The position numbers and the translations under genes are program-made. This document shows, in pieces, positions 1 to 64,000 of a stretch of DNA of 64,000 bases. The first letter of the stretch is position 1; every line of letters starts with the position of its first letter. Source of the DNA: a virus. Under the pieces are notes generated by a model. That model searched no databases, was not told the origin of the DNA, and saw nothing but the letters and a program-made list of their open reading frames with translations. The stretch is from positions 2,050 to 66,049 of the IMG/VR virus record IMGVR_UViG_3300015189_000003; one strand, given 5' to 3'.

Positions 1-3000
1 CATCGACCAAACGCCGTTTGACGGACGACTTCCAGGCGTCCGGGTTGGTTTTCTTCTCGCCCTTCTGCCCGAGCGTCCTCGGCTTCGCCAGGGCCGCGTC
101 AGACGGCGGAACGTAGCCGCCTTGTCCGGTCGGTGCTTCCGCCAGTCCGGACTTGTGCAGGGCGTCGTGGGCGGCCTGAATGGCCGAATGGACGGCGGGC
201 GAATGGCCGCTTAGCTGCTGGTGCGCGTCCGCCATCGCCGCCTTGACTTCGGGACCGTGGACAGCCGCCGAGTGATGGTCCGCCAAAGCCTCGTGGTGGA
301 CCGCCTGCGCGGCCAGGGAAGCCGCCTTGGCGTCGTCCGGCTCGTTGGCTGCCGCCTTGCTTAGAGTCTCGTGGAGAGCCTTGTGGTGGGCGTGGGAGTC
401 TTCCCGCGGTTGGTTCGCTTCCGCGATGCTTTCCGGCGTGCCGAACTTCGGCCGCTTCGGGTCGATGCCTTGCGTCGGCGCGATGACCTTCCCCGGGTCG
501 ATTCCGAACTTCTCGCGCAAGAGCTCTTCGTCGGTCGGCGGTCCCTTGGCGGCTGCAGGTGCTGCGCCAGCTTTCGCGGGCTTATTGCTCTTGTCGTGGT
601 GCTTGGCGGCCAGTTCGTATTCGCGAAACACCTTCCGCTTGTGCGTCACGTATCGCGACCAGGCGGCCAAGTCCTTCGCGTCCGCACCGTTCTTGCCGGC
701 GGCGTCCATGCCTTGAACGGCCGTCTGCCATTCGGCGTGCGCCTTGTTGGAATTTTCCCGATGGGGATTAAAACCGGCTGCAAACGGCGAATCGCCAGCC
801 GGATTGACCGGCGGAGGGGCGGAATTGTCCTGAACGGGATTGGCAGGCGTGACGTTGGGGGCGGCCGAGGGTGTTTCGTTCGCTACAGGCCCGGCTGGAC
901 CGGTTGCGGGCGAGGGTGCGGCTTGGGGCGCGGGGCCGGCGGCGGCTGGATTGGCTGGGGTCGGGGTGTTGGCTTGCGGAGGAGGTGCGGCATTGGGTTG
1001 GGCTCCTTGTCCGGTCCCCGTGCTCATCACCCCATTTTGCGGGCTTTGTGCGGGATTTTGACCGTTTTGAGGCTGTTTCGGTCCCCCTTGCTCATCGACC
1101 CGTCCGGGTGGGTTTAAGAGCGGCTTTCCACCCATGGCGGACTTGACGATGCCGGTCTTGCTCGTGTAATTCGCCTTGCCGTCCTGGCCGACAACGAAGC
1201 TGCCGGCTTCCGAGGCAAAGCCCGTCCGCCCGTCGCCAAAGTCAACGGCCAGGCCGCCGCCGACGTGCGAGCTTTTGAGCTTTGTGCCGTCTGGCATGAT
1301 GATCGCGGGCCCGTCCCCCTTCGCGGCCGACTGGCCGAGCCACGAATGCAGCTTGGCGGCGTGATTCGGGTCGAGCTTCTGACTCGCCACTTCGCCGCCG
1401 GATTTGTAATCCGGATGCTCGTGGAAAGCCCGAATCAGACCGCCGGCTTGCTCGTCGATGCCGCCGAGGGCGTTAGAGACGTGCGAATGCCGGTCCTCGT
1501 GGGACGGTTCGAGCAGCGGCTGACCGGTCATCTTGTCGGCCAGCTTTTTGCGGTCTTGCTCGCCGGTCATCTTCGGAACCTTCGGGTCGATGCCGAGCTT
1601 CGCCATGGCCCCGGCTTCGTCCGGACCTCTTTTCGGTGTGCTGTTGGCGTCAACGGTGTCCGCGGTATGCGCGGCAACGTCGTCTTTGTCCTGGCGTTCC
1701 CACCTATGGTGAGCGTTCAAAACGTACGTATGCGAACCCTTCGTCATCGTCTCGCCGACTTGATGGCCGGTCTTCCACCGAGGGTCGGTGCCGAGGCCGG
1801 CGGCGTATTGCACCGGCCCCTTGGGCTGGTCCGGCTCGTCGTCCGGAGGTGATTCGCCGCCACCTTCGTCCTGGCCCTCATCCCCCATCGCGGGCCCAAA
1901 GGCGTCCGCGACGTTCATTCCTTCGGCCCCAGGCTGTCCGGGCATTCCCCCGGGCATTCCACCTTGAGGGGCCATTTGCGGATTCTGCAAGACCTCGTCG
2001 TCGGCCGTCGGCATGGAGATACCGACCATGTCGGCAACATCCGATGCCTTGATGCGCAGGCCCATGTCCCAGGCACCCTTGACCGCGGCGAGCTTCTTTT
2101 CCGCGTTTGCCGATTCGGTGTCGATGACGAAACGAAAATTAATGTCCCGCGCCCAGGCAAATTCCGGGTTGAAGTCCTGCAGATGCCGCAAGAGCTCCCG
2201 CGTCATCGTCTCTTCGAGCTTGACGGCGTCGTATTTGATGATCGCGTTCATCGTCTCTTGATGAAGATTCGCGACTTCCGAGCCCATGCCCGTCGATTCC
2301 GCTTCGCTCGATAGCACCTGGCCGACGATGTACCGCTTGATTTGCCAGCCAAAAAACTCGTGGACGACCGACTTTAGGGCGTCGATGCCGGCCGTTGACG
2401 GCTCAATCCGGTCGATTCCGTAGCCGTCCATCGCTACGTCGCCAGGCGTCCGCGGCATCACGATTGCGTTTTGGTGGTTCTGGTTGCGGGCCATCTCCTC
2501 CATTTCCGTCTTGGCCGACGGATTGTGAGCCGGGTAATAATAAATCGTGAAGCCCGAGCCCGTCCGCTCGACGACTTCCATCAGGTGCGCCATCGTCTGC
2601 TGCTTTTGGAACCAGCACCAGTAAATCCGGTCGCGCACGCCGACACCGTGGATCCGGCCGGCCGAAAGGGCGTCCTCGTAAACGCCATCCTCGATAATAT
2701 GCCGGTGGAGAGCGATTCGAGCCCGTTCCCACGGTTCCAGGAAGTAAGCCGGCCCCTGGTCGGTCATCTCGATTTTGCGGTCGCCGGCAATCGCGTCGTG
2801 ACGGCCGTAGGACAGGCCGACCTTGATGCCGACCTCGTCGCCGTTGTGCTTGCCGGTTCCGTCGTCGTAGCGAAAGACGAGCTTGTCGCCGTTGATTGGC
2901 GACCACCGCTTGACGACGATTCGCTTCTTGCCCTTGATGTTCCGGAAGCCGTAGGCGTGCTGATTGGCGTAGCGGCCGTACCAAATCGCCTCGAGCAGGT

Positions 3001-3448
3001 TCCGCCGATATTCGGTGAAGTCGGGCGTCGCCTGCAAAATGTCCGTCAGGTCGTCGGCCATTTGCCGCTGGCGATCGTCCTTCTTGTCTTCCGGCTCGAT
3101 ATGCCAGTTGAGTAGCGCCGTGCCGCGCTGCCGAGCTTCCAGGCATTCCATGATCGCGCAGTCGTTGCGCATGATCCTGGCTTGTTCCGGCCCCTGGCTG
3201 TAGGCAATGTCCGGATTGCGATAGACTTGGCTGAAGGTCGAATGCCGGCCGGAAAACGTCAGAATTTGCGGCAGCATGTCGCGGCCGAAGTTCGGTGGAA
3301 CGCCGGCGATGCCGCGGGCCGGGTCGAGAGACGCCTTGCCGTCCTCGACGACGCGCGCGTATTTCTTGGGTAGTCGCTGGCCGGGCTTGTACGTCTTGCC
3401 GCCGTGCCGAAAACCAGAGGGGGGGGCGACCGGGTGGTTATTTTTCAT
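1..3448 (-). CDS. Portal protein (DUF935/Mu gp29-like) with a very long low-complexity C-terminal extension; 3' partial
   Basis: Not in the ORF track because it has no stop in the window. Manual translation from ATG at 3448 (MKNNHPVAPP...) stays open to position 1 (1149 codons). The first ~500 aa show DUF935-like motifs (DCAIMECLEARQR, LLEAIWYGRY, IKRYIVGQVLSS). It lies downstream of terL. Confidence 0.85.
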   Translation of the reverse strand, partial: MKNNHPVAPPSGFRHGGKTYKPGQRLPKKYARVVEDGKASLDPARGIAGVPPNFGRDMLPQILTFSGRHSTFSQVYRNPDIAYSQGPEQARIMRNDCAIMECLEARQRGTALLNWHIEPEDKKDDRQRQMADDLTDILQATPDFTEYRRNLLEAIWYGRYANQHAYGFRNIKGKKRIVVKRWSPINGDKLVFRYDDGTGKHNGDEVGIKVGLSYGRHDAIAGDRKIEMTDQGPAYFLEPWERARIALHRHIIEDGVYEDALSAGRIHGVGVRDRIYWCWFQKQQTMAHLMEVVERTGSGFTIYYYPAHNPSAKTEMEEMARNQNHQNAIVMPRTPGDVAMDGYGIDRIEPSTAGIDALKSVVHEFFGWQIKRYIVGQVLSSEAESTGMGSEVANLHQETMNAIIKYDAVKLEETMTRELLRHLQDFNPEFAWARDINFRFVIDTESANAEKKLAAVKGAWDMGLRIKASDVADMVGISMPTADDEVLQNPQMAPQGGMPGGMPGQPGAEGMNVADAFGPAMGDEGQDEGGGESPPDDEPDQPKGPVQYAAGLGTDPRWKTGHQVGETMTKGSHTYVLNAHHRWERQDKDDVAAHTADTVDANSTPKRGPDEAGAMAKLGIDPKVPKMTGEQDRKKLADKMTGQPLLEPSHEDRHSHVSNALGGIDEQAGGLIRAFHEHPDYKSGGEVASQKLDPNHAAKLHSWLGQSAAKGDGPAIIMPDGTKLKSSHVGGGLAVDFGDGRTGFASEAGSFVVGQDGKANYTSKTGIVKSAMGGKPLLNPPGRVDEQGGPKQPQNGQNPAQSPQNGVMSTGTGQGAQPNAAPPPQANTPTPANPAAAGPAPQAAPSPATGPAGPVANETPSAAPNVTPANPVQDNSAPPPVNPAGDSPFAAGFNPHRENSNKAHAEWQTAVQGMDAAGKNGADAKDLAAWSRYVTHKRKVFREYELAAKHHDKSNKPAKAGAAPAAAKGPPTDEELLREKFGIDPGKVIAPTQGIDPKRPKFGTPESIAEANQPREDSHAHHKALHETLSKAAANEPDDAKAASLAAQAVHHEALADHHSAAVHGPEVKAAMADAHQQLSGHSPAVHSAIQAAHDALHKSGLAEAPTGQGGYVPPSDAALAKPRTLGQKGEKKTNPDAWKSSVKRRLVD

Positions 3449-3464
3449 GTTTTACAGCAAGAAA

Positions 3465-3524
3465 ACGAAAAAAGCCCGCGCAAACTCCCAAAGGAATTCA
3501 CGCGGGCTCGCTGGTTGCGATACC
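3465..3524 (-). terminator. Conserved terminator/attenuator-like element, copy 1 (before portal)
   Basis: GGTATCG-N8-GAGCCCGCG...CGCGGGCT-TTTTTCGT on the minus strand, 16 nt before the portal ATG. Confidence 0.75.
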
Positions 3525-3650
3525 TACGATCGCCAGAATGTTAAAAAGTCAGTGTCGCCACGAACGTCGGCCCGGTCCCCGCTTTCCGGTTGTACAAAAT
3601 GCCGTCGTGAAGTCTTTTTAGGATGCAGGTACTGACTACGCTTGCAAAGT

Positions 3651-3723
3651 ATCCACCGGCGGGAATCGAACCCGCAAACGCCGCTTTGGAGGCGGCTGCC
3701 TTCCCATTTTAGGCTACAGTGGA
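3651..3723 (-). tRNA. trnW: tRNA-Trp (CCA)
   Basis: Acceptor TCCACTG/CGGTGGA, anticodon arm GCCGC-CTCCAAA-GCGGC, T arm GCGGG-TTCGATT-CCCGC; the 3' CCA is not encoded. Confidence 0.9.
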
Positions 3724-3795
3724 CAAAAAGCCCCTTACGGGGGCCAGTCGCCGCGGCAAAACGCAACGCGGAAACTACCCGGCATAATCCGGGCG

Positions 3796-4215
3796 TTATA
3801 TCGGCACCCTTGCGCTTTGAATCTTGTGAACTTGCCGACAGACGCAAACGACGCTGTGCAGTTGCTTTCCACGGGTGTTAAGCCGCAGGAGCGTAAGGCC
3901 ATGATACCCCGGCACTAGACTCAAGAGCAAACGCGGCTTGAGCTCCTTCACGCCCGCGGCCAGCGCCTTCGCGGCCCGCAGCGGCAGGACTTCCGTCGGC
4001 TCGTCCCAGCGGATCGTTTCCATCAGGTCATTGACCGACTCGACCTCAACCGCGTGATGCTGCGCAATCCCGTCCTGAATCGTCGTCGTCACGCGGATTT
4101 CGCCCGCGTTATTCGTGTCGAGCAGGTCTTCCAGGTCTGGGGCGATTAGCTCGCTGACCTTGCGAAGCGTTTGGCCGACGTCCGAGACGGGCGGCCGGCA
4201 GATTTTTAGGGACAT
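3796..4215 (-). CDS. Hypothetical protein
   Basis: 139-aa ORF, ATG with upstream GAGG, packed after the MTase. Confidence 0.6.
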   Translation of the reverse strand: MSLKICRPPVSDVGQTLRKVSELIAPDLEDLLDTNNAGEIRVTTTIQDGIAQHHAVEVESVNDLMETIRWDEPTEVLPLRAAKALAAGVKELKPRLLLSLVPGYHGLTLLRLNTRGKQLHSVVCVCRQVHKIQSARVPI

Positions 4216-4221
4216 GTTTCC

Positions 4222-5535
4222 TCAGTTGAACAGATAATTTTTCTTATTGGCTTCGCGGCGTCCGTTGATAATCGCGACGTGTTCGGCTTCAAGTTCGACG
4301 CCTACGCATGGAATCCCGGCGTTATCGCAGGCAATGAGCGTCGTCCCGCTGCCGGCGAACGGGTCAAGGATGCGATTCTCGCCCGGCATCGTGACCAGCT
4401 TGACCAGATATTCCATGAGCTTTAGCGGCTTGACGGTCGGATGCGTGTTGCCTTCGCCCCGGTCGGACTTGGAAGCTTTGGCGCAGTAGAAGAAGCGGGC
4501 GGCGCTGCCGGAGTCGAGACGCCGCGCGCCGGGCTTCATTGCGAAATTCGTCCCGCCTTCTTCGGCATACCGTGTTTCTTGCGACGGTTCGCCGACGCGA
4601 TTCATTGCCCCGTAGACATTGCTTGTTTTCTTGCTTGGGGCCGAATTGCTAATGTCCGCCAACTGCCCAGGGGCGGACGGAAACCCCGCCAGCACTTCTT
4701 CGCTTCCGTCGCGAATGACGTTCGCTGGCCAGCGGCCGGAATCCGAGCCAGTCCGCGAAGGCATCGACGCCCCGCCGTGATAGCCCATATCGGCGGACGG
4801 CCCCTTTCGCTGGACGATGGTTGGCTCCGTCCCCACCCTGCACCCGTCGATATTCAGCGCCCCGCAGCCATGCTCCAAGCAATTTGCCGCCACGGTCCCA
4901 CTAAGGGGCTTGCGGGCGACGATGACAGGCTCATAGGCGGGCTTGAGGGCGGTTCCATAGCCGGACCAAAGTTTCGCGGCGTCGGTTGCGGCAGTCGTGA
5001 TATTGGCAATCATCCGCTCGCCATTGTCCCGCTTGTAGTTGTCGCCGCGAATGTCCGGCCCAACGTCGCGCGTCCCAGTGACTTCCCGCTCCGCTCCCGC
5101 CGCCTTATCAATCGCCTTGCTCACATCCAGCGACTTCGGGAATCCGCTCCCGTAAATCCACATGATGCAGTCCCGAATCTCAAACCCGGCATCCTCGATA
5201 GCGCAGCAAATTCGGTGATAGGTCCGTGTGCCGCCAAAAGCGAGTAAATGAGCGCCGGGCTTGAGGACGCGCAGGACTTCCGCCCAAGTTTCAGGACGCA
5301 TGGCAACGTCGCCGCCGTCCCAGGCTTTGCCCATGAAGCCGCCGGACTTATGCCCGCGTCCAGCCTTGTTGGTCGGACCCTTTGGGCCGCCGCTGTCACT
5401 GGAATGCTTGAACGACGAATAATCGACGGAGAGATTCCCGCTCGTCAAATGATACGGCGGGTCAGTCACGCAAGCCGTGAAGCTGTCCGCTTCGAGCGTC
5501 GGCAGAACATCGAGCAGGCTTCCGTGGTGGAGCAC
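4222..5535 (-). CDS. DNA amino-methyltransferase (N6-A/N4-C, beta class)
   Basis: DPPY motif near the N-terminus and DPFAGSGTT near the C-terminus. Probable GTG start at 5535 overlaps the upstream TAG (TAGTG). Confidence 0.9.
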   Translation of the reverse strand: MLHHGSLLDVLPTLEADSFTACVTDPPYHLTSGNLSVDYSSFKHSSDSGGPKGPTNKAGRGHKSGGFMGKAWDGGDVAMRPETWAEVLRVLKPGAHLLAFGGTRTYHRICCAIEDAGFEIRDCIMWIYGSGFPKSLDVSKAIDKAAGAEREVTGTRDVGPDIRGDNYKRDNGERMIANITTAATDAAKLWSGYGTALKPAYEPVIVARKPLSGTVAANCLEHGCGALNIDGCRVGTEPTIVQRKGPSADMGYHGGASMPSRTGSDSGRWPANVIRDGSEEVLAGFPSAPGQLADISNSAPSKKTSNVYGAMNRVGEPSQETRYAEEGGTNFAMKPGARRLDSGSAARFFYCAKASKSDRGEGNTHPTVKPLKLMEYLVKLVTMPGENRILDPFAGSGTTLIACDNAGIPCVGVELEAEHVAIINGRREANKKNYLFN

Positions 5536-5759
5536 TACGCCGCCGCCTTTACAATTTGGTCGAAGAGCACCCGAGCAAACCACTTGCTTCGCCCGCTCCC
5601 ATCCTTCCCCTTGGCCGAGACGGTCCCGCGATTCTGCCCGCGGCCGCTTTCCATCCCGACCGCCACCGGAATCGGATAACAAATCCTCTTGGGCGGCTCC
5701 GTCTTCCCGCCCGCCCTCAGCCACTTCGCCACCTTCTTACACTGACTCTTCGTGTGCAT
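5535..5759 (-). CDS. Hypothetical protein
   Basis: ATG after the repeated AAAAGAGGAGATGAAGGCG leader. Confidence 0.5.
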   Translation of the reverse strand: MHTKSQCKKVAKWLRAGGKTEPPKRICYPIPVAVGMESGRGQNRGTVSAKGKDGSGRSKWFARVLFDQIVKAAA

Positions 5760-5895
5760 CGCCTTCATCTCCTCTTTTGTTATTTGCGTACCGTCGGAAG
5801 TCGTTTGGCATATCCTCTTCGTCATAGCGGACAGAAACGTCCAGCTTGACGAACGACACATCGGCCTCAACCGGAACCATCCGCGTGACTTTCAT
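5737..5895 (-). pseudogene. Small phage protein, apparently truncated at a leader repeat
   Basis: MKVTRMVPVEADVSFVKLDVSVRYDEEDMPNDF then reads through a copy of the leader repeat (NNKRGDEGDA) and stops. Confidence 0.4.
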
Positions 5896-6210
5896 CGCCT
5901 CATCTCCTCTTTTGTTAAAAGGCAACTCGTTTCCAACTCGCAAGCGGTGGGCGTCGTTGCCTGTGCCATTGCTGGGGTAACAGCCCAGCGGCAGATTAAA
6001 ATTCCAATTCGCACGCTTGCTTGACGCCCGAAACCCAACCGGCCTTAAAGGCGTCTTCCATCATGTTGATGAGCTTTCCAGCTGTTGAAGGCATTGGCCA
6101 ATGCTCAAGTATTTTCCGGACGCCAACCCTTGCCGCCGCATCGGCCTTCTCACGCTCGCGGCAATTGTTGATTAAGCAGTTCGCCTCCATCGCCTCGTCT
6201 CCTCTTTTTG
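5757..6210 (-). repeat. Three copies of a ~23-26 bp RBS/start repeat
   Basis: AAAAGAGGAGAYGA(A)GGCGATG at 5757-5782, 5893-5917 and 6188-6210. Confidence 0.85.
5996..6190 (-). CDS. Hypothetical protein
   Basis: 64-aa ORF with strong SD (GAGGAG). Confidence 0.6.
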   Translation of the reverse strand: MEANCLINNCREREKADAAARVGVRKILEHWPMPSTAGKLINMMEDAFKAGWVSGVKQACELEF

Positions 6211-6272
6211 AAAACCCCCGCCCGGCCTGCCGCGTAACAGTCCTACACTCGCAAGGTGCGCGGGCTAGGGGT

Positions 6273-6548
6273 TTAATTCCATTCGTGAACCGTCCGTAAA
6301 TCCAACATCGCGCCCCGCATTTGACCGCGGCTGATTTCCCGAATGCCGCCGACCTCGTCCATCGGCAGCGCCCGCCTTCGCGGATACATCCGCTCCCGAT
6401 GCGTCAGGTCCGACCAGGGACCGCACCAGACGCCTTCCGTGTTCACAAAGCCGACGTCCCGCACTTCCGCCGACCGCTCCGCGATTTCGTCCGGCGTCGG
6501 GTCGTTGGGTGCGGGGCCAGTTCCAGGGCGCAGGCGATTGAATGCCAT
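6273..6548 (-). CDS. Hypothetical protein
   Basis: 91-aa ORF (DPTPDEIAERSAEVR), start overlaps the upstream stop. Confidence 0.6.
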   Translation of the reverse strand: MAFNRLRPGTGPAPNDPTPDEIAERSAEVRDVGFVNTEGVWCGPWSDLTHRERMYPRRRALPMDEVGGIREISRGQMRGAMLDLRTVHEWN

Positions 6549-6955
6549 TAATTCATCCCCGCCAAAATGTCCGATTCGGCATATTCCTGCATCGACACGC
6601 CTTCGTCGCCCGCCCGGAATTGCCGGTGCTCGCCAGGAACATGCAGCCGGCGGACGTCGAATAGCTCAGGCGTCCAGGCCGGATGGAAAGCCGGATGAAA
6701 GAGCCGGTCGCTTTCCGCCATGGCACATTCGGCCCGCTCTTCCGGCGTCATGGCCGCCAGCTCTTCCGGCGGATTCTTGGCGATCGCCATGAACCCTTGC
6801 GTCCGAATGCCGTGGGTCAGACCCGGCACAAATTCGCCCTTGACGTTGCGATAACCCCAAATCTCATTCTCGCTGGGGTCGCCCTTCTGCCGCGTGGTCT
6901 TGCCGCCTTCGAGCGAAGGGTCGTCGTAACCAGTGATTTTTAGTATCGTCGACAT
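6548..6955 (-). CDS. Hypothetical protein
   Basis: ATG 6955 with AGGAGG SD; stop overlaps the next start. Confidence 0.6.
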   Translation of the reverse strand: MSTILKITGYDDPSLEGGKTTRQKGDPSENEIWGYRNVKGEFVPGLTHGIRTQGFMAIAKNPPEELAAMTPEERAECAMAESDRLFHPAFHPAWTPELFDVRRLHVPGEHRQFRAGDEGVSMQEYAESDILAGMN

Positions 6956-6980
6956 TTGTCCGGTCCTCCTAATCGGCACT

Positions 6981-7436
6981 CTAGCAGATGTTTTGAGTTG
7001 TGTCGCGTTGGGGTAATTCACTCAACTCAATAGCTTTCATCATCGCCATGGCGTCGCTCAGTGCGTTGTGCCGCAACTCGTTTTCGTAGGCTTCTTTTGG
7101 CAGGTTGCTCAGGATGCGAAAGCCCAGCGGCGGCGTATTCATCCGCTCGCCCGGCCCGACAATCAGCGACTTGCAAAAATACGCAATGTCGTCGGGCCAG
7201 TCGGCAAAAATATCGCACGTCGAAAATCGGCACAAAAACGCCTGTAACTTTTGAGTGAACTCCTCTTGCGAGATAGCTTCTCTCGCGAGAACCGGCATGA
7301 CGTTTTCGGCGACCCATTCGACAGGATCAGGGCACGCCAGCACTTCGTAAAAATATCGGCCGCCGGCAGAACAGAGGGCCATTGAAATCAACTGTCCGCC
7401 CCATCCGTTGAATTCGCAATCGAGGTAGAGCCTCAT
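6981..7436 (-). CDS. DEDDh-type 3'-5' exoribonuclease (Rv2179c/DUF5051-like)
   Basis: N-terminal LYLDCEF, later DWPDD and HNALSDA. Confidence 0.8.
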   Translation of the reverse strand: MRLYLDCEFNGWGGQLISMALCSAGGRYFYEVLACPDPVEWVAENVMPVLAREAISQEEFTQKLQAFLCRFSTCDIFADWPDDIAYFCKSLIVGPGERMNTPPLGFRILSNLPKEAYENELRHNALSDAMAMMKAIELSELPQRDTTQNIC

Positions 7437-8290
7437 CGCGGCGCCCCCCTCGTCCGAAACCCCGTCCCGTTCCCGCTTGCCGGCAGGGTGCTCGTCACAA
7501 ATCCCCGCTTCCCTTGACCGACGTCCGCCAGGCTTCTCGTCCTAAAGCCCTTTGCTGTAGCCTTCCGCGGTATATACGCAGCTCCAATGCCAGGGACCAC
7601 CTGCCCGGATACTAGTGAATATTTGTACCTAGAGCCCCCAATGGTGCCACGAATTCTTAATTTGTCCCAAACAAAGCCACCGCGAGAGTGAGCGGCCTTC
7701 ATGTCCTCGAATAGGCTTGGCGGAGTGTTGTAATACGCATAGGTCGGGCCTGGCTGTAGTGCTCGTTGGCCGCCCGCATGAGCCGCGCCGCCCTTGCTCA
7801 CCATTTGCTGGCCGGACTGCCTGCCCTTATGCGTGACAGTCCCGAGGCCAAGATTGTCGTGATTGAGATTCGCCGCGCGGAACGTGACAAAGAAAGTCGC
7901 CGTCCTAGAGCCTGGCGTTTGATGCTGGCGGAATGAGTACACATTACTGGAAAAAACGGCCAAAAATTCGTCCGTCCATTCCGCCTCATCCTCCTTCGTC
8001 GGCGGCTGCAGCAATCTTGACGGACTTGGCCGGCCGACCGGCGGCTTCCGGGTCGTCGTCCGAGCTTCCGCCCGGCCTTCGGCAGCAGCTTCGACGGCCG
8101 CTTGCATGAACCCGCCCAGGCCGCCCGGCATCGTTCTACGCGAGCCGCCGGCGAGCAAGTGATTTAGATTCGCCTGGACCTTGCGGGCGAGCGCCCCGGC
8201 CCCGCCAGCGGTCTTGGCGTGCCGTTGGGCGGCAAGCTGGGAGATACCCAAGATTCGGGCCAGGTCGAGCAGGGTGGGGTCTTTGGGCAT
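7433..8290 (-). CDS. KTSC-domain-containing protein
   Basis: TYAYYNTPPSLFEDMKAAHSRGGFVWDKLRIRG resembles the KTSC Y-x-Y-x-x-V-P...A-x-S-x-G-x-F pattern. Confidence 0.55.
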   Translation of the reverse strand: MPKDPTLLDLARILGISQLAAQRHAKTAGGAGALARKVQANLNHLLAGGSRRTMPGGLGGFMQAAVEAAAEGRAEARTTTRKPPVGRPSPSRLLQPPTKEDEAEWTDEFLAVFSSNVYSFRQHQTPGSRTATFFVTFRAANLNHDNLGLGTVTHKGRQSGQQMVSKGGAAHAGGQRALQPGPTYAYYNTPPSLFEDMKAAHSRGGFVWDKLRIRGTIGGSRYKYSLVSGQVVPGIGAAYIPRKATAKGFRTRSLADVGQGKRGFVTSTLPASGNGTGFRTRGAPR

Positions 8291-8533
8291 TTACATTCGC
8301 CTTGTCGTTTGTTTCGTCGGACGCGAACCGTCCTCTTTGTCGGGCCATGCTTCGCGACCGCGCTTCACATCCGCGACCGCTTCCGCGACAAGCTCAGGCG
8401 TCGCCGTCGCCAGGTCAACAAACGCCCATGCCCGCGGAGTGGCGGCAATGTCGGTTCCGACATAAACGCCGAGATGCCCGCCGCAGGTAATCATGCCGCC
8501 AGACTTAGCGACGCGAGCGAAATAGCTCATCAT
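8291..8533 (-). CDS. Hypothetical protein
   Basis: 80-aa ORF in the operon. Confidence 0.5.
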   Translation of the reverse strand: MMSYFARVAKSGGMITCGGHLGVYVGTDIAATPRAWAFVDLATATPELVAEAVADVKRGREAWPDKEDGSRPTKQTTRRM

Positions 8534-8536
8534 GGA

Positions 8537-8722
8537 TTACTTCGCCTTGAATTCGCCGCAGAAGTCGTCCCGCTGCTTGGGAATCTCCTGCGGGTATCGG
8601 TGGCAATGCCCGTAGGCCGTAACGTAGGATGTCCACCAATGACAGTTTTCGCAAGCCTCCGCCTTCGGCCCCTCCACCGCAGTCGGAAACGGCGCGGTCA
8701 ATCTCACTTCGTTATCTGCCAT
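8537..8722 (-). CDS. Small Cys-rich (CxxC...C-x-R-x-P...C) protein
   Basis: ACENCHWW...GHCHRYPQ...FCGEF. Confidence 0.6.
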   Translation of the reverse strand: MADNEVRLTAPFPTAVEGPKAEACENCHWWTSYVTAYGHCHRYPQEIPKQRDDFCGEFKAK

Positions 8723-9087
8723 AGCGTCTCCACCAAACATAAAACCGTTTCCCCGATTCTCCACCGCAAAGCCAGACACAGCCCGAGCAGGAACGTCAGC
8801 CAAAACCAGTTGGCCAGCGTCCAGCGGACGAAGGCGCGAAAGGCGGTCAACGCCCCTCCTTCGCCATTTCCAATTCGATTTGGTCCTGAATGTCGCGAGC
8901 GATTTTTGCAATCCGCTGCAGCTCGTCGTGCAAGTCTTGCAATTGTTCCTGGCTCATCGCTCCCACCCCTCTAAAAGTTCCATCCGGCTCAGACGGCCTT
9001 CCATTCGCCTAAGTTCTCTGTACTGCACAGACGCCAGCAAGGTCAAAGCCGCGATCGTCGCCAGCAAAACGCCGATTACGATTTCTT

Positions 9088-10521
9088 TCATGTCACACTT
9101 CCCCTAACAGCATGTACGCCGAATCTCCGACCGTCCGTTTGAATCTTGTAGCCGGTCGGCGAGGCTTGCTTCGTCCGAATGCGGCTCGTGTAGAGCGCGT
9201 ATCGCAAGGCGTCGCAGGCGTGGTCTTCCACCTTCATCGGCTCGTCGCTTGGCGAGCGAATCGACCCGCCGTCCGGATACCGATAGCCGAGGATTTCGCG
9301 GATGAGATTCGCGCACTTATCAAAAATGAACAGTTGCGGCTTGCCGTCCCCTTGGACAATCATTTTGCCGCGGACGTACTCGATTCCCGCATTGACTTCT
9401 TTGGCGGCCGGCGTGCAATGGATGCCGTACTGGCTCAGTTCCGAGCGGACTTGCGGGTCGTGGTCGCTGTACGTCGCGCCGAACCACGGCTGACTCTCCC
9501 ACACTCGCTTATTGATTTCCCGAGCGTGGTCGGCAAGTAGCGTCTGGTTGCGATACCACTCGTCATAAACGTAATGCCGGCCGTCAGGATCCCGGGCAAT
9601 CCACAGGCAGCAAAATGAATTGTTAAACCCGAAGTCGATGCCGCGAATTCGCATCCAGCCGGCCGGAATCGTGAACGGCTCGATAACATGAATCTTCTTG
9701 CGAAATTCCTTGTAGACCTGGCCGGCGAGGGCCGTAAAGCGGCCGATGGTCCGCAGTTCGCGCATCTCTTCCGGCACCGTGGCGAAAAAATTACGCTTCC
9801 AGTCTTCGGAGATGTATGGATTCTTGAGGGTGTTGAGGTGATACCACGCCCACCCAGGCGGACACTCGTCATACGCAGCAGGCCACTCAGGATCGCGGCA
9901 CTCGATCGGCGTGAAGTCTGCCCACCCAGGCGAGTTGTAGTCTCGGCAGCGGCCTTTGATTTCCAGCAGAAGGTGGTAGGGAATTTCCTCGTTGCACCAA
10001 AAGCCACCCACCGACTCGGCTTTCATCGACGAGATGCCTTGCTCGTAAGACTTAAACTCCAGTACCCATCCTATTTTCCCTGGCATCGTCGGATGCTTCA
10101 GCAGCACAGACCGGGGTCGCCGCAACTTATGATCGTGCCATCGAATGTCCGCAATGTCTTGCTGCGGTATAAGCTGCGAGAGCTTTTCGCCCCAGCAAAC
10201 ATTCGTGACCTGGTCGAGCTTTTCGCCAATGATCCAGAATGGACAGCGCTCGCGCGGAGGAGGGCGATTTTTAACAAAGCGAGCGGTCTTTAGGGCCGCG
10301 GCCAGCGTTTTTCCCGACCCTGTCCCGCCAAGGCAAATCGCAAAATCACTCGTGTCGTCTTCCACGAATGCCGTTTGCTCATCGTATTCGTCCGGACAAT
10401 CCGGCCTTGTCGAGAACGTATAAAACGGGTGGGTCAGCAAGGCATGGGCGCGCTCTTGGTCCTCTCGCGAGCCTCGCTCAAAAATGGCTTTAATTTGATC
10501 GGAAGTCAGAGCTGTTGCCAT
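9088..10521 (-). CDS. terL: Terminase large subunit
   Basis: Walker A GGTGSGKT, Walker B WCNEE, nuclease motifs IRGIDFG and DHACDALRY. Confidence 0.95.
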   Translation of the reverse strand: MATALTSDQIKAIFERGSREDQERAHALLTHPFYTFSTRPDCPDEYDEQTAFVEDDTSDFAICLGGTGSGKTLAAALKTARFVKNRPPPRERCPFWIIGEKLDQVTNVCWGEKLSQLIPQQDIADIRWHDHKLRRPRSVLLKHPTMPGKIGWVLEFKSYEQGISSMKAESVGGFWCNEEIPYHLLLEIKGRCRDYNSPGWADFTPIECRDPEWPAAYDECPPGWAWYHLNTLKNPYISEDWKRNFFATVPEEMRELRTIGRFTALAGQVYKEFRKKIHVIEPFTIPAGWMRIRGIDFGFNNSFCCLWIARDPDGRHYVYDEWYRNQTLLADHAREINKRVWESQPWFGATYSDHDPQVRSELSQYGIHCTPAAKEVNAGIEYVRGKMIVQGDGKPQLFIFDKCANLIREILGYRYPDGGSIRSPSDEPMKVEDHACDALRYALYTSRIRTKQASPTGYKIQTDGRRFGVHAVRGSVT

Positions 10522-11260
10522 CGGAAGTTTTTCTCGCGTCCTCCAAATAAGCAATGCCGCGACGCATTAAGCTGGTGTCGTCGCCAAACTGCCCCAGGGC
10601 CGTATTGCAACGGAAGCAAAGCAAGCCGCGAACCATCCCGGTTGCGTGGCAGTGGTCAACCACCAAAATCCCACGCTTGGTGTCAGAAGCGGCAACCCCG
10701 CACATCTTGCAGGCGTTTCCTTGCTCGATGTTCAGCCGGTCGAACTCTGCCGCGGAAATTCCATAGCGGTCGCGCAAGTGTTGCAATCTGGCCTTCTCGC
10801 GCCGACATTCAAGGCAATGGACTTGGCGGCCTCCCGGAAGTCTCTTGTTGAGCCCAAAATCAGAAACAGCTTTGTCTTGCAGGCACCCCTTACATCGCTT
10901 TGATCCGCCGGCAGTGGGCGGCGCGGAGTTTTCCGCCATTATTCTGCTTGTATATTTTTCAACATGGCTGGCAAACTTGTCTTTATTGGCTGCGTACCGA
11001 TTTCTAAACTTCTCGTTGTAAGCGGCACGGTCTTTAGCCCGCTGCTCGCGGCACAGCGCGGCGTACTCCTCTTTGTTTTGCTGATAATGCCTTCTCCCGG
11101 TCGCTCGCAGAACATCCCGGTTTGCTTCGGCCCAAATTGCCGTGCATGATTTACACCGATAAACAAAGCCGCCTTTCTTTGTGCGGTCCCGATGAAACTC
11201 GCTGGCCGGCTTCTCTGTTTCGCACTTGCTGCAAACTTTCGTTGTTGTTTCCATGCCCAC
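10490..11260 (-). CDS. Endonuclease VII-family homing endonuclease
   Basis: Two KxCxxC...K repeats and C-terminal CKMCG...LVVDHCHATGMVRGLLCFRCN. Confidence 0.9.
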   Translation of the reverse strand: MGMETTTKVCSKCETEKPASEFHRDRTKKGGFVYRCKSCTAIWAEANRDVLRATGRRHYQQNKEEYAALCREQRAKDRAAYNEKFRNRYAANKDKFASHVEKYTSRIMAENSAPPTAGGSKRCKGCLQDKAVSDFGLNKRLPGGRQVHCLECRREKARLQHLRDRYGISAAEFDRLNIEQGNACKMCGVAASDTKRGILVVDHCHATGMVRGLLCFRCNTALGQFGDDTSLMRRGIAYLEDARKTSDGNSSDFRSN

Positions 11261-11356
11261 ATTATACGGACGTTTAGGAAAGCGCCCATGCGGCTTTGCG
11301 CCCCAACCTCCGTCGCGTCAGTTCCCCGAGCCACCAGTCGAGCCAGTCGAGTAGGG

Positions 11357-11560
11357 TCATTTCTTCACCTGCCCTTCGCGACTCACCCACACCGGCTCGC
11401 TTCGCCCCGGAACCACCTGCTGCGAATATCCGCCTTCGGTCAGCATCTTCCACTTGTTGTAGTGGTACATGCTCGTCGGCACCGTGATTGCCGACACCAG
11501 CGATACAATCCCAACGACAATCACCAAGACCGTCGAAAACACAAACGTAGTTTCTTTCAC
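11357..11560 (-). CDS. Small membrane protein
   Basis: Hydrophobic N-terminal helix. Confidence 0.5.
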   Translation of the reverse strand: MKETTFVFSTVLVIVVGIVSLVSAITVPTSMYHYNKWKMLTEGGYSQQVVPGRSEPVWVSREGQVKK

Positions 11561-11644
11561 GCGCTACACCTCCCACTTACGAACCCCAGAAGATAGAAAC
11601 CGACCGCCAGCCAGCTTGCGACAATCCACAGGTGGAGGGCGAGG

Positions 11645-11827
11645 TCATTCATCGCAGTCTTCGCAATCACAGCAGTCGCCGAACTCGTCGTCTTCGAATC
11701 GCAACACGACTTCACGCGGGGCGCGAATCGCCGCGCAGATGCTGTCGGTCGCAAGTCCAATCGCCCATCCGATAAACCAAAAAACCAGCCAAATCGACAC
11801 CGTGAGAAAAAACAGTTCGCCGTTCAT
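11645..11827 (-). CDS. Small membrane protein
   Basis: Hydrophobic N-terminus and acidic Cys-rich tail, GAGGG SD. Confidence 0.5.
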   Translation of the reverse strand: MNGELFFLTVSIWLVFWFIGWAIGLATDSICAAIRAPREVVLRFEDDEFGDCCDCEDCDE

Positions 11828-11829
11828 CC

Positions 11830-12078
11830 CTATACCCTCTTTCTCAAAATTTGCAGTTGTCGGAAGTTGCCGCAGTCTTGCTCAATTTGCTCTTTGCGGG
11901 CCGCGCCTTCGGTATCGAACCGGCGGACAGACCGCGGGTCGGCGGCCGCTTCGTCGAGGTCGAGCATGTCGCCGTCAACGGCCAGGACGTGGTCGCAGTC
12001 GGCATCCGCCAGGATGTAGCCGTCCTTGAGGGGCGAGCGTAGCGGGCGGTGTTTGCCTTCGGGGGCCAAGGTGCTCAT
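11830..12078 (-). CDS. Hypothetical protein
   Basis: ATG 12078 with GGAGG SD. Confidence 0.5.
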   Translation of the reverse strand: MSTLAPEGKHRPLRSPLKDGYILADADCDHVLAVDGDMLDLDEAAADPRSVRRFDTEGAARKEQIEQDCGNFRQLQILRKRV

Positions 12079-12290
12079 GCATCCTCCTTCTGTCCGTAAT
12101 CGGGTATGTAAACGTCCGTCAGTTCGCATTCAAAATAAAACCCGTCGCCGTGTTCCGCCGAAACGCTATATCCGACCGAGCCGCTTGGCCCGAGCCGGAC
12201 GGCCGTTACCATGCCCGGCGATTCGTCGGAAGCGACCTTCTGGTAGACGATGTCGCCGATCCAGAATTTGGTTTCGATGGAGCGTTTCAC
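12075..12290 (-). CDS. Hypothetical protein (SH3/KOW-like, KFWIGDIVY)
   Basis: GTG 12290 after GGAGG; stop overlaps the next start. Confidence 0.55.
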   Translation of the reverse strand: MKRSIETKFWIGDIVYQKVASDESPGMVTAVRLGPSGSVGYSVSAEHGDGFYFECELTDVYIPDYGQKEDA

Positions 12291-12583
12291 TTCACCTCCC
12301 CCAGCGCCTTCGCCGTTCGTGGATAGCCCAGCCGGCAGAGCAAGTCTGCCACCAGCCCGACGGCACAATCAGTTTGGGCCATGATGCCCGCGGCCTCGTG
12401 CGCGTCGAGCGTCGCGTCGCATGGCGATTGCCAGGGCAACGTATGGACGACGACGTCGAACCGTTCGGCCAGGTCGGCGGCCTGCGCGGCGACGTCTTCG
12501 CAGGGCTTCCGCCAGAGCCAGACGGTTTCACCCGGCAGGGGCGGCGGCTGAATGGCGGCGTATTGGGCGGCCAGGTTGGTCAT
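12287..12583 (-). CDS. Hypothetical protein
   Basis: ATG 12583 after GGAGG; ATGA overlap. Confidence 0.5.
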   Translation of the reverse strand: MTNLAAQYAAIQPPPLPGETVWLWRKPCEDVAAQAADLAERFDVVVHTLPWQSPCDATLDAHEAAGIMAQTDCAVGLVADLLCRLGYPRTAKALGEVK

Positions 12584-13194
12584 GCCAGGGCCTCCTTGGC
12601 TTTGGTGTACCGTTGCCGCAGGCTCAACACCGCATCGACGGCCGGCGAGCAGCCGGTCCACGACGCGCCGTCGCCTTTGGCGATTCCTTCGCAGGCTTTC
12701 AGGTGATTTTGTGCCAACGCAAGTTGGCCGTTCATGGTGTCGCCGCGCTTCTTTTCGTACTCATAATCCGCCCGCAGCTTGCGAACGGCTTTGACCGCGA
12801 TAGACTTCGAGTCCTCGTTGTCCACCGGTTCGCCGCGCGCGATTGCCGCACAGTCCCGCAACCGCTTGCAGCCTTGCGGGTCGGCGGGGACAAACACGCA
12901 AGACGGGTCGGGCACAATCGCCTGCGCCAGATCCCCCTTGAGCTTCGCGACTTCGGCCCACAGGGATTCCGCGCGCTTAAGTTGGCCGTCGCCATACTCA
13001 AGATGTGATTTTGCCAGCGACTTCGCTTCATCCCTCTCCTTGCACACCTGATCGACGACCGCTTGCTTCGCGGCCAGCCGCTTTTGCGCCGTCGCGTTGG
13101 CGGCCTTGAGTCGCTCGATTTCCTCGTCCTTCTCTTGGATAACCTCAGACCAAAGCCGGCCGACAATTGGAACGCAATGATAAATCGCTGCCAT
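12580..13194 (-). CDS. Coiled-coil hypothetical protein
   Basis: 204-aa ORF with heptad-rich sequence. Confidence 0.65.
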   Translation of the reverse strand: MAAIYHCVPIVGRLWSEVIQEKDEEIERLKAANATAQKRLAAKQAVVDQVCKERDEAKSLAKSHLEYGDGQLKRAESLWAEVAKLKGDLAQAIVPDPSCVFVPADPQGCKRLRDCAAIARGEPVDNEDSKSIAVKAVRKLRADYEYEKKRGDTMNGQLALAQNHLKACEGIAKGDGASWTGCSPAVDAVLSLRQRYTKAKEALA

Positions 13195-13214
13195 CGCCTA
13201 ATCCTCCTGAAAAA

Positions 13215-13793
13215 CTACTTGGTTTTCTTCCCCTTCTTCGCCGGCTCGCCTTCCACCGTGGGGGGCTCCGGATTCCACTCTTCGCCGAGCGGATTCACCC
13301 AGTCGCGACCATCGACCGCCCCGGGCGTTTTCGTGATCGAACCGGGATTGTCCAGCTCCATTTGCACCAAAGCCGGCAGCGTATAGCCGTTCCGGTCGGT
13401 GAAGTCGTAAATCGCGGCAATCTGCGAATCGGAACACTTCTCGACTTCGCGGAAATGCTGAATCGGCAGCAGCTTTTTGGCCGGCGGGGCCTCTGTCGCT
13501 TCCAAGCTGGTGACCATCGCTTCCCTGGCCGTCAAAAAGTCCATGTGGAAATTCGGGTCAGCGTGATTTTCCCGCTTGTCGAACACGAGAAACTCCGACC
13601 GCAGTCGCGAAACGTAGATTTCCAAGACCCGGCAGTCTGACGGAATATCGCCATTGTCGAATTCGACAAGCAAATCCGTGACCGAGTCATACAGCCGCTG
13701 GTCGGCGTTCACCCGGTTTTCATCCTCTTGCCATTCCTTCCAGGCGGCGTCCGAGGCTTTCACGGCGGCAATCAGTTCGGCAGAGCGAGACAT
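13215..13793 (-). CDS. Hypothetical protein
   Basis: 192-aa ORF directly after the terS candidate. Confidence 0.7.
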   Translation of the reverse strand: MSRSAELIAAVKASDAAWKEWQEDENRVNADQRLYDSVTDLLVEFDNGDIPSDCRVLEIYVSRLRSEFLVFDKRENHADPNFHMDFLTAREAMVTSLEATEAPPAKKLLPIQHFREVEKCSDSQIAAIYDFTDRNGYTLPALVQMELDNPGSITKTPGAVDGRDWVNPLGEEWNPEPPTVEGEPAKKGKKTK

Positions 13794-14324
13794 TTACTTT
13801 CCCTTTTGTTCCAGTTTTTCGAGAGCCGCGAGAGCTTGCTCGAGCATTTGCTCTTTGGGCAGGAATTGAATACCGCCAATGACTTCGACCTCTTGCCGCG
13901 GAATGACGTCGTCGCCGAACATCTTGCGGAGGTCGGCTTCGCACTTGCGAACGAGTTCAATCGCCGCAAGGTCGGCGGTGTCGGTGTAATGCTTCCAGGC
14001 GACAGCCAGAGCGGCTTCGAGCCCGGCGCGACGCTCGTCGACGCGGGCCTTATTGTCTTCGGCGGAGATTGCCGCGCGGTAAATCTGCCGCCCCCGCTCG
14101 ATAGCACGATGGACATTTGTCAGGGGCTTGCCAAACATTTTGGCAATTTCCCGCATCGGGGTCCGCTTGAGATGCAGCGGCCAAACATCGGCAACAAATT
14201 CGAGAAATGCCGACTCGGAAGCAGCTTTTGCGGTCGATTTTTTCCTTGGTTTGCCCAATGGAATTTTCGGTTGCGTTCCGCCTGTTGGCGTTCCGCACGG
14301 CAGAATAAAGAAGCGGAAGCCCAC
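13794..14324 (-). CDS. Putative terminase small subunit (HTH plus helical domain); start uncertain
   Basis: MREIAKMFGKPLTNVHRAIERG HTH-like segment, then AAIELVRKCEADLRKMFGDD...EVEV; upstream of terL. Confidence 0.5.
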   Translation of the reverse strand: MGFRFFILPCGTPTGGTQPKIPLGKPRKKSTAKAASESAFLEFVADVWPLHLKRTPMREIAKMFGKPLTNVHRAIERGRQIYRAAISAEDNKARVDERRAGLEAALAVAWKHYTDTADLAAIELVRKCEADLRKMFGDDVIPRQEVEVIGGIQFLPKEQMLEQALAALEKLEQKGK

Positions 14325-14378
14325 TGGCGTCCGTCTCTTTCGAGGTTAGCCGACTTTGCCGACCTGGGTCAAATCGGT

Positions 14379-14570
14379 TCACTGGCACTTGGCGAGGGCT
14401 TCCGCTATGGCCGTCCCTGGCGTCCAATCTTCCGCGTCCACCGCGTCCCGCAACTCCCGCAGCGTGGCCAGTTCCTCCAGCACAGCTTCGAGCAATGCCT
14501 GTTCGTGGTCAAAAAAGCAATAGCCCGCAATCTCGCGGAGGTCGGCAATCTGTTTGTCGGTGGCTGTCAT
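14379..14570 (-). CDS. Hypothetical protein
   Basis: 63-aa ORF, ATGA-coupled. Confidence 0.55.
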   Translation of the reverse strand: MTATDKQIADLREIAGYCFFDHEQALLEAVLEELATLRELRDAVDAEDWTPGTAIAEALAKCQ

Positions 14571-14758
14571 GGGGTTTGCTCCGGTTCATCTGGGAATTGT
14601 TCGGGAGGATATTGTTCCTCTTGCTGGCACTCTTCAATTTCTCGCTGCTCTTGTCGCTCCCGGTCGCGGCGCTGCATTGAAGCTGGAACAGACTCGGGAG
14701 AATGTCCAGCGTAATAGGCATCGTCAATCCGGTCATAGGAAATACGGTCGGTGTCCAT
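14567..14758 (-). CDS. Hypothetical acidic protein
   Basis: 63-aa ORF with GAGG SD. Confidence 0.5.
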   Translation of the reverse strand: MDTDRISYDRIDDAYYAGHSPESVPASMQRRDRERQEQREIEECQQEEQYPPEQFPDEPEQTP

Positions 14759-14832
14759 TCCTCTCCTATAGGCTTCGTAGAAAACGTCCGCTTCGTACTG
14801 CCTGCGTTCTTCGCGTTGTTCTTCTCAACTTC

Positions 14833-15594
14833 TCACTTGTTCCCTTTCGCTTTGAGTGCCGTGAGTTCGTTGTAAGCCCGTCGCCATCCGTGGGCACAAT
14901 CCTCGATGTCCGTGGGAACTGTGCCGTCTGGCAATTGCAGGCGACAGATAGGTGGGTCTAGTTGGTCTTTCAACAGCTCGATCTTGGCCTGTAACTCTTG
15001 AACGAGCGGAAACACCTTCAACGCCAGCACCGAATCTTGCAAGCCACCGTCGTCGTCGGTTTTGGCAGCGTCGCCGAACAGCTCACCAATCGAATGCACG
15101 ATGTCACGCCAGAAGTCGCGGTTGCGTGCATCTACGCGGCATGTTTCCTCCCAGGCTTTTACTTGACAACGTAGCTCGGCGGTTGCGGCGGTGATTGTCG
15201 CCTGAACGCATTCCAGCATCCACGCCTTGCTGTCTCTTCGCTGGTCGCTATCCATCGTCACAATGCCGTCGCAGCGTTCAATCATCAGCTCGACGCAATC
15301 GCGGGCGTGGTCCGTCTCCTTCCGCTCGGCTGGCTGGCTGAGTGGGGTGGGAGGGGTGGCGTCTCGCTTCCGAGTGCATCGGGCGCAGTAGTGCCGCTCC
15401 TCTTCCACGGAACCCGAGCCGGTTTCAATGGGGTCTTCATGCCCGTCCTCGTAGTGCAGTCCACCGCGAATCTGGTCGACAGCCACGTCGAACACGGTCC
15501 AGTCGTCGGGAGGGTCGTAAGCGGGGTCTAGCTTTACAAAGAATTCAGTCCCGCAATCGTCACACGAGAATTTTGCTTTTGCTTCGACTATCAT
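14833..15594 (-). CDS. Hypothetical protein with CxxC motifs
   Basis: CDDCG...YCARC, 253 aa. Confidence 0.7.
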   Translation of the reverse strand: MIVEAKAKFSCDDCGTEFFVKLDPAYDPPDDWTVFDVAVDQIRGGLHYEDGHEDPIETGSGSVEEERHYCARCTRKRDATPPTPLSQPAERKETDHARDCVELMIERCDGIVTMDSDQRRDSKAWMLECVQATITAATAELRCQVKAWEETCRVDARNRDFWRDIVHSIGELFGDAAKTDDDGGLQDSVLALKVFPLVQELQAKIELLKDQLDPPICRLQLPDGTVPTDIEDCAHGWRRAYNELTALKAKGNK

Positions 15595-16058
15595 TTTCCA
15601 ACTCCTTCATAGGGTACAGTTCCGCCAAAAGTGTCTCTGATTTTTTGAGTCAAGTCCTCCCTCCCCGCTGGCTCTGCTGGTGCTGGTGGTGGAGGGGCGG
15701 TGAGTGCGGCGGCAACCGCTACAACGATATGCTCATACCTGTCATTAAAACAGCACCTTTCATGCTCCGAACCGTGTTTTATTCCCAGATTCTTGGCGAT
15801 TTTAAAAAGAGCATCTTCTCCAAGTTTCGCCATGCGTTCGTAGTGGTCCGGTGCTAACTCCTTGGCAGCAACCGCTTCCGCAAGTTCGCTGGTGAGTTTG
15901 GCGAATTGCTGGTCCTTGCAACGACTTGACTCGCGGAATTGCCCGTCAAAGATGCTAACTAGAGATTTGCACTCCCAGACTGGATTTCCAAGCATGTTGG
16001 TAGGAAGCGGATCGGCTCCGCACTTCGGGCAGGTCGGCGGCGTGGTTGGGGTGGTCAT
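15591..16058 (-). CDS. Hypothetical protein (CPKCG zinc finger)
   Basis: ATG 16058 after AAGGAG. Confidence 0.6.
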   Translation of the reverse strand: MTTPTTPPTCPKCGADPLPTNMLGNPVWECKSLVSIFDGQFRESSRCKDQQFAKLTSELAEAVAAKELAPDHYERMAKLGEDALFKIAKNLGIKHGSEHERCCFNDRYEHIVVAVAAALTAPPPPAPAEPAGREDLTQKIRDTFGGTVPYEGVGK

Positions 16059-16336
16059 GGTTGCTCCTTGGGTTGAGTCGTCGCGGGGATGCTGGCGATG
16101 GCTGACTGCACTTCCCCGAAGCATGTATTCAAATCGTCCGTAGAAACTTCGGTAACTGGGCCGTTGATGTATCGGTGCCGAAGTCGCAGGAGCTTCGCCA
16201 CCACTTCCCGCAGCCGCTCCAATTTCTCGGCTCGCTCGGCAACGTCCCGCAGGAACTGCTCCTTGCTCCGTAAGTATGCCGAGTGCTGATGGCGAAGGAT
16301 GCCAGCTAGTTCGATGAGTTCTGCTTTGGCGTCCAC
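16055..16336 (-). CDS. Hypothetical protein
   Basis: 93-aa ORF, coupled stop/start. Confidence 0.55.
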   Translation of the reverse strand: MDAKAELIELAGILRHQHSAYLRSKEQFLRDVAERAEKLERLREVVAKLLRLRHRYINGPVTEVSTDDLNTCFGEVQSAIASIPATTQPKEQP

Positions 16337-16338
16337 GG

Positions 16339-16524
16339 TTACTTTCCTTTCGTGCGGGTGAGTTCTTCGGTGATGATTTCAGTCATTCGCTCTCGGCATG
16401 TGCAACACTTTTTACTGACTGGATCGGCACAGTGAACGTACCGGAAGTCGGACTTCATTAGTCGCTTCGCTATCCGTTCGGCGACTATCCGCTCGGCTGT
16501 CTTCGGCTTGGGGGGCTTGGGCAT
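16339..16524 (-). CDS. Hypothetical protein
   Basis: 61-aa ORF with AAGGAG SD. Confidence 0.55.
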   Translation of the reverse strand: MPKPPKPKTAERIVAERIAKRLMKSDFRYVHCADPVSKKCCTCRERMTEIITEELTRTKGK

Positions 16525-16578
16525 GGGGTTACTCCTTGGGTATGCGGTGCGTGGTCATGCTGGTGTCTGGCTGGTGGG

Positions 16579-17016
16579 TTAAGGGTTTCTGTTCACAATC
16601 CGCAGCTCGACGCCGCGCCGTCCGCCGGTCGCCTTGCCGGTCACTTGGACGACCGGCAGATGAGTCAGGCCGCTATCGTTCGCTATGATGCCGGCGTCAG
16701 CCAGTCCGTCGAAGCTGGCCTTGAGGCTCGCCAATGCGTTGTCCGTGTCGATACGGCGTCCGCGGTAAAAAGTCGCCTGGACAGTCGCAGCCTTCCACGG
16801 GAAGCCATAGCAACGGAACTGGGTGGCCTGGCGGGCCAGGATAGCGGCGGCTTGGCGCTGTTTTTTGGTCGCCCGAGACTTCGCCGACCAGTGCGGCCGG
16901 GCGTTTGGATATACCTCGTCCGGCGGTAACGGCAGGTCGATTTTGACCGCCGTTCCGGGTCGGGAAAAAACTTCTGGATTTTTGTTGACTGGCATGGGTT
17001 CACGGTTCCTAAACAT
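16579..17016 (-). CDS. RusA-like Holliday junction resolvase
   Basis: LPLPP..PNAR.H, DTDNALASLKASFDGLADAGIIAND. Confidence 0.8.
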   Translation of the reverse strand: MFRNREPMPVNKNPEVFSRPGTAVKIDLPLPPDEVYPNARPHWSAKSRATKKQRQAAAILARQATQFRCYGFPWKAATVQATFYRGRRIDTDNALASLKASFDGLADAGIIANDSGLTHLPVVQVTGKATGGRRGVELRIVNRNP

Positions 17017-17029
17017 CCCTATATAGAGA

Positions 17030-17210
17030 AATGTAAATACTCTCTCTTTTATATATATATATAGTAGTAGTAGTATTATTGAATTAAGTATCTAAGCTAT
17101 TGCCACCAAAGGACTTGGCGTTTCAAATCGACTTTCTTGATTCAAGTCGAGCATTTTTTGGTCACCCCCCCGAAAGATTTTCTACAGACTGAATTCATCG
17201 CCGTCAAAAC
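17030..17210. other. AT-rich putative replication origin
   Basis: (AT)n and (AGT)n runs plus a TCGACTT/AAGTCGA inverted repeat immediately downstream of the primase. Confidence 0.45.
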
Positions 17211-19436
17211 TCAGTTCATGCCCTCAAAATTGAATCTAAAGTACGTCACTGTCCTATTGTTTTCAGAAGTTTCGACCTCTTGTTTAATATCTCCTGAATG
17301 GACCAAATCTTCCATCAAATCCTTCCGTTGGAAGCGGTTTAAAAATTGGGTCTTGCGGGTCAGTTCCGAGGACGACATCCGGCCCCCTTCGGCGATGATC
17401 CGCAGCAGTCGCTTGTACTGCCCTTCCCGGTCGTTTTCGCTGACATGACCCTTCACCATCGCAATCATCCGCCGCGTCATCCAGTTGGACAGGCGGATAG
17501 CCAAATGGACGTCCTCGTCGTCGACCTCGACCTTCTTGGGATCCGCAGCCCGAGACGCGCCAAAGATGAGAGCCAGTTTGCCGGCCTTGCCGCCCGATCG
17601 CTTCCACAGCGGGGCGTTAATCTTGTCGTCCTTCGCCCCCCGCTCGTGGATATCGACCCAATGCTGGTTCATCCGTCTGGTAGCCGACAGCGAATATTGG
17701 ACAATTTGCGGCTCAGGATTCTGACTGGCCAGGTTCCCAGTCCCCGGCACAAAGTCGGTCCACATCCTGGCCCGTTCGAGGATCGAACGCGGGACTTCCA
17801 CTTCGCAGGGCGATTGCATTTTGCTTTCGCCTGCCGACTCAAATACCATCATTCGCCCCAAGAGGCCGTCAGAGACGTTTTCCGTCGTCAGGCTGGCCCA
17901 GAACGCATCCGGCGGCGCAGTGCCGTAGACGCACGCCGAGGGCTGGTTGATTCGCTTCGTTTTCTTGCTGTCCGCGTAGGCGTCCCCGACCCACAGGCCC
18001 TTGCTTGAGTTGTAGAGCTGCATCAGCACCGTGCCGATGTTGTAAAGATGGGGGCTTTTGCCGGGATTCTTCATCGTCTGCAGCAAGTGCGCGATTTCAT
18101 CCAGTTGAAACAGAATCGCCGGGCTTTCGGCAATCGCTGTCACCATGCCGGCCGCCGAGCCGACCCGCTCCGGCCCGACCATCTTTTCCTGCCCGACGCG
18201 GATGAGGATTTCTTTATTGATAAGCCGGGCATGGTCCTTGCCAGTCCCCGAGGGTGCCAGGCCGAGCAGATAGCAATTCGTCCGCGTGCCGAAGGAGTCG
18301 CGTATCTTCCGGCTGCAAATCGTCGCCATCAGGCTAATTGCCGCCGCGCAGGCCAGCTCCGGCAGTGGATACATGGCCGTTTCCAGATTGTGCTTGATGA
18401 TGTCGCCGATCAGCCCGCCGGGGTTGAGCATATCCGGGTCCATCGACAGATCCACCGAGGAATTCAGTAGGTTGTCTTTTTTTACACCCTGCCTCGTCGC
18501 CGTCGGCTTATGCTCCGGCTCGCGAACCGCAGACACTTCCAGCGGAGGGCCGGAAAATAGGCCGCTCAGGTCGACCGGCGGCCCGCTGGACGTGTCCGAG
18601 TTGAGTAGTTCGCCCCGAGGGCCCCCCGACTTGGCGGCAGATGCTATCTTGTGCCGCAGTTCCCTTTCCGACCATGGTGGAAGGCAAGTTGTATTCCACT
18701 GGCTTAGCAGGCCGAAAGCCTCGTCCTCAGAGAGAGCGAACCCGCAAACCAGGATGCAGGCAACGTGATAGGTGGCATTGTGGCCGCCAGAGCCCGCGAC
18801 CGCCGGCGGAATGAGCGAAATGTACTTCCAAGCCCGATCGGCCGTATTCGTCCTGGCGGGAGGCACATAGACCGGCTTCGCAGCCGTCGGCCAATACTTC
18901 GCGAAGAGCTCGTCGAGGGCCGGCTGGCATTCCTTGACCTCCCGCGGCGTGCCTTCCAGGTGGTTGCCGGTAAAGCAGAAATAACGCCCGTGGTCATAGA
19001 GCTCGATGCCCGGCATCTTGTACGAGCACGGTTCGGCGTTGACGTTGATTTTCTTGCCGGTGTTCGCAGGAATCTTGCCCTTGCCGTAGAACTTCACGCC
19101 CGCCCGGCTTGGCGAGACTTCGCAGTAGGTGGAAAGCCTCCCCAGGATGTCCATCGCCCAGGGCGCAATCTCGCCCGTCTCGGGATTCCGGCAGCCGTCC
19201 AGGTCGCAGCCGAACAGATCCCCGCCGTCCGCGAAGACGAAGCCGAGCCCGTCGTAGGGCTGAAACGTGCCCGCCTGCAAGGCTGCCGCGGCTTCCGGGT
19301 AGTCGGACCAGGTCGCTGGGTCGTTACTCTTCGCCGGCTGGCCGTTTACTTGGAAGGGTACTTTCCGCCGGTCCTGGCCGATGTACTTCCAGAGGATCCA
19401 CTGTTGCCGGGCGAATAGTGATTGGGGAACGTCCAT
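17211..19436 (-). CDS. Primase-polymerase with PriCT and DUF3987-like helicase domains
   Basis: QWILWK, DLDGC, EVSPSRAGVK, GGHNATY, GTGKD, LDEIA. Confidence 0.85.
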   Translation of the reverse strand: MDVPQSLFARQQWILWKYIGQDRRKVPFQVNGQPAKSNDPATWSDYPEAAAALQAGTFQPYDGLGFVFADGGDLFGCDLDGCRNPETGEIAPWAMDILGRLSTYCEVSPSRAGVKFYGKGKIPANTGKKINVNAEPCSYKMPGIELYDHGRYFCFTGNHLEGTPREVKECQPALDELFAKYWPTAAKPVYVPPARTNTADRAWKYISLIPPAVAGSGGHNATYHVACILVCGFALSEDEAFGLLSQWNTTCLPPWSERELRHKIASAAKSGGPRGELLNSDTSSGPPVDLSGLFSGPPLEVSAVREPEHKPTATRQGVKKDNLLNSSVDLSMDPDMLNPGGLIGDIIKHNLETAMYPLPELACAAAISLMATICSRKIRDSFGTRTNCYLLGLAPSGTGKDHARLINKEILIRVGQEKMVGPERVGSAAGMVTAIAESPAILFQLDEIAHLLQTMKNPGKSPHLYNIGTVLMQLYNSSKGLWVGDAYADSKKTKRINQPSACVYGTAPPDAFWASLTTENVSDGLLGRMMVFESAGESKMQSPCEVEVPRSILERARMWTDFVPGTGNLASQNPEPQIVQYSLSATRRMNQHWVDIHERGAKDDKINAPLWKRSGGKAGKLALIFGASRAADPKKVEVDDEDVHLAIRLSNWMTRRMIAMVKGHVSENDREGQYKRLLRIIAEGGRMSSSELTRKTQFLNRFQRKDLMEDLVHSGDIKQEVETSENNRTVTYFRFNFEGMN

Positions 19437-19443
19437 GATTTTC

Positions 19444-20373
19444 CTAGCTGGTGCCTTCGACGTGCGCTCTTATGAACTTGGCCGCGACTTGCGGAACGAT
19501 TGCATTGCCGTAACCCCGCAGGCGTCCCATTCGGGCGGGTAGCCCATGAGCCAGCGGGAATGAGCCGGGTTGAGCGGATACGCGGCGAGATCCATCTGAG
19601 CACTTAACGGCGATGGTGGGGCCGTTCCACTCTGGCACACCAGCTTGCATTGCAAATCCAACGAGTCCGCTACTCCCTTCGCCGCTCGGGCGATACTCAC
19701 GCCATTGTTCTTGCTGTCCCGTGCCCGCGGAGTCGCCCAGGATTTGATTTCGAGAAGGCCAACGGCATCCGTGAGCGCCATTGAAAAATCCTGCCCACTC
19801 TGGCGTACTACCCGCCCCTTGTCGTTGACGGTTGCCTTGTTGCCGATGAGCGTTTTCGCTTCGTCCTTCGTCCGCGGCGTCGGCCACCCAGAAAATCCTA
19901 TGTCGCCCGTGGGGCGCGCCTTCGCTCGCAGCAGGCAGACTCGCCGCCCCGATGGCATAGCCGCATTCTTCCAGGTCAAGCGATACTCCATCGAGCCATT
20001 CAAGTCCGTCGCTGCTCGCAACTTGCTCTCCAAAGACCGTTGCAGGGCGGCACTCCGCGATGAGGCGGTAGAAGTCTGGCCAGAGGTGTCTTTCGTCCAT
20101 TTCGCCCGCTCGCTTTCCGGCGCACGAAAGCGGTTGGCATGGGCAGCTTCCAGTCCAAACGGGAACATCGTCTGCCCACCCTGCAAGTTGGAGGGCGTAG
20201 GGCCAGCCGCCGATTCCCGCGAAGAAGTGGCACTGGGCGTAACCGGCAAGGTCTTTCGCTTCGACTTCTTTGATGGAACGCTCATCGACGTAGCCAGGTG
20301 GAATAAGGTTCTGCTTTATCAGTTCTCGCAGCCAAGCCGCTGCCTTCTGGTCGAATTCGTTGTAGAAGTTCAT
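19444..20373 (-). CDS. C5-cytosine DNA methyltransferase, alpha polypeptide
   Basis: Motifs I (FFAGIGG), IV (SCPCQ), VI (GEQV), VIII (RHRIF) and X ([10 protein letters not shown]); no motif IX in this frame. Confidence 0.85.
19470..20285 (-). CDS. Putative beta polypeptide (TRD plus motif IX), nested in the +1 frame; start uncertain
   Basis: WPTP and WATP repeats, [16 protein letters not shown]. Confidence 0.7.
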
Positions 20374-20385
20374 TTTCTCATTACT

Positions 20386-20613
20386 TCAAAACGGAATTTC
20401 CTCATCCTCAAACACATCGCCCCGCACCGCTTCCGCCTGCCAATCGGCTTCCGCCAGCACGCCCGCGGCTTCCGGGTAGTCGGACCACGTCGCCGGGTCG
20501 TTGGACTTGGCCGGCTCGCCGCTGACTTGGAAGGGTACTTTCCGGCGATCCTGGCCGACGTACTTCCAGAGGATCCATTGCTGCCGAGCGAATAGTGATT
20601 GAGGAACGTCCAT
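20386..20613 (-). pseudogene. Chimeric primase-N/helicase-C remnant
   Basis: The first 50 aa are nearly identical to the primase N-terminus; the last ~18 aa match the helicase C-terminus. Confidence 0.85.
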
Positions 20614-20618
20614 GATGC

Positions 20619-21929
20619 CTATTCTTTCATTGCTTGCCGCATAAGTTCAACAAAAGCGACCGCGCCGCAGACCGCCACGACGCTGTTTCCGCTGCACCGA
20701 AGCTGGTCGGCTCTGCCCTCGTCCAAAAGCAATGCGGCATCCCCATCAACCAGCACACGAAAACCGGGTTCAAGCGCCGGGTAGAGGTGCGGCGGGATTT
20801 CGCTCCAGTCGGCAGAGGGTCCGGGGGCGAAGAGTGGGAGAACACTCCCGTTTCCGTCGCATGGGATAGGCTCGCTCCCCCGCTGCGTGATTCCAGGTCG
20901 GTCCACTTGTGGTCCTGGCTGTTGGGTGTCGGCCAGGCGTCCGCTTGATTCGCCAGTTGAATTCCGTGGTCTACTTCGCGCGGCAGGCTCGCCCTTTCGT
21001 GGGCCGCGGGAGTCGCCCATTGAGCAATCTGTGCTTTTAGGTTTGCCGCCCCCTCGTGGCTTTCCGTTGTTGCGTCGGCTCCCCCGCAGTTCCGCGGAGT
21101 CTGCCACATTCCCGCCACCGCCCCCGTCAGTGAATCCGTCGCCCCCGGATGGTTCCCGCAGCTTTCCGAGTCTTCCGAGCGAGGGGAGGGCCAAGTCATC
21201 GTGTCCCGAAACCGCTGGTATCCCGGTGGAACTTCGTCCCATGACTTGCACTCCTTCGGAAGAATTCCCATCGTCATTTCGATGACCTGTTCCAATCCGA
21301 AAGCCGTCCCGTGGTTCTGATGGGGCTCGCCTTCCAAAACGATTGCCCCGCGGGAATTCCGATTTTGTGCCGTGCAGACAGTGGGCCAGCACAAAGCATC
21401 TTTCCCGCCTATGACTCGCGCCAACGCTCTCCGCAGTGACAAAGAGCGGGCTTTCGACCGTGTAACCCAATCGGCATAGTTCTTCTCCGACAGGTCGAAA
21501 CCATCCTCCTGAAACCCAGGGAGGGACGTTTTCGCAGAACACCACGGCGGGCTGACACTCGGCAATGATTCGCAGGAACTGGACGATTGGCCCGTCGCCG
21601 TCTTCCCCGTGGCTCCTTTCGTCTTCATTGCCTTTTTGCTTCCCGGCGACGCTGTAGGGCTGACACGGCAGGCCAGCGCAGAGGATGTCCACCAGTCCGC
21701 GAAACGGCTTCCCGTCGAAGCCTCCCAGATCGCCGCACCAAATAGGGGCAGGCTCCAAGCTCGATTCTTCCATCCGGGCCAAGAGCGTGGCCGCGGCGTA
21801 ACTTTCCCACTCAGCGAGACACGCAATTCGTGTTCGCTGTCCGAAGTATTCGCAGCCGAGGCGGACGGCTTCTTCGAGCATGCCGACGCCGCTGCAAAGT
21901 CCAAGCGTATTGATGATGGGATTATCCAC
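20619..21929 (-). CDS. C5-cytosine DNA methyltransferase, alpha polypeptide
   Basis: LCSGVG, GLPCQPYS, ENVP, RRERCF, SGNSVV; probable GTG start at 21929. Confidence 0.85.
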   Translation of the reverse strand: MDNPIINTLGLCSGVGMLEEAVRLGCEYFGQRTRIACLAEWESYAAATLLARMEESSLEPAPIWCGDLGGFDGKPFRGLVDILCAGLPCQPYSVAGKQKGNEDERSHGEDGDGPIVQFLRIIAECQPAVVFCENVPPWVSGGWFRPVGEELCRLGYTVESPLFVTAESVGASHRRERCFVLAHCLHGTKSEFPRGNRFGRRAPSEPRDGFRIGTGHRNDDGNSSEGVQVMGRSSTGIPAVSGHDDLALPSLGRLGKLREPSGGDGFTDGGGGGNVADSAELRGSRRNNGKPRGGGKPKSTDCSMGDSRGPRKGEPAARSRPRNSTGESSGRLADTQQPGPQVDRPGITQRGSEPIPCDGNGSVLPLFAPGPSADWSEIPPHLYPALEPGFRVLVDGDAALLLDEGRADQLRCSGNSVVAVCGAVAFVELMRQAMKE

Positions 21930-21931
21930 AC
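20627..21931 (-). CDS. Putative beta polypeptide (TRD plus motif IX), +1 frame; start uncertain
   Basis: WPTV, WPSP, WQTP, WATP, WPTP repeats and RRLNPVFVCWLMGMP. Confidence 0.7.
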   Translation of the reverse strand: MWIIPSSIRLDFAAASACSKKPSASAANTSDSEHELRVSLSGKVTPRPRSWPGWKNRAWSLPLFGAAIWEASTGSRFADWWTSSALACRVSPTASPGSKKAMKTKGATGKTATGQSSSSCESLPSVSPPWCSAKTSLPGFQEDGFDLSEKNYADWVTRSKARSLSLRRALARVIGGKDALCWPTVCTAQNRNSRGAIVLEGEPHQNHGTAFGLEQVIEMTMGILPKECKSWDEVPPGYQRFRDTMTWPSPRSEDSESCGNHPGATDSLTGAVAGMWQTPRNCGGADATTESHEGAANLKAQIAQWATPAAHERASLPREVDHGIQLANQADAWPTPNSQDHKWTDLESRSGGASLSHATETGVFSHSSPPDPLPTGAKSRRTSTRRLNPVFVCWLMGMPHCFWTRAEPTSFGAAETASWRSAARSLLLNLCGKQ

Positions 21932-24462
21932 TAAAAAGGCAACTCCTCTGTTTCAAACACATCGCCCCGCACCGCTTCCGCCTGCCAGTTTTCTTCCGGC
22001 GGAATCGGGTCGAGGACGTAATTCGTGATTCTGTAAAACTTGCCTTCGCGAATGGTCGTTATCCTCGTCGGAGTCGCGACCGCCCCGCGTTTCCACCAGT
22101 CGATGCAGCTATCAATCCAACTACCAGTATCGTCAGAAACGGGAGCTGCGTCGCTTCGCTTCCGCCACCAGGCTTGAGCCTTTTGGCCGGCCCAGCCGTC
22201 ATGGTCGAGGCAAACCCATTCGCTGATTTTTTCGAGAGCGAGATTGCCTTCGTAGCCCGGCACGCGGCAGATATAATCCACCCGCAGCGTGTCCGGCCCG
22301 ATGCCTTTGGCCTTTTGGTGGCGAGCCATATTGACCTCTTCCACAAGCCAGTCTTGCGGCTTCGAGAGGATCTGCGCCAGCTTGTCAGCCTCTTCGCCGT
22401 GCTTGAGTTCCCGCGGCGGGAACTGAAAGCCGCAGAACGGACAGACGGCGGCCGAGAGCGGCACATCTTGCTCGCAGTTGACGCACTTTTTGGTCGGCGC
22501 GTCGGCGTCCGGATTTTTCTTTTTCGGCTTGCCGAAGTCGATCGCGTCGAGGGGTCCGTGGCGCAAAATGTTTTCGCCGAAGTCGAGAATCAGCGCGTTA
22601 TCCTTGCCGGGAAACAGCCTGAAAGCTCTTCCGCAAATTTGGCTGTAGAGTCCAGGCGAACAAGTCGCCCGCAACACGGCGATGCAGTCGATACAGGGGG
22701 CGTCGAAGCCAGTCGTCAAGACGTCGACATTGGTCAGCCATCGCAGCCGCCGGTTCCGGAAGTCGCTCAGAGTATTGGCCCGCTCGATTGGCAGGGTGTC
22801 GCCAGTCACGGTCCCGCACTTCTCGCCGGTCAAGGTGGAAAGCTCTTGCGCGACGTGCTTGGCATGTTCCACCCCAGAGCAAAAGACCAGGACCGATTGA
22901 CGGCCGGCAGACTTGGAGACGATTTCCGCACAGGCTGCCTTGACGACCGCCGGAACGTCGAAAAGTTGTTCCATCTCGGAATTAATGAATTCGCCCGCCC
23001 GAATATGCAGCTTCGAGGTATCTGCCGAGGCGTCGCCGACGTTGCTGATAATCTGGCTCAGGTAGCCTTGCGAAATCAATTGCGGAATCGGAGCCGTATA
23101 GCAAATCTGCTGAAACAGCCCATCCGGCCGACAGAGCGCCCCTTCGCCCGTCCGGTACGGCGTAGCCGTCATGCCGACCATGCGGAGCTTGGGATTGATG
23201 CTTCGCAGGTCGTCGAGGAAAGCCCGGTACATCCCTTCGCCGGCAGTAGGGACTAAATGACAATTGTGGACCAGGACACCCCCAGCGAAGTAAGAAGGGT
23301 GGCCACTGACTTGCAGGTCATGCACAGTTCGGCGGCTTGCTCGTTCCGGATCCTGATTACCTTCCAGCCAAGTTCGGACAACAAAAGGTCTTTCTTGGCG
23401 TCCAGTGCTTTCCGGCCGTACATATCGTGTGAACGGCCGTCGCACTCTATCCCAATTTTCAGGCTGCGATTCCCGATGTCCAGCTTGTAGCAAGTTGGGT
23501 ATCCGCCGCCCTTCACTTTGGGCTTTTTCGTCGGGATTGCGACTTCCGGTTCCCACCCATCCCCGAGGATCGCAAGCATGTTTGCGACCACTGGCGGCAA
23601 TGGCCGACCGTTCCCACCTCGCACCTTCGGGAAATATCCCTTGGCCTTGTGGCCGTCGCTCAACTTTTTCCGCACCTCCGGCGTGCCGACCGGGTTGAAA
23701 TGCAGCTTCGCGCACCGAATGCTGCAGTACCTCGTGCGAGCCCAGCGAGATTTTGGATACAGGGCGTCCTTTCGCTTCCCGTCCGAGGCGCGAATCAGCG
23801 GATGCAATGGAGTTCCACAGCCAAGGCATGGCTTGTGAATCAGCAAGCGATTCTCCAACTTCCAGGCAATTGGCCCGGATCCAGCCGCGGTCGGTGAAGA
23901 ATCGATGGTTTGGAGTGCAGGACAAAACATGGCCATTGCTAACCTCAACTTTCAGAATAGAAGTTGCTTGTTTATTGAACGTGGACAGGACGCGACCGAC
24001 TCCGCTGGCGTTTAAGACCAGATCGCCGACGCGAATCTCTTCAATTCGACGATTGCCGCCAGGCGTGGCGACGAGCGTTTCGCCAGTGAAGCATTCATCT
24101 ATAATGACTAGATTTCTAACGCCGAATTCCGCAGCCTTTTTGTGTACGGACTGAATGCCGCCACAAATGACCGGCAGGTCGGTCCTTCGCTGTTTGAGTC
24201 CCGCCGAGTAGATTCCGCACAAAATATCCGGCGGCAGAAACGAGGATATTTTTTCGGCATTTTGTTTTAGCAACTCAGCTCTGTGAGCCAACACCAGCAC
24301 TCTTCCGCCCCACCGTTGGACGGCTTCCCGGCACAACTCAGCGCACATGACCGACTTCCCAGAGCCGGTCGGAGTGTCAATCACCGGATTGCCAGAACTG
24401 TTCAGCAAGAAATTCCAGACGGAATTGCAGGCGTCTTGCTGGTATGGTCGAAGAGAATACAT
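21931..24462 (-). CDS. SF2 (DEAH) helicase containing an intein
   Basis: PTGSGKS, DE[intein]CH, MTATP, LTTGFD, QICGR, C-terminal CxxC zinc finger. Confidence 0.9.
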   Translation of the reverse strand: MYSLRPYQQDACNSVWNFLLNSSGNPVIDTPTGSGKSVMCAELCREAVQRWGGRVLVLAHRAELLKQNAEKISSFLPPDILCGIYSAGLKQRRTDLPVICGGIQSVHKKAAEFGVRNLVIIDECFTGETLVATPGGNRRIEEIRVGDLVLNASGVGRVLSTFNKQATSILKVEVSNGHVLSCTPNHRFFTDRGWIRANCLEVGESLADSQAMPWLWNSIASADSRLGREAKGRPVSKISLGSHEVLQHSVREAAFQPGRHAGGAEKVERRPQGQGIFPEGARWERSAIAASGRKHACDPRGWVGTGSRNPDEKAQSEGRRIPNLLQAGHRESQPENWDRVRRPFTRYVRPESTGRQERPFVVRTWLEGNQDPERASRRTVHDLQVSGHPSYFAGGVLVHNCHLVPTAGEGMYRAFLDDLRSINPKLRMVGMTATPYRTGEGALCRPDGLFQQICYTAPIPQLISQGYLSQIISNVGDASADTSKLHIRAGEFINSEMEQLFDVPAVVKAACAEIVSKSAGRQSVLVFCSGVEHAKHVAQELSTLTGEKCGTVTGDTLPIERANTLSDFRNRRLRWLTNVDVLTTGFDAPCIDCIAVLRATCSPGLYSQICGRAFRLFPGKDNALILDFGENILRHGPLDAIDFGKPKKKNPDADAPTKKCVNCEQDVPLSAAVCPFCGFQFPPRELKHGEEADKLAQILSKPQDWLVEEVNMARHQKAKGIGPDTLRVDYICRVPGYEGNLALEKISEWVCLDHDGWAGQKAQAWWRKRSDAAPVSDDTGSWIDSCIDWWKRGAVATPTRITTIREGKFYRITNYVLDPIPPEENWQAEAVRGDVFETEELPF
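23253..23936 (-). CDS. DUF559/Vsr-like endonuclease nested in the +1 frame of the intein
   Basis: CxxC...CS-x-x-C N-terminus and YKLDIG...GIECDGRSH...DAKKD..L...GWKVIRIRN. The ORF track labels it +, but the raw sequence shows it is on the minus strand (23253-23255 is CTA, i.e. TAG). GAGG SD lies 6 nt before ATG 23936. Confidence 0.85.
   Translation of the reverse strand: MAMFCPALQTIDSSPTAAGSGPIAWKLENRLLIHKPCLGCGTPLHPLIRASDGKRKDALYPKSRWARTRYCSIRCAKLHFNPVGTPEVRKKLSDGHKAKGYFPKVRGGNGRPLPPVVANMLAILGDGWEPEVAIPTKKPKVKGGGYPTCYKLDIGNRSLKIGIECDGRSHDMYGRKALDAKKDLLLSELGWKVIRIRNEQAAELCMTCKSVATLLTSLGVSWSTIVI
23263..24093 (-). mobile_element. Intein (277 aa) inserted inside the DECH motif
   Basis: Begins CFTGETLV, has block B TPNHRF, ends VHDLQVSGHPSYFAGGVLVHN, followed by Cys+1. 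Confidence 0.92.
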
Positions 24463-24590
24463 TGGCAGTCCGTGCGAATGAGAATCCTAAAAAGTCGCCA
24501 GCGACGGAATCGAACCGTCTGGAACGTACCAACCGGGCGAGCCAGCACCCGGCCGCAGCGAGCGCCGCGACCGAGCACAAGGCAGGACGA

Positions 24591-25160
24591 TTACCCCCAG
24601 GGGGTTGCCGGAGCGTAAGCCGGAGCCGCAGGACCGGGAGCCACAGGAGCCGACGGCGGGAAAGCCGCGGGAGCCTGCTGGTAGACCGGAGGAGCCGCGG
24701 GCGGCGGACCGCCAGGACCGGACTGGCGCGGCTTGAACGAGGAAATCTCGTTCTTGGCCGCATATTCGCCCTTGGCGGGAATCGCCTTGACGGAGATTCG
24801 CACCGGCTTGTTATGCAGCTCTTCGGACGCCTTCGGAGTCAGGACGCCGACCGCCCGGCACAGGGCCGAGAGATTGCCTTCCGAAATCCGGATTGCCGTC
24901 TTCGTGTTTTCGGGAATCGCCGTCCCCGCCGGCAAGCGGCAGCCGAGCCACAGATTGAAGTTGTGGAACAGCTTCCGATTCTGATACTTGCCGTTCAGGA
25001 TCTGAAATTCCGTCTTGAGCATGTCGCCCGTACTATCCTTCGTCGCCTTCTTCTCGGACTTGACCATGATTGCCTCATAGTCGCCGGCGGGAATCAGGTC
25101 GAAGCCGTCATTAGGCTCGACCTTGTTCGCGTCGAAGCCACTTGCACCAAAATCTGCCAT
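24591..25160 (-). CDS. DUF669 family ssDNA-binding protein
   Basis: FDANKVEP...IPAGDYEA...MLKTEFQIL.G.YQNRKLF, with a Pro/Ala-rich tail. Confidence 0.85.
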   Translation of the reverse strand: MADFGASGFDANKVEPNDGFDLIPAGDYEAIMVKSEKKATKDSTGDMLKTEFQILNGKYQNRKLFHNFNLWLGCRLPAGTAIPENTKTAIRISEGNLSALCRAVGVLTPKASEELHNKPVRISVKAIPAKGEYAAKNEISSFKPRQSGPGGPPPAAPPVYQQAPAAFPPSAPVAPGPAAPAYAPATPWG

Positions 25161-25164
25161 AAAA

Positions 25165-25998
25165 CTAACCCTCTTTCTTCGAAGAACCATCGTTGACGAC
25201 GCCAGAGATATTCCCGTCGGCACTGGCAGGGCCAGCGACAGCAGGAGCCGGAGGCAGGGGCGGCATCAAGCCCGCCTGCGGCAGATATTGAGCGTAAGCG
25301 GCCCATTCCATGGGCAATTCGTCAGGCAGGCGAAGGCGGTTTTTCGCTTCGGCAACTGCGCTGGCATTCGTGCGGATGAAGCGGTCCTTGCCGCCGACCG
25401 CGATTTGGCGGACCTTGTTGAAGCCGAGGTCTTCGGATCGGGTAAAGACCCGGTAAGACGAGAAGAAGACCTCGTCGCACCATTCTTGAATCATGCCGTT
25501 GACGGCTTTATGCAGGTCCGGCTCGTAACGGTCGTAGCTGTCAGTTTCGGGACTGGCAAACTTGGCGATGCGGGCATGAGCCAGGAGGATAATCCCCATG
25601 CCGCGATTGTCCCGCAGGGCGTCGAAGCCTTTCAGCAGGTAATCCCAGCACTTGACCGCGGCTTCGTAGCCCTTGCCGTAGGCGATTTTCTCGATGGACG
25701 CGACACCGGCGTCTTGCGAGACTTTCGCGAAGATGAGAGCCTGCAGCCAGTCGAGGGTATCGACCGCCACCCACTTATAATCGTGCTTCTCTTGCAGGAG
25801 CCAGGAGATAGCCGTCAATACGTTGCCGAAGTCGTTGCACCGAGGCGTCTTGTCGCAGTCGATGTCGTTTAGGCCGTCTTCAATGTCGATGAAGATGCAG
25901 CCAGGGGCCTCGCTGGCCCAGGTCGATTTCCCGCAGCCGTGGATCCCGTAATTCATAATCCGCCGCGGCTTGAGCTTCCGTCCGGTTAAGACTTGCAC
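25165..25998 (-). CDS. AAA_24 / Sak4-like ATPase
   Basis: YGIHGCGKST, VAVDTLDWL, EWCDEVFF. Confidence 0.85.
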   Translation of the reverse strand: MQVLTGRKLKPRRIMNYGIHGCGKSTWASEAPGCIFIDIEDGLNDIDCDKTPRCNDFGNVLTAISWLLQEKHDYKWVAVDTLDWLQALIFAKVSQDAGVASIEKIAYGKGYEAAVKCWDYLLKGFDALRDNRGMGIILLAHARIAKFASPETDSYDRYEPDLHKAVNGMIQEWCDEVFFSSYRVFTRSEDLGFNKVRQIAVGGKDRFIRTNASAVAEAKNRLRLPDELPMEWAAYAQYLPQAGLMPPLPPAPAVAGPASADGNISGVVNDGSSKKEG

Positions 25999-26318
25999 GT
26001 TTCATCCTCCTCGATGATTGGTTTCGACCAAAAAAATTGCTTGTGGTATCGGCACAGCGGCTCGCCGCTGCCTTTGGTGTGAGTTGCCTTGGAGTGGCAG
26101 TAAAAGCATTCGCCCGGAAGGACCGAATCTACCGGCTCGTCGGCGACTGGGTCTTGCGCCGCTGGCGTCCCGAGCAGGCCGGACAGGTCGACGCAGGGAT
26201 TCGATAAAGCCGGTGGAAAGCCCATCGGGCCAACGTTGAACGTCGGAGCCATCCACGAGGGGAAAGCCCGCTCGATTCGTTCCAGGTCGCGAGTGATGCC
26301 TTCGGAAATAGTGTTCAT
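25986..26318 (-). CDS. Hypothetical protein
   Basis: 110-aa ORF with C-terminal CFYC...LC. Confidence 0.55.
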   Translation of the reverse strand: MNTISEGITRDLERIERAFPSWMAPTFNVGPMGFPPALSNPCVDLSGLLGTPAAQDPVADEPVDSVLPGECFYCHSKATHTKGSGEPLCRYHKQFFWSKPIIEEDETCKS

Positions 26319-26500
26319 GCCATCCGCCTTTCCCAGTCCGTCAGTTCACGGAACCGTTTGACTTCGGCCAGGACGCGGCGGAGGTGGGACTTGGCGATGT
26401 CGTAGGCTTCACCGTGGCCAGATTGTCGCATGGCCTCGTCGGTCGCCAGTTCGAGCCGTGCGGCGAGTTGTCGCGGCAGGGCGATTGCGGTAGATTGCAT
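26315..26500 (-). CDS. Hypothetical protein
   Basis: First ORF after the promoter, AAAGGA SD. Confidence 0.6.
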   Translation of the reverse strand: MQSTAIALPRQLAARLELATDEAMRQSGHGEAYDIAKSHLRRVLAEVKRFRELTDWERRMA

Positions 26501-26538
26501 CGGTCGTTTCCTTTCGTGAATGAGGGGTTTCGGCTTCG

Positions 26539-26576
26539 GGCCGTTCGCGTGGACAAGACGCGAGCGGCCTTTTTTT
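26539..26576 (+). terminator. Intrinsic terminator facing the plus strand
   Basis: 12-bp stem GGCCGTTCGCGT/ACGCGAGCGGCC followed by T7. Confidence 0.7.
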
Positions 26577-26596
26577 ATTTATCGACCACACAGCCA

Positions 26597-26640
26597 AGTC
26601 TAATTAGTTAGACAACCAAGTCAAGCCCGGTATTGTCTAA
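26597..26640 (-). promoter_or_regulatory. Sigma70-like promoter with overlapping operator
   Basis: TTGACT-N16-TAGACT; GTCTAA-TTAG-TTAGAC palindrome plus another GTCTAA half-site. Confidence 0.55.
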
Positions 26641-26665
26641 TTTTCTGGATTTCTTGAAAATCGGC

Positions 26666-26938
26666 CTATTTGCCGGCTATTTTCTTCAAAATTTCTTCGG
26701 ACGGGGCGACATTTTGCCACTTGCCGAGCCGAAACAATTTGGCGATTTCAGGCCAGTGAGCCAGAGAGCCGCCGACGCCTTCACCGCGAAGCCAGTTGAA
26801 AACCGTCGCCCGGCTGACGTTTAGTTTTTCCGCCAGCTTGAGCGCGTTCATCCCTTTGGACCGCATGAGATAGCCCAGGTAGATAGCGACCTGCCCTTCG
26901 GGCGTTGTCGCGTCGGGATGAGTCTTTCGGGGACGCAT
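26666..26938 (-). CDS. XRE-family HTH regulator
   Basis: MNALKLAEKLNVSRATVFNWLRG. Confidence 0.8.
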   Translation of the reverse strand: MRPRKTHPDATTPEGQVAIYLGYLMRSKGMNALKLAEKLNVSRATVFNWLRGEGVGGSLAHWPEIAKLFRLGKWQNVAPSEEILKKIAGK

Positions 26939-26987
26939 CCCAATAATCCTACCCCTCGTCGTCGTCACGCTCCACCCCCTGCCTTCT

Positions 26988-27206
26988 TTAGCAATGGCCT
27001 TTCAACGCCACCAGCCCCTTACAAACCCGCACGCACTCGACAAACCGCTCGACCGCCCAATCGACCCAGTCTTGGCCCTTGAGTTTGAACGCGATGCCAT
27101 ATGTCCTGGCCGCCTCGTAGGGAGGAGACGTAAAGACCAAATCGACGGACTTGTCCGGCATCGCCTTCATTAGTTCGAGGCAGTCGCCGCAGAGGATACT
27201 ACCCAC
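26988..27206 (-). pseudogene. Truncated N4/N6 DNA methyltransferase
   Basis: CGDCLELM...VDLVFTSPPY, ends after ~70 aa with no SAM-binding motif. Confidence 0.8.
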
Positions 27207-27678
27207 GTCCCACCCCCATAAATCCCGTTCGGCCTTGCCGGTAGCCGCCCGTCCGCTGGTCGAGCCGGCGGCTTTGCTGGTCGTGCCCCCAGGTCGATTC
27301 GCCGGCCGCTTGCTTGGCCGCCCGGATTGCCAGGTAGGCCGCCTCGTGGTCCGGCGAGAGGCAGACCTTGTTGTCCTCGTGGGGCGGAGCGTCAGGGTCG
27401 TGAAACCGGTGCTTTTTTACCTTGTGCCAGCGGTTAAATTCGGCCATCGTGTAGGCCATGCCGACCTCCCGTCCAGAGACAGGCTTTCGCTTCCTCCGCT
27501 TCTTCTTCTTGGCCGGCTTTGGTTCAGCCGTCCGGCCCGACCTGGCCTTGACCGACGACCGTGGGACCGTGCGGACGAGCCCGCTTTCCTCGTATTTGAC
27601 GCGAGCCGACTCGACGCCAGCGTCCCCGAGGAATTCGGCAAAGACGCCTTGGACTTTGATTTTATGGCCGATTTTCAT
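27199..27678 (-). CDS. Hypothetical basic protein
   Basis: 159-aa ORF with GGAGG SD. Confidence 0.65.
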   Translation of the reverse strand: MKIGHKIKVQGVFAEFLGDAGVESARVKYEESGLVRTVPRSSVKARSGRTAEPKPAKKKKRRKRKPVSGREVGMAYTMAEFNRWHKVKKHRFHDPDAPPHEDNKVCLSPDHEAAYLAIRAAKQAAGESTWGHDQQSRRLDQRTGGYRQGRTGFMGVGRG

Positions 27679-27798
27679 CTTAAAAATCCTCCAATCCGTC
27701 GTCTTCGGTGACGGCGTACAACGCCCAAAATCCGAAGAGCATGAGTACCGAAAACGCGACGATGAACAGTTGGCCTGCGGGCGGGATGTAGTTCATGG

Positions 27799-28227
27799 CT
27801 AGTACTCCTCCGCCTCTATTCGCGTGATAAAGAAGTGGATGCCACCAGCACACTCAATCGCGTAATCCTCGTTCCATTCGCGCGGCTTCACGGTTTGCCC
27901 GATGCGGTATTCCGTCTTGCCGTCGTAATTCGCCACGCCGAAATCAGCACCGATGACTTCCAGCACTTCCGCAAACTCCGCTCGGCACTTGCGGCCAAAG
28001 GCGTGTGACCGCTTGGCGGCTTCTGGGATGCGGAGCTTGACGATTACCCCGTTGCGGCATTTCTTCCAGCCGATCAATGCGCCTTCTGGAAGGATGCGAG
28101 TGCTAGCGATGGCGAGTTCGGCGTTTTTCGCCTCGTACAGGTTCGCCCTGATTCCAGTCGCCTCGCCTTTCAAAAAGCGATAGTGAGCGTCGAGGACTTC
28201 CTTGATTTGTTCTGGCATGTACTTCAC
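27799..28227 (-). CDS. DUF5758-like protein (usually pentapeptide-associated)
   Basis: IGWKK...IVKLRIPE.AKRS.A.GRKCRAE...ECAGGIHFFITR. Confidence 0.75.
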   Translation of the reverse strand: MKYMPEQIKEVLDAHYRFLKGEATGIRANLYEAKNAELAIASTRILPEGALIGWKKCRNGVIVKLRIPEAAKRSHAFGRKCRAEFAEVLEVIGADFGVANYDGKTEYRIGQTVKPREWNEDYAIECAGGIHFFITRIEAEEY

Positions 28228-28388
28228 TTTCCAGCCTCCTTATCCTTGAGTTCGTCCCGCAGGATCCGGACTTCCTTCGGCGCTTCGATGCCGATGCGGA
28301 CTTTGTCGCCCCTGATTTGCGTGACCGTGATTTTGATGTTTTCGCCAATCGTCAACACTTCACCGACCCGTCTCGATAAAACTAAAAT
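28224..28388 (-). CDS. csrA: Carbon storage regulator CsrA homologue, ATT start
   Basis: (I)LVLSRRVGE.LTIGENI.ITV.QIRGDKVRIGIEAPKEVRILRDEL; AAGGAGG 6 nt before ATT. Confidence 0.9.
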   Translation of the reverse strand: MLVLSRRVGEVLTIGENIKITVTQIRGDKVRIGIEAPKEVRILRDELKDKEAGK

Positions 28389-28399
28389 GGGACACCTCC

Positions 28400-29065
28400 T
28401 TAAAAAGCTGCTGCCGGCGTTCAGCTCCCATGCTTCGACCGGACCAGCAGCGTGAAATCCTTTTCGGGCGATTCCTCTACCGCCGCTCCATTTCCTACAG
28501 TGCTCAGGCAGGGAGTCGCACCCCATTCATTTTGTCACTGTTGCGGTACACCCTGGCCACGTTCGCCAGGACCAACAACTCGGGGACCTACGTCCCAATC
28601 CCAAGCATTTGCCGGGTCGTTCCCGCTTTCGCGTCGTGCCATTGACCCGGCCTCATCAGGCACACTTTTAGTTATCTACTTCACTTCGCACCTCCCGCCG
28701 ACTCGGGTCCAATGCTTGGCGTCGTGCGTGACTACCACTTGCGACCAGTTTCCCAGCCGCTTCAAGGACTCACCGGCTCGCCCCCTTTGCTATTCGGCGA
28801 CCTTCGCACGTCTGTTCCGGTTCGTCTTGGGAATCGCTACTCCCAGTCTTCAAAATGGTCAGCCGAAACTTTCGCCCCGGCTGACCCGTCTCAATTTCCC
28901 AAACACTGAATGACGTCGATTGGCTGTATCACTCCCGGCTCGAACGTCTCACCGGCCAATTCCGCTGGTAACAGGCAGCGGCCTCATGGCGGAGGTGTGT
29001 TTGCCGTGGGTTGCCCGCCACGGCGTCGGGGTTACTACTAATAACTACCCGGCTACAAGCCGAGA
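28400..29065 (-). ncRNA. Candidate large structured non-coding RNA
   Basis: No credible ORF; many hairpins, several with GNRA loops, and long-range 9-bp and 8-bp helices. Confidence 0.5.
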
Positions 29066-29076
29066 TGCTTAAAATC

Positions 29077-29322
29077 TCACGAATAATAAGTTGCCCACAG
29101 GTCGGCGAAGTGCTCGACGGTTTCAGCGAAGCACTCGTCGCAGCAGGTCACCCAGTTTGATTCCTCGTTGACATAAGCCGTATTCATTCGACGCCTACAG
29201 ACAGCGGTAACGCGGTGGCATCCAGGACACTCCGCCGTTTGCGCCGGCTCGCTAATGTCGAGCCCCGCCTGTACGGCACGAGCCGTCCTCGTGGCCAAAA
29301 AATGTTTTTCAATCGCGTCCAT
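29077..29322 (-). CDS. Hypothetical Cys-containing protein
   Basis: CPGC...CCDEC. Confidence 0.6.
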   Translation of the reverse strand: MDAIEKHFLATRTARAVQAGLDISEPAQTAECPGCHRVTAVCRRRMNTAYVNEESNWVTCCDECFAETVEHFADLWATYYS

Positions 29323-29517
29323 AAAGTAGTACCCCTAAAGACTGCCGGCGGGAATCAAACCCGCCCTAACCGGTTTCGCGGACATCCTGCCGCTACTCCC
29401 GTCGATAAACCAATCAGCAGTCGTCTTCCGGTTCCGCGTCTCGTGGCCCGAGCAGGCCCGCGGTCCCGAATGATTCTCTAAACGCCCCGAGGCGTTCCAA
29501 AATGTCGTGCAATGTTT

Positions 29518-29715
29518 TCATGTCCGGCGTGAGGATGGTGACGTCGTCGCCGATGCTGGCCGAGCAGTTGTCTTTTTCGATGACGATTTCGACCATCCTC
29601 GTGCCTCCAGTGCGTCGAGAGCTTCTTCCAGTGCTTGCTTGGACGGCGCGACGAGCTTCGTCCCGTCCGGCCAAGTAAACGTCCATTCGTTGTTGGTGAT
29701 TGTGAGGGTGGGCAT
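29518..29715 (-). CDS. Hypothetical protein
   Basis: 65-aa ORF with AAGGA SD. Confidence 0.45.
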   Translation of the reverse strand: MPTLTITNNEWTFTWPDGTKLVAPSKQALEEALDALEARGWSKSSSKKTTARPASATTSPSSRRT

Positions 29716-29717
29716 AG

Positions 29718-30020
29718 TTAGTCCTTTTCGGATTCCGCGATCCAGGCGGCCTTGTGAGCGTCTTTCATTTTTCGAAAGTCAACCCATTTTTTAATCACGT
29801 AACTTTCGTGGTATGGAAACATGTCATCCACCGGGTCTAGGCCGACAATTCTTGACCACTCCTCGATTATTTCAGCGACAAGTGCGGGGCGTGCTAGCCT
29901 AGTCGAGTTAATGATGTTGTCGCTGCCGGGCTTTTTTCCGGACGCGACCCATCGCGAGTAAACCAGGCATATCGCCCGGCACAGATAAACCGGGTCAGCC
30001 TCCTCGTAGTAGTGCCCCAT
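29718..30020 (-). CDS. Hypothetical protein
   Basis: ATG 30020, overlapping the MTase 3' end. Confidence 0.5.
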   Translation of the reverse strand: MGHYYEEADPVYLCRAICLVYSRWVASGKKPGSDNIINSTRLARPALVAEIIEEWSRIVGLDPVDDMFPYHESYVIKKWVDFRKMKDAHKAAWIAESEKD

Positions 30021-30891
30021 TGGAAGAAACGAAGCTGATTCGCATTGCGATCCACCGCATGACGTTGACGCAGAAGGCGTTTCCAATTGCGTGCTTCCGT
30101 TGGCTGTCTGACCATCCCTCGATTTTCGTGTACCCATCTGGAATTCCTTGTAATCGTTCCCACTCAGTTACAGTTAGTTTCCGACACATTCCTTTTCCGA
30201 CGAAGCCGACCCCCTCGCCGCCCTGCTGGGAGCGGAGCGTTGGGACTTTTTCGATTCCGTACTTGGGTGTTTCGTCCCCCGTCCACCCAAAGAGAATCTC
30301 TCTATGGCTTTCAGGAGAAGATTGCCCTGGCCCGCATACTTCGCCAGCCTCGTTGTCAGCCTGGATATTTGATGTTCCGTCAAACAGAACGCTTGCTGGA
30401 CGCTGCCAGCTTCGATAATGTCCGACAACAAAGAGACGCTTGCGTCTCTGGGGGACTCCGAAGTATTGAGCGTCCAGCACTCGCCACGAAAACCCATACC
30501 CGAGTTTTGCCAGCCCCCCGAGCAAGGAGCCAAAAGCCCGTCCGCCGTCGATTCGCAAGACATTGGGGACGTTTTCCCACACGACCCAACTTGGACGAGT
30601 GTCGCCAATGATTTCGCAGAATCGTTGCGTAAGTTTTCCACGAGGGTCATCCATGCCTCTTCCAAGCCCCTGGACGCTAAACGACTGGCAGGGCGTTCCG
30701 CCGACAATAAGGTCAACTGCCGGGAAGTTTTTCGCGGTTGTGATGTCGCCGAGGTTTTTGACATTGGGATACTTTTCTTTCAGTAGCGCGCAACAGAACG
30801 GGTCTATTTCGGAAAACCAGCCAGCTTCCCAGTGTTCAGGAAAAGCTAAAGTAGCGGTTTCAATTCCGCTGCAAATGCTGCCGTATCTCAC
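29995..30891 (-). CDS. C5-cytosine DNA methyltransferase (monomeric)
   Basis: CSGIE, GTPCQSFS, ENVP, QRRKRLF, motif IX RKLTVTEWERLQGIP, motif X GNAF. Confidence 0.92.
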   Translation of the reverse strand: MRYGSICSGIETATLAFPEHWEAGWFSEIDPFCCALLKEKYPNVKNLGDITTAKNFPAVDLIVGGTPCQSFSVQGLGRGMDDPRGKLTQRFCEIIGDTRPSWVVWENVPNVLRIDGGRAFGSLLGGLAKLGYGFSWRVLDAQYFGVPQRRKRLFVVGHYRSWQRPASVLFDGTSNIQADNEAGEVCGPGQSSPESHREILFGWTGDETPKYGIEKVPTLRSQQGGEGVGFVGKGMCRKLTVTEWERLQGIPDGYTKIEGWSDSQRKHAIGNAFCVNVMRWIAMRISFVSSNGALLRGG

Positions 30892-31029
30892 TGTGTTTTT
30901 TCATCCTTGAGTTGTCGAATCCGTTAGGGCGGATTCACGCAGACGCATGATGCAGTCCGCAAAGAAGTCCGCTGTTGTTTTCTTCCACAATCGTCCCGGT
31001 TCTAGTCGGTTCGTTTGTGTGATTTAGGA

Positions 31030-31058
31030 AAGGTATCCGATGTATCGGACAATTACAA
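31030..31058 (-). promoter_or_regulatory. Early promoter with operator palindrome
   Basis: TTGTAA-N17-TACCTT with TCCGAT-AC-ATCGGA in the spacer. Confidence 0.5.
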
Positions 31059-31103
31059 GCGGGCTTTTGACGGAATTCCGAAAATAATTTTTAGACCGTG
31101 AAT

Positions 31104-31343
31104 TTACGCCATTTTATGCATTGGCGGACGCCCTGGATTGCGCCGTGTAGCCGCAAAAGTGTCCAGAGCCGATTGCGAAATCAAATAGACATCCCCGAGG
31201 ATTCCGGCTGGAATAATCTCACGGTTGACGTAGCGCCGCACGGTGTCAGCCTTCATCCGCAGCTTTTTAGCGGCTTGCTCGCATGTATAGTAACCAGGAA
31301 CACTGATTGCTTTTTTCGGGTCTTTTTTAGTTGCCACTGGCAT
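31104..31343 (-). CDS. HTH_17/excisionase-like DNA-binding protein, probably leaderless
   Basis: YYTCEQAAKKLRMKADTVRRYV. Confidence 0.75.
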   Translation of the reverse strand: MPVATKKDPKKAISVPGYYTCEQAAKKLRMKADTVRRYVNREIIPAGILGDVYLISQSALDTFAATRRNPGRPPMHKMA

Positions 31344-31349
31344 GCCCCT

Positions 31350-31378
31350 ATAGTACACTTGCATCGGACAATTAGCAA
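31350..31378 (-). promoter_or_regulatory. Promoter giving a leaderless transcript
   Basis: TTGCTA-N17-TACTAT-6 nt-ATG. Confidence 0.6.
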
Positions 31379-31381
31379 TAA

Positions 31382-31585
31382 GCGAAAGGCTCATTCGCCG
31401 GCTTGCCGTTCGACCGCAAAAGCATGTTCCACCGGATGAGGAAGTCGGTGGCGAGCCACTTCCAGGCGGCCGGCTGGAATGCCACGGCGTTACTCGGGCA
31501 TCAGGATGCCAGGACGACGAGGGCTTACATCGACGAGCGTATTAGCCCGGCACCCCAGGCGATTGACCGCCTGTTCCGCCCATAG
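31382..31585 (+). pseudogene. C-terminal stub of a tyrosine integrase
   Basis: FHRMRKS (HxxR), LLGH, TTRAYI (catalytic Tyr); in-frame TAA at 31379 upstream, no N-terminal part. Confidence 0.8.
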
Positions 31586-31586
31586 C

Positions 31587-31964
31587 TCACTTCGCCCGCA
31601 GCTTTTGCCGTCTTTCGGGGGGATTGCCGAGCCGGTCGGCCAGCTCCACGTCATATTGCTCCCAGGACTCACGGTAGGACGCGCAGCGAATCCGCCTCAG
31701 TTGGATGCCATCCGTCCAAAAACACTCCCAATGGCCCCCGTGACGCACTGGCAGGCATTCCGGCGACTTCACCGACCGCCAGTCGATCAGCTCGTGATGG
31801 TCGGTTTTCCACCGGTAGAAGAGCAGCTGGTCGAGGACATGCCGGCCGTCGCCGTCAAAAAAGTGATTGACCTCGACGACATCGACCGACTCTTCGAGGA
31901 CGATCCGGTCGTGATGCGACCCCATCGACAGGACCGCGACGAGGAAGGCGGCGGCAAGGGTCAT
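31587..31964 (-). CDS. Secreted hypothetical protein
   Basis: Signal-like N-terminus, VDVVEVNHFFD...DQLLFYRW. Confidence 0.65.
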   Translation of the reverse strand: MTLAAAFLVAVLSMGSHHDRIVLEESVDVVEVNHFFDGDGRHVLDQLLFYRWKTDHHELIDWRSVKSPECLPVRHGGHWECFWTDGIQLRRIRCASYRESWEQYDVELADRLGNPPERRQKLRAK

Positions 31965-32311
31965 GGAGCGTCCCGCAGGAACGTAACGACGAGTTCATGG
32001 TCGTATTTCGGGTCGAGCTTATTCCAAAATACGCGACGGCCGCCGTCGCCTTCTTCTTCGTCGAGGACGAACGGAGGAAAGACCTCGACAAGTTCTTTTT
32101 TCCCGTCTGGCGTGACGCGATAGCCGCGGACCCACAGGACGTGCCAACTAGACCGCAGGCGAAATTCCTGAATCGGCTGGACGTCCTGCTTGTAGACGTA
32201 AATCCCGACAGTCATTGCCGGAGGACCATGGGGGCGAAGAGCAACAAAGGCCAGCGCCGCACAGGCGAAAACCAAAAGCCAATACAGCGTCCAAATCGTC
32301 GCCTTAATCAC
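31961..32311 (-). CDS. Membrane-anchored hypothetical protein
   Basis: Hydrophobic N-terminus. Confidence 0.6.
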   Translation of the reverse strand: MIKATIWTLYWLLVFACAALAFVALRPHGPPAMTVGIYVYKQDVQPIQEFRLRSSWHVLWVRGYRVTPDGKKELVEVFPPFVLDEEEGDGGRRVFWNKLDPKYDHELVVTFLRDAP

Positions 32312-32565
32312 ATCGGCCCCCTAAACTCCGTCGCCGTTAGCACAAACTCAGCCGGCGAGACAAACTCGTCTTTTAATCTGAAACGCGCGAGTTCATTTAG
32401 CGTTTCCCGGTCGAGCGTCACGCGCCCGCCGGCGTACTTGGCAATTACCCAGGCCGCGACGTGCTTGTACGTCCACGGCAAGAGGTGAATCTCAGCCGTT
32501 GGCTTTCCACCCGAGGGCGGGCCCCCGGGCGTGACTTCGAGCGTCTTTTCGTAGAGCGGGGTCAT
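32308..32565 (-). CDS. Hypothetical protein
   Basis: MTPLYEK..., ATGA-coupled. Confidence 0.5.
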   Translation of the reverse strand: MTPLYEKTLEVTPGGPPSGGKPTAEIHLLPWTYKHVAAWVIAKYAGGRVTLDRETLNELARFRLKDEFVSPAEFVLTATEFRGPM

Positions 32566-33392
32566 TTGGCCCCCTCCACTGTGATTTTTTCGAGGTCTTC
32601 CAGGCTTGGCATCGCGGCCTTCTCGTCGATCGCCCAAAGCAAATCATGTTTCGTGGCGAATTCCTTGAGCCGTCTGGCCGGAACGATCAGGTTGAACGTC
32701 TCGCCGGCCCCGCGGACGAGCATTCCGCAGTATTGGCCGGCTGTCGGACCTTCCGCGATGAAGACCCCGCCGCCCGAGCTCCCCGGAAATGCCGTGACAG
32801 TCGTTTGGTCGAACAGAATCGGCCGATTATTGAGCGTGATGACTCGCCCGACTTGCGACAGGATGCCGGTCGTCATCGAGTTACTTCCGCCCTGACCGAG
32901 CAGCGAGCCGACATGAAAGAGCTTGACGCCGATTTCCGCCGGCGCGTCTTCGAGGGAAAAAACCGTGTTGGCTTTGACGAAATCCCGCTTGTAGAGCACG
33001 CACAACGCCAAATCTTCGCCGTTTTCGGCGTCGCTGTACTTGAGTATCCGGCCTTCCATCTTGACTTCGCCGACCTTCCGGCCGTTTTCCACGAGGTCTT
33101 TCGAGACAAACATCGGCTTAAATTCGACGACTTTTTTCGGCGAGCCGGCGACGATAATGTCCCGTTCGGCCCGCAGGGAGTCGACGACATGCGCCGCCGT
33201 CCAAACGAAATTGACCTTGGCCGTTTCAGGGCCGGCAGTCTTGACCTTGGTTTCTCGGGTCACAATGACGCCGGAGCCGCTACCGTTGCCCGCGTGGACC
33301 GTGACGCTAATGTCCTGCAGATGTTGAGGGAGCGATTGAGCCCAGGCCACAGAGGGGGCCAAGAGAAGGGCAAGGAGGAGAAGGGGACGCAT
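32562..33392 (-). CDS. Secreted trypsin-like serine protease
   Basis: Signal peptide, TAAHVV (His), DLAL (Asp), GSSGG (Ser). Confidence 0.85.
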   Translation of the reverse strand: MRPLLLLALLLAPSVAWAQSLPQHLQDISVTVHAGNGSGSGVIVTRETKVKTAGPETAKVNFVWTAAHVVDSLRAERDIIVAGSPKKVVEFKPMFVSKDLVENGRKVGEVKMEGRILKYSDAENGEDLALCVLYKRDFVKANTVFSLEDAPAEIGVKLFHVGSLLGQGGSNSMTTGILSQVGRVITLNNRPILFDQTTVTAFPGSSGGGVFIAEGPTAGQYCGMLVRGAGETFNLIVPARRLKEFATKHDLLWAIDEKAAMPSLEDLEKITVEGAK

Positions 33393-33405
33393 GAGAACAA
33401 TCCTT

Positions 33406-33786
33406 TCAAGAGGGGGGAACAGAATCGCCAATCTTTGGAGGCGGCAGAGTCTGCAGCGATGCCGGCAGGGTTCCTTCCGCGATCCAGTGTTCGGTTTGCA
33501 GCAGGCACATGAAATTCCAGACCGCCATCGCCAAATGGTCCTCGTCCCGCCTTCCGCCAAGGTGCTTCATCGCGTGACGCAACCCCGAGTCCATATACCG
33601 ATGCGTCGGGATGCCTTTCTCCCAGTTCCTGTCCGCATATTTGCGCCCGCCCGCCTCGTAGATTTTCGCCAACCGTTCGAGGGCTTCGTAGGGAATCAGG
33701 TCAAATCGACCCTTTCCGGTTTCGGCATCCCGCACAGCGCCCGTGTCGAATTCCGTCCGCGTCCCCGAGTCCTTGATTTCCGCCAT
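33406..33786 (-). CDS. DUF5664 dATP/dGTP diphosphohydrolase-domain protein
   Basis: GKGRFDLIP...GGRKYADRNWEKGIP...RH...EDHLA. Confidence 0.85.
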   Translation of the reverse strand: MAEIKDSGTRTEFDTGAVRDAETGKGRFDLIPYEALERLAKIYEAGGRKYADRNWEKGIPTHRYMDSGLRHAMKHLGGRRDEDHLAMAVWNFMCLLQTEHWIAEGTLPASLQTLPPPKIGDSVPPS

Positions 33787-34130
33787 TACTCCCCATCCTC
33801 CCCGTTAAAATGCTCGACCAAAGTTGCAATATCAGTGAAAACCGGAATGTTCCATTCTCGAGCGTGCTCGACCTCCACGTCGGCCCCCATCGAGGCCCCC
33901 GGCAGCCGCAAGACCGCCTCCGCGCACTCCACCCAAGGCAAGTCCGAGTCGAGCCATGTCCGATGAGGAATGTCCCAGCACCCCGGCAGCTTCATGCAAA
34001 GCATCGGGTTTAGGACCGCAAAGCCAGCGGCCAACAGAGCTTTGTGAGCGTCCGCGGCCTGATTGAAGTTGTGCTCCCGGTCCCCTTGGGTAATTGGGCC
34101 GGCCAGATAGACCCGAATTCGGTCACTCAT
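33786..34130 (-). CDS. DUF4406 / nucleoside 2-deoxyribosyltransferase-like protein
   Basis: VYLAGPIT...NF...LNP...D..WVECAEAVLRLPG.S.GA..E. Confidence 0.8.
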   Translation of the reverse strand: MSDRIRVYLAGPITQGDREHNFNQAADAHKALLAAGFAVLNPMLCMKLPGCWDIPHRTWLDSDLPWVECAEAVLRLPGASMGADVEVEHAREWNIPVFTDIATLVEHFNGEDGE

Positions 34131-34217
34131 TGGTGTCTCCCGCGTAGAGAATCGCCAGCGCGCCGAGCGTGATGAACGCCGTCCCGGAGACGATATAGAT
34201 AATTGCCAGTATCAGAC

Positions 34218-34931
34218 TCACGCCACTTTCCTCCTCTTCTTGCCTTCCACCTTGGCCGACGGCAGTAGCCACGGCTCGAAAAAAGCTCGCTTGCCATCGA
34301 GCACCACGCCGCAGCCGAGGACCGGCTTGGCGACGAACCGCTTGCCGTAGTCAAACGCCGCCTTGCTGGCGTCAATCCCGCAGCCGACCGAGAGGCCGAA
34401 GACGCGAAAATCGGAATTCGCCCACCAGGAAATCCCGGCTTGCGAATGGAAATGACCGATTACGGTCGAGCGAAAGTTGTCCTTGCTTTGCGCTAAGGCG
34501 GCATGTTGACCACCGCGACCGGAGTCGCCGTGTGAATAGACCACGGTGTCGACAATGAGCTTGGCGAACCGCGGATGCGTCCGCCACTTGATTTCCCAGA
34601 GGTCGGCATAGTCCTTGAGGACGCGAGTCGGCAGGCCGACGACGTTGGCTTGTCGTTCGGTCAGGGAATCGTGATTGCCAATCAGCCATTCAGCCCGCGG
34701 GAACGCCTTCGCGAGCGTTTGGACTTGGCGGTAGGCTTCCGAAAATTCGGCTTCGGCGTTAGCGAGAGAAGGATTCTTCTCGTGAAAAGAAATCGCGGCC
34801 CAGTCAACCAGGTCGCCGATGCAAACTATTTTGTTGCAGTCGTACAGGTCGCGGGTGCGGTTGAGGAAATCGACGTAGCCGCGCCGCATGACCGGGCAAT
34901 GGACGTCGGAGATTACTAGCACGCGACTCAT
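34218..34931 (-). CDS. Calcineurin-like metallophosphoesterase
   Basis: SDVH, IGDLVD, GNHD, HGD, GHFH. Confidence 0.9.
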   Translation of the reverse strand: MSRVLVISDVHCPVMRRGYVDFLNRTRDLYDCNKIVCIGDLVDWAAISFHEKNPSLANAEAEFSEAYRQVQTLAKAFPRAEWLIGNHDSLTERQANVVGLPTRVLKDYADLWEIKWRTHPRFAKLIVDTVVYSHGDSGRGGQHAALAQSKDNFRSTVIGHFHSQAGISWWANSDFRVFGLSVGCGIDASKAAFDYGKRFVAKPVLGCGVVLDGKRAFFEPWLLPSAKVEGKKRRKVA

Positions 34932-35040
34932 ACCTAGTATCCCAAGGGTCGGGGCATTCGTCGTTCGCAAAAGGGTCGACCAGGTCTTCCACGTTTGCAC
35001 CCTTCGAGCATGACACTATTTCCGGGTCTGGGTCAAATCG

Positions 35041-35292
35041 TCATCCGTTGCACTTAAAAGCGGACCGCAGGAGGTTCAATTCCTCCTTGCGCGCGGCTCG
35101 CTCCTCCTCCATCATTTCCTTGAATTGCTTGACCATTTCCCGCAAATTGGCTTCGTACTTGTCGCGCGTTCGCGGGCCGTCGTAGACGAGCAGGTAGACG
35201 GCAACGCCGGCGGCAAAGCCGAGTTGCGCCCAGCCTTGCCAGTCAATAGGACCGGACGGGACGGCTTGAGCGAACAGCAAGAAGTCGAGCAT
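35041..35292 (-). CDS. Holin-like single-TM protein
   Basis: WAQLGFAAGVAVYLLV TM segment, then a coiled coil. Confidence 0.5.
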   Translation of the reverse strand: MLDFLLFAQAVPSGPIDWQGWAQLGFAAGVAVYLLVYDGPRTRDKYEANLREMVKQFKEMMEEERAARKEELNLLRSAFKCNG

Positions 35293-35298
35293 GGTGGA

Positions 35299-35619
35299 TC
35301 ATCTTCGGCGAAAGATTCCGCGAAACGGTCCGCGGCGGGGAGATTCAGACTGGCCGCAGTTGCCATCGGCACAGACCGGCGCAGCGGCCGGAGGCTCAAC
35401 GGCAGGAGAGGCCGCAGGTTCGGGGATCGGTTCAGATACCGGCTCATCGACCACGACTTGCTCGCAACAGGTGCAGGCCGCAGAGCCGCACTTGCAATCG
35501 CATTCCGTCTTAATGACGATCGGCTCGACCCATTCCGGCGCAGGCTTGGGAGCCGGCTTGCAAGCCGGAATAAAGCAGCAGGAAATCAAGACCACAAGCA
35601 GCCAATCAAACTTGTTCAT
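35299..35619 (-). CDS. Secreted/lipoprotein-like Cys- and Pro-rich protein
   Basis: Hydrophobic leader ending in Cys; C-terminal CADGNC...RRGPFRGIFRRR. Confidence 0.6.
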   Translation of the reverse strand: MNKFDWLLVVLISCCFIPACKPAPKPAPEWVEPIVIKTECDCKCGSAACTCCEQVVVDEPVSEPIPEPAASPAVEPPAAAPVCADGNCGQSESPRRGPFRGIFRRR

Positions 35620-35707
35620 TTTCCGTCCTCACTCAGAAGCCCCAGGGAATCCAAAATCGTGTAATAAAGCAGCGCGGCGAATATCCACGCCTTTTGGTAG
35701 AGTTTTT

Positions 35708-36523
35708 TCATGCGGACACAGCCAGGCTCGACATGACCTGCCGCAAGGCAAATCCGCCCGACGGAGTGCCCTTTCCTTCTCGCATGACGGCATAGCCGCC
35801 AAATCCATACTCGTTTTTGTCGCCGTAGGATTCGCCCCAGTTGTTGCGGATCCGGAAGCCGAAAGAACCCGGCTCGATTTCCACGAGGTCGCAGAGCATT
35901 ACCACATGCGACCACCAGTTATAGGAAATAGTGCAGGGGAACCCGAGCAAGCAAGCCGTGGCGAATTCGTCGAAGCCGTTGCACTCGTAAGATTCGAGCA
36001 ACTTGTATCGCAGGCGAGCGGCCTGGACTTGCGGATTGTTGTTTTTATTCACCCGTTCCGTGTAGCCCCAGAGGTCCACCGGAACGCCGCCGTATTTGGT
36101 CAGATACTCGACCGCGTCGCCTTCATATCCGCCAGAATTTCCGCCCGAGATAGGGACCGCGACCGCCATCGCCGAGAATCGCAGATATTCCGCAAAGCCC
36201 ATTTGCATGACTCGAGCGGTCGCAAAAGCGGCCATCGTGCCAGCGCTCCAACAAGTTGGAAATGAGCCTTGATTATCGGAGGCATATCGCTGGCAGTCCG
36301 AAACGCGGGCCTTAACCAGCGGGTTCGATTGTTCCTTGATTCGGGCGGACCATTCGCCACGCGGAATCGTCGGCACTTCCGCGCCAAACAACTTGGAGTA
36401 TCCGCGGGAATTGTGCCCGGCCGGTTTCGGCATCGCAGACAAAAGCCGCTTCTCGCCGCCGACGAGCACGGACGTCCCGTCGCCGATTTGGTCTTTCCAA
36501 TTTTCTTCCCCAATAATTAACAT
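35708..36523 (-). CDS. Papain-like (C1) cysteine peptidase
   Basis: NQG..PTCW (Gln/Cys), WSHVV (His), IRNNWG (Asn). Confidence 0.8.
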   Translation of the reverse strand: MLIIGEENWKDQIGDGTSVLVGGEKRLLSAMPKPAGHNSRGYSKLFGAEVPTIPRGEWSARIKEQSNPLVKARVSDCQRYASDNQGSFPTCWSAGTMAAFATARVMQMGFAEYLRFSAMAVAVPISGGNSGGYEGDAVEYLTKYGGVPVDLWGYTERVNKNNNPQVQAARLRYKLLESYECNGFDEFATACLLGFPCTISYNWWSHVVMLCDLVEIEPGSFGFRIRNNWGESYGDKNEYGFGGYAVMREGKGTPSGGFALRQVMSSLAVSA

Positions 36524-36541
36524 CGCGTCCCCGCTGGATGA

Positions 36542-36570
36542 TTGACAGAAGTATAGAGTTCGCCTATACT
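36542..36570 (+). promoter_or_regulatory. Near-consensus sigma70 promoter
   Basis: TTGACA-N17-TATACT. Confidence 0.8.
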
Positions 36571-36603
36571 TTTCTTAGAGTTACCCAATACAGGAGATTC
36601 GCA

Positions 36604-37275
36604 ATGGCTGAGTGGAATCGCGGCAAGCACCCAGGAAACTATCGCAATCTTGCAGGGCTTGAGTTCGGCGAGCTTACGGTCGTCAAAAGAGAGGGGACGC
36701 AGCGATCTTTCGCGACTTGGCGATGCCGCTGCGAATGCGGAAACGAAACCGTCGTCACTTCCTCTAATCTCAGGAACGGAATCACAAAAAGTTGTGGCTG
36801 CCTGCGAGCTTCCGTGTCTAAATCGCGAAAAACAACCCACGGAATGTTCAACACTCCGGAGTACGCCTGCTGGAGAAACATGATTTCCAGATGCACCCTT
36901 AAGTCCGCAGACAAAAAGAAGCGGTATTTTCATCGCGGAATTTTGGTTTGCGATCGCTGGCGCAATTCGTTCGAAAACTTCTATTCCGACATAGGCGCGC
37001 GGCCTAGCGGCAAGCACAGCATCGAGCGAAAAAACAACGACGGAAATTACGAGAAAAGCAACTGCGAGTGGGCCATAAAAAAGACCCAAACGAGAAATCG
37101 CCGAACAAGTAAAATCATCTTTCACGACGGGCAGTCGCTGTCTCTCGCCGAGTGGTCCGAGCGGCTTGGATTCAACTACAAGACTATTTTTCGCCGGCTG
37201 GCGGCTGGAATGGCGTTCGCGGAGGCGATCTCCACACCCGTTCGTCATTCCTCTCGATGGCATGGCGACAGATAG
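36604..37275 (+). CDS. HNH-type homing endonuclease, antisense to the operon
   Basis: WRCRCECG...KSCGC, RGILVCDRW..SFENFY, SIERKNNDGNYE..NC.W. Confidence 0.85.
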   Translation: MAEWNRGKHPGNYRNLAGLEFGELTVVKREGTQRSFATWRCRCECGNETVVTSSNLRNGITKSCGCLRASVSKSRKTTHGMFNTPEYACWRNMISRCTLKSADKKKRYFHRGILVCDRWRNSFENFYSDIGARPSGKHSIERKNNDGNYEKSNCEWAIKKTQTRNRRTSKIIFHDGQSLSLAEWSERLGFNYKTIFRRLAAGMAFAEAISTPVRHSSRWHGDR

Positions 37276-37277
37276 CA

Positions 37278-37691
37278 TTACTTGATCCCCTCGATGAGCT
37301 TGAGGGCTTCGGCAGAAGTTGCCGTCGCCGGAAGAGGGGCGCTGATTCCAGATTTCGGGCCAGAGCCGACAATCCATGGAGTGCTTTTGCGTTCCACCTT
37401 GAGGGCGGCAGCGACCCAGGCTTCGTCCGTTGCGGCCGGGTTGTCGAGGTCAACGACACGCAGGACAACGCCAGACTTTTCGACAGTCTCGCGAAAAACA
37501 ACGCCATTGATGACCGCCAGTTGCCCGGCCGTCAGCTTGCCGCGTTCGCTCGATTCGTGGATTACCGCGACCGCCCGCTTCGTCGTCGGAAATACCGGCG
37601 AACCGCCGCCAATGCCACCGCCCCCGCCAGCAAATAGCGCAAGCAGCAGCAGGACGACGAAAACGAAGTCGCCGAAGTCGAACTTAGGCAC
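37278..37691 (-). CDS. Membrane-anchored hypothetical protein
   Basis: TM helix, Gly linker and small alpha/beta domain. Confidence 0.6.
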   Translation of the reverse strand: MPKFDFGDFVFVVLLLLALFAGGGGGIGGGSPVFPTTKRAVAVIHESSERGKLTAGQLAVINGVVFRETVEKSGVVLRVVDLDNPAATDEAWVAAALKVERKSTPWIVGSGPKSGISAPLPATATSAEALKLIEGIK

Positions 37692-37935
37692 CGGGAGCCT
37701 CCCAAAGCGAGTTCCACAGTGTCTTGCAGATTTCGACGTTGGCCGGCACTTTGGCGAAGTAGATTCGCAGCACTTTGACCGCGGCTTCGGCGTCGTCGCG
37801 GGTCGGGTCGGACGACTTCTTGCCGGCCGACGGCCAAAAGGACGCAATCCAGGACCAATTGCCCCAGACCTTGTACGCGCCCCAGAGAGCCAGGAGAGCC
37901 AGGACGATTTCGGTTTGATATTGAGCGAACTGCAT
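37684..37935 (-). CDS. Membrane protein
   Basis: N-terminal TM helix. Confidence 0.6.
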   Translation of the reverse strand: MQFAQYQTEIVLALLALWGAYKVWGNWSWIASFWPSAGKKSSDPTRDDAEAAVKVLRIYFAKVPANVEICKTLWNSLWEAPGA

Positions 37936-38222
37936 TAGGCCCCCAGGACGTGTTCAAGGGCTTTCTTGAAGAGCATGTCCGACAAGGCGTCGAACGGCTC
38001 CGGCAGGACGACGAGCAGGTCAAACACGGCGATAGCCGCGGCCTCGATTTCCTTCTTGACTTCCGGCGTCAAGTTGTCATCCAGGCCGGCGAGGATGTTC
38101 TTGACCGCATCCAGAATGCGGCCAATGACGCTAAACGCGCCGCGGAAGCCGGGTTGAATCGCAGCAGAGTTGACCTGCGCGAAAATGGTTTTCTGCATCG
38201 GCGTCATTTTTGCTTTGCCCAT
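37935..38222 (-). CDS. Hypothetical protein
   Basis: MGKAKMT..., AAGGA SD. Confidence 0.6.
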   Translation of the reverse strand: MGKAKMTPMQKTIFAQVNSAAIQPGFRGAFSVIGRILDAVKNILAGLDDNLTPEVKKEIEAAAIAVFDLLVVLPEPFDALSDMLFKKALEHVLGA

Positions 38223-38239
38223 ATTTCCTTCTCCAAGAA

Positions 38240-38294
38240 ACGAAAAAAGCCGCCGAGACACAGGTCCGGGCGGCTTCGGGTGAATTCGATAGCC
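38240..38294 (-). terminator. Conserved element, copy 2
   Basis: GGCTATCG-N9-GAAGCCGCC...GGCGGCTT-TTTTCGT. Confidence 0.7.
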
Positions 38295-38341
38295 TTACTT
38301 AGTAGCTTTCAATCTATCGACCATGCCGAGGCAGGGTCAAA

Positions 38342-38716
38342 TCAGGAACCGTACAGATCCAGCGTCGGAACCTCAAAAACGACCGGGAAGACAGCGCCGG
38401 ACGCCGGCGTGAAGGTAAATTCGAAGATATACCGGCTTCCGCCCGTCGGAACTTGCGCAGCTAAGGTGGAATATCGGAAGTTGTAGCCGGTCGAGTCCTT
38501 CGTCCAGTAGGCGTCCGTTTGCAGCGTGTCGAAGACGCAAGTCGCCACGACCGGCGTTGCCGTCGCGACCGAGGTCGAGGAACTGACCTCGTACACCTTG
38601 AGGGCGATCGACGAAATCGTCGCTTGTGTGATCGCGGTCGCCGCCTGGCCGTAGATTCTGGCCATCAGCGAAAAGCCGCTGTCCTCGTAAACTGCATCGG
38701 TGACTATATTTTTCAC
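38342..38716 (-). CDS. Putative structural protein
   Basis: Beta-rich 124-aa ORF in the tail region. Confidence 0.6.
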   Translation of the reverse strand: MKNIVTDAVYEDSGFSLMARIYGQAATAITQATISSIALKVYEVSSSTSVATATPVVATCVFDTLQTDAYWTKDSTGYNFRYSTLAAQVPTGGSRYIFEFTFTPASGAVFPVVFEVPTLDLYGS

Positions 38717-40053
38717 GTTGCTTGACCTTTCGTTGCGCCAGGGACGTAGGCTTGGCCGGCAGCTTGCCCGGGGACATAGGCTTGGCCGACGACCTGGCCA
38801 GGGATCCACCAGTGAGCGGCCGAGACGTAGTAGGGGCCGGTGACAGTCGGAGCGTTAGACGCCACCGTTGGAGCGTACCCCGTCAGCACCAATGCCAGCG
38901 TACTTGGCGTCAGAAGTCGCGGCAGTGTTACCGTTGGGGCGAACGTCGTTAATGCCAGTGCCTTCGTGGTCGGAGTCGCTACAGTTCCCAGAGTGACCGT
39001 GGGAGCGTACTTCGTTGTCGCCAGGGCCAGCGTGGAAGGAGTGGCAGCACGAGGAGCCGCCACCGTCGGAGCGTACTTCGTTGTCGTCAGGGCCAGCACG
39101 CCGGGCGTAACAGCCCGAGGTGCCGCTACCGTTGGGGCGAACTTGGCCGTAATAAGTGCCAGCGTGCTTGGCGCCAGCGTCTGATTAACGACAACCGAAG
39201 GCGCAAACTTCGTAGTCGTCAGCGCTAAGGTGCCAGGCGTTACCGCCCTTGGCGCTGCTACCGTTGGGGCAAACTTGGCTGTAACCAGGGCCAGGGTCGC
39301 TGGCGTCAGCGAGCTTGACGTTGCCGTGACTGTGGAAGCAAAGCCGGTAAGCACCAGCGCCAGCGTGCCGGGAGTGACAGCGCGCGGAGTTGCTACCGTT
39401 GGCGCAAACTTCGTGGTCGTTAGGGCAAGCAGACCGGGAGTGACAGCCCGTGGGGTCGCAACAGTCGGAGCAAATTTAGTCGTTGCCAGTGCGAGCGTAG
39501 TCGGCGTAACCAGCCGTGGAGCGGCTACCGTTGGAGCAAAGCCAGTAACGGTCAGAGCAAGCGTCGAGGGCGTGATCGCAACCGGCGTTGCTATCGTGGG
39601 GGCGAACTTGGCCGTCGTCAGGGCCAGGACACCGGGCGTGACGGCCCTTGGAGTCGCTACCGTGGGCGCGTATTTCGTCGTCGTCAACGCAAATGTAGTC
39701 GGCGTGACCGGCGAATTAACGACAACGGACGGCGCAAACTTCGTAGTAGTCAGCGATAGAACGCCGGGAGTTACGGCACGAGGCGCTGCTACCGTAGGCG
39801 CAAACTTCGTCGTAGTTAGCGCCAGGACACCGGGCGATACTGCCCGAGGTGCCGATACAGTGGGAGCAAGCCCCACCACGTAAATCAAGGTAGACGAAGG
39901 CGTGGCCGTTCGCGGAGTCGCTACAGTCGGAGCGTAGGTCGTCAGCGTCAACGCCAAGGTCGTTGGCGTAACGGATACACTACCACCAGCCGCAGGGACC
40001 GCCTGCCGCGTTAGCAGCGGGCGGTGCGGTATACCCCGTCCTAAGCGGGCCAT
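38713..40053 (-). CDS. Thr/Ala/Pro-rich protein with ~17 tandem 22-aa repeats (fibre-like)
   Basis: Repeat consensus VTPxTLALTTTKFAPTVAxPRA. Confidence 0.85.
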   Translation of the reverse strand: MARLGRGIPHRPLLTRQAVPAAGGSVSVTPTTLALTLTTYAPTVATPRTATPSSTLIYVVGLAPTVSAPRAVSPGVLALTTTKFAPTVAAPRAVTPGVLSLTTTKFAPSVVVNSPVTPTTFALTTTKYAPTVATPRAVTPGVLALTTAKFAPTIATPVAITPSTLALTVTGFAPTVAAPRLVTPTTLALATTKFAPTVATPRAVTPGLLALTTTKFAPTVATPRAVTPGTLALVLTGFASTVTATSSSLTPATLALVTAKFAPTVAAPRAVTPGTLALTTTKFAPSVVVNQTLAPSTLALITAKFAPTVAAPRAVTPGVLALTTTKYAPTVAAPRAATPSTLALATTKYAPTVTLGTVATPTTKALALTTFAPTVTLPRLLTPSTLALVLTGYAPTVASNAPTVTGPYYVSAAHWWIPGQVVGQAYVPGQAAGQAYVPGATKGQAT

Positions 40054-40056
40054 TTA

Positions 40057-40479
40057 TTACGCGAGGGTGAAGACGCCCGAAGCGTGAATCGTGATCGTCA
40101 GCGTGTTGCCGTCCGTCGCGGTTACGTCTGCCGGCGTTGAGTCGAGCAGGAAGTACGCCAGCACCCGCCCGGCCACTTCGTACAGCACGCCAAAGCGAGC
40201 CACGATAGAACCGCCCGAGGCAGTCCAGGCAGCCGGGTCAGTAGCGTCGAACGTGACGGTAGTTGTGCCGGTACGCGACAGCGTGACGGACTTGCCACCG
40301 GTCGTGTAACCGTTGGCGTTTGCGTGCTCGTTCGTCAACGCGGCGTAGGTCGTCGATGCCGCACCGATGTTAGACGTAGAGAGAAACAGGGCAATCTTGT
40401 AGGAATCTGCGTCGAGAAAGGTTCCCTTGCTCAGTTCCGTGCGACCTTCGTCAGTAAAAACCCATGCGCCAGCGGCCAC
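40057..40479 (-). CDS. Putative tail structural protein
   Basis: DSYKIALF...GYTTGG...WTASGGSI.ARFGVLY. Confidence 0.7.
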   Translation of the reverse strand: MAAGAWVFTDEGRTELSKGTFLDADSYKIALFLSTSNIGAASTTYAALTNEHANANGYTTGGKSVTLSRTGTTTVTFDATDPAAWTASGGSIVARFGVLYEVAGRVLAYFLLDSTPADVTATDGNTLTITIHASGVFTLA

Positions 40480-40480
40480 G

Positions 40481-41110
40481 TTAAGCTCCTGCCGCTAAGC
40501 GGCGTTGATAGACTTGCTGGTACTGCATTGCGCAGGCCCGGCACTGTTGGTAAGTACGATTGTCGCGAGATACGACAATTACGTTTTCTGTTACGAGAGG
40601 ATGACCGCTCTTGCAGGTCAATTTCTTTATTCCCTTGTTCCATCCGCCAATCGGCGGCGGAACGGCGTTTCGCTGTATCGCCGCTGCCGAAAGTTTTGCC
40701 TTAGTTGCTTCCGAGGCGACCGCCCCTTTTTGGCTTGGTGGCTTGCACCCTCGATGAATGGCCAGTTCTCGGAGCTTCTGCTTTGTCGCCTCGCTATGAC
40801 CCTTGCCCTCTAGCGGGCTAGTCTGCCCGCCATCAGCAAAGTTTGTCAGCCTGCAACCACGCCGCCGCATTTCAGCTATCCAGTAGCGTTCGGCTTCCTG
40901 CCACTTGTAGGAATCTGCCATAACCAATACCGCTACGACAGGCTCAGCACCGCCAAGGGACCGCAGCCAATTAACCTTGTGGGTATGAAATTTGGGGTTC
41001 TTCATTTCCCATCGGTGGCAACGAATGCGCGACGCAAGGTCGTTGGCCTTGCCGACATAGCGACATTCGCCAGTTATTGGGTCGCTCAGTGAGTAGATGG
41101 TTACTTGCAT
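40481..41110 (-). CDS. GIY-YIG homing endonuclease with a NUMOD3-like segment
   Basis: TIYSL.DP....RYVGK...R...H, E.YWI, GHSEATKQKL. Confidence 0.85.
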   Translation of the reverse strand: MQVTIYSLSDPITGECRYVGKANDLASRIRCHRWEMKNPKFHTHKVNWLRSLGGAEPVVAVLVMADSYKWQEAERYWIAEMRRRGCRLTNFADGGQTSPLEGKGHSEATKQKLRELAIHRGCKPPSQKGAVASEATKAKLSAAAIQRNAVPPPIGGWNKGIKKLTCKSGHPLVTENVIVVSRDNRTYQQCRACAMQYQQVYQRRLAAGA

Positions 41111-41116
41111 AGAGCA

Positions 41117-41623
41117 TCACACCTCGATCAAAATCCAGCAAACGGCATTAACAGCCGCCGCAGCCTTCACGCGAATCCGCAGCGAGCTTACCGCCGAGAC
41201 AATCGGCTCATTGCCAAGTGAAAACTCCCAGGCGTATTGCCCGGTCGGTTGCACAAACTGCGAATCGAATATGCGGGTCGCGGTAATCGTTCCTTCCGCC
41301 GAGGCTGTATAGCCAGTCGCAGCCGTGCCGACGCTCAGGTACGTGGTTGAGGTCGTTGCGAGCCCAGGGCCGTCCCAGCCGAGAGCGTCCGCAGCAACCG
41401 AGGCCGTGACGGTGGCGAACACTGTCCCGGTTTCAAGTAGCTCCCACTGGATGCCCGCCGCAGCAGCAGCACCGTCCATGGACACGCCCCAGGCCTTGAC
41501 CTTGATTTGCAGGGCGGCAATGCCTTTAACCTGCAACATTGTTTTGATAACCGTGCCCGTTGTGACGGCGAGTTGTGCCGCCGTGGTTGGAAGAGGGCCA
41601 TTCCAAATCTTATACATTGCCAT
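41117..41623 (-). CDS. Putative structural protein
   Basis: 168-aa ORF in the tail region. Confidence 0.65.
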   Translation of the reverse strand: MAMYKIWNGPLPTTAAQLAVTTGTVIKTMLQVKGIAALQIKVKAWGVSMDGAAAAAGIQWELLETGTVFATVTASVAADALGWDGPGLATTSTTYLSVGTAATGYTASAEGTITATRIFDSQFVQPTGQYAWEFSLGNEPIVSAVSSLRIRVKAAAAVNAVCWILIEV

Positions 41624-41633
41624 GTTTTATTCC

Positions 41634-42371
41634 TTACCAGCGTGACGCTCTTGCGAGCGATTGTGAGTGGGTGATGTATTGCTTTACGGATGTTGCCGCC
41701 GAAGCCGATTCTCTAACCGTGACCTGGCACCATTTATGTTGAGCGGCCCCGGTTCCGCCAGCGTTCAAGTTTCCGGTAACTCCCGCTCCGCTCGTGCAAG
41801 TCTTGTAGCCGGAACACACCGAAATTGCGCCCGCATAGTCGGCTGTGTCAATTGTCAGGTCGGAGGAGGTGTAAACTCCCAACTGGTTCCAGTCTGTGTC
41901 GCAACAAATCAACAGACCATTCGCCCCAGGGGTAATGCTGGTCGTCGTTAGATTGTTGGTTGTGCTGCCGCCTTCATTATTCGCACCGACTGTATCAACT
42001 GGTGTACCGCCAACGTCCACCCCAGTCAGCACATAGAGTTTGATAGAGTATCGTTTGGCACTAATACCGGCGGAGGCAGTCATCGTCACCGTTCGGCTCG
42101 TGCTGCTTGTAGTGCGGGCCGTGTAGATGCCCGAATACCCGCCATCCGTTGTCTCGCTCCAAGTGCGGGCAACGCGGAGAGTCCACGCCAAACCTCCGCT
42201 ATCGCTCATCGTAATCACCGCAGCATCTGTGCCAATCCCGTCACCAGAAACACATGCCACCAGCAGAGCATCAGTCGGTGCCGTAAAAGACGCAGAGACG
42301 ATGGTCCCGACTGGCGACGAGGGCGTTCCCGTCCAGCGAACCGGCGATGATGCGTCTACTGCAATAGCCAT
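41634..42371 (-). CDS. Putative tail fibre/structural protein
   Basis: Thr/Ser/Gly-rich, 245 aa. Confidence 0.65.
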   Translation of the reverse strand: MAIAVDASSPVRWTGTPSSPVGTIVSASFTAPTDALLVACVSGDGIGTDAAVITMSDSGGLAWTLRVARTWSETTDGGYSGIYTARTTSSTSRTVTMTASAGISAKRYSIKLYVLTGVDVGGTPVDTVGANNEGGSTTNNLTTTSITPGANGLLICCDTDWNQLGVYTSSDLTIDTADYAGAISVCSGYKTCTSGAGVTGNLNAGGTGAAQHKWCQVTVRESASAATSVKQYITHSQSLARASRW

Positions 42372-42769
42372 TATTGGAAGGCGACAGTTGCCCCGAGGTT
42401 GAGTGTGGTGCCTTGCGTGTCCAGGATGCAGCGGAAGGCAGTTGGCCGCACTCCGCCAATGTCAGCGAATGTAAAGCCCAGCCCAGGCCGCTTTGTGTTT
42501 GGATTTCCTTTTTTATCCAATGGTCCTCCATTCCACTGAAACGGGTCAGCGGCAGAAACCCAGTCCACGCCGTTGGTAGATGCCTGGGGTGTCAGCAGGC
42601 AATGTGAATCAGGGTCTAGGATGTCGGCATCCGCCAGCGTCGTGTCGAAGATGACCACGCCGTAAGGCTGACTTGTTTCCGGGTTAATCGCATCGGCAGC
42701 AGGGCACGTTGCCGAACCGCTGATAATTGTGCCGTTGCGGGGCTGTTGATCGAGCACGGTGGTTGGCAT
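42371..42769 (-). CDS. Hypothetical protein
   Basis: ATG 42769 overlapping the upstream stop. Confidence 0.55.
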   Translation of the reverse strand: MPTTVLDQQPRNGTIISGSATCPAADAINPETSQPYGVVIFDTTLADADILDPDSHCLLTPQASTNGVDWVSAADPFQWNGGPLDKKGNPNTKRPGLGFTFADIGGVRPTAFRCILDTQGTTLNLGATVAFQ

Positions 42770-43104
42770 TACGTGAAATCTCCAAAGAGGCCGGTTTTGA
42801 CTTGGGTGATGTTGGACAGCGCGCCAACAACGCGGAGCGGCGGAGCCTCGGGCCGGAAGTTCCAAGCGAACGAATGAATCGGCTTACCGGGTCCGCAGGT
42901 CCATACAGGGCCGACAGCCATTTCCTTTAGCCCGGTGCCGAAGTCGGCCCAGACCGAAAGCTGAAGCGTGTCGGTCACATCCTGCGATTCAGCAAACGTC
43001 ATGTCGCAAGTGACCGTGAACGTCTTGCTGCCGGGAGGTGGAATGGCTGCCGCTCCGAAGAACATGCCAATTTTGTTATTGATGAGGTCAAGAATTTTAC
43101 TCAT
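42769..43104 (-). CDS. Hypothetical protein
   Basis: ATG 43104. Confidence 0.55.
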   Translation of the reverse strand: MSKILDLINNKIGMFFGAAAIPPPGSKTFTVTCDMTFAESQDVTDTLQLSVWADFGTGLKEMAVGPVWTCGPGKPIHSFAWNFRPEAPPLRVVGALSNITQVKTGLFGDFT

Positions 43105-43281
43105 AGTTTCAACTACTCCCAAAATGACAGGTCACCGCCGCGAAGTCGCAAAGTACGACAATCTCGCCACGGTCCTTGACCACTACGCCGCCCATTGCCG
43201 CAAACTCCCGCAACATCTCCTCGCTGACCACCCTTCGCTTCGTGCTATTCCGCTCTCCCTCTAGCCCGCACAGGACAGCTT

Positions 43282-43461
43282 CTAGTTCCTCGTAACTTGG
43301 CTTGCCAGCCTTCTGCCGCTCATTGCCGGGGACGATGGGGCGGGTCGGATGCCGTTGGGTACGCCGGTCCCCGTGAACACTACCTTTGCAAGTAGTATCA
43401 GGTCGTTTGCGGTTGCCCCGGCGTCAACGTCTTCGTAACAAAGGACAATTGCTTTTGCCAT
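43282..43461 (-). CDS. Hypothetical protein
   Basis: ATG directly after element copy 3. Confidence 0.45.
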   Translation of the reverse strand: MAKAIVLCYEDVDAGATANDLILLAKVVFTGTGVPNGIRPAPSSPAMSGRRLASQVTRN

Positions 43462-43477
43462 GTTTTTCTCCCAAGAA

Positions 43478-43533
43478 ACGAAAAAAGCCCCACAAAAACG
43501 CGAAGTCTTGCGGGGCTCGATGGGTTCGATGCC
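43478..43533 (-). terminator. Conserved element, copy 3
   Basis: GGCATCG-N8-GAGCCCCGC...GTGGGGCT-TTTTTCGT. Confidence 0.7.
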
Positions 43534-43587
43534 GTCAGTCCGCATCATAGCTGCGGGCGGCCAGGTGGGTCAAAAACCGAGTCCGAC

Positions 43588-43616
43588 TTGACTTTCCACC
43601 GTGGAAGGCGGATTAT
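43588..43616 (+). promoter_or_regulatory. Promoter of the prepilin moron
   Basis: TTGACT-N17-GATTAT, with ATG 6 nt downstream at 43623. Confidence 0.5.
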
Positions 43617-43622
43617 TGGGGA

Positions 43623-43736
43623 ATGAGGATGCAATTCAGCCTCTTGGGCCTGTTTTCCGTGATGACGTGCGCGGCGGTGGTCGCGTGGTGTATTCCGCTC
43701 TACGTCCAGTCGCTGCGAATTATTTTCAACTGGTAG
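43623..43736 (+). CDS. Small TM peptide (MRMQFSLLGLFSVMTCAAVVAW...)
   Basis: Read from the raw sequence; QFSL..L...T..AV motif typical of planctomycete membrane proteins. Confidence 0.55.
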   Translation: MRMQFSLLGLFSVMTCAAVVAWCIPLYVQSLRIIFNW

Positions 43737-43740
43737 TCCC

Positions 43741-44685
43741 ATGCGCAAAGCCTTCACCCTCATCGAAATGACCATCGTCATCGCCATCATCGCCATTCTC
43801 GCTGGCATGGCCTTGTCGGTTTACAACACCGCAGCCCAACAGTCCAAGGGTATGCGGACGCGGGCTATCATTGCCAAGATTGACCAGTTGATTGGGGAGA
43901 AGTATGAGTGGTATAGGACGCGGCAGGTGCCGATTCGGATTCCTCCGATGACTCGCCCCGATGACGCTGCCAGGATTCGCCTTGATGCCTTGCGGGAGTT
44001 AATGCGGTTCGAGATGCCAGACCGGATAACCGATGTCACCGCTGGCCCAGCTTACGGAACTGCCCCCGATGTGATCCCGCAAGCAGGTTATCCCGTCTAC
44101 CCGCTGTACCGGCTGAATGCCCGGCCAGCACTCAACAAACAGTATCTACGCCGAGCGTTCCAAGCGGGGGTCGGAAGTGCCAGCCTGCAAAATTGGACGA
44201 ACGCAAACGAAAACGCCGAATGTCTCTACCTGATCCTGTCTTGCATGAGAGACGGCGACAAATCTGCCCTGGATTACTTCTCGCCCACGGAAATTGGCGA
44301 CGTTGACGGGGACGGCATGAATGAGATTCTCGACAGCTTCGGCCAGCCGATTGTGTGGCTGCGATGGGCACCGGGCTATCGTGCCGATGTCGCCCCGTAT
44401 CCGGTCACTCCGCAAGACGGTGGAACGCCAGACCCGTTTGACCCGTTTTTAGTTTACGGCAACACGATTCCATTTGCGATGAAACCTCTTATCTGGTCCG
44501 CTGGTCCCGACAAACGGCACGGAATCAGCGTGAATACGCCGAACGATATGAGCGGAGTGCCGATGCCCTATGCCATGAGTTCGCCGCCGAACGATCCTTA
44601 CTGGCAGCAGCCCGTGATGGTCGGCTGGCCTTTCAATGCAGATGCGACCGACAATATCACGAATCACGATCTCGAAGCCCGCTAA
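43741..44685 (+). CDS. Prepilin-type N-terminal cleavage/methylation protein (pseudopilin-like)
   Basis: MRKA-FTLIEMTIVIAIIAILAGM class III signal (A at -1, F+1, E+5); C-terminal EIGDVDGDG.NEILDSFG.PI.W.RW. Confidence 0.9.
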   Translation: MRKAFTLIEMTIVIAIIAILAGMALSVYNTAAQQSKGMRTRAIIAKIDQLIGEKYEWYRTRQVPIRIPPMTRPDDAARIRLDALRELMRFEMPDRITDVTAGPAYGTAPDVIPQAGYPVYPLYRLNARPALNKQYLRRAFQAGVGSASLQNWTNANENAECLYLILSCMRDGDKSALDYFSPTEIGDVDGDGMNEILDSFGQPIVWLRWAPGYRADVAPYPVTPQDGGTPDPFDPFLVYGNTIPFAMKPLIWSAGPDKRHGISVNTPNDMSGVPMPYAMSSPPNDPYWQQPVMVGWPFNADATDNITNHDLEAR

Positions 44686-46018
44686 TAAAATCTTCCCACC
44701 GCTCCGCCATTCTCTTCGCCGTAAATTCTAGCCGAGCCACTTCCTGGGCGTACAGCACTTGCTCGCTATTCTTCCCTGCCGCATCCGCTTCCAATATCGC
44801 CGCCGCCAGCTCTTGCGGCTTGGGGTTCACGGGAACTAGCCAACTCATCGGGCCAAAGTCATCCCGCACTTTCAACGCGGTCGGGTAACTGGTGGTCACA
44901 ACCGGAATGCCGTAGAGCCATGCCTCGATCACAGCCAGCGAGTTCGCTTCGTGGTGAGACGGGGCACAAAACACATCCGCATCTTGCATTAGGTTTCCGA
45001 GGTTGTCTTGCGGTCCCAAGATTGTCAGCCGTCCTTCTCTTTCCAGTGCGGGAAACTCTTTCGGCATTTGATACGGCGGGCCAGCGGCGACTAAGTGCCA
45101 GTCATGCGGCAGATAGAGAATTGCCCGCGCCAAGCCGTCCAGATTCTTCACGGAGTCAAACCGGCCAACAAACAAAACCGTCTTGGGGCGGTCCTTTGTC
45201 GGCGGTCGATCCGGTACAAGCCGATCTTCATCGGCCCCGTTCTGAATGACGGTTACGCGGGAGCGGTCCTTCTCATCGTCAAAATTGAGCAGGCATGTTT
45301 CATGGACGCAAGCAAGATGAGCGCCCGACTTTACGCCAGCCGCGGCGAATTCCTTTTGATTGGAGAAGCCCAGCGTTCCGTGCTGAATGTCAATCACCCG
45401 GTCGGCGAATCCCGCCACTCGCTGCGGCAAGTCGAGGCAGCCCCAGGAGAGCAGGAAGTCAACTTGCTCCATCACTTCCGGCAGGCGGTCGGCTTCCAGC
45501 AATCGAACATGCTTGGGTAGCCACGATTTCATTAGGTCGCTGGAATACTTGGAATCTTTCACCAGCACGTAATGGGCGACAACCTTTTGCGGGTCGAAGT
45601 TGCGGCACAGGGAAATTATCCAGCGTTCGGCCCCGCCGAGATTCATAGAGGGGGAGAGGAAGGCGACTTTGATAGGCTTCCACGGTTCACCCCACTTGCT
45701 GCCGCCAGGATAGGGGCATTTCTTCCCGGGGTCGCGAAGCAAGCCGTTAAGCATCGCCTGACCGCTGCCGCACGTTCCGCAGACCTTGCAGCCTTGCTTC
45801 TCTTCGTTCCAATGCTCGCAGCCCGATTTGCAGATTGATAGGCGGCGTTCGATTTCAAAGAGCGGGAGGGGAGGCGGAATGGGGCGCGGGAGAGCCTGCT
45901 CCGCTGAATCATTCGGTCCAGCTTCGCAAACCTCCTTGCACGACGGGCAAGCCATGCGTGGAATGGTCCGCTGCAAAGTGAAGCGATGAGCGGTCTGACA
46001 GTTGGGACACTTCCACAT
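44657..46018 (-). CDS. GT-B (family 4-like) glycosyltransferase with a Cys-rich N-terminal extension
   Basis: GGAERW, IQNGAD, FVGRFDSVKN, E-x7-E (EANSLAVIE). Confidence 0.85.
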   Translation of the reverse strand: MWKCPNCQTAHRFTLQRTIPRMACPSCKEVCEAGPNDSAEQALPRPIPPPLPLFEIERRLSICKSGCEHWNEEKQGCKVCGTCGSGQAMLNGLLRDPGKKCPYPGGSKWGEPWKPIKVAFLSPSMNLGGAERWIISLCRNFDPQKVVAHYVLVKDSKYSSDLMKSWLPKHVRLLEADRLPEVMEQVDFLLSWGCLDLPQRVAGFADRVIDIQHGTLGFSNQKEFAAAGVKSGAHLACVHETCLLNFDDEKDRSRVTVIQNGADEDRLVPDRPPTKDRPKTVLFVGRFDSVKNLDGLARAILYLPHDWHLVAAGPPYQMPKEFPALEREGRLTILGPQDNLGNLMQDADVFCAPSHHEANSLAVIEAWLYGIPVVTTSYPTALKVRDDFGPMSWLVPVNPKPQELAAAILEADAAGKNSEQVLYAQEVARLEFTAKRMAERWEDFISGLRDRDS

Positions 46019-46021
46019 AAA

Positions 46022-47716
46022 TTATCCGCAGAGAGTTGAGGCGTAAGCAGTCGTCCCCGTGGCATCGCATTGGATCGGGTTCGGCGAGGGGGCATTGGCG
46101 TACTGATAGAACGCCATCGGGATACGGTCCCAGGCGGTGCAGTCGGGAACCGCCGTCCCCAAGTTGGCTTGCCAGGACACTGAAGTTGCAGTTCCCGCGA
46201 CGTCCGCATATTGGAGAGTCGCCGTGAGGATGTAATCGGAACCGACAAGCCGAAGGACAGCACGCGCAACGCCGCTGCCTATGCCGCCCGGAATCGAACA
46301 TGGCGGGGTCGGGAAATCCTGCCAGATGCAGCCGCCGGTTCCGTCTTCGCCTTCGGCTTGCAGCACGTATGCCGGAATAGTGTCGCAGTCAGTACAAGAA
46401 CTGTCCGCCATTTCAGGGATTTCAAAGAGCAGGAATTCGCACATCGTGCCGTCAAGACACAGGCCGCAGGGGTCGCCAGGGCACGCCGCACATGTAGCAC
46501 AATCCAAATCCGCCGGTGCCGTTGCGTCATACGTCTTGCTGAAAACGAAATTATCAAATACTGCCCCGCTATTCCCGCCGAGACTTACCCAATATCCCGA
46601 TGCGGTTTCCGCAATCGCGGCATCAGCGCAAAGGCTACTCCCCCGCCCCGTGACCGTGCAGCTCAATACCCCCCGCGAATAACACAGCGACAAAGCCATG
46701 TACAAGGCTGAATCGGAAGTCACCGACACCGTTTGAGCATCTGTATCAAGCAGCGTATCCGAATTATCGTACAGCCGAAGCGTGCGAAGTCCACCCGAGT
46801 AAGTCAGCTTCGCGTACCCGTTGCCGATGAAGACTTTCGACTCTACCGCATTGTCTTGCACGTCCACCGTGACCTTGTGCGTCGTCTTCAACCCGGGATG
46901 GAAAATATGGTGCTGGATTTTCGACGGGCTTGTCCCAAGCGTCATCAGCCCGCCCGAGACGGAATAGCTGCCGGAAATCACATCCCAAAGGCACGGCTCG
47001 TCAGTCGTGAACGCATCCTGGCTAATCGAGCAAGAGGTATGGCACCAGGGGCAAGTCCTGTTACTGCCGCTTGGCGAGTCCCGGTAATAGCTCGCCTTGA
47101 AGTTATCGAACTGAGCGGCCATCGTCGATTTAATGCCCGAGAGCGTGCCGACAGTCGGGCCTTCCACCAGCGTCTGGCAGCTTATTGGAATCCGCGTGGC
47201 GTCGTTGGGAAACTCGATGAGGGCAATCACTTTGTCCTGAGTCTCGTAACCGTAGCTGCCGGTATTCGGAATGAGGCATACCCGCAGCCGATACCAGACG
47301 CCAGTCGTCAGCCCCCAGACTTGCACGCAATTGGTAACCGTTGTTCCAGGCGTGCAACTTCCGCCGACGCCTGCCACATAAGCGAACGCCGTGAGAATCG
47401 CACAAGAGCCAGACGCGTAAGTCAGCTTGGCCGCAAAGTAGTTGCTGGCGTCCGTTTTTCCGGTCTGCACTTCCACAGACCCATCAGTGGAGAGCTTGAA
47501 ATCAACGACGGCCGTCCGCGAATCGCCAGACGCACCGGGGAAAGCCGTCGTGTGCTTGTAGTCAGCCGCGGCAACCGCATCGAGGACGTTGCTGGCGAGA
47601 TTCCAGTCGGTGCCAGAGAGCTTCACCCACGGCGAGGCTACGGGCGTTTCGTTGGCGCGGGTGAAGGTGTCGGCGGCTATATCGGTGCAAGGAGCACAAC
47701 AGCATTTTGGAATCAC
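46022..47716 (-). CDS. Cys-rich tail fibre/receptor-binding protein
   Basis: GTGA-coupled start MIPKCCCAPC, two lectin-like D.F...W...SG.W modules and Cys clusters. Confidence 0.65.
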   Translation of the reverse strand: MIPKCCCAPCTDIAADTFTRANETPVASPWVKLSGTDWNLASNVLDAVAAADYKHTTAFPGASGDSRTAVVDFKLSTDGSVEVQTGKTDASNYFAAKLTYASGSCAILTAFAYVAGVGGSCTPGTTVTNCVQVWGLTTGVWYRLRVCLIPNTGSYGYETQDKVIALIEFPNDATRIPISCQTLVEGPTVGTLSGIKSTMAAQFDNFKASYYRDSPSGSNRTCPWCHTSCSISQDAFTTDEPCLWDVISGSYSVSGGLMTLGTSPSKIQHHIFHPGLKTTHKVTVDVQDNAVESKVFIGNGYAKLTYSGGLRTLRLYDNSDTLLDTDAQTVSVTSDSALYMALSLCYSRGVLSCTVTGRGSSLCADAAIAETASGYWVSLGGNSGAVFDNFVFSKTYDATAPADLDCATCAACPGDPCGLCLDGTMCEFLLFEIPEMADSSCTDCDTIPAYVLQAEGEDGTGGCIWQDFPTPPCSIPGGIGSGVARAVLRLVGSDYILTATLQYADVAGTATSVSWQANLGTAVPDCTAWDRIPMAFYQYANAPSPNPIQCDATGTTAYASTLCG

Positions 47717-49170
47717 GATTCGTAGCAGCTTACCAGCCACCTCCCGCAATTCCAAAATAGCGAGACATAGAGCCCGCTTGTCACAGCGCCAGCCAAGGCC
47801 GTCGCCTGGACGTTAAACGTCGTGTCGGCCAGAGTGCCGGACGCCGGGCGGTCCCAGACGCTAACGGTTCCCGTCGCCGCCGCGGCAATGTCCGCATCCG
47901 GCTTGCCGAGCATGATTTGGTCGAAAACCTCATAGGTGCTCGACTGGCTCAACTGCCGATCCACCCCGACACCAGACGGCAGCGACCAAACGCGCGTGCG
48001 GGTCGGCTCCCAGATAATCGCGTCATCAAAGCCGGTCGGAGTCCAGTCAACAACGCCGTTCCAGCAGACGTCATACAGCCGCGAAAGCCAGCCGTAATAA
48101 TCGGCCGCAACTTGCGCGGCCAAGGCCGCCAAGGTCGCCGAGTTGGTCGGCGCGCTGCCGGAATTCGCCGCCGTGTTGTAGGGATATTCGGCGTACAGAG
48201 TGGAGTGGAATATCCGTTCCTTGCCGCTCACTGTCGAAGTCGGCGGTTCGGCCGTTGCCGAGGCCGCGGAGGTCGTCGTGTAAATTTCTCCGTCGCAGTA
48301 GACGCTGTATTGCGACCAGCGGCGAAAGTTCACCCGAACGCTGGCCGGAATGTCGCCGAGCGAGGTCGACAAATCGCCGCCAGCCGCCAGCGACAATAAC
48401 CCCTGGTCATAATTGGCTTGCAATGCCGTTTTGGCGCTGGCGACAGATTGACTCGTGACTGTACCCGCTTCCGGGTCGCAGATGATTCGCTGGCCCACCG
48501 AGGCCGCGACAGCATCGAGCAGGACGGGGACAGGGACATACCGCCGAGTGAGCTCTACCCAATCAGGCTGCAAGTAGTCCGCATCGACCGAATCGACGGA
48601 AATCGTCACGCCAAGGGCCGTCCCGAGGCTAGAAAACAGCGTCGTCCACGTCGACGAACTTGTCAGTTCCAGATTTCCGGACGAGATGAATTGCCAGAAA
48701 TACCGAACGTCAACCAGCGGCAGGAGCCAGAGGGTTGCCGCGACTTCCGCAGCCGTTTGCGTCGTCCCCGGAACGATACCCGACACCGGCCGCGGAGGAA
48801 GCAAGTACAGGTCGATATATTGGACGTTGGTGTCCTCGTCGCCAATCGCCAGCTCCAAAGCCGTCGTGCCGCCCGCAGAGTGAGCCTGCGAGACGATTGA
48901 GTCTTTGGCCGTCCCGTTGCAGAGGAACCAGCCGCGAGCCCAGCGGCTTGCGCCAGAGGGCCAATAGAGGCTATTTAGCTTCGGAGGAGGGGGCGTCGGC
49001 CAGTTGTAGACCGGCAAGTTGATAGAATGGACGTTATCAGGATGCCTTGAGCCCGTGCTACTTGGCAGGGGCCCGTACAAATTCGCCTCCTCGAGCGGCA
49101 GCGTCCGGTTGATGAACGCTTCCACTTCCGGCGTCGGAATCAGCAGGGATATTCCACCGAAGGTTATCAT
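47713..49170 (-). CDS. Putative tail tip/hub protein
   Basis: 485-aa ORF; position in the tail module. Confidence 0.6.
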   Translation of the reverse strand: MITFGGISLLIPTPEVEAFINRTLPLEEANLYGPLPSSTGSRHPDNVHSINLPVYNWPTPPPPKLNSLYWPSGASRWARGWFLCNGTAKDSIVSQAHSAGGTTALELAIGDEDTNVQYIDLYLLPPRPVSGIVPGTTQTAAEVAATLWLLPLVDVRYFWQFISSGNLELTSSSTWTTLFSSLGTALGVTISVDSVDADYLQPDWVELTRRYVPVPVLLDAVAASVGQRIICDPEAGTVTSQSVASAKTALQANYDQGLLSLAAGGDLSTSLGDIPASVRVNFRRWSQYSVYCDGEIYTTTSAASATAEPPTSTVSGKERIFHSTLYAEYPYNTAANSGSAPTNSATLAALAAQVAADYYGWLSRLYDVCWNGVVDWTPTGFDDAIIWEPTRTRVWSLPSGVGVDRQLSQSSTYEVFDQIMLGKPDADIAAAATGTVSVWDRPASGTLADTTFNVQATALAGAVTSGLYVSLFWNCGRWLVSCYES

Positions 49171-49661
49171 GCTCCCGAAACGTCCCAGTCGAAGAGGACT
49201 TTGAACGTCAATTCAATCGCGCCCAGCCGCTTGAGCGACTTCGTGATTGAAAACGAGTGGGGCATCAGTGGATCCCGCGTTTGCGGATTGCCGGCCACCG
49301 TCGGAGACTGGACGGCCAGCGCCGCCATGACTTCCGTTGCCTTGCTCCACAGCCCGAGCGATTCGTTATTCAGTAGCTCGACATCCCGCCCTACCTGGTC
49401 GAGCATCAGCGGAGAGTGAATCTTGACCAGCAGGCCGGCCTCGACGGTCAGTTGCTCGATGCCGCCGCCGTCAATCATCCCCTCGTCAAACGTGCCGGAA
49501 GTCGGCGCGACGACGTAGAAGAATTCACCCGGAGTCGGTGGAATGCAGTCGGGGTCCAGGCAAAAGAAACAATTGGCGTCAGTGCAACCGTCGATCGCGG
49601 CCCGTAGCATCTCTACGGCCGCCGTGTAGACGTTCTGAGGCAATGCCTTGTCACGAGCCAT
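49167..49661 (-). CDS. Putative tail completion protein
   Basis: 164 aa ending ELTFKVLFDW; position. Confidence 0.5.
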   Translation of the reverse strand: MARDKALPQNVYTAAVEMLRAAIDGCTDANCFFCLDPDCIPPTPGEFFYVVAPTSGTFDEGMIDGGGIEQLTVEAGLLVKIHSPLMLDQVGRDVELLNNESLGLWSKATEVMAALAVQSPTVAGNPQTRDPLMPHSFSITKSLKRLGAIELTFKVLFDWDVSGA

Positions 49662-49717
49662 CTATCCCCCTCGTGCCGCCCAGGTTATCCCAGGCGGCTA
49701 AAAACGGTCGCCAAAGA

Positions 49718-50242
49718 CTAGGCAATCCGGTAAGTGATCCAGGTTGCCGCAGCCGTCTTGCGAGAACGGAACATGGCCGAATAGCCAGTGATGCCGCCGG
49801 TCGTGGCGTGCAAGGATTGCACGATGGGGCCGCCGACGATGGTATGACCGGTGCCAGCCGTGACCGTGATGGTGTCCGCCGCGGCGAGCGCGTTATTAAT
49901 TAACACCCAGTCAAACGAATCACCCGTGACGGGGCTGGACGAGTTCGCGGCGTCCATCAGCGTCCCCGTGGGGAGCGTGTAGGCGACCGTCGCGCCCGTA
50001 GCTGTCGGCGTGGCGTTGATGATTCCCGTCAGCAATTCGGCAACGGTTAGCGTGACCGCCACCGTCTTAGTGGTCGGGGCGCCTTGCTGCTTGAACACGG
50101 CGGGAGTGCGCCAGGCCAGACCATCCCAAACCAAGTGCTCCTTGGTCGTGGTATCAAAGAACCGCGCGCCAGGCTCGGCATTGGTGGGGCGGGCCGCGGT
50201 TGCGCCGGAAATATCCAGGCCGTTTTCTACGAGAGTTGCCAT
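49718..50242 (-). CDS. Putative structural protein
   Basis: 174 aa, Thr/Ala-rich. Confidence 0.6.
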   Translation of the reverse strand: MATLVENGLDISGATAARPTNAEPGARFFDTTTKEHLVWDGLAWRTPAVFKQQGAPTTKTVAVTLTVAELLTGIINATPTATGATVAYTLPTGTLMDAANSSSPVTGDSFDWVLINNALAAADTITVTAGTGHTIVGGPIVQSLHATTGGITGYSAMFRSRKTAAATWITYRIA

Positions 50243-50275
50243 CGAAAAATATCCTTAGAAAAAAAGGTGGAGTGT

Positions 50276-51913
50276 CTAAGCTACAAGGGTGTCCGCGATC
50301 GTTTCGGTTTCGCCCGTGAGGGACGGAAGCAAAAAGCCCTTCTCGCGCATATTGAAGTTGCGGTCGAACCACGTTTGGAGCTCGCCGCGATAGTCGTTGG
50401 CACAAGTCAACAGGAAGTAATCCGCCTCGACCTGGCCGTCCGTCGCGGCTTTCCGCATCGGCGTCTTGCCGCTGAAAATGGCCGCCGATGGTCCGCCCTT
50501 GTACAGTTCCGTCATTTCGACGAGAGCCGCATGATCGAAGTAAATCGACGTTCCGGCGCTGACCGCGGTCGAAATGCGGATCCGCAAATAAATCGCGGTC
50601 GGCATAATCTTCGGCGTGCGGAAAACACCGTTCTTGGCGACGAAACTCGTCGTCAAAGCCGAGCAGGTAATCGTGAACGAGTTAGCGGTCCCGGCCTCGT
50701 CGTTGACGACCGTTCCGCCGATGCCGTCCACCAGGTCAACCGTGATGACGCCAGCCGCGGGGACGACGTCGGCCAGCATCCACAGATTGAAGGCGTATTG
50801 AGTCAGCGCCTTGAGCGCGACCGCCTGATTGAGCGTGGTTAGCTGCGCGGCGTCCGAATCGAATTCGACCGCCTTCCCGATGAAGGCATTGGCCGAGCCG
50901 GCCGTCCCGGTCGCGGGCGTGTAGGTTCCGCCAGTCGTGTTATTCGTGATCGTGATTTGCGAGACGTTGCCGGCCTGGCCGGTGAACGTGATCGTGTGCG
51001 TGTAAAGCGGCGTCGTGCCGGTGCTCGTAACCGTCAGGTCTTCCAGGCCAGGAAATAGCCGCATGGCCGTTTGAATCGTCGCGGCCGTCGCGTTGTAGGC
51101 CAGGGCGGTCGTCGCGCGGGCCTTCGAGTTCGGGTCGGTCCAATTGATGATGTACGTCCCGGCCGTCGGCGGGCCCGTCACCGTCAGCGTCTGGACTTCA
51201 TAGCTCGTGCTCTTGAGCGTTGTGCCGACAGTAGCGACCGAGGGCACCCAGTAATCAGGGACATTCGTCAGCGTCCAGTCGTCGAAATCTCCGTTGGTCA
51301 AGAGCGAGGACGCGGCGTCCGTCGCCGTAATGCCGCGGGAACATGCCGAGCCGAGCGGCCAATCTTGCGACAGCTTGTCGGTGACAGCGACGTCGCCTTT
51401 TGCCGTGAAGCTGGCTTGCGAGGGCGTGGTATCGCCCGTGCAGGTGATTCGAATTGTTTCCGGCAAGAGGTTTTCTTGCGTCTTGCCGTCCGCCCGCTTG
51501 GCCGAGGCGACGAGAACCCCATCCCCGGTCCCGACGATCGAGCCGGCGGAGGCCGTCGGCTCGTTGGCGTCGACACTGGCGACATCCGTCACCATTTGCC
51601 GGATGAGAGCTTGCAGAGCGGTCGTCAAATCCTTGCGGTCGAGGTTCGCATCGGCTTGGAACATCTCAATCAGGTAGTCCGTGCTGGACTGCCGAATCGA
51701 GCCAGCCAGGCCGCTGCCGGACGATTGCCAGCCGCGGTTCGAGCCTTCCACCGGGGCGGCCGCCTTTTTGAGCGGCAGGGAAAGCGAATTGAACGAATCC
51801 AAAAACGTCTTGACCGTGTTCGGGACGGTCGTAAGCCGAGCCGTGTTCAATGTCTTTTGGACAAAGAAGCCGTGGCCGAGCGTCGTGAATAGATTCGTTA
51901 AGTTGACAGCCAT
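50276..51913 (-). CDS. Putative structural protein
   Basis: 545 aa, contains the TTALAYNATAATIQTA motif common in virion proteins. Confidence 0.65.
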   Translation of the reverse strand: MAVNLTNLFTTLGHGFFVQKTLNTARLTTVPNTVKTFLDSFNSLSLPLKKAAAPVEGSNRGWQSSGSGLAGSIRQSSTDYLIEMFQADANLDRKDLTTALQALIRQMVTDVASVDANEPTASAGSIVGTGDGVLVASAKRADGKTQENLLPETIRITCTGDTTPSQASFTAKGDVAVTDKLSQDWPLGSACSRGITATDAASSLLTNGDFDDWTLTNVPDYWVPSVATVGTTLKSTSYEVQTLTVTGPPTAGTYIINWTDPNSKARATTALAYNATAATIQTAMRLFPGLEDLTVTSTGTTPLYTHTITFTGQAGNVSQITITNNTTGGTYTPATGTAGSANAFIGKAVEFDSDAAQLTTLNQAVALKALTQYAFNLWMLADVVPAAGVITVDLVDGIGGTVVNDEAGTANSFTITCSALTTSFVAKNGVFRTPKIMPTAIYLRIRISTAVSAGTSIYFDHAALVEMTELYKGGPSAAIFSGKTPMRKAATDGQVEADYFLLTCANDYRGELQTWFDRNFNMREKGFLLPSLTGETETIADTLVA

Positions 51914-52219
51914 TTAGCCGATGAGTCGATAAACCAGGTGCCCGGAAACTTGAACCGCACCGCCGAGCGTCATCTTTAGGGCTTCGCCCGCGGCCGTTTC
52001 AAACCAGCCGTCGCCGTTGTCAATCGGGCAGGCGAGCGTTGACGTAGCCCCCATGGACATCGAGCCCGAAAGGGCGGTCGTGTTGCTGAACCACTGGATC
52101 GTTACGGCCGTTACGCTGTCGAGGACGTAGCCCATGACGCGAATTTGCTTGCCAGCCACCGCAGCGACGATGGTGTTCCCTGCCCCGGAAGTAGCGGCGG
52201 AAATTGAGGCGTAGGCCAT
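51914..52219 (-). CDS. Putative structural protein
   Basis: 101 aa after element copy 4. Confidence 0.65.
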   Translation of the reverse strand: MAYASISAATSGAGNTIVAAVAGKQIRVMGYVLDSVTAVTIQWFSNTTALSGSMSMGATSTLACPIDNGDGWFETAAGEALKMTLGGAVQVSGHLVYRLIG

Positions 52220-52234
52220 GTTTAGATTCCAAGA

Positions 52235-52307
52235 ACGAAAAAAAGCCGCCAAATCCAGGCCCGCTTTCAAGACGGGGAGAATTTGGCGGCTCAGGGAGGC
52301 TGATACC
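52235..52307 (-). terminator. Conserved element, copy 4
   Basis: GGTATCA-N8-GAGCCGCCAAAT...ATTTGGCGGCT-TTTTTTCGT. Confidence 0.75.
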
Positions 52308-52349
52308 GTCAGTGGTTATCTTAGCGGGCAGTGATTGTCTGGGTCAAAA

Positions 52350-54053
52350 TCATTGCAGGCCGCCAGAGCCATTCGGGTCGGTCCCGAGGACATATTGATT
52401 ATCCGCCGGACTGGCTTGATTCCACGGCAAGGATCCCGACGAATATTTCTCGGACTCTTTGGGAGCCCGCGAAAGGGCAAACACGTATTCGGCATCGGCG
52501 ACGTAAGTTACCCGGCCATCGCCGCCTTGTTCCGGCGGACGGAGATTTGGCTTGAACGTCTTGAGGTAGTGCTTGATTCCGTTGGCGTCGCTGAAATCCG
52601 AGAGCTTCCAGAGCTTTGGAGCTTCGCCCAACCGTTCCATTTCCACCTTGACGATTCGATAAGCCGTGCGATTATGGATACGCACGCCAATCAGGCTATC
52701 GGCGTCCGGCTCGCTGGCCGAGGACGCGACCGGCAGGAAAACCCGCCCGTCGTCTACGTCATAGTGGCTTTCCACCTTTGCATGGGTGTAAATCGCTTGC
52801 TGGTGGTCATAATTGGAAACCACAGGCAAAAAGCTGTCGGAGATAGACCCTTCCGAGGCCGAGATTGTCGAATCTTGCTGGGTGTCGCCGTAATCCTGCG
52901 CGGTGTCTTCCGGCTGTTGGTCGGCAACTTGCGGCATCTCGTGATTATTTTCGCACGGCGATTGCAGATGACAGACAAATAAGCCGGCGAGCGTTGCCGT
53001 GGAATATGGCCCATCGGTGTACGCCTTGCCAGGCTCGTACCCCGGAAGGTTAATTTCGGACATCCGTTTCCCGATGGTCTTTGTCACCAGCGCGCCGAAT
53101 GCCGCGCCGTTTTCGGCGTGCCGCTTGAACGTGGCTCGAGCTTCCACCGAATTGACGCCTTCGCCGAAATGGTCGGTGAAAGTGTAATCGGTGTAGTGGC
53201 CGGTCGCAGAGTCGCTAATTGCCGCCTTGAGGTAAATGATTTGCGCGGCTTTTTGCAGCAAGTACAGCTTGTCGCAGTAGGGCGGGCCGTCGAGCCGGAC
53301 GGATACCATCCCCTTGCCCGTCTGGCCGGACATATCGACGCCTTCGGTATGCGTCCCGCTCATGCGGACAACAAACGGCGGCGGGGCATCCCCGAGCATC
53401 TGCCGGTCTTCGATTTCGTAAGCCAGTTCCAAGCCGCCCGGGTCGACCATGTAATTCTGCCGCATTCGCTTCCAGCCGCGTTGCAGGACCGGCAGACACA
53501 TTCCACGGAACATATGGGCGTTGAGCCCGATGCGGGCGATTCGCAGCCGCCCGCGCCAATGGCGGGTCGTTACCAAGTCGCCGTCGATATCGTCGGAACA
53601 GCTCCACCGATTCGACAGGACCGGAGACGGATTTTCGGTACAGACGACTTTCGCGACCTCGATGGAAAACGAAACCCGGATTGTCGCCTGGCTGAATTTC
53701 GTAGCCCGGACAGATAGCACCTTCGGCCCGTTGTCGCAGTCGTTATTTGCGTTTCCCAGCAGTACCGAACTGCCGTTGATTTGGTAATCGAATTCCCCGC
53801 GATGCTCGCCGAGGACGGCTTCCATCGTCTTGAGCAGTTGCCCGACGTCGCCGCCGGCAATCGATCCGCCGGAAATACCGAGCTTTCTCACGGCAGCGAC
53901 CGCCGCGTCATAGGACATGAGGCTGTCAATCGTGACCCGGAACCGCGAAAACATTTGGTCCGTTCCGGACGAGTCATTTTGCGGCGTTTGCTCAAATTCC
54001 CGCGTTTGCACGTTCAGGAACTCGATGCCGCGATAATAGGCAGTCGTCGCCAT
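52350..54053 (-). CDS. Putative tail protein following the tape measure
   Basis: 567 aa; position. Confidence 0.65.
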   Translation of the reverse strand: MATTAYYRGIEFLNVQTREFEQTPQNDSSGTDQMFSRFRVTIDSLMSYDAAVAAVRKLGISGGSIAGGDVGQLLKTMEAVLGEHRGEFDYQINGSSVLLGNANNDCDNGPKVLSVRATKFSQATIRVSFSIEVAKVVCTENPSPVLSNRWSCSDDIDGDLVTTRHWRGRLRIARIGLNAHMFRGMCLPVLQRGWKRMRQNYMVDPGGLELAYEIEDRQMLGDAPPPFVVRMSGTHTEGVDMSGQTGKGMVSVRLDGPPYCDKLYLLQKAAQIIYLKAAISDSATGHYTDYTFTDHFGEGVNSVEARATFKRHAENGAAFGALVTKTIGKRMSEINLPGYEPGKAYTDGPYSTATLAGLFVCHLQSPCENNHEMPQVADQQPEDTAQDYGDTQQDSTISASEGSISDSFLPVVSNYDHQQAIYTHAKVESHYDVDDGRVFLPVASSASEPDADSLIGVRIHNRTAYRIVKVEMERLGEAPKLWKLSDFSDANGIKHYLKTFKPNLRPPEQGGDGRVTYVADAEYVFALSRAPKESEKYSSGSLPWNQASPADNQYVLGTDPNGSGGLQ

Positions 54054-55268
54054 TTAGGGAGCCTTTCCTATGGGTGGACCGCGGCGCTTCATGAATTTCC
54101 CGTTCTGCAAATCGTTCGCAAACTGCTGCAGCGGAAGGGCCTTGCCAGCCTCTTCCGTCATGTACTTATCTATGGCGGCCTTCATCTTGGCGAGGACGAC
54201 GCCAGCCGCCCCAAAAGCCGGGAGGGCCGCGAGTGCGACAGGAGCCAGCTCGATAATTTGAGCCACGCCGTTTTGAATTGCGCCAGTAATGGCGTTGGTC
54301 AGATTCGCCATCAGCGCCTGCATCGGCAGCATGGCGTTTTCCAGCCGCGATTGCGCCGCCGTCTGAGCGCTGCCGGTTTTCGCCGTCGCCGCGCCCAGCC
54401 GGATATTTCGGCCAATGCGATCGACTTCGAGCTTCGCAGCCGCGGCGGCCAGCGACCCGTTATATTCCACCAGGTGCTCGCGAGCCTTGACGAGCGAATC
54501 GCCGAAGTCTTTGAGCCGGCCAGGCAGTCGAGCGAGCCACGAAACGGCACGACCGCCAGCGCCAGCGGCGTCCTTCGCGGCGTTAATCCCGCCCATCGGC
54601 CCGCCGTACCGCATGAACAGGCGGACGACCTGCATTCCCTGCGCTACCGAATTTCCGACCGCCGAGCTGGCAGCCTGCCGAGCGAATAGCCGGGCCTGAT
54701 TGCCGAGATAACTTTGAACCTGATTTTTCGGCTGCCTTCCACCAGGGCTATTTCCTGCCGGTGGAGCATTATTGCCGGCGGGGGGCCCGTTTCCGCCACC
54801 TCCGCCGCCGGGAGCCTGAAGGTTGAAAAGCTGCTGCGCCAGCCGCTGAATAGACTGCGCGGCTTGATTCGCCATCCGCTGAATCGAGCTTTGGCCGGAC
54901 TGCGCGGATTGCTGGATATTCGCCGCCGCTTGCTGCGCGGCTTGCGATCCTGCCTGCCCGGCGGCTTGAGCCGCTTGCTGGCCAGCCTGCCGAACAGTTT
55001 GCCCGGCCGCTTGTGCCGCCTGGCCGACAGGACGCGCGGCATTGGCCGCCGCAGTCGCCCGGGAGCCAGTCCCCGCGACATAAGACGACGCCTTCGCGGC
55101 CCCTTGGGCGAGGCTGCCAGACGCCTTGCTGGCCGTCTGCGAGACAAAGCCAGCAGCGCCGCGCGCGGCAGACATTGCCCCGCGGACAAGCCCGGTCCCC
55201 GCGCGCACCGCCCCTTGAGCGGCAGACGCAATCCCGCGACCGACAGCGGCAAAAATAGGTGCTGGCAT
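54054..55268 (-). CDS. Putative tape measure protein (short)
   Basis: Ala/Gln-rich helical sequence directly after the chaperone frameshift pair. Confidence 0.6.
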   Translation of the reverse strand: MPAPIFAAVGRGIASAAQGAVRAGTGLVRGAMSAARGAAGFVSQTASKASGSLAQGAAKASSYVAGTGSRATAAANAARPVGQAAQAAGQTVRQAGQQAAQAAGQAGSQAAQQAAANIQQSAQSGQSSIQRMANQAAQSIQRLAQQLFNLQAPGGGGGGNGPPAGNNAPPAGNSPGGRQPKNQVQSYLGNQARLFARQAASSAVGNSVAQGMQVVRLFMRYGGPMGGINAAKDAAGAGGRAVSWLARLPGRLKDFGDSLVKAREHLVEYNGSLAAAAAKLEVDRIGRNIRLGAATAKTGSAQTAAQSRLENAMLPMQALMANLTNAITGAIQNGVAQIIELAPVALAALPAFGAAGVVLAKMKAAIDKYMTEEAGKALPLQQFANDLQNGKFMKRRGPPIGKAP

Positions 55269-55271
55269 GGG

Positions 55272-55855
55272 CTAGGATTCCGGTGCTTGTTTGGCCGCGG
55301 CGACACTGGCGGAATGTTCCGCGTAAGCGACATTCGCCTCTTCCGGCGAGTCGCTAATCGCCTGGAAGAAGCCCAGGGAAAGAGAGGGCGAAAAAGCCTC
55401 GTGAATCCCAATCGTCACGCGGGAAGCGTGTCTCAATTCGGCCCGGTCACGGTTGAAGTAGATTCCGACGGCGAGCTCGTAGGAGTCGCCGAACATTCGG
55501 GCAGCGGCGTCGTATCCGAAGCTGGCGGCGATGTCAGCGGCTGGTTGTCCTTTTTTTTTACAGAATCCACCCAGTCGAAATACTGCAGCAAGAGAGAAAT
55601 GCACTCTTGCTCAGTCAATCCGCCGGCATCGAGTGACTTCACACCAAACGCCGAGCGAACAGCCGCCGCCGTGATTCCGATTGCGTCCGCGTCCCCGGCG
55701 TCAACCAGTGCCGGATGGACGTCGATATTGAACTTGGCGTCGTCCTTGAGCGAACGATAAACGACGATCGGGTCAGCCGACCGCGGCTTGTTGCCGTCGA
55801 AATAAGTGAATATCTCGCGCTGCCGAGCAGGCTTTCCCCACAATCGCCAAAACAT
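55272..55855 (-). CDS. Tail assembly chaperone G (55433-55855) and -1 frameshift product GT (to 55272)
   Basis: Slippery GTA AAA AAA AAG at 55550-55561; the -1 frame is open to TAG at 55272, directly before the tape measure. Confidence 0.75.
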
Positions 55856-55868
55856 CTCCGCCCCCTTA

Positions 55869-56357
55869 TTAGGTCGTCGTCGAGTTGTACATTGCCGTCG
55901 CCACAGCCGCGCGATAGCACTTCGCCGTGACAATCGCCTTTGAATGCTTTGTCCCGATATTGACTTCCTTCGCATCAGTGAACACGGCGCAAATGTAGTT
56001 GCGTGGCGTATTGACCGAATGAATCAAGAGCCGCCAGTAAACCGACCCCTGGAAATACAGCGAGCCGGACGTACCCGGAGTGCCCGCAGTTCCGCCCGCG
56101 ATGCCCGCGCGAATCGTGTTCAGGACCGTTTCGTCATATTTGGTCAGCGTCAGCCGGACGGTATGCACTTCGCCCAGATACTGAATATCAATCGGCGGAC
56201 CGCCGTCGCCGCCGTTTTCGTCACCGTGGACCTCTTCGGTCATGACGACTTCGGTGATTTCCGCGCCGTTGATCGTGTAGCCAAGAGTGGCCAGCGCCCC
56301 ACCGGTCGTGCAGACCTTAATCGTCGCCAGGCCGCCGAGTTGAATTGCTAGTGCCAT
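55869..56357 (-). CDS. Putative tail tube protein
   Basis: 162 aa, LGYTING..I...EVHGDE.GG..GPP.D; located between head-tail and chaperone genes. Confidence 0.6.
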   Translation of the reverse strand: MALAIQLGGLATIKVCTTGGALATLGYTINGAEITEVVMTEEVHGDENGGDGGPPIDIQYLGEVHTVRLTLTKYDETVLNTIRAGIAGGTAGTPGTSGSLYFQGSVYWRLLIHSVNTPRNYICAVFTDAKEVNIGTKHSKAIVTAKCYRAAVATAMYNSTTT

Positions 56358-56360
56358 TGC

Positions 56361-56870
56361 TTATGCTCTTCCCGGCAATCGCCGTTGAGGATAGTAACCG
56401 TTGTTCTGGCGGCAGGCTTCCACCGTCAGATTTAGCGCCCGGATAGACGACGCCGAGGGCGTGTTGATCGAGGGCAGCCCGGCCTCTTTCACGTCGTCCA
56501 CGTCGAAGATGTTTTCGCCGCGACGCAGTTTGTCGAGTGATTCGCGAGCCGCTTTCATCGCGGCGTCTTTGTTGTCGTCTTCGAGATACGGCCGCCGCTC
56601 CCACAGCAGGCCCATCGCAATCTTGCAAGTAATCCGCTTGAGGTACGCCAGGGAATTTCCCGTCAGCGCCGCAAGCTGGACCGTCGTGTACCGCTTGCCT
56701 TGCAGCAGCGCGGCGTCTATTTCCCCGCTGGCGTCATCCAAGGCCGCGGCGAGTTTGGTATCGCTGGCGAGATTCGCCGGCGTGACCGAAACACCGTTGT
56801 CGCTGCACAGGTTGCCGACCGTCCGGGCGTCGTAGCGCGTCAGAAGGTCAGAGGCAGCGGCGTAGGCCAT
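56361..56870 (-). CDS. Head-tail adaptor (Mu gp36/DUF1320-like)
   Basis: AY...DL..RYD...AALDDASGEID..L...RY. Confidence 0.8.
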   Translation of the reverse strand: MAYAAASDLLTRYDARTVGNLCSDNGVSVTPANLASDTKLAAALDDASGEIDAALLQGKRYTTVQLAALTGNSLAYLKRITCKIAMGLLWERRPYLEDDNKDAAMKAARESLDKLRRGENIFDVDDVKEAGLPSINTPSASSIRALNLTVEACRQNNGYYPQRRLPGRA

Positions 56871-56945
56871 GGAGTGCTATCCAAAAACCCGCAGCCAATC
56901 GGCGGAGGATGAAACCGAAAGGCCGCGGGGGGCGAAGGGAATCGA

Positions 56946-58010
56946 CTAGGCGACGGCGGAGGTGAACAGGAAGCCGCTCACAGGGGCGATTGCCACCATG
57001 TGATAGTCATCCGTCACGCGGGCCAGATGCACCCGGTTGTCCACGTCGTGCTTAGTCTCGACGCTCAGCTCTTCCTTGAAGAAACCGGCGAACGTCGAGA
57101 AGTTGGGAGCGCTGTTGCTGTCGGTCGGCGCGACGAGCGAGCCGGGGCGAGAGCAAAGGAACGGGCTGGTGTCGCTGCAAACGTAGGAGTTGGCGAGCGT
57201 GGCACCCTTCTTCGAAGTCACCTTGACGGTGTCCTCGATGACGATTTCCGTTCCGTAGATGGAAGGCGGCAAGCCGAACGACATGTTCTTCTTGGCGTTG
57301 CTTCCAAATTCGCCGGTGATCCACGCCTTGGCGTCGGGAGCACCCTTGATGAGGTCGACGATTTCCTGGCTGACGCTCATCTTGCGGGCGCAGCCGGGGG
57401 ACATAACGAGCTTGATGTCGTTGACGTTGATCCCGCCGAGGGTGTCCTTAAACATCAGTTCCTTGGCATAGTCCAGGGACCGCTTGATGTCCTGCCGGGC
57501 AGTCGTGGACGCATCCCACTTGCCAGTCACGCCCGTGATGGACGAGACGGCGGAAGTGTGGGTCGAGTCGTAGGTGCCGGTCGTCTGCGCGAGCGTGACA
57601 GCCTTCTGGGTCCGGGCGGTCATCAGCTTTTGGAGCTGAATGCGTCCGTACTGCGCGAGGATGTCCCAAGACGCTTCGTCGACCATCTTCTGGCCGAGGC
57701 GGACGACGTCGGTGTACCGGGTTGTTCCGTAGGCCAGAAATTCGAACTTCTCGGTGTTCCCGCGGCCCGAGGGCGCGTCGCTCCCGTCCGCCCAGATCAT
57801 GTCCGTCAAGCTGGACGACAAAAGCCGGCCGGCCTGTTCGACGGTCATTTTCAGGTAATACCCGACACTCTTCGTGACGGGGATAATCTGAATCCACTTG
57901 TTGAGGGCGAACGACTCGACATTACGCGAGAAGTCCACGACCAGGCCCTTGGTCGCCTCAGCCGAGGGGACGTAGGTATTCGGTGCACCACCAGGAAAAA
58001 CAGCAGTCAT
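56946..58010 (-). CDS. Major capsid protein
   Basis: 354 aa following the scaffold and cement genes and preceding the gp36-like gene. Confidence 0.8.
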   Translation of the reverse strand: MTAVFPGGAPNTYVPSAEATKGLVVDFSRNVESFALNKWIQIIPVTKSVGYYLKMTVEQAGRLLSSSLTDMIWADGSDAPSGRGNTEKFEFLAYGTTRYTDVVRLGQKMVDEASWDILAQYGRIQLQKLMTARTQKAVTLAQTTGTYDSTHTSAVSSITGVTGKWDASTTARQDIKRSLDYAKELMFKDTLGGINVNDIKLVMSPGCARKMSVSQEIVDLIKGAPDAKAWITGEFGSNAKKNMSFGLPPSIYGTEIVIEDTVKVTSKKGATLANSYVCSDTSPFLCSRPGSLVAPTDSNSAPNFSTFAGFFKEELSVETKHDVDNRVHLARVTDDYHMVAIAPVSGFLFTSAVA

Positions 58011-58098
58011 CGGTTAAACTCCAAAATCAAGAACTTGTGTGTAAAAGTGCTTGGCCTTGGTGTTGTCCAATGACCGACGAGAAGCGGGCTCCAGGCGT

Positions 58099-58515
58099 TT
58101 AGACCAGGGCCGGATAGACAGCGCCGCGAACGACGAGAACGCGAATCAGTTCGCCAGAGACGCCAGACTCCAGCGCGACAGCGCCGAAGTTTTGCAGGGT
58201 CGCTCCGGTCGTGGCTCGCACGACGCCCTTGCCGTCGGCGTCCGATTTGATTTCGTCGCCACGGGTCACAGTGCCGGCGAGTTCCAGCAGGCAGAAAGAG
58301 CCCACCGGGTTGAACGCCAGCGACTGGGTGGCGGCCGCGGCCAGGGTGCTTGCACTCGGAATCGGGGCGTCACGCGAGGCGGACGAGGAGATGCCGAAAA
58401 CGGCTTCGTTGGCACCGGCCTGGAGGACGGTATAGTCCGCCGCGGTCGAAACCTTGATGAAACGCGCGGGGTTGACGTCTCCACCCGCAACCATAGAAAA
58501 CGAGTCGTAAGCCAC
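58099..58515 (-). CDS. Capsid cement/decoration protein (DUF2190-like)
   Basis: VNPARFIKV...GDEIKSDADGKGV...ALESGVSGELI. Confidence 0.75.
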   Translation of the reverse strand: MAYDSFSMVAGGDVNPARFIKVSTAADYTVLQAGANEAVFGISSSASRDAPIPSASTLAAAATQSLAFNPVGSFCLLELAGTVTRGDEIKSDADGKGVVRATTGATLQNFGAVALESGVSGELIRVLVVRGAVYPALV

Positions 58516-58538
58516 AGGCTAATTCCTTATTGCTGAAA

Positions 58539-58594
58539 ACGAAAAAAGCCCGCGCAGGTCACACGACTCACGCGGGCTCGATGGATTCGATACC
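58539..58594 (-). terminator. Conserved element, copy 5
   Basis: GGTATCG-N8-GAGCCCGCG...CGCGGGCT-TTTTTCGT. Confidence 0.75.
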
Positions 58595-58615
58595 CAAATT
58601 CAAACAGGCCGAGGC

Positions 58616-60007
58616 TTACGCCGCGGGCTTTTGCTCATAACTCTTGCGAACCGTTTCGCAGGCGTCGCGGAACGGAATATGCTTGCCGGCCTTAGTGGCG
58701 GCGTCGCAGATTTTTTCCGCCTCTTTCATGTACATGGTCCGCTTCCGGTCGCTGTCGCTGTCCGTCTCGATTCCCTTGGGAACCGGGAGCATGTTCAGCG
58801 GGATCCGCTGATACTTCTTGACGACGGTGTCGGTGAACTTGCCGAAAGCCGCGTCGGACAGGTCTTGAACGTCGGCGATTTCCTCGTCGGGAACGATGAC
58901 AAAGCCCTGCGCCTTGAGGTCGTTCAGTTTCTGATAGCGAGTCGCCCGGCGGGCCTCCCGCTTCGAGCCTTCCACCACAGCGGCCAGCTCGTCGTGTTTG
59001 GCGGTGATTTCGCGGAGGTCGACAACGGCTTTTTGATATTTGACTTGGTACTCGTCGGCCATCCGCTGATACTTTTTGACCGCGGGCTCGTCGTCCTCTT
59101 CGTCCGGCTTTTCGGCCTCGACCGGCGGGGCTTCCGGCTTGTCTTCCGGCTTGTCCTCGTCGATTTCCGGCGCGTCGTTCAGTTCATCGGGCGGAGCGTC
59201 AACGGGAGCGGCTTCGCCTTCGGCCGGCGGCATTTCGGGCGGCATCTCGTCGCCGTCCGGCTCGCCTTCGGGCGCGATTTCGGCACCGGCGTCAACATCC
59301 GGGGCGGGATTCATTTCGGCAAAAATCGCCTGGCAGACCGGCTTCATGGCAACCACAATCTGCTGAATATCTTCAGGGGACAGCATGAGCTTGCTCGCCT
59401 TTTCGTAGGTTTTAGGTTTCTTCTCTTCGACCATGCCAGGAAGGACGACATTCGTCCCGCCGGCTTCGGCGGCGTAGTGCGCCAAACGCGAGTACTTTAC
59501 GCATCGCATCCCGGACTTTTCAGCCTTGCCGTAAAGTACTGGCAAATCCAGCTCTGGCATCTCGCTTCCGAGGAGGCTCACAGGATGGAAATATCCATCG
59601 GTGGGCCTGGTCTTTGAGCACCAGAATTCAACACTTCTGTACGGATACTTGCGAACCTTATGGGCGTCATCGCGGTATACCCGCATTTTTCCATAAACGG
59701 CGGCAACCATCCCCTTGCCGTCGTCTGATTCAATCGTGCCGAGTCGGTACGGCCCGCACAGTCCAATCACTTCCGGGTCGCGACCATCTCCGTTGTGGCG
59801 AATCACAATCGGGGCGAAAGCCTTGCGCCGGATAATCCGGTCATTGCATCGCTTGGTGATTCGCTCCATCGCCGCCTTGTCAAAGCGGTTTCCGTCCCTG
59901 TCTACATGTTCAGTGAACAGGCAAACGTACCCGAAATCACGAAACTCCCCATCGTCCGTTGCGGACATACTTTGTGGACGGAGCTCGGATAACTGGCGTT
60001 CATTCAC
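58616..60007 (-). CDS. Prohead protease/scaffold (Mu gp32-like)
   Basis: N-terminal domain with H...YPYRSVEF...VSLLG, then an acidic linker and coiled coil. Confidence 0.75.
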   Translation of the reverse strand: MNERQLSELRPQSMSATDDGEFRDFGYVCLFTEHVDRDGNRFDKAAMERITKRCNDRIIRRKAFAPIVIRHNGDGRDPEVIGLCGPYRLGTIESDDGKGMVAAVYGKMRVYRDDAHKVRKYPYRSVEFWCSKTRPTDGYFHPVSLLGSEMPELDLPVLYGKAEKSGMRCVKYSRLAHYAAEAGGTNVVLPGMVEEKKPKTYEKASKLMLSPEDIQQIVVAMKPVCQAIFAEMNPAPDVDAGAEIAPEGEPDGDEMPPEMPPAEGEAAPVDAPPDELNDAPEIDEDKPEDKPEAPPVEAEKPDEEDDEPAVKKYQRMADEYQVKYQKAVVDLREITAKHDELAAVVEGSKREARRATRYQKLNDLKAQGFVIVPDEEIADVQDLSDAAFGKFTDTVVKKYQRIPLNMLPVPKGIETDSDSDRKRTMYMKEAEKICDAATKAGKHIPFRDACETVRKSYEQKPAA

Positions 60008-60010
60008 GGT

Positions 60011-60069
60011 ACGAAAAAAGCCCGCGCCACCCAGGAAGGATGGCGCGGGCTCAATGAAAGTTTGATACC
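60011..60069 (-). terminator. Conserved element, copy 6
   Basis: GGTATCA-N10-GAGCCCGCGCCA...TGGCGCGGGCT-TTTTTCGT. Confidence 0.75.
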
Positions 60070-60113
60070 CTTGTGTCGTTACGGTGCAAGATAGCGGGAA
60101 GCCCCGATCTGGG

Positions 60114-60938
60114 TCAAATAGCTTTTTTGGCTTTTGCGTACCTATCTAAATAGGCCACTGCACCCGCCAATCTTTCTCGCTCGCGGACAATCGAATTACA
60201 CGGCTGGCAGAGAATTCCGCGGACGGCAGCGCGGCGCAATTCTGGGGCGGCTTCTTTCTGGTTCGGGCATACGGCGTGGCAATGATCGACCGGCATAAAT
60301 CCATGCCCCTTCGGCTTTTGAGTTCCGCCGCAAATCGCACACCCACCGCCCTGCGCCGCCAGCATCTCGTCGTAATCTTGCAGCGTCATGCCATAAGCCT
60401 TCATTAGATACAGCCTTCGGTTTCCCCTCGATTTCGCTGGCGTGCTGCCTGGATTGGCCATGCGATATTCAGATCCCTTCTTAAGGGAACAGGCGGTGCA
60501 CGGCCCGTGCGCTCCACGGTTGCACGGGTAGAAATCTTCGAGCAGCTTTACGCACTTGCAAAGACTGCATTTTTTCTTACCGTCGATGATTTGCACGCGA
60601 TGAGCCGGCCGCAAGTTTGGATTTTGAGCCTTGCGATATGCCCAATTAATGCCTCGCTGGCAATCTTTGCAATGCGGCGCAATTCCAGACTTACTCTTGG
60701 ATTGCTTGGCGAATTCCGCGACCGGCTTGATTTCACCGCACCGAGTGCAGGCTTTTTTCCCATCGACGATTTCGACGCGGTGGGCAGGAGAATGCTCACC
60801 CCAAATCCTGGCGTAGAGCCTTTTGCAGAGTTTGCAATGCGGCTGCAATCCGTCTGGGGTGCAGGATTTTTTATAAAACTCCCCGACCGCCTTCGCTTCG
60901 CCGCACTTTGTACAGACCTTTGTTTTCTCGCACTCCAT
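60114..60938 (-). CDS. Endonuclease VII-family homing endonuclease
   Basis: Three KxCxxC repeats; CAICG...VDHCH...VRGILCQPCN. Confidence 0.88.
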   Translation of the reverse strand: MECEKTKVCTKCGEAKAVGEFYKKSCTPDGLQPHCKLCKRLYARIWGEHSPAHRVEIVDGKKACTRCGEIKPVAEFAKQSKSKSGIAPHCKDCQRGINWAYRKAQNPNLRPAHRVQIIDGKKKCSLCKCVKLLEDFYPCNRGAHGPCTACSLKKGSEYRMANPGSTPAKSRGNRRLYLMKAYGMTLQDYDEMLAAQGGGCAICGGTQKPKGHGFMPVDHCHAVCPNQKEAAPELRRAAVRGILCQPCNSIVRERERLAGAVAYLDRYAKAKKAI

Positions 60939-60965
60939 CTCTGCATTTTTGCGGAGAGAGTAAAT

Positions 60966-61355
60966 CTAGGTCAAATCGTCCGAATCCTCCAAACTCTCCC
61001 GCCAAGGTTCGTCATCATCCCCGCCGCGCCCGTTCTCAATGACCAGCTTAAAGAACTTGAGGAACTGTAGCACGTCGCCGTGCATATCGTCCACCGAACT
61101 TGCCATCGTCTTCGCTTCGCGGGCCATCTTTTCCGCTGCCTTGCCGATTCGGCCCATCGTTGTCAGGTTGTCAACGTGCGACCAATCGTCGTCGAGCCGG
61201 TCCAGCATCTTCCGCAGCAGATCGCGGGTCTGCTCGTCCGACATTGCCCGCATCCGGCCTTCCACCGAGAGCGACGACCAGCATTCGCCGCAGATAGGCG
61301 GCAGGCCGGGCGTCAGGCCCTGAATAGGGCGTAGGCAGGCGAGGCAGGGGGGCAT
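60966..61355 (-). CDS. Hypothetical protein (CxxC...CxxC), probably leaderless
   Basis: TTGAAA-N17-TACAAT-6 nt-ATG 61355. Confidence 0.65.
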   Translation of the reverse strand: MPPCLACLRPIQGLTPGLPPICGECWSSLSVEGRMRAMSDEQTRDLLRKMLDRLDDDWSHVDNLTTMGRIGKAAEKMAREAKTMASSVDDMHGDVLQFLKFFKLVIENGRGGDDDEPWRESLEDSDDLT

Positions 61356-61440
61356 GGGTGGATTGTACACCTATGCCGGGGATTTTTCAATCGTTGGGGT
61401 CGAAGTGGCAAGAACTTGCGACCGCCACTACAATTGACAA

Positions 61441-62042
61441 ATGCAATTAACAATTACCAAGACAATCCTCAGTTTGTGCGATTATTCGGGCGTGTGGAGC
61501 CAGCCGTTTGCAGACGCTGGCTACGAAGTGATTCGCGTTGACCTGCAGCATGAAGGAGATGTTCGCCTGCTGGAATATCCCGGTCGAGTTCACGGAATTT
61601 TAGCCGCTCCACCGTGTCGCGTTTTCTGTCGGCCGGGTGCTCGACTCTGGCAAGAGTGGGGCGATAAGGAACTGCTGAATGGGCTTTCTATTGTTGACGC
61701 TTGCTTGCGACTGGTAGCCGTCTGCCGGCCGGCATGGTGGGCTTTGGAAAATCCACCAGGACGGCTTGATAAGTACCTCGGGCCGCCGTCGCTGCCTTTC
61801 CATCCTTGGGAATTCGGCGACGCATACACCAAGCATACACCAAGCATACATATCTCTGGGGCAAGTTTTCCGCACCAGAAAAATCGCCTGTCGAGCCGGA
61901 AGCCTACCCCGACAACCTTCCTCCGGGGCGCAGGGACCGCACAAGCCGAATGTCCTCCTCGTGGCGGAACGAACGGGCGATGACGCCGCCGGGCTTCGCC
62001 AGGGCGTTCTTTGAGGCTCAAGACCGCTTCAAATCCGGATAA
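61441..62042 (+). pseudogene. Small C5-methyltransferase-like gene frameshifted by an 11-bp duplication
   Basis: LSLCDYSG, AAPPC, LENPPG; the C-terminus (TYLWGKF...TPPGFARAFF) is in another frame after (CATACACCAAG)2. Confidence 0.8.
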
Positions 62043-64000
62043 TCCTTTAGGACTTCCGGCGGAACTTCTTTGCCGGCGTCGAGTGCGGCCTTGACTGCCT
62101 GCCGATGGGTCTGCAGTTTTTTGGGATTGAAAACGGCAGTCTCGGTCCCATATTCTGGATGCTCCGACTTGGCGGCGTCATAGCCTTGCTCTTCGAGCAT
62201 CTTGCGGAACACGTCGCCGCCGCGTTCCTTGTAGGCATCCATCGCTATTTCGTGGACGTCGCCGGGCTCTTCGTCGGGATGCTTCGCTTGAATCTCGGCA
62301 ACGTGCTCTTTCCACGCGGCAGTATCTTTATAGCCGGGAGGCATAAAACCTTTGCTGGCGTCGTAAACCTTGGCGTCTGGATGCAGCCGTCCGACGTGCA
62401 ACTCTCCACCGTGGCCGAAGTCCTTCTCGGATACGTCGCGGTTCGAGGCAAAATAAACCGCCTTGCCGAATTGCGGGGCGTGCCGAGCTTCGAGCGAATT
62501 AACGCCTTTGCTACGCGAACCGTGGAACATTGAATCTTTGTGTTCGGCGAATTCGTCCCGCGTCATTTCGTGCGGCTCTTTGTCCATGCCTGCATTGTCG
62601 TGTTTCTTCGATGGTTTCTCAACCTTCTCGCCCGTCGGCTCAGCTTTTTTTGATTCAGGTTCCGCGCCGCCCAACATTGCTTTCAATGCGGGATGCTTGT
62701 CGGTGAGTTCAGCCGGAGGGGACTCGCCCGATTCGATTGCCATTGCGACTTTCTGCAAGTCGTAATGCGGAATCCGCAGCAAGTCGTCCTTTCCTAAGTT
62801 GACTTTGCTTCCGTCTGGTCGCTGCAAGGAAACGGATTTTTCGTTGACCTTGGCGACTTTGTAGGCATCCCTCCCCATGCCAGCATAAACCGTCATTCCG
62901 GGCGTCAATTCTTCGTCGCCGATTTTGTTCCACTTCCGCACGTCGGTTGCCGCAGACTTGACGGCAGCCGCCGCATTCCGCTTTTTATGGTCTTGGATGA
63001 CCATGCGAGCATCGTCGTGAATGCCGGGCGTGTTTTCGTCAACTTCGCCCCGCTCGTGGGCTTCGATTACGCCTTTCGAGTAGCCGGATAGTCCACTGGA
63101 TACGTTGCCCATGCGGGCGTCAGCCTTGGCGTTCATCCGGTCGAGTTCGCGGCCAGACGTGCGAGAAGCCTGCAAGCCAGAGATTTCGCCCAACTGCCCG
63201 CCTTCTCGTTTTGGTTTTTCTGTTTTCCACAGTGGCGGCTTATCTTCCGCCTTGTCAACTTTCTTCCCCGACTGACTCCCAGGCTGACCAGCCGCGTCGT
63301 GCAGCCGCTTGAATCCCTCTTGCTGTTCCTTCCATTCGGCGGCCTTCTTGCCTTCGTCGGGGTCTTTGCCGTCCGGGCCGATTTTGACGACGGCTTTTTC
63401 GCCCTGGCGGCGACCTTCGGTAATCTCGACTTCGTGCATTCCGTCGACCATCTTGCCGGTGTACTTCGCGGCGTCGCCGTTGACGTAGGGGGTCTTGGCG
63501 GCCGGCTTCTCTTCCGCCGGCGGCTTTTCCTTCCCCGCCAAATTCTCCTTCCGCTTCGCCAAAATCGCGTCCCGTCTGGCAATCCATTCCGCCTTCGGCA
63601 GCGTGGCGATTCCAGCCGCCTTCATTTCGGCAGAATGTCTCGCATAAGCGGCGTCGTCGGCGGGGTTGCTTGCTCCCCGTGGAACATGAGCCGGGTCAAT
63701 CGGCTTCGGGTCTTTTAGTCCGCCGCCAACTGCCGGGTAACTCTTTACTCCATAGCCGGGATTTCCGAATGACAGAGGGTCGATAACGGGCTTCCCCGCT
63801 CCCCCATCCCCCTTCGGCTCCGGCCCCTTCGGGACGGCGGGCGAGGGCGCGGGGCCGTCGTTATCCGGATTCAGGTCCGGATAATCGGCGAGGACGTCGG
63901 CGGGAATGTCCTTGCCTTTGGCGAGAGCGGATTCGACTGCGCGCCTATGGTTCCGGTCGGTTTGCGTCCTGGCGTTTGCGGATGCCTTTTTGTCCGCAAT
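62018..64000 (-). CDS. Large polyvalent protein with a putative ADP-ribosyltransferase domain; 5' partial
   Basis: The frame is open from 64000 to TGA at 62018. It contains FHGS...FGKAVYFA...GYDA...ETAVFNPKKL and two copies of H-R-x-A-V-x-x-A-L-x-x-G-K-x-[IV]-P-x-x-V-L-x-D-Y-P-D-L. Confidence 0.75.
   Translation of the reverse strand: MADKKASANARTQTDRNHRRAVESALAKGKDIPADVLADYPDLNPDNDGPAPSPAVPKGPEPKGDGGAGKPVIDPLSFGNPGYGVKSYPAVGGGLKDPKPIDPAHVPRGASNPADDAAYARHSAEMKAAGIATLPKAEWIARRDAILAKRKENLAGKEKPPAEEKPAAKTPYVNGDAAKYTGKMVDGMHEVEITEGRRQGEKAVVKIGPDGKDPDEGKKAAEWKEQQEGFKRLHDAAGQPGSQSGKKVDKAEDKPPLWKTEKPKREGGQLGEISGLQASRTSGRELDRMNAKADARMGNVSSGLSGYSKGVIEAHERGEVDENTPGIHDDARMVIQDHKKRNAAAAVKSAATDVRKWNKIGDEELTPGMTVYAGMGRDAYKVAKVNEKSVSLQRPDGSKVNLGKDDLLRIPHYDLQKVAMAIESGESPPAELTDKHPALKAMLGGAEPESKKAEPTGEKVEKPSKKHDNAGMDKEPHEMTRDEFAEHKDSMFHGSRSKGVNSLEARHAPQFGKAVYFASNRDVSEKDFGHGGELHVGRLHPDAKVYDASKGFMPPGYKDTAAWKEHVAEIQAKHPDEEPGDVHEIAMDAYKERGGDVFRKMLEEQGYDAAKSEHPEYGTETAVFNPKKLQTHRQAVKAALDAGKEVPPEVLKDYPDLKRS

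Follow-up and report, generated by a model that had tools for sequence, protein, structure and literature searches.

Does a portal gene that runs without a stop far beyond its portal domain, up to the end of an assembled contig, encode a genuine fusion protein, and what might its long carboxyl tail do? The locus lies at one edge of the window, the 64,000 nt stretch of viral DNA analyzed here, which corresponds to C1:2050–66049 of a virus record of 66,403 bp. The analysis makes it likely that this is an uncultured phage of ~66 kb whose single portal gene forms an in-frame fusion with a 'polyvalent' internal head protein. All features described below are on the minus strand.

The portal domain and the open reading frame

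The fusion gene occupies positions 1..3448 of the window (residues 1–1149), as delimited by the open reading frame, codon periodicity and dN/dS. From the ATG at position 3448 to window position 2 the frame is free of stops and yields 1,149 aa (ORF listing and translation). The original prediction of an open frame from this ATG to position 1 is confirmed and proves to be an understatement: in the whole record the frame stays open to contig base 2 and reaches 1,832 aa, with no stop yet. With stop codons forming ~0.029 of random codons at ~62% GC, the chance of 1,832 open codons is ~e^-54.

A Mu-type portal makes up the N-terminal ~490 residues. Residues 92–477 (positions 2018..3175) match Portal_Mu (PF06074, DUF935) in Pfam with an E-value = 2.4e-40 and 139.4 bits (cut-off 23.9), covering model positions 7–336 of 336; phrog_113 (portal) is matched as well. 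A six-frame search gives 141 bits for this segment, which is the single PF06074 match in the whole contig. In cultured phages only remote portal matches are found, with 23–26% identity. Behind the portal domain, the succession that had been described, a Gly/Pro/Met linker, a module with GETMTKGSHTYVLNAHHRW, and Pro/Ala/Asn-rich and His-rich stretches, is present in full.

The two ends of the contig

A second frame, P0006, is 778 aa long and open at its 5′ end. Its window part is found at 62018..64000, with the stop codon at 62018–62020, and it is probably the C-terminal third of the portal fusion. Judged from sequence, the portal frame and P0006 are most likely one gene of ~2,614 aa with a gap of ~4 codons; the tail beyond the portal has at least 1,330 extra residues, and probably ~2,100 in all. 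An assembly break within a run of Gly codons would be the sole interruption between the two edge frames. The terminal motif '...PGQxKLFE' of the portal frame is continued by 'G[LM]DL[GA]G' in three other portal fusions, the leftover base at contig position 1 is a G, which fits a Gly codon, and P0006 starts with GGGG. P0007 is an independently assembled orthologue (other sample, other assembler) with 56% identity over 1,479 aa. Its last 45 residues match P0006 positions 1–39 (E-value = 0.17) and 240–268 (44% identity, E-value = 2e-4), in the same order. The contig is probably nearly complete, since contigs of relatives measure 57–73 kb. Its first 34–40 bases have no exact match in viral or metagenome contig collections, and the probable end-to-end join is deduced from homology.

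It is unlikely that the frames at the two contig ends represent distinct genes, with the portal fusion stopping ~50 residues past the contig end and the 778-aa frame forming part of another polyvalent gene that starts in sequence missing from the contig. Such an arrangement would resemble P0007, which ends ~50 residues beyond the point matching the contig end, its stop falling 47 residues past the shared PGQ..LFE motif. In addition, the contig is linear per IMG/VR and 68% complete per CheckV, and in the related record L004 distinct ParB-like and 1,480-aa genes come after the portal fusion. However, P0006 opens with the GGGG that trails the motif in P0007 and continues with the remaining P0007 tail in unchanged order, the leftover base suits the Gly run, and the right-end frame has no upstream stop. 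The contig also matches those of relatives in size, and its gene order is canonical once circularized.

Coding status of the tail

The tail is conserved coding sequence. The GC3>GC1>GC2 pattern is kept along the entire portal-tail frame, and comparison with P0007 gives dN/dS values of 0.10–0.39 across residues 501–1400; the low-complexity residues 801–900 are the sole unconstrained stretch.

That the fusion is an artefact of assembly or sequencing, in which a ~500-aa portal and the next gene are joined through an overlooked stop or frameshift, is extremely improbable. Some relatives do have a stop precisely here, and a single-base error could interconvert the two forms, but P0007, the closest relative, is fused in frame through a homologous linker, more than 235 further proteins are likewise fused, and the linker is under purifying selection (residues 501–600, dN/dS 0.30). 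No in-frame slippery heptamer XXXYYYZ is found near the portal-tail junction. A stop or frameshift near 1900–1960, named in the original prediction as an observation that would speak against a fusion, is contradicted by the in-frame homologues and by the absence of the heptamer; given P0007 and >235 independent homologues fused in frame there, it is excluded in practice.

Modules of the tail in the window

The joint between portal and tail is a Gly/Pro/Met/Asp/Glu-rich linker (residues ~487–545, positions 1814..1990), delimited from the translation and the P0007 alignment. It is also the site of the stop codon and new start in split relatives. Next to it is Module B (residues ~545–640, positions 1529..1816), a small mobile module that contains GETMTKGSHTYVLNAHHRW and is present in 24 fetched proteins, either directly after the portal or deeper in the tail, and also in P0363, a separate downstream gene.

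Module A (residues 640–780, positions 1109..1531) is the best conserved tail domain and is found in 19 other portal fusions. It shows 88% identity to P0007 over residues 701–800, with a dN/dS of 0.10. The predicted model is a confident alpha+beta structure (pLDDT 90.8), with no fold match in the PDB (Foldseek), AFDB clusters or BFVD. A VIA-align comparison with 48,161 chains gives a best Z of only 4.4, and in the ESM Atlas the shape search stays at TM <0.4 and the feature search is likewise without a match.

A Pro/Ala/Gln/Asn-rich low-complexity spacer (residues ~781–890, positions 779..1108), variable in length and sequence, has 37% identity to P0007 with many gaps. It is followed by Module C (residues ~891–1105, positions 134..778), which is His-rich, mostly helical-looking and common to 5 other portal fusions, and by the start of Module D (residues 1100–1250, positions 1..148), the remainder of which is outside the window. 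Module D is present in 13 other portal fusions and in P0363.

The fusion as a whole contains at least eight separable modules, each found at differing positions or in differing combinations in other proteins. A search with the whole tail and nine pieces of it gave no Pfam or PHROGs family above cut-off, and the tail residues in the window (~500–1149) display no recognizable effector and no Pfam, PHROG or PDB family; the enzyme-like modules of the fusion are all beyond the window edge of the portal frame. As Module A, the best conserved one, matches no known fold, most of the tail could be structural and not enzymatic. HMM and structure prediction on the extension, proposed as a check on the original prediction, gave an ADP-ribosyltransferase (ART) fold in the probable C-terminal part, no fold match for Module A and no family above its cut-off. 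Readings of QxxLF-type motifs (PGQTKLFE) as sliding-clamp-binding sites and of a DESKHPR...G.F motif as a processing site were considered and are not adopted.

A predicted C-terminal ADP-ribosyltransferase module and a weak ParB-like signal

The probable C-terminal end of the fusion, P0006 residues 585–778 (positions 62021..62602), is predicted from its fold model, Foldseek and ART-PolyVal likeness to have a PARP-like ADP-ribosyltransferase fold. It carries an H...Y...D/E pattern (FHGS, VYF, GYDA, TETAV) and a DYPDL-type C-terminal cap. ART-PolyVal (PF18760) matches at 17.9–21.5 bits, below the gathering cut-off of 31.2, and covers model positions 9–129 of 140. In the model (pLDDT 93.4), numbered by the modelled segment, H27 lies in strand 25–29 and Y50 in strand 46–52. 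Two conserved acidic residues, D142 and E154, fall at or within strands 143–148 and 152–157, and either is a candidate catalytic residue. The top Foldseek match is local (TM 0.46 by query), to a chain of the cyanophage A4 pre-ejectosome. Further matches are the anti-CRISPR AcrIF11 (6kyf, E-value = 6.6e-5), and many catalytic domains of the tankyrase/PARP type (E-value ~2e-3 to 1e-2), among them those of PARP4, PARP10 and PARP14.

A ParB-like module gives a weak signal. It matches phrog_8071 with an E-value = 0.002, aligns in register with the ParB-like module that P0007 and its relatives have at this position (hhalign probability 21%, E-value 1e-3), and has a language-model lead of 0.92; the ParB_N HMM (PF02195) gives no match. 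The ParB-like active-site Arg is absent: the fusion reads VDGNHSLQAA (DGNHS), where P0007 has GNRRR and another relative, P0005, has DGRHR. For both the ParB-like and ART pieces, phmmer found no match among PDB sequences. InPase is absent from the fusion protein and from the contig.

Fused and split forms among relatives

The original prediction asked whether DUF935 homologues carry variable C-terminal tails, and such tails are found: at least 235 portal homologues of 1,007–2,895 aa carry tails, whose content and size vary widely. Domains in these tails include InPase, LPD1, LPD3, ART-PolyVal, PBECR3, DarA_C, DUF5661, methylases, an SNF2 helicase and ParB_N, as well as sigma-70, 2H, TopIB, NUDIX and Zeta_toxin. 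For six relatives the domain names and their order behind the portal were verified, with polyvalent signature domains above cut-off. The portal domains of tail-bearing relatives are 43–74% identical to this portal, and 392 shorter portal homologues are found at an equal level of identity. A tree of 238 portal domains requires at least 33 switches between long and short forms.

In five of six short-portal relatives the portal gene is directly followed, on its 3′ side, by a gene of 1,037–3,415 aa; the sixth has no giant gene. P0363, such a separate downstream gene, contains modules of the fusion tail in matching order (E-values = 1e-21 and 4e-8). Close relatives encode such a giant protein in one of two ways, as part of the portal gene or as a separate next gene in the slot of Mu gp30/MuF. 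As judged by sequence comparison, the tail is a mosaic of mobile modules, shuffled in order and common to hundreds of portal tails. A search of viral contigs for related loci using the tail itself returned no relative.

An N-terminal motif of ~25 aa

Residues 6–33 (positions 3350..3433) contain a motif of ~25 aa with the consensus RAPKGGVRIGGKFYRGGQFIP (local HMM, E-value = 5e-11). Further into the fusion tail it is repeated at residues 1391–1414, which are not part of the window, and other internal head proteins carry it as well. The motif is N-terminal in 53 of 242 portal homologues and internal in 12, and it occurs four times in P0004, a protein with a protease domain. An improbable reading is that the motif is a peptide that docks to the capsid interior or DNA ring, and that the stop in the linker toggles the cargo between a tethered and a free form. 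If so, the motif would correspond, in phages, to a cargo-loading signal that places or holds internal proteins, and gain or loss of the linker stop would switch cargo between 12 fixed covalent copies at the exit channel and free molecules. In that case the clade would offer a natural experiment on the loading and dosing of giant polyvalent proteins.

Head gene context and the proposed role of the tail

With the contig circularized, the gene order is terminase, portal-tail, protease/scaffold candidate, capsid, adaptor. The large terminase (positions 9088..10554, Terminase_6N/6C) is 78% identical to the homologue in the related record L007, and the major capsid protein is at positions 56946..58010 (phrog_1005, E-value = 7.5e-8). 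Just upstream of the capsid gene, a 463-aa gene (positions 58616..60007) may encode a Mu-I-like prohead protease together with an acidic coiled-coil scaffold part. It shows a language-model lead to Mu-like_Pro clusters (0.93) and H...S motifs read by eye; the prohead protease HMMs PF10123 and PF04586 have no match in the contig. The product of this gene is a candidate for release of the tail. MuF (PF04233) has no match at E<=1 in the six frames of the contig, nor is MuF found in three related records, one of which has a short portal. A pattern of MuF in place of a tail was considered and rejected, as the short-portal relative is also without MuF.

The proposed sequence of events, packaging, cleavage and injection of the tail, is inferred by analogy with known systems. 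The C-terminus (crown/barrel) of portals points toward the capsid interior, such that each of 12 subunits would pull its tail into the procapsid, and the 12 tails would place a set amount of cargo at the DNA exit channel. A prohead protease might then cut the tail off, as for Mu gp29, and the freed tail would exit with the DNA at infection. The enzyme modules, i.e. the PARP-like ADP-ribosyltransferase and perhaps a degenerate ParB-like module, could act on host targets. The idea that the portal serves as a carrier of effector domains, put forward in the original prediction, is the best-supported reading, because relatives have polyvalent/effector tails, modules are held in common with them, the ART fold is predicted and Mu gp29 loses its C-terminal segment. 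The reading does not extend to tail residues ~500–1149, in which no effector is recognizable.

An unlikely alternative is that the tail is mainly architectural, a portal-tethered core or ejectosome-like structure, a spool organizer or a conduit for infection, with the enzyme as a minor addition. This overlaps with an effector-cargo role and does not exclude cargo. The majority of modules have no enzyme signature, including the best conserved one with its lack of a known fold, the terminal module has as its top Foldseek match the A4 pre-ejectosome chain, which is stacked on the portal, and phi24B gp47 is proposed as an ejection protein. Yet enzymes with cytoplasmic targets (methylases, helicases, sigma factors, TopIB, NUDIX) predominate in the tails of close relatives. 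Furthermore, tail content and length vary freely among close relatives and one of the six short-portal relatives lacks a giant gene, which is unlike an essential structural core.

Comparison with known systems

The original prediction held that head-associated toxin fusions are on MuF/gp30 and not on the portal. This was wrong, both from the at least 235 portal fusions and from Iyer et al., 2017 (J Bacteriol, PMC5512222), where PBECR, 2H and InPase are fused to portal domains, e.g. BcepF1.124, and an injected-cargo model is given for polyvalent proteins. The present fusion resembles these in having many small mobile domains in one polypeptide, a late/head gene setting, predicted packaging and injection, and a predicted ART and a weak ParB-type module. 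It has the 2–15 distinct recombined domains per polypeptide by which polyvalent proteins are recognized, it is encoded among virion/late genes of a portal-terminase phage and is joined to the portal itself, and of the signature domains of the class (ART-PolyVal, DdrB-like ParB, MPTase-PolyVal, LPD, InPase, PBECR and others) it shows only ART-PolyVal, below cut-off, and the weak ParB-like signal. It differs in that portal fusions there are the 'simplest architectures', whereas here the tail has 1,330 to ~2,100 residues, and in that the curated domain models matched here are limited to ART-PolyVal, sub-cut-off.

In Mu, the last 124 residues of the portal gp29 are absent from the virion structure, which is attributed to protease I (PMC11915804). 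Gp29 is of the same portal family, and its processing is a direct precedent for the loss of a C-terminal portal tail inside the head. However, no cargo role is known for the Mu tail of ~124 aa and Mu encodes gp30/MuF separately, whereas this phage has no MuF and its protease is a candidate only. MuF effectors (gp30, SPP1 gp7) share with the fusion a head-internal, portal-associated anchor with variable C-terminal enzymes, and the tail gene takes the place of MuF, after the portal and before the protease/scaffold. In this phage the portal itself is the anchor, and in split relatives the anchor is non-covalent.

The predicted ART module keeps the strand-1 His, strand-2 Tyr and a conserved Asp/Glu of AcrIF11 and PARP/tankyrase, but is only 12–18% identical to them. 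In the cyanophage A4 pre-ejectosome, helices of the portal C-terminal barrel touch ejection proteins inside the capsid (PMC12002296), and in phi24B virions the 2,811-aa polyvalent protein gp47 has been detected (bioRxiv 10.64898/2026.04.10.717836). In both, as proposed here, giant multi-module proteins are in the capsid beside the portal C-terminal barrel. These are separate gene products without a covalent link to the portal, and the A4 paper (PMC12002296) does not mention an ADP-ribosyltransferase.

Portal-anchored polyvalent head proteins are thus a class that is already published and is very common in metagenomes. Anchoring to the portal would determine how many copies of the injected proteins are present (12) and where they sit, at the DNA exit. 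The uncultured clade, with hundreds of portal fusions and very varied anti-host enzymes, is a catalogue of first-wave phage effectors and also a source of unknown domains, e.g. the conserved module at residues 640–780. Within this class the gene described here is a well-documented example of a published concept and not a discovery.

Portal fusion

The frame starting at ATG 3448 on the minus strand shows no stop as far as position 1 of the window (1,149 aa within the window by translation), as the original prediction had it. The window covers bases 2050–66049 of a 66,403-bp IMG/VR record, and past window position 1 the frame stays open to record base 2, reaching 1,832 aa with no stop yet. The predicted DUF935-like portal domain is also borne out: residues 92–477 match Portal_Mu (PF06074, Pfam, E-value = 2.4e-40) and the PHROG portal phrog_113, and no second portal match occurs in the contig.

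An artefactual fusion is very unlikely, because the GC3>GC1>GC2 codon pattern is present along the whole frame, no slippery heptamer is found near the portal-tail junction, and a fused orthologue, P0007, is found complete (1,715 aa) in a separate Logan assembly, that of the relative L007. P0007 shares 56% identity over 1,479 aa, including the tail, and dN/dS in windows against it is low, at 0.10–0.39 across residues 501–1400. A Pro/Ala-rich spacer is the only unconstrained stretch in that range. The tail is real coding sequence.

A 500-aa DNA methyltransferase (window 4222–5724, minus strand) separates the terminase region from the portal; it is absent from the close relative L007, where an endonuclease VII gene is found in that region. 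A 180-aa open reading frame (61441–61983, plus strand), convergent with the giant gene, carries cytosine-5 methyltransferase-like motifs (LSLCDYSG..., PPC, ENPPG). It is far below full enzyme size, and could be either the remnant of a gene or a small subunit.

Modules of the tail

Almost nothing in the curated libraries matches the tail. Modules were delimited by local iterative searches against fetched relatives. The tail consists of modules with Gly/Pro/Ala/Lys/Glu-rich linkers between them, and each module is found again in other proteins at differing positions. Module A (residues 640–780) shows 88% identity to P0007 with dN/dS = 0.10, a conservation equal to that of the portal core, and occurs in 19 other portal fusions. 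Its AlphaFold2 model is a confident alpha+beta structure (pLDDT 90.8) with no match in PDB, AFDB clusters, BFVD or ESM Atlas. As modelled, module A is without a recognisable relative, which does not in itself make it a new fold.

A putative ParB-like module lies at residues ~1680–1800, outside the window. It gives a weak match to phrog_8071 (E-value = 0.002) and a weak, in-register hhalign alignment with the ParB-like module of P0007 and its relatives, in which the signal is clearer. It does not match PF02195 and does not have the conserved arginine of the ParB family.

The 3′ end of the gene

At the right contig end the minus strand carries P0006, a 5′-open frame of 778 aa, followed by a 134-aa open reading frame, an endonuclease VII/HNH gene, a 463-aa gene, the major capsid protein and the head-tail adaptor. 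Together with the large terminase (TerL, 9088–10554) these genes are in canonical head-module order, provided that the contig is circularised.

Several features suggest that the two contig ends almost adjoin. The last complete residues of the portal frame are '...PGQTKLFE', after which a single base is left over (G on the coding strand). The same motif is followed by 'G[LM]DL[GA]G' in three other portal fusions, P0007 reads '...LFEGLDLGGGGH...' where the shared motif occurs, and P0006 begins 'GGGGK...'. The rest of the P0007 tail is found within P0006 with its order kept (P0006 240–268, 44% identity, E-value = 2e-4, with a weaker match at 1–39). P0006 modules are also found in other portal fusions, and the contigs of relatives are 57–73 kb. 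Scans with the end sequence of the contig gave no match. Judged from these sequence comparisons, it is quite likely that the frames form a single gene of ~2,614 aa, from which ~4 codons are missing in a run of Gly codons.

The CheckV completeness of 68% is probably an underestimate, since relatives with the same gene order are on 57–73-kb contigs. The contig (window 1–64000 plus 2,049 and 354 flanking bases) is probably a near-complete, circularly permuted genome, its presumed break being the run of Gly codons (C/G homopolymers).

The last ~190 residues of P0006 match ART-PolyVal below cut-off. An exhaustive search yielded 14 homologous cores, whose alignment conserves [FY]HG[ST], G.x[IV]YF, GYD and E.AV. 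The model (pLDDT 93.4) resembles AcrIF11, many tankyrase/PARP catalytic domains and a cyanophage A4 pre-ejectosome chain. We accept this module as a predicted ADP-ribosyltransferase fold with an H-Y-D/E site. The remaining matches are mostly to a ~30-aa C-terminal cap, '...GK.VP..VL.DYPDL', which about a hundred giant proteins of polyvalent type carry, with up to six copies in one protein. P0006 has two copies of this helical cap ('...A.. GK.(I/V)P..VL.DYPDL'), at residues 748–777 (window 62024–62113) and 131–175 (63830–63964). In the model the cap is packed against the ADP-ribosyltransferase domain.

Fused and split forms in relatives

A search of proteins of 1,007–3,206 aa showed at least 235 portals that are 43–74% identical to this one, and variable C-terminal tails, looked for on homologous portals, are indeed present. 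The tails carry polyvalent-class domains (InPase, LPD1, LPD3, ART-PolyVal, PBECR3, DarA_C, DUF5661), nucleic-acid enzymes (methyltransferases, SNF2-type helicases, ParB_N, 2H phosphoesterase, type IB topoisomerase) and also sigma-70 regions, NUDIX, Zeta_toxin and ADP-ribosylating exotoxin domains; domain names and the N-terminal position of the portal were confirmed on six of the long relatives. A further 392 portals of equal identity level are found at 308–980 aa, from plain ~520-aa portals up to intermediate lengths. Tail lengths among 242 fetched proteins form a continuum, and a FastTree of 238 portal domains requires at least 33 changes of tail class, with 300 aa as the lower limit for a long tail, in a sample drawn by length class in which some short entries are truncated fragments. 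No close portal was found among cultured phages (INPHARED).

Short-portal forms are usually not tail-less: in five of six such relatives on long contigs a giant protein is the next gene or follows one small open reading frame. The five are P0363 (1,254 aa), a 3,415-aa protein with SNF2-type helicase domains, a 1,575-aa protein with sigma-70 and InPase, a 1,037-aa protein with InPase and a 1,472-aa protein with Zeta_toxin. P0363 starts 8 nt past the portal stop and has modules common to the present tail in the same order. Thus portal and polyvalent protein form a conserved pair, whose fused and split forms differ by one stop codon.

The more distant relative L004 has a portal 31% identical to this one, in a 1,479-aa fusion (L004:9884–14320) whose end is a HEIGH metallopeptidase-like motif with a weak Peptidase_M90 match. 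A clear DGRHR ParB-like protein of 234 aa is a separate gene directly after it (L004:14325–15026). The same parts are therefore divided differently between genes.

A ~25-aa motif, consensus RAPKGGVRIGGKFYRGGQFIP, is found at portal residues 6–33 (window 3350–3433) and again at residues 1391–1414 of the fusion frame (contig bases 1256–1327, outside the window). It occupies the extreme N-terminus of 53 of the 242 portal homologues, this one included, and lies inside 12 portal tails. Further copies are found in the giant protein P0008, which is not a portal, and in two L004 proteins, P0003 and the 1,480-aa P0004; the latter carries four copies, and its N-terminal domain resembles the 463-aa protein. 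[quoted passage not shown]

Proposed packaging and comparison with known systems

The portal C-terminus (crown/barrel) is inside the capsid and touches ejection proteins (PMC12002296). Packaging of polyvalent proteins has been predicted (PMC5512222) and was observed in phi24B (bioRxiv 10.64898/2026.04.10.717836). With the domain identities, tail conservation, fused/split alternation and gene order observed here, a route can be proposed by analogy. The portal ring would bring twelve tails into the procapsid, a protease would then free them, and the freed tails would exit together with the DNA and then modify targets in the host. By our own estimate, twelve tails of ~2,100 aa amount to ~2.8 MDa and ~3,400 nm3, a few percent of the volume that 66 kb of DNA needs.

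The 463-aa gene (58616–60007, minus strand), directly before the capsid gene, is the candidate for this protease and probably encodes a Mu-I-like protease-scaffold. A language-model lead connects its N-terminal domain to Mu-like_Pro clusters; prohead protease HMMs gave no support. This domain has H...S motifs (IRHNG, RSVEF) in common with the N-terminus of P0004. Behind it come an acidic Pro/Glu linker and then a C-terminus that resembles a coiled coil. In Mu gp29, of the same portal family, the last 124 residues are missing from virions, which is attributed to protease I (PMC11915804).

Iyer et al. (2017) defined polyvalent proteins and noted portal domains fused to PBECR, 2H and InPase. Within that class the present gene is a large, Pfam-poor example. 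The idea of a portal as effector carrier with release by a protease is thus supported, but not the premise that effector fusions do not involve portals. We found no description of the recurrent 25-aa motif or of the systematic alternation of fused and split forms.

No MuF domain is found in the contig or in three related records. In Mu, gp30/MuF is situated between the portal and the protease/scaffold, whereas here that slot is filled by the polyvalent gene.
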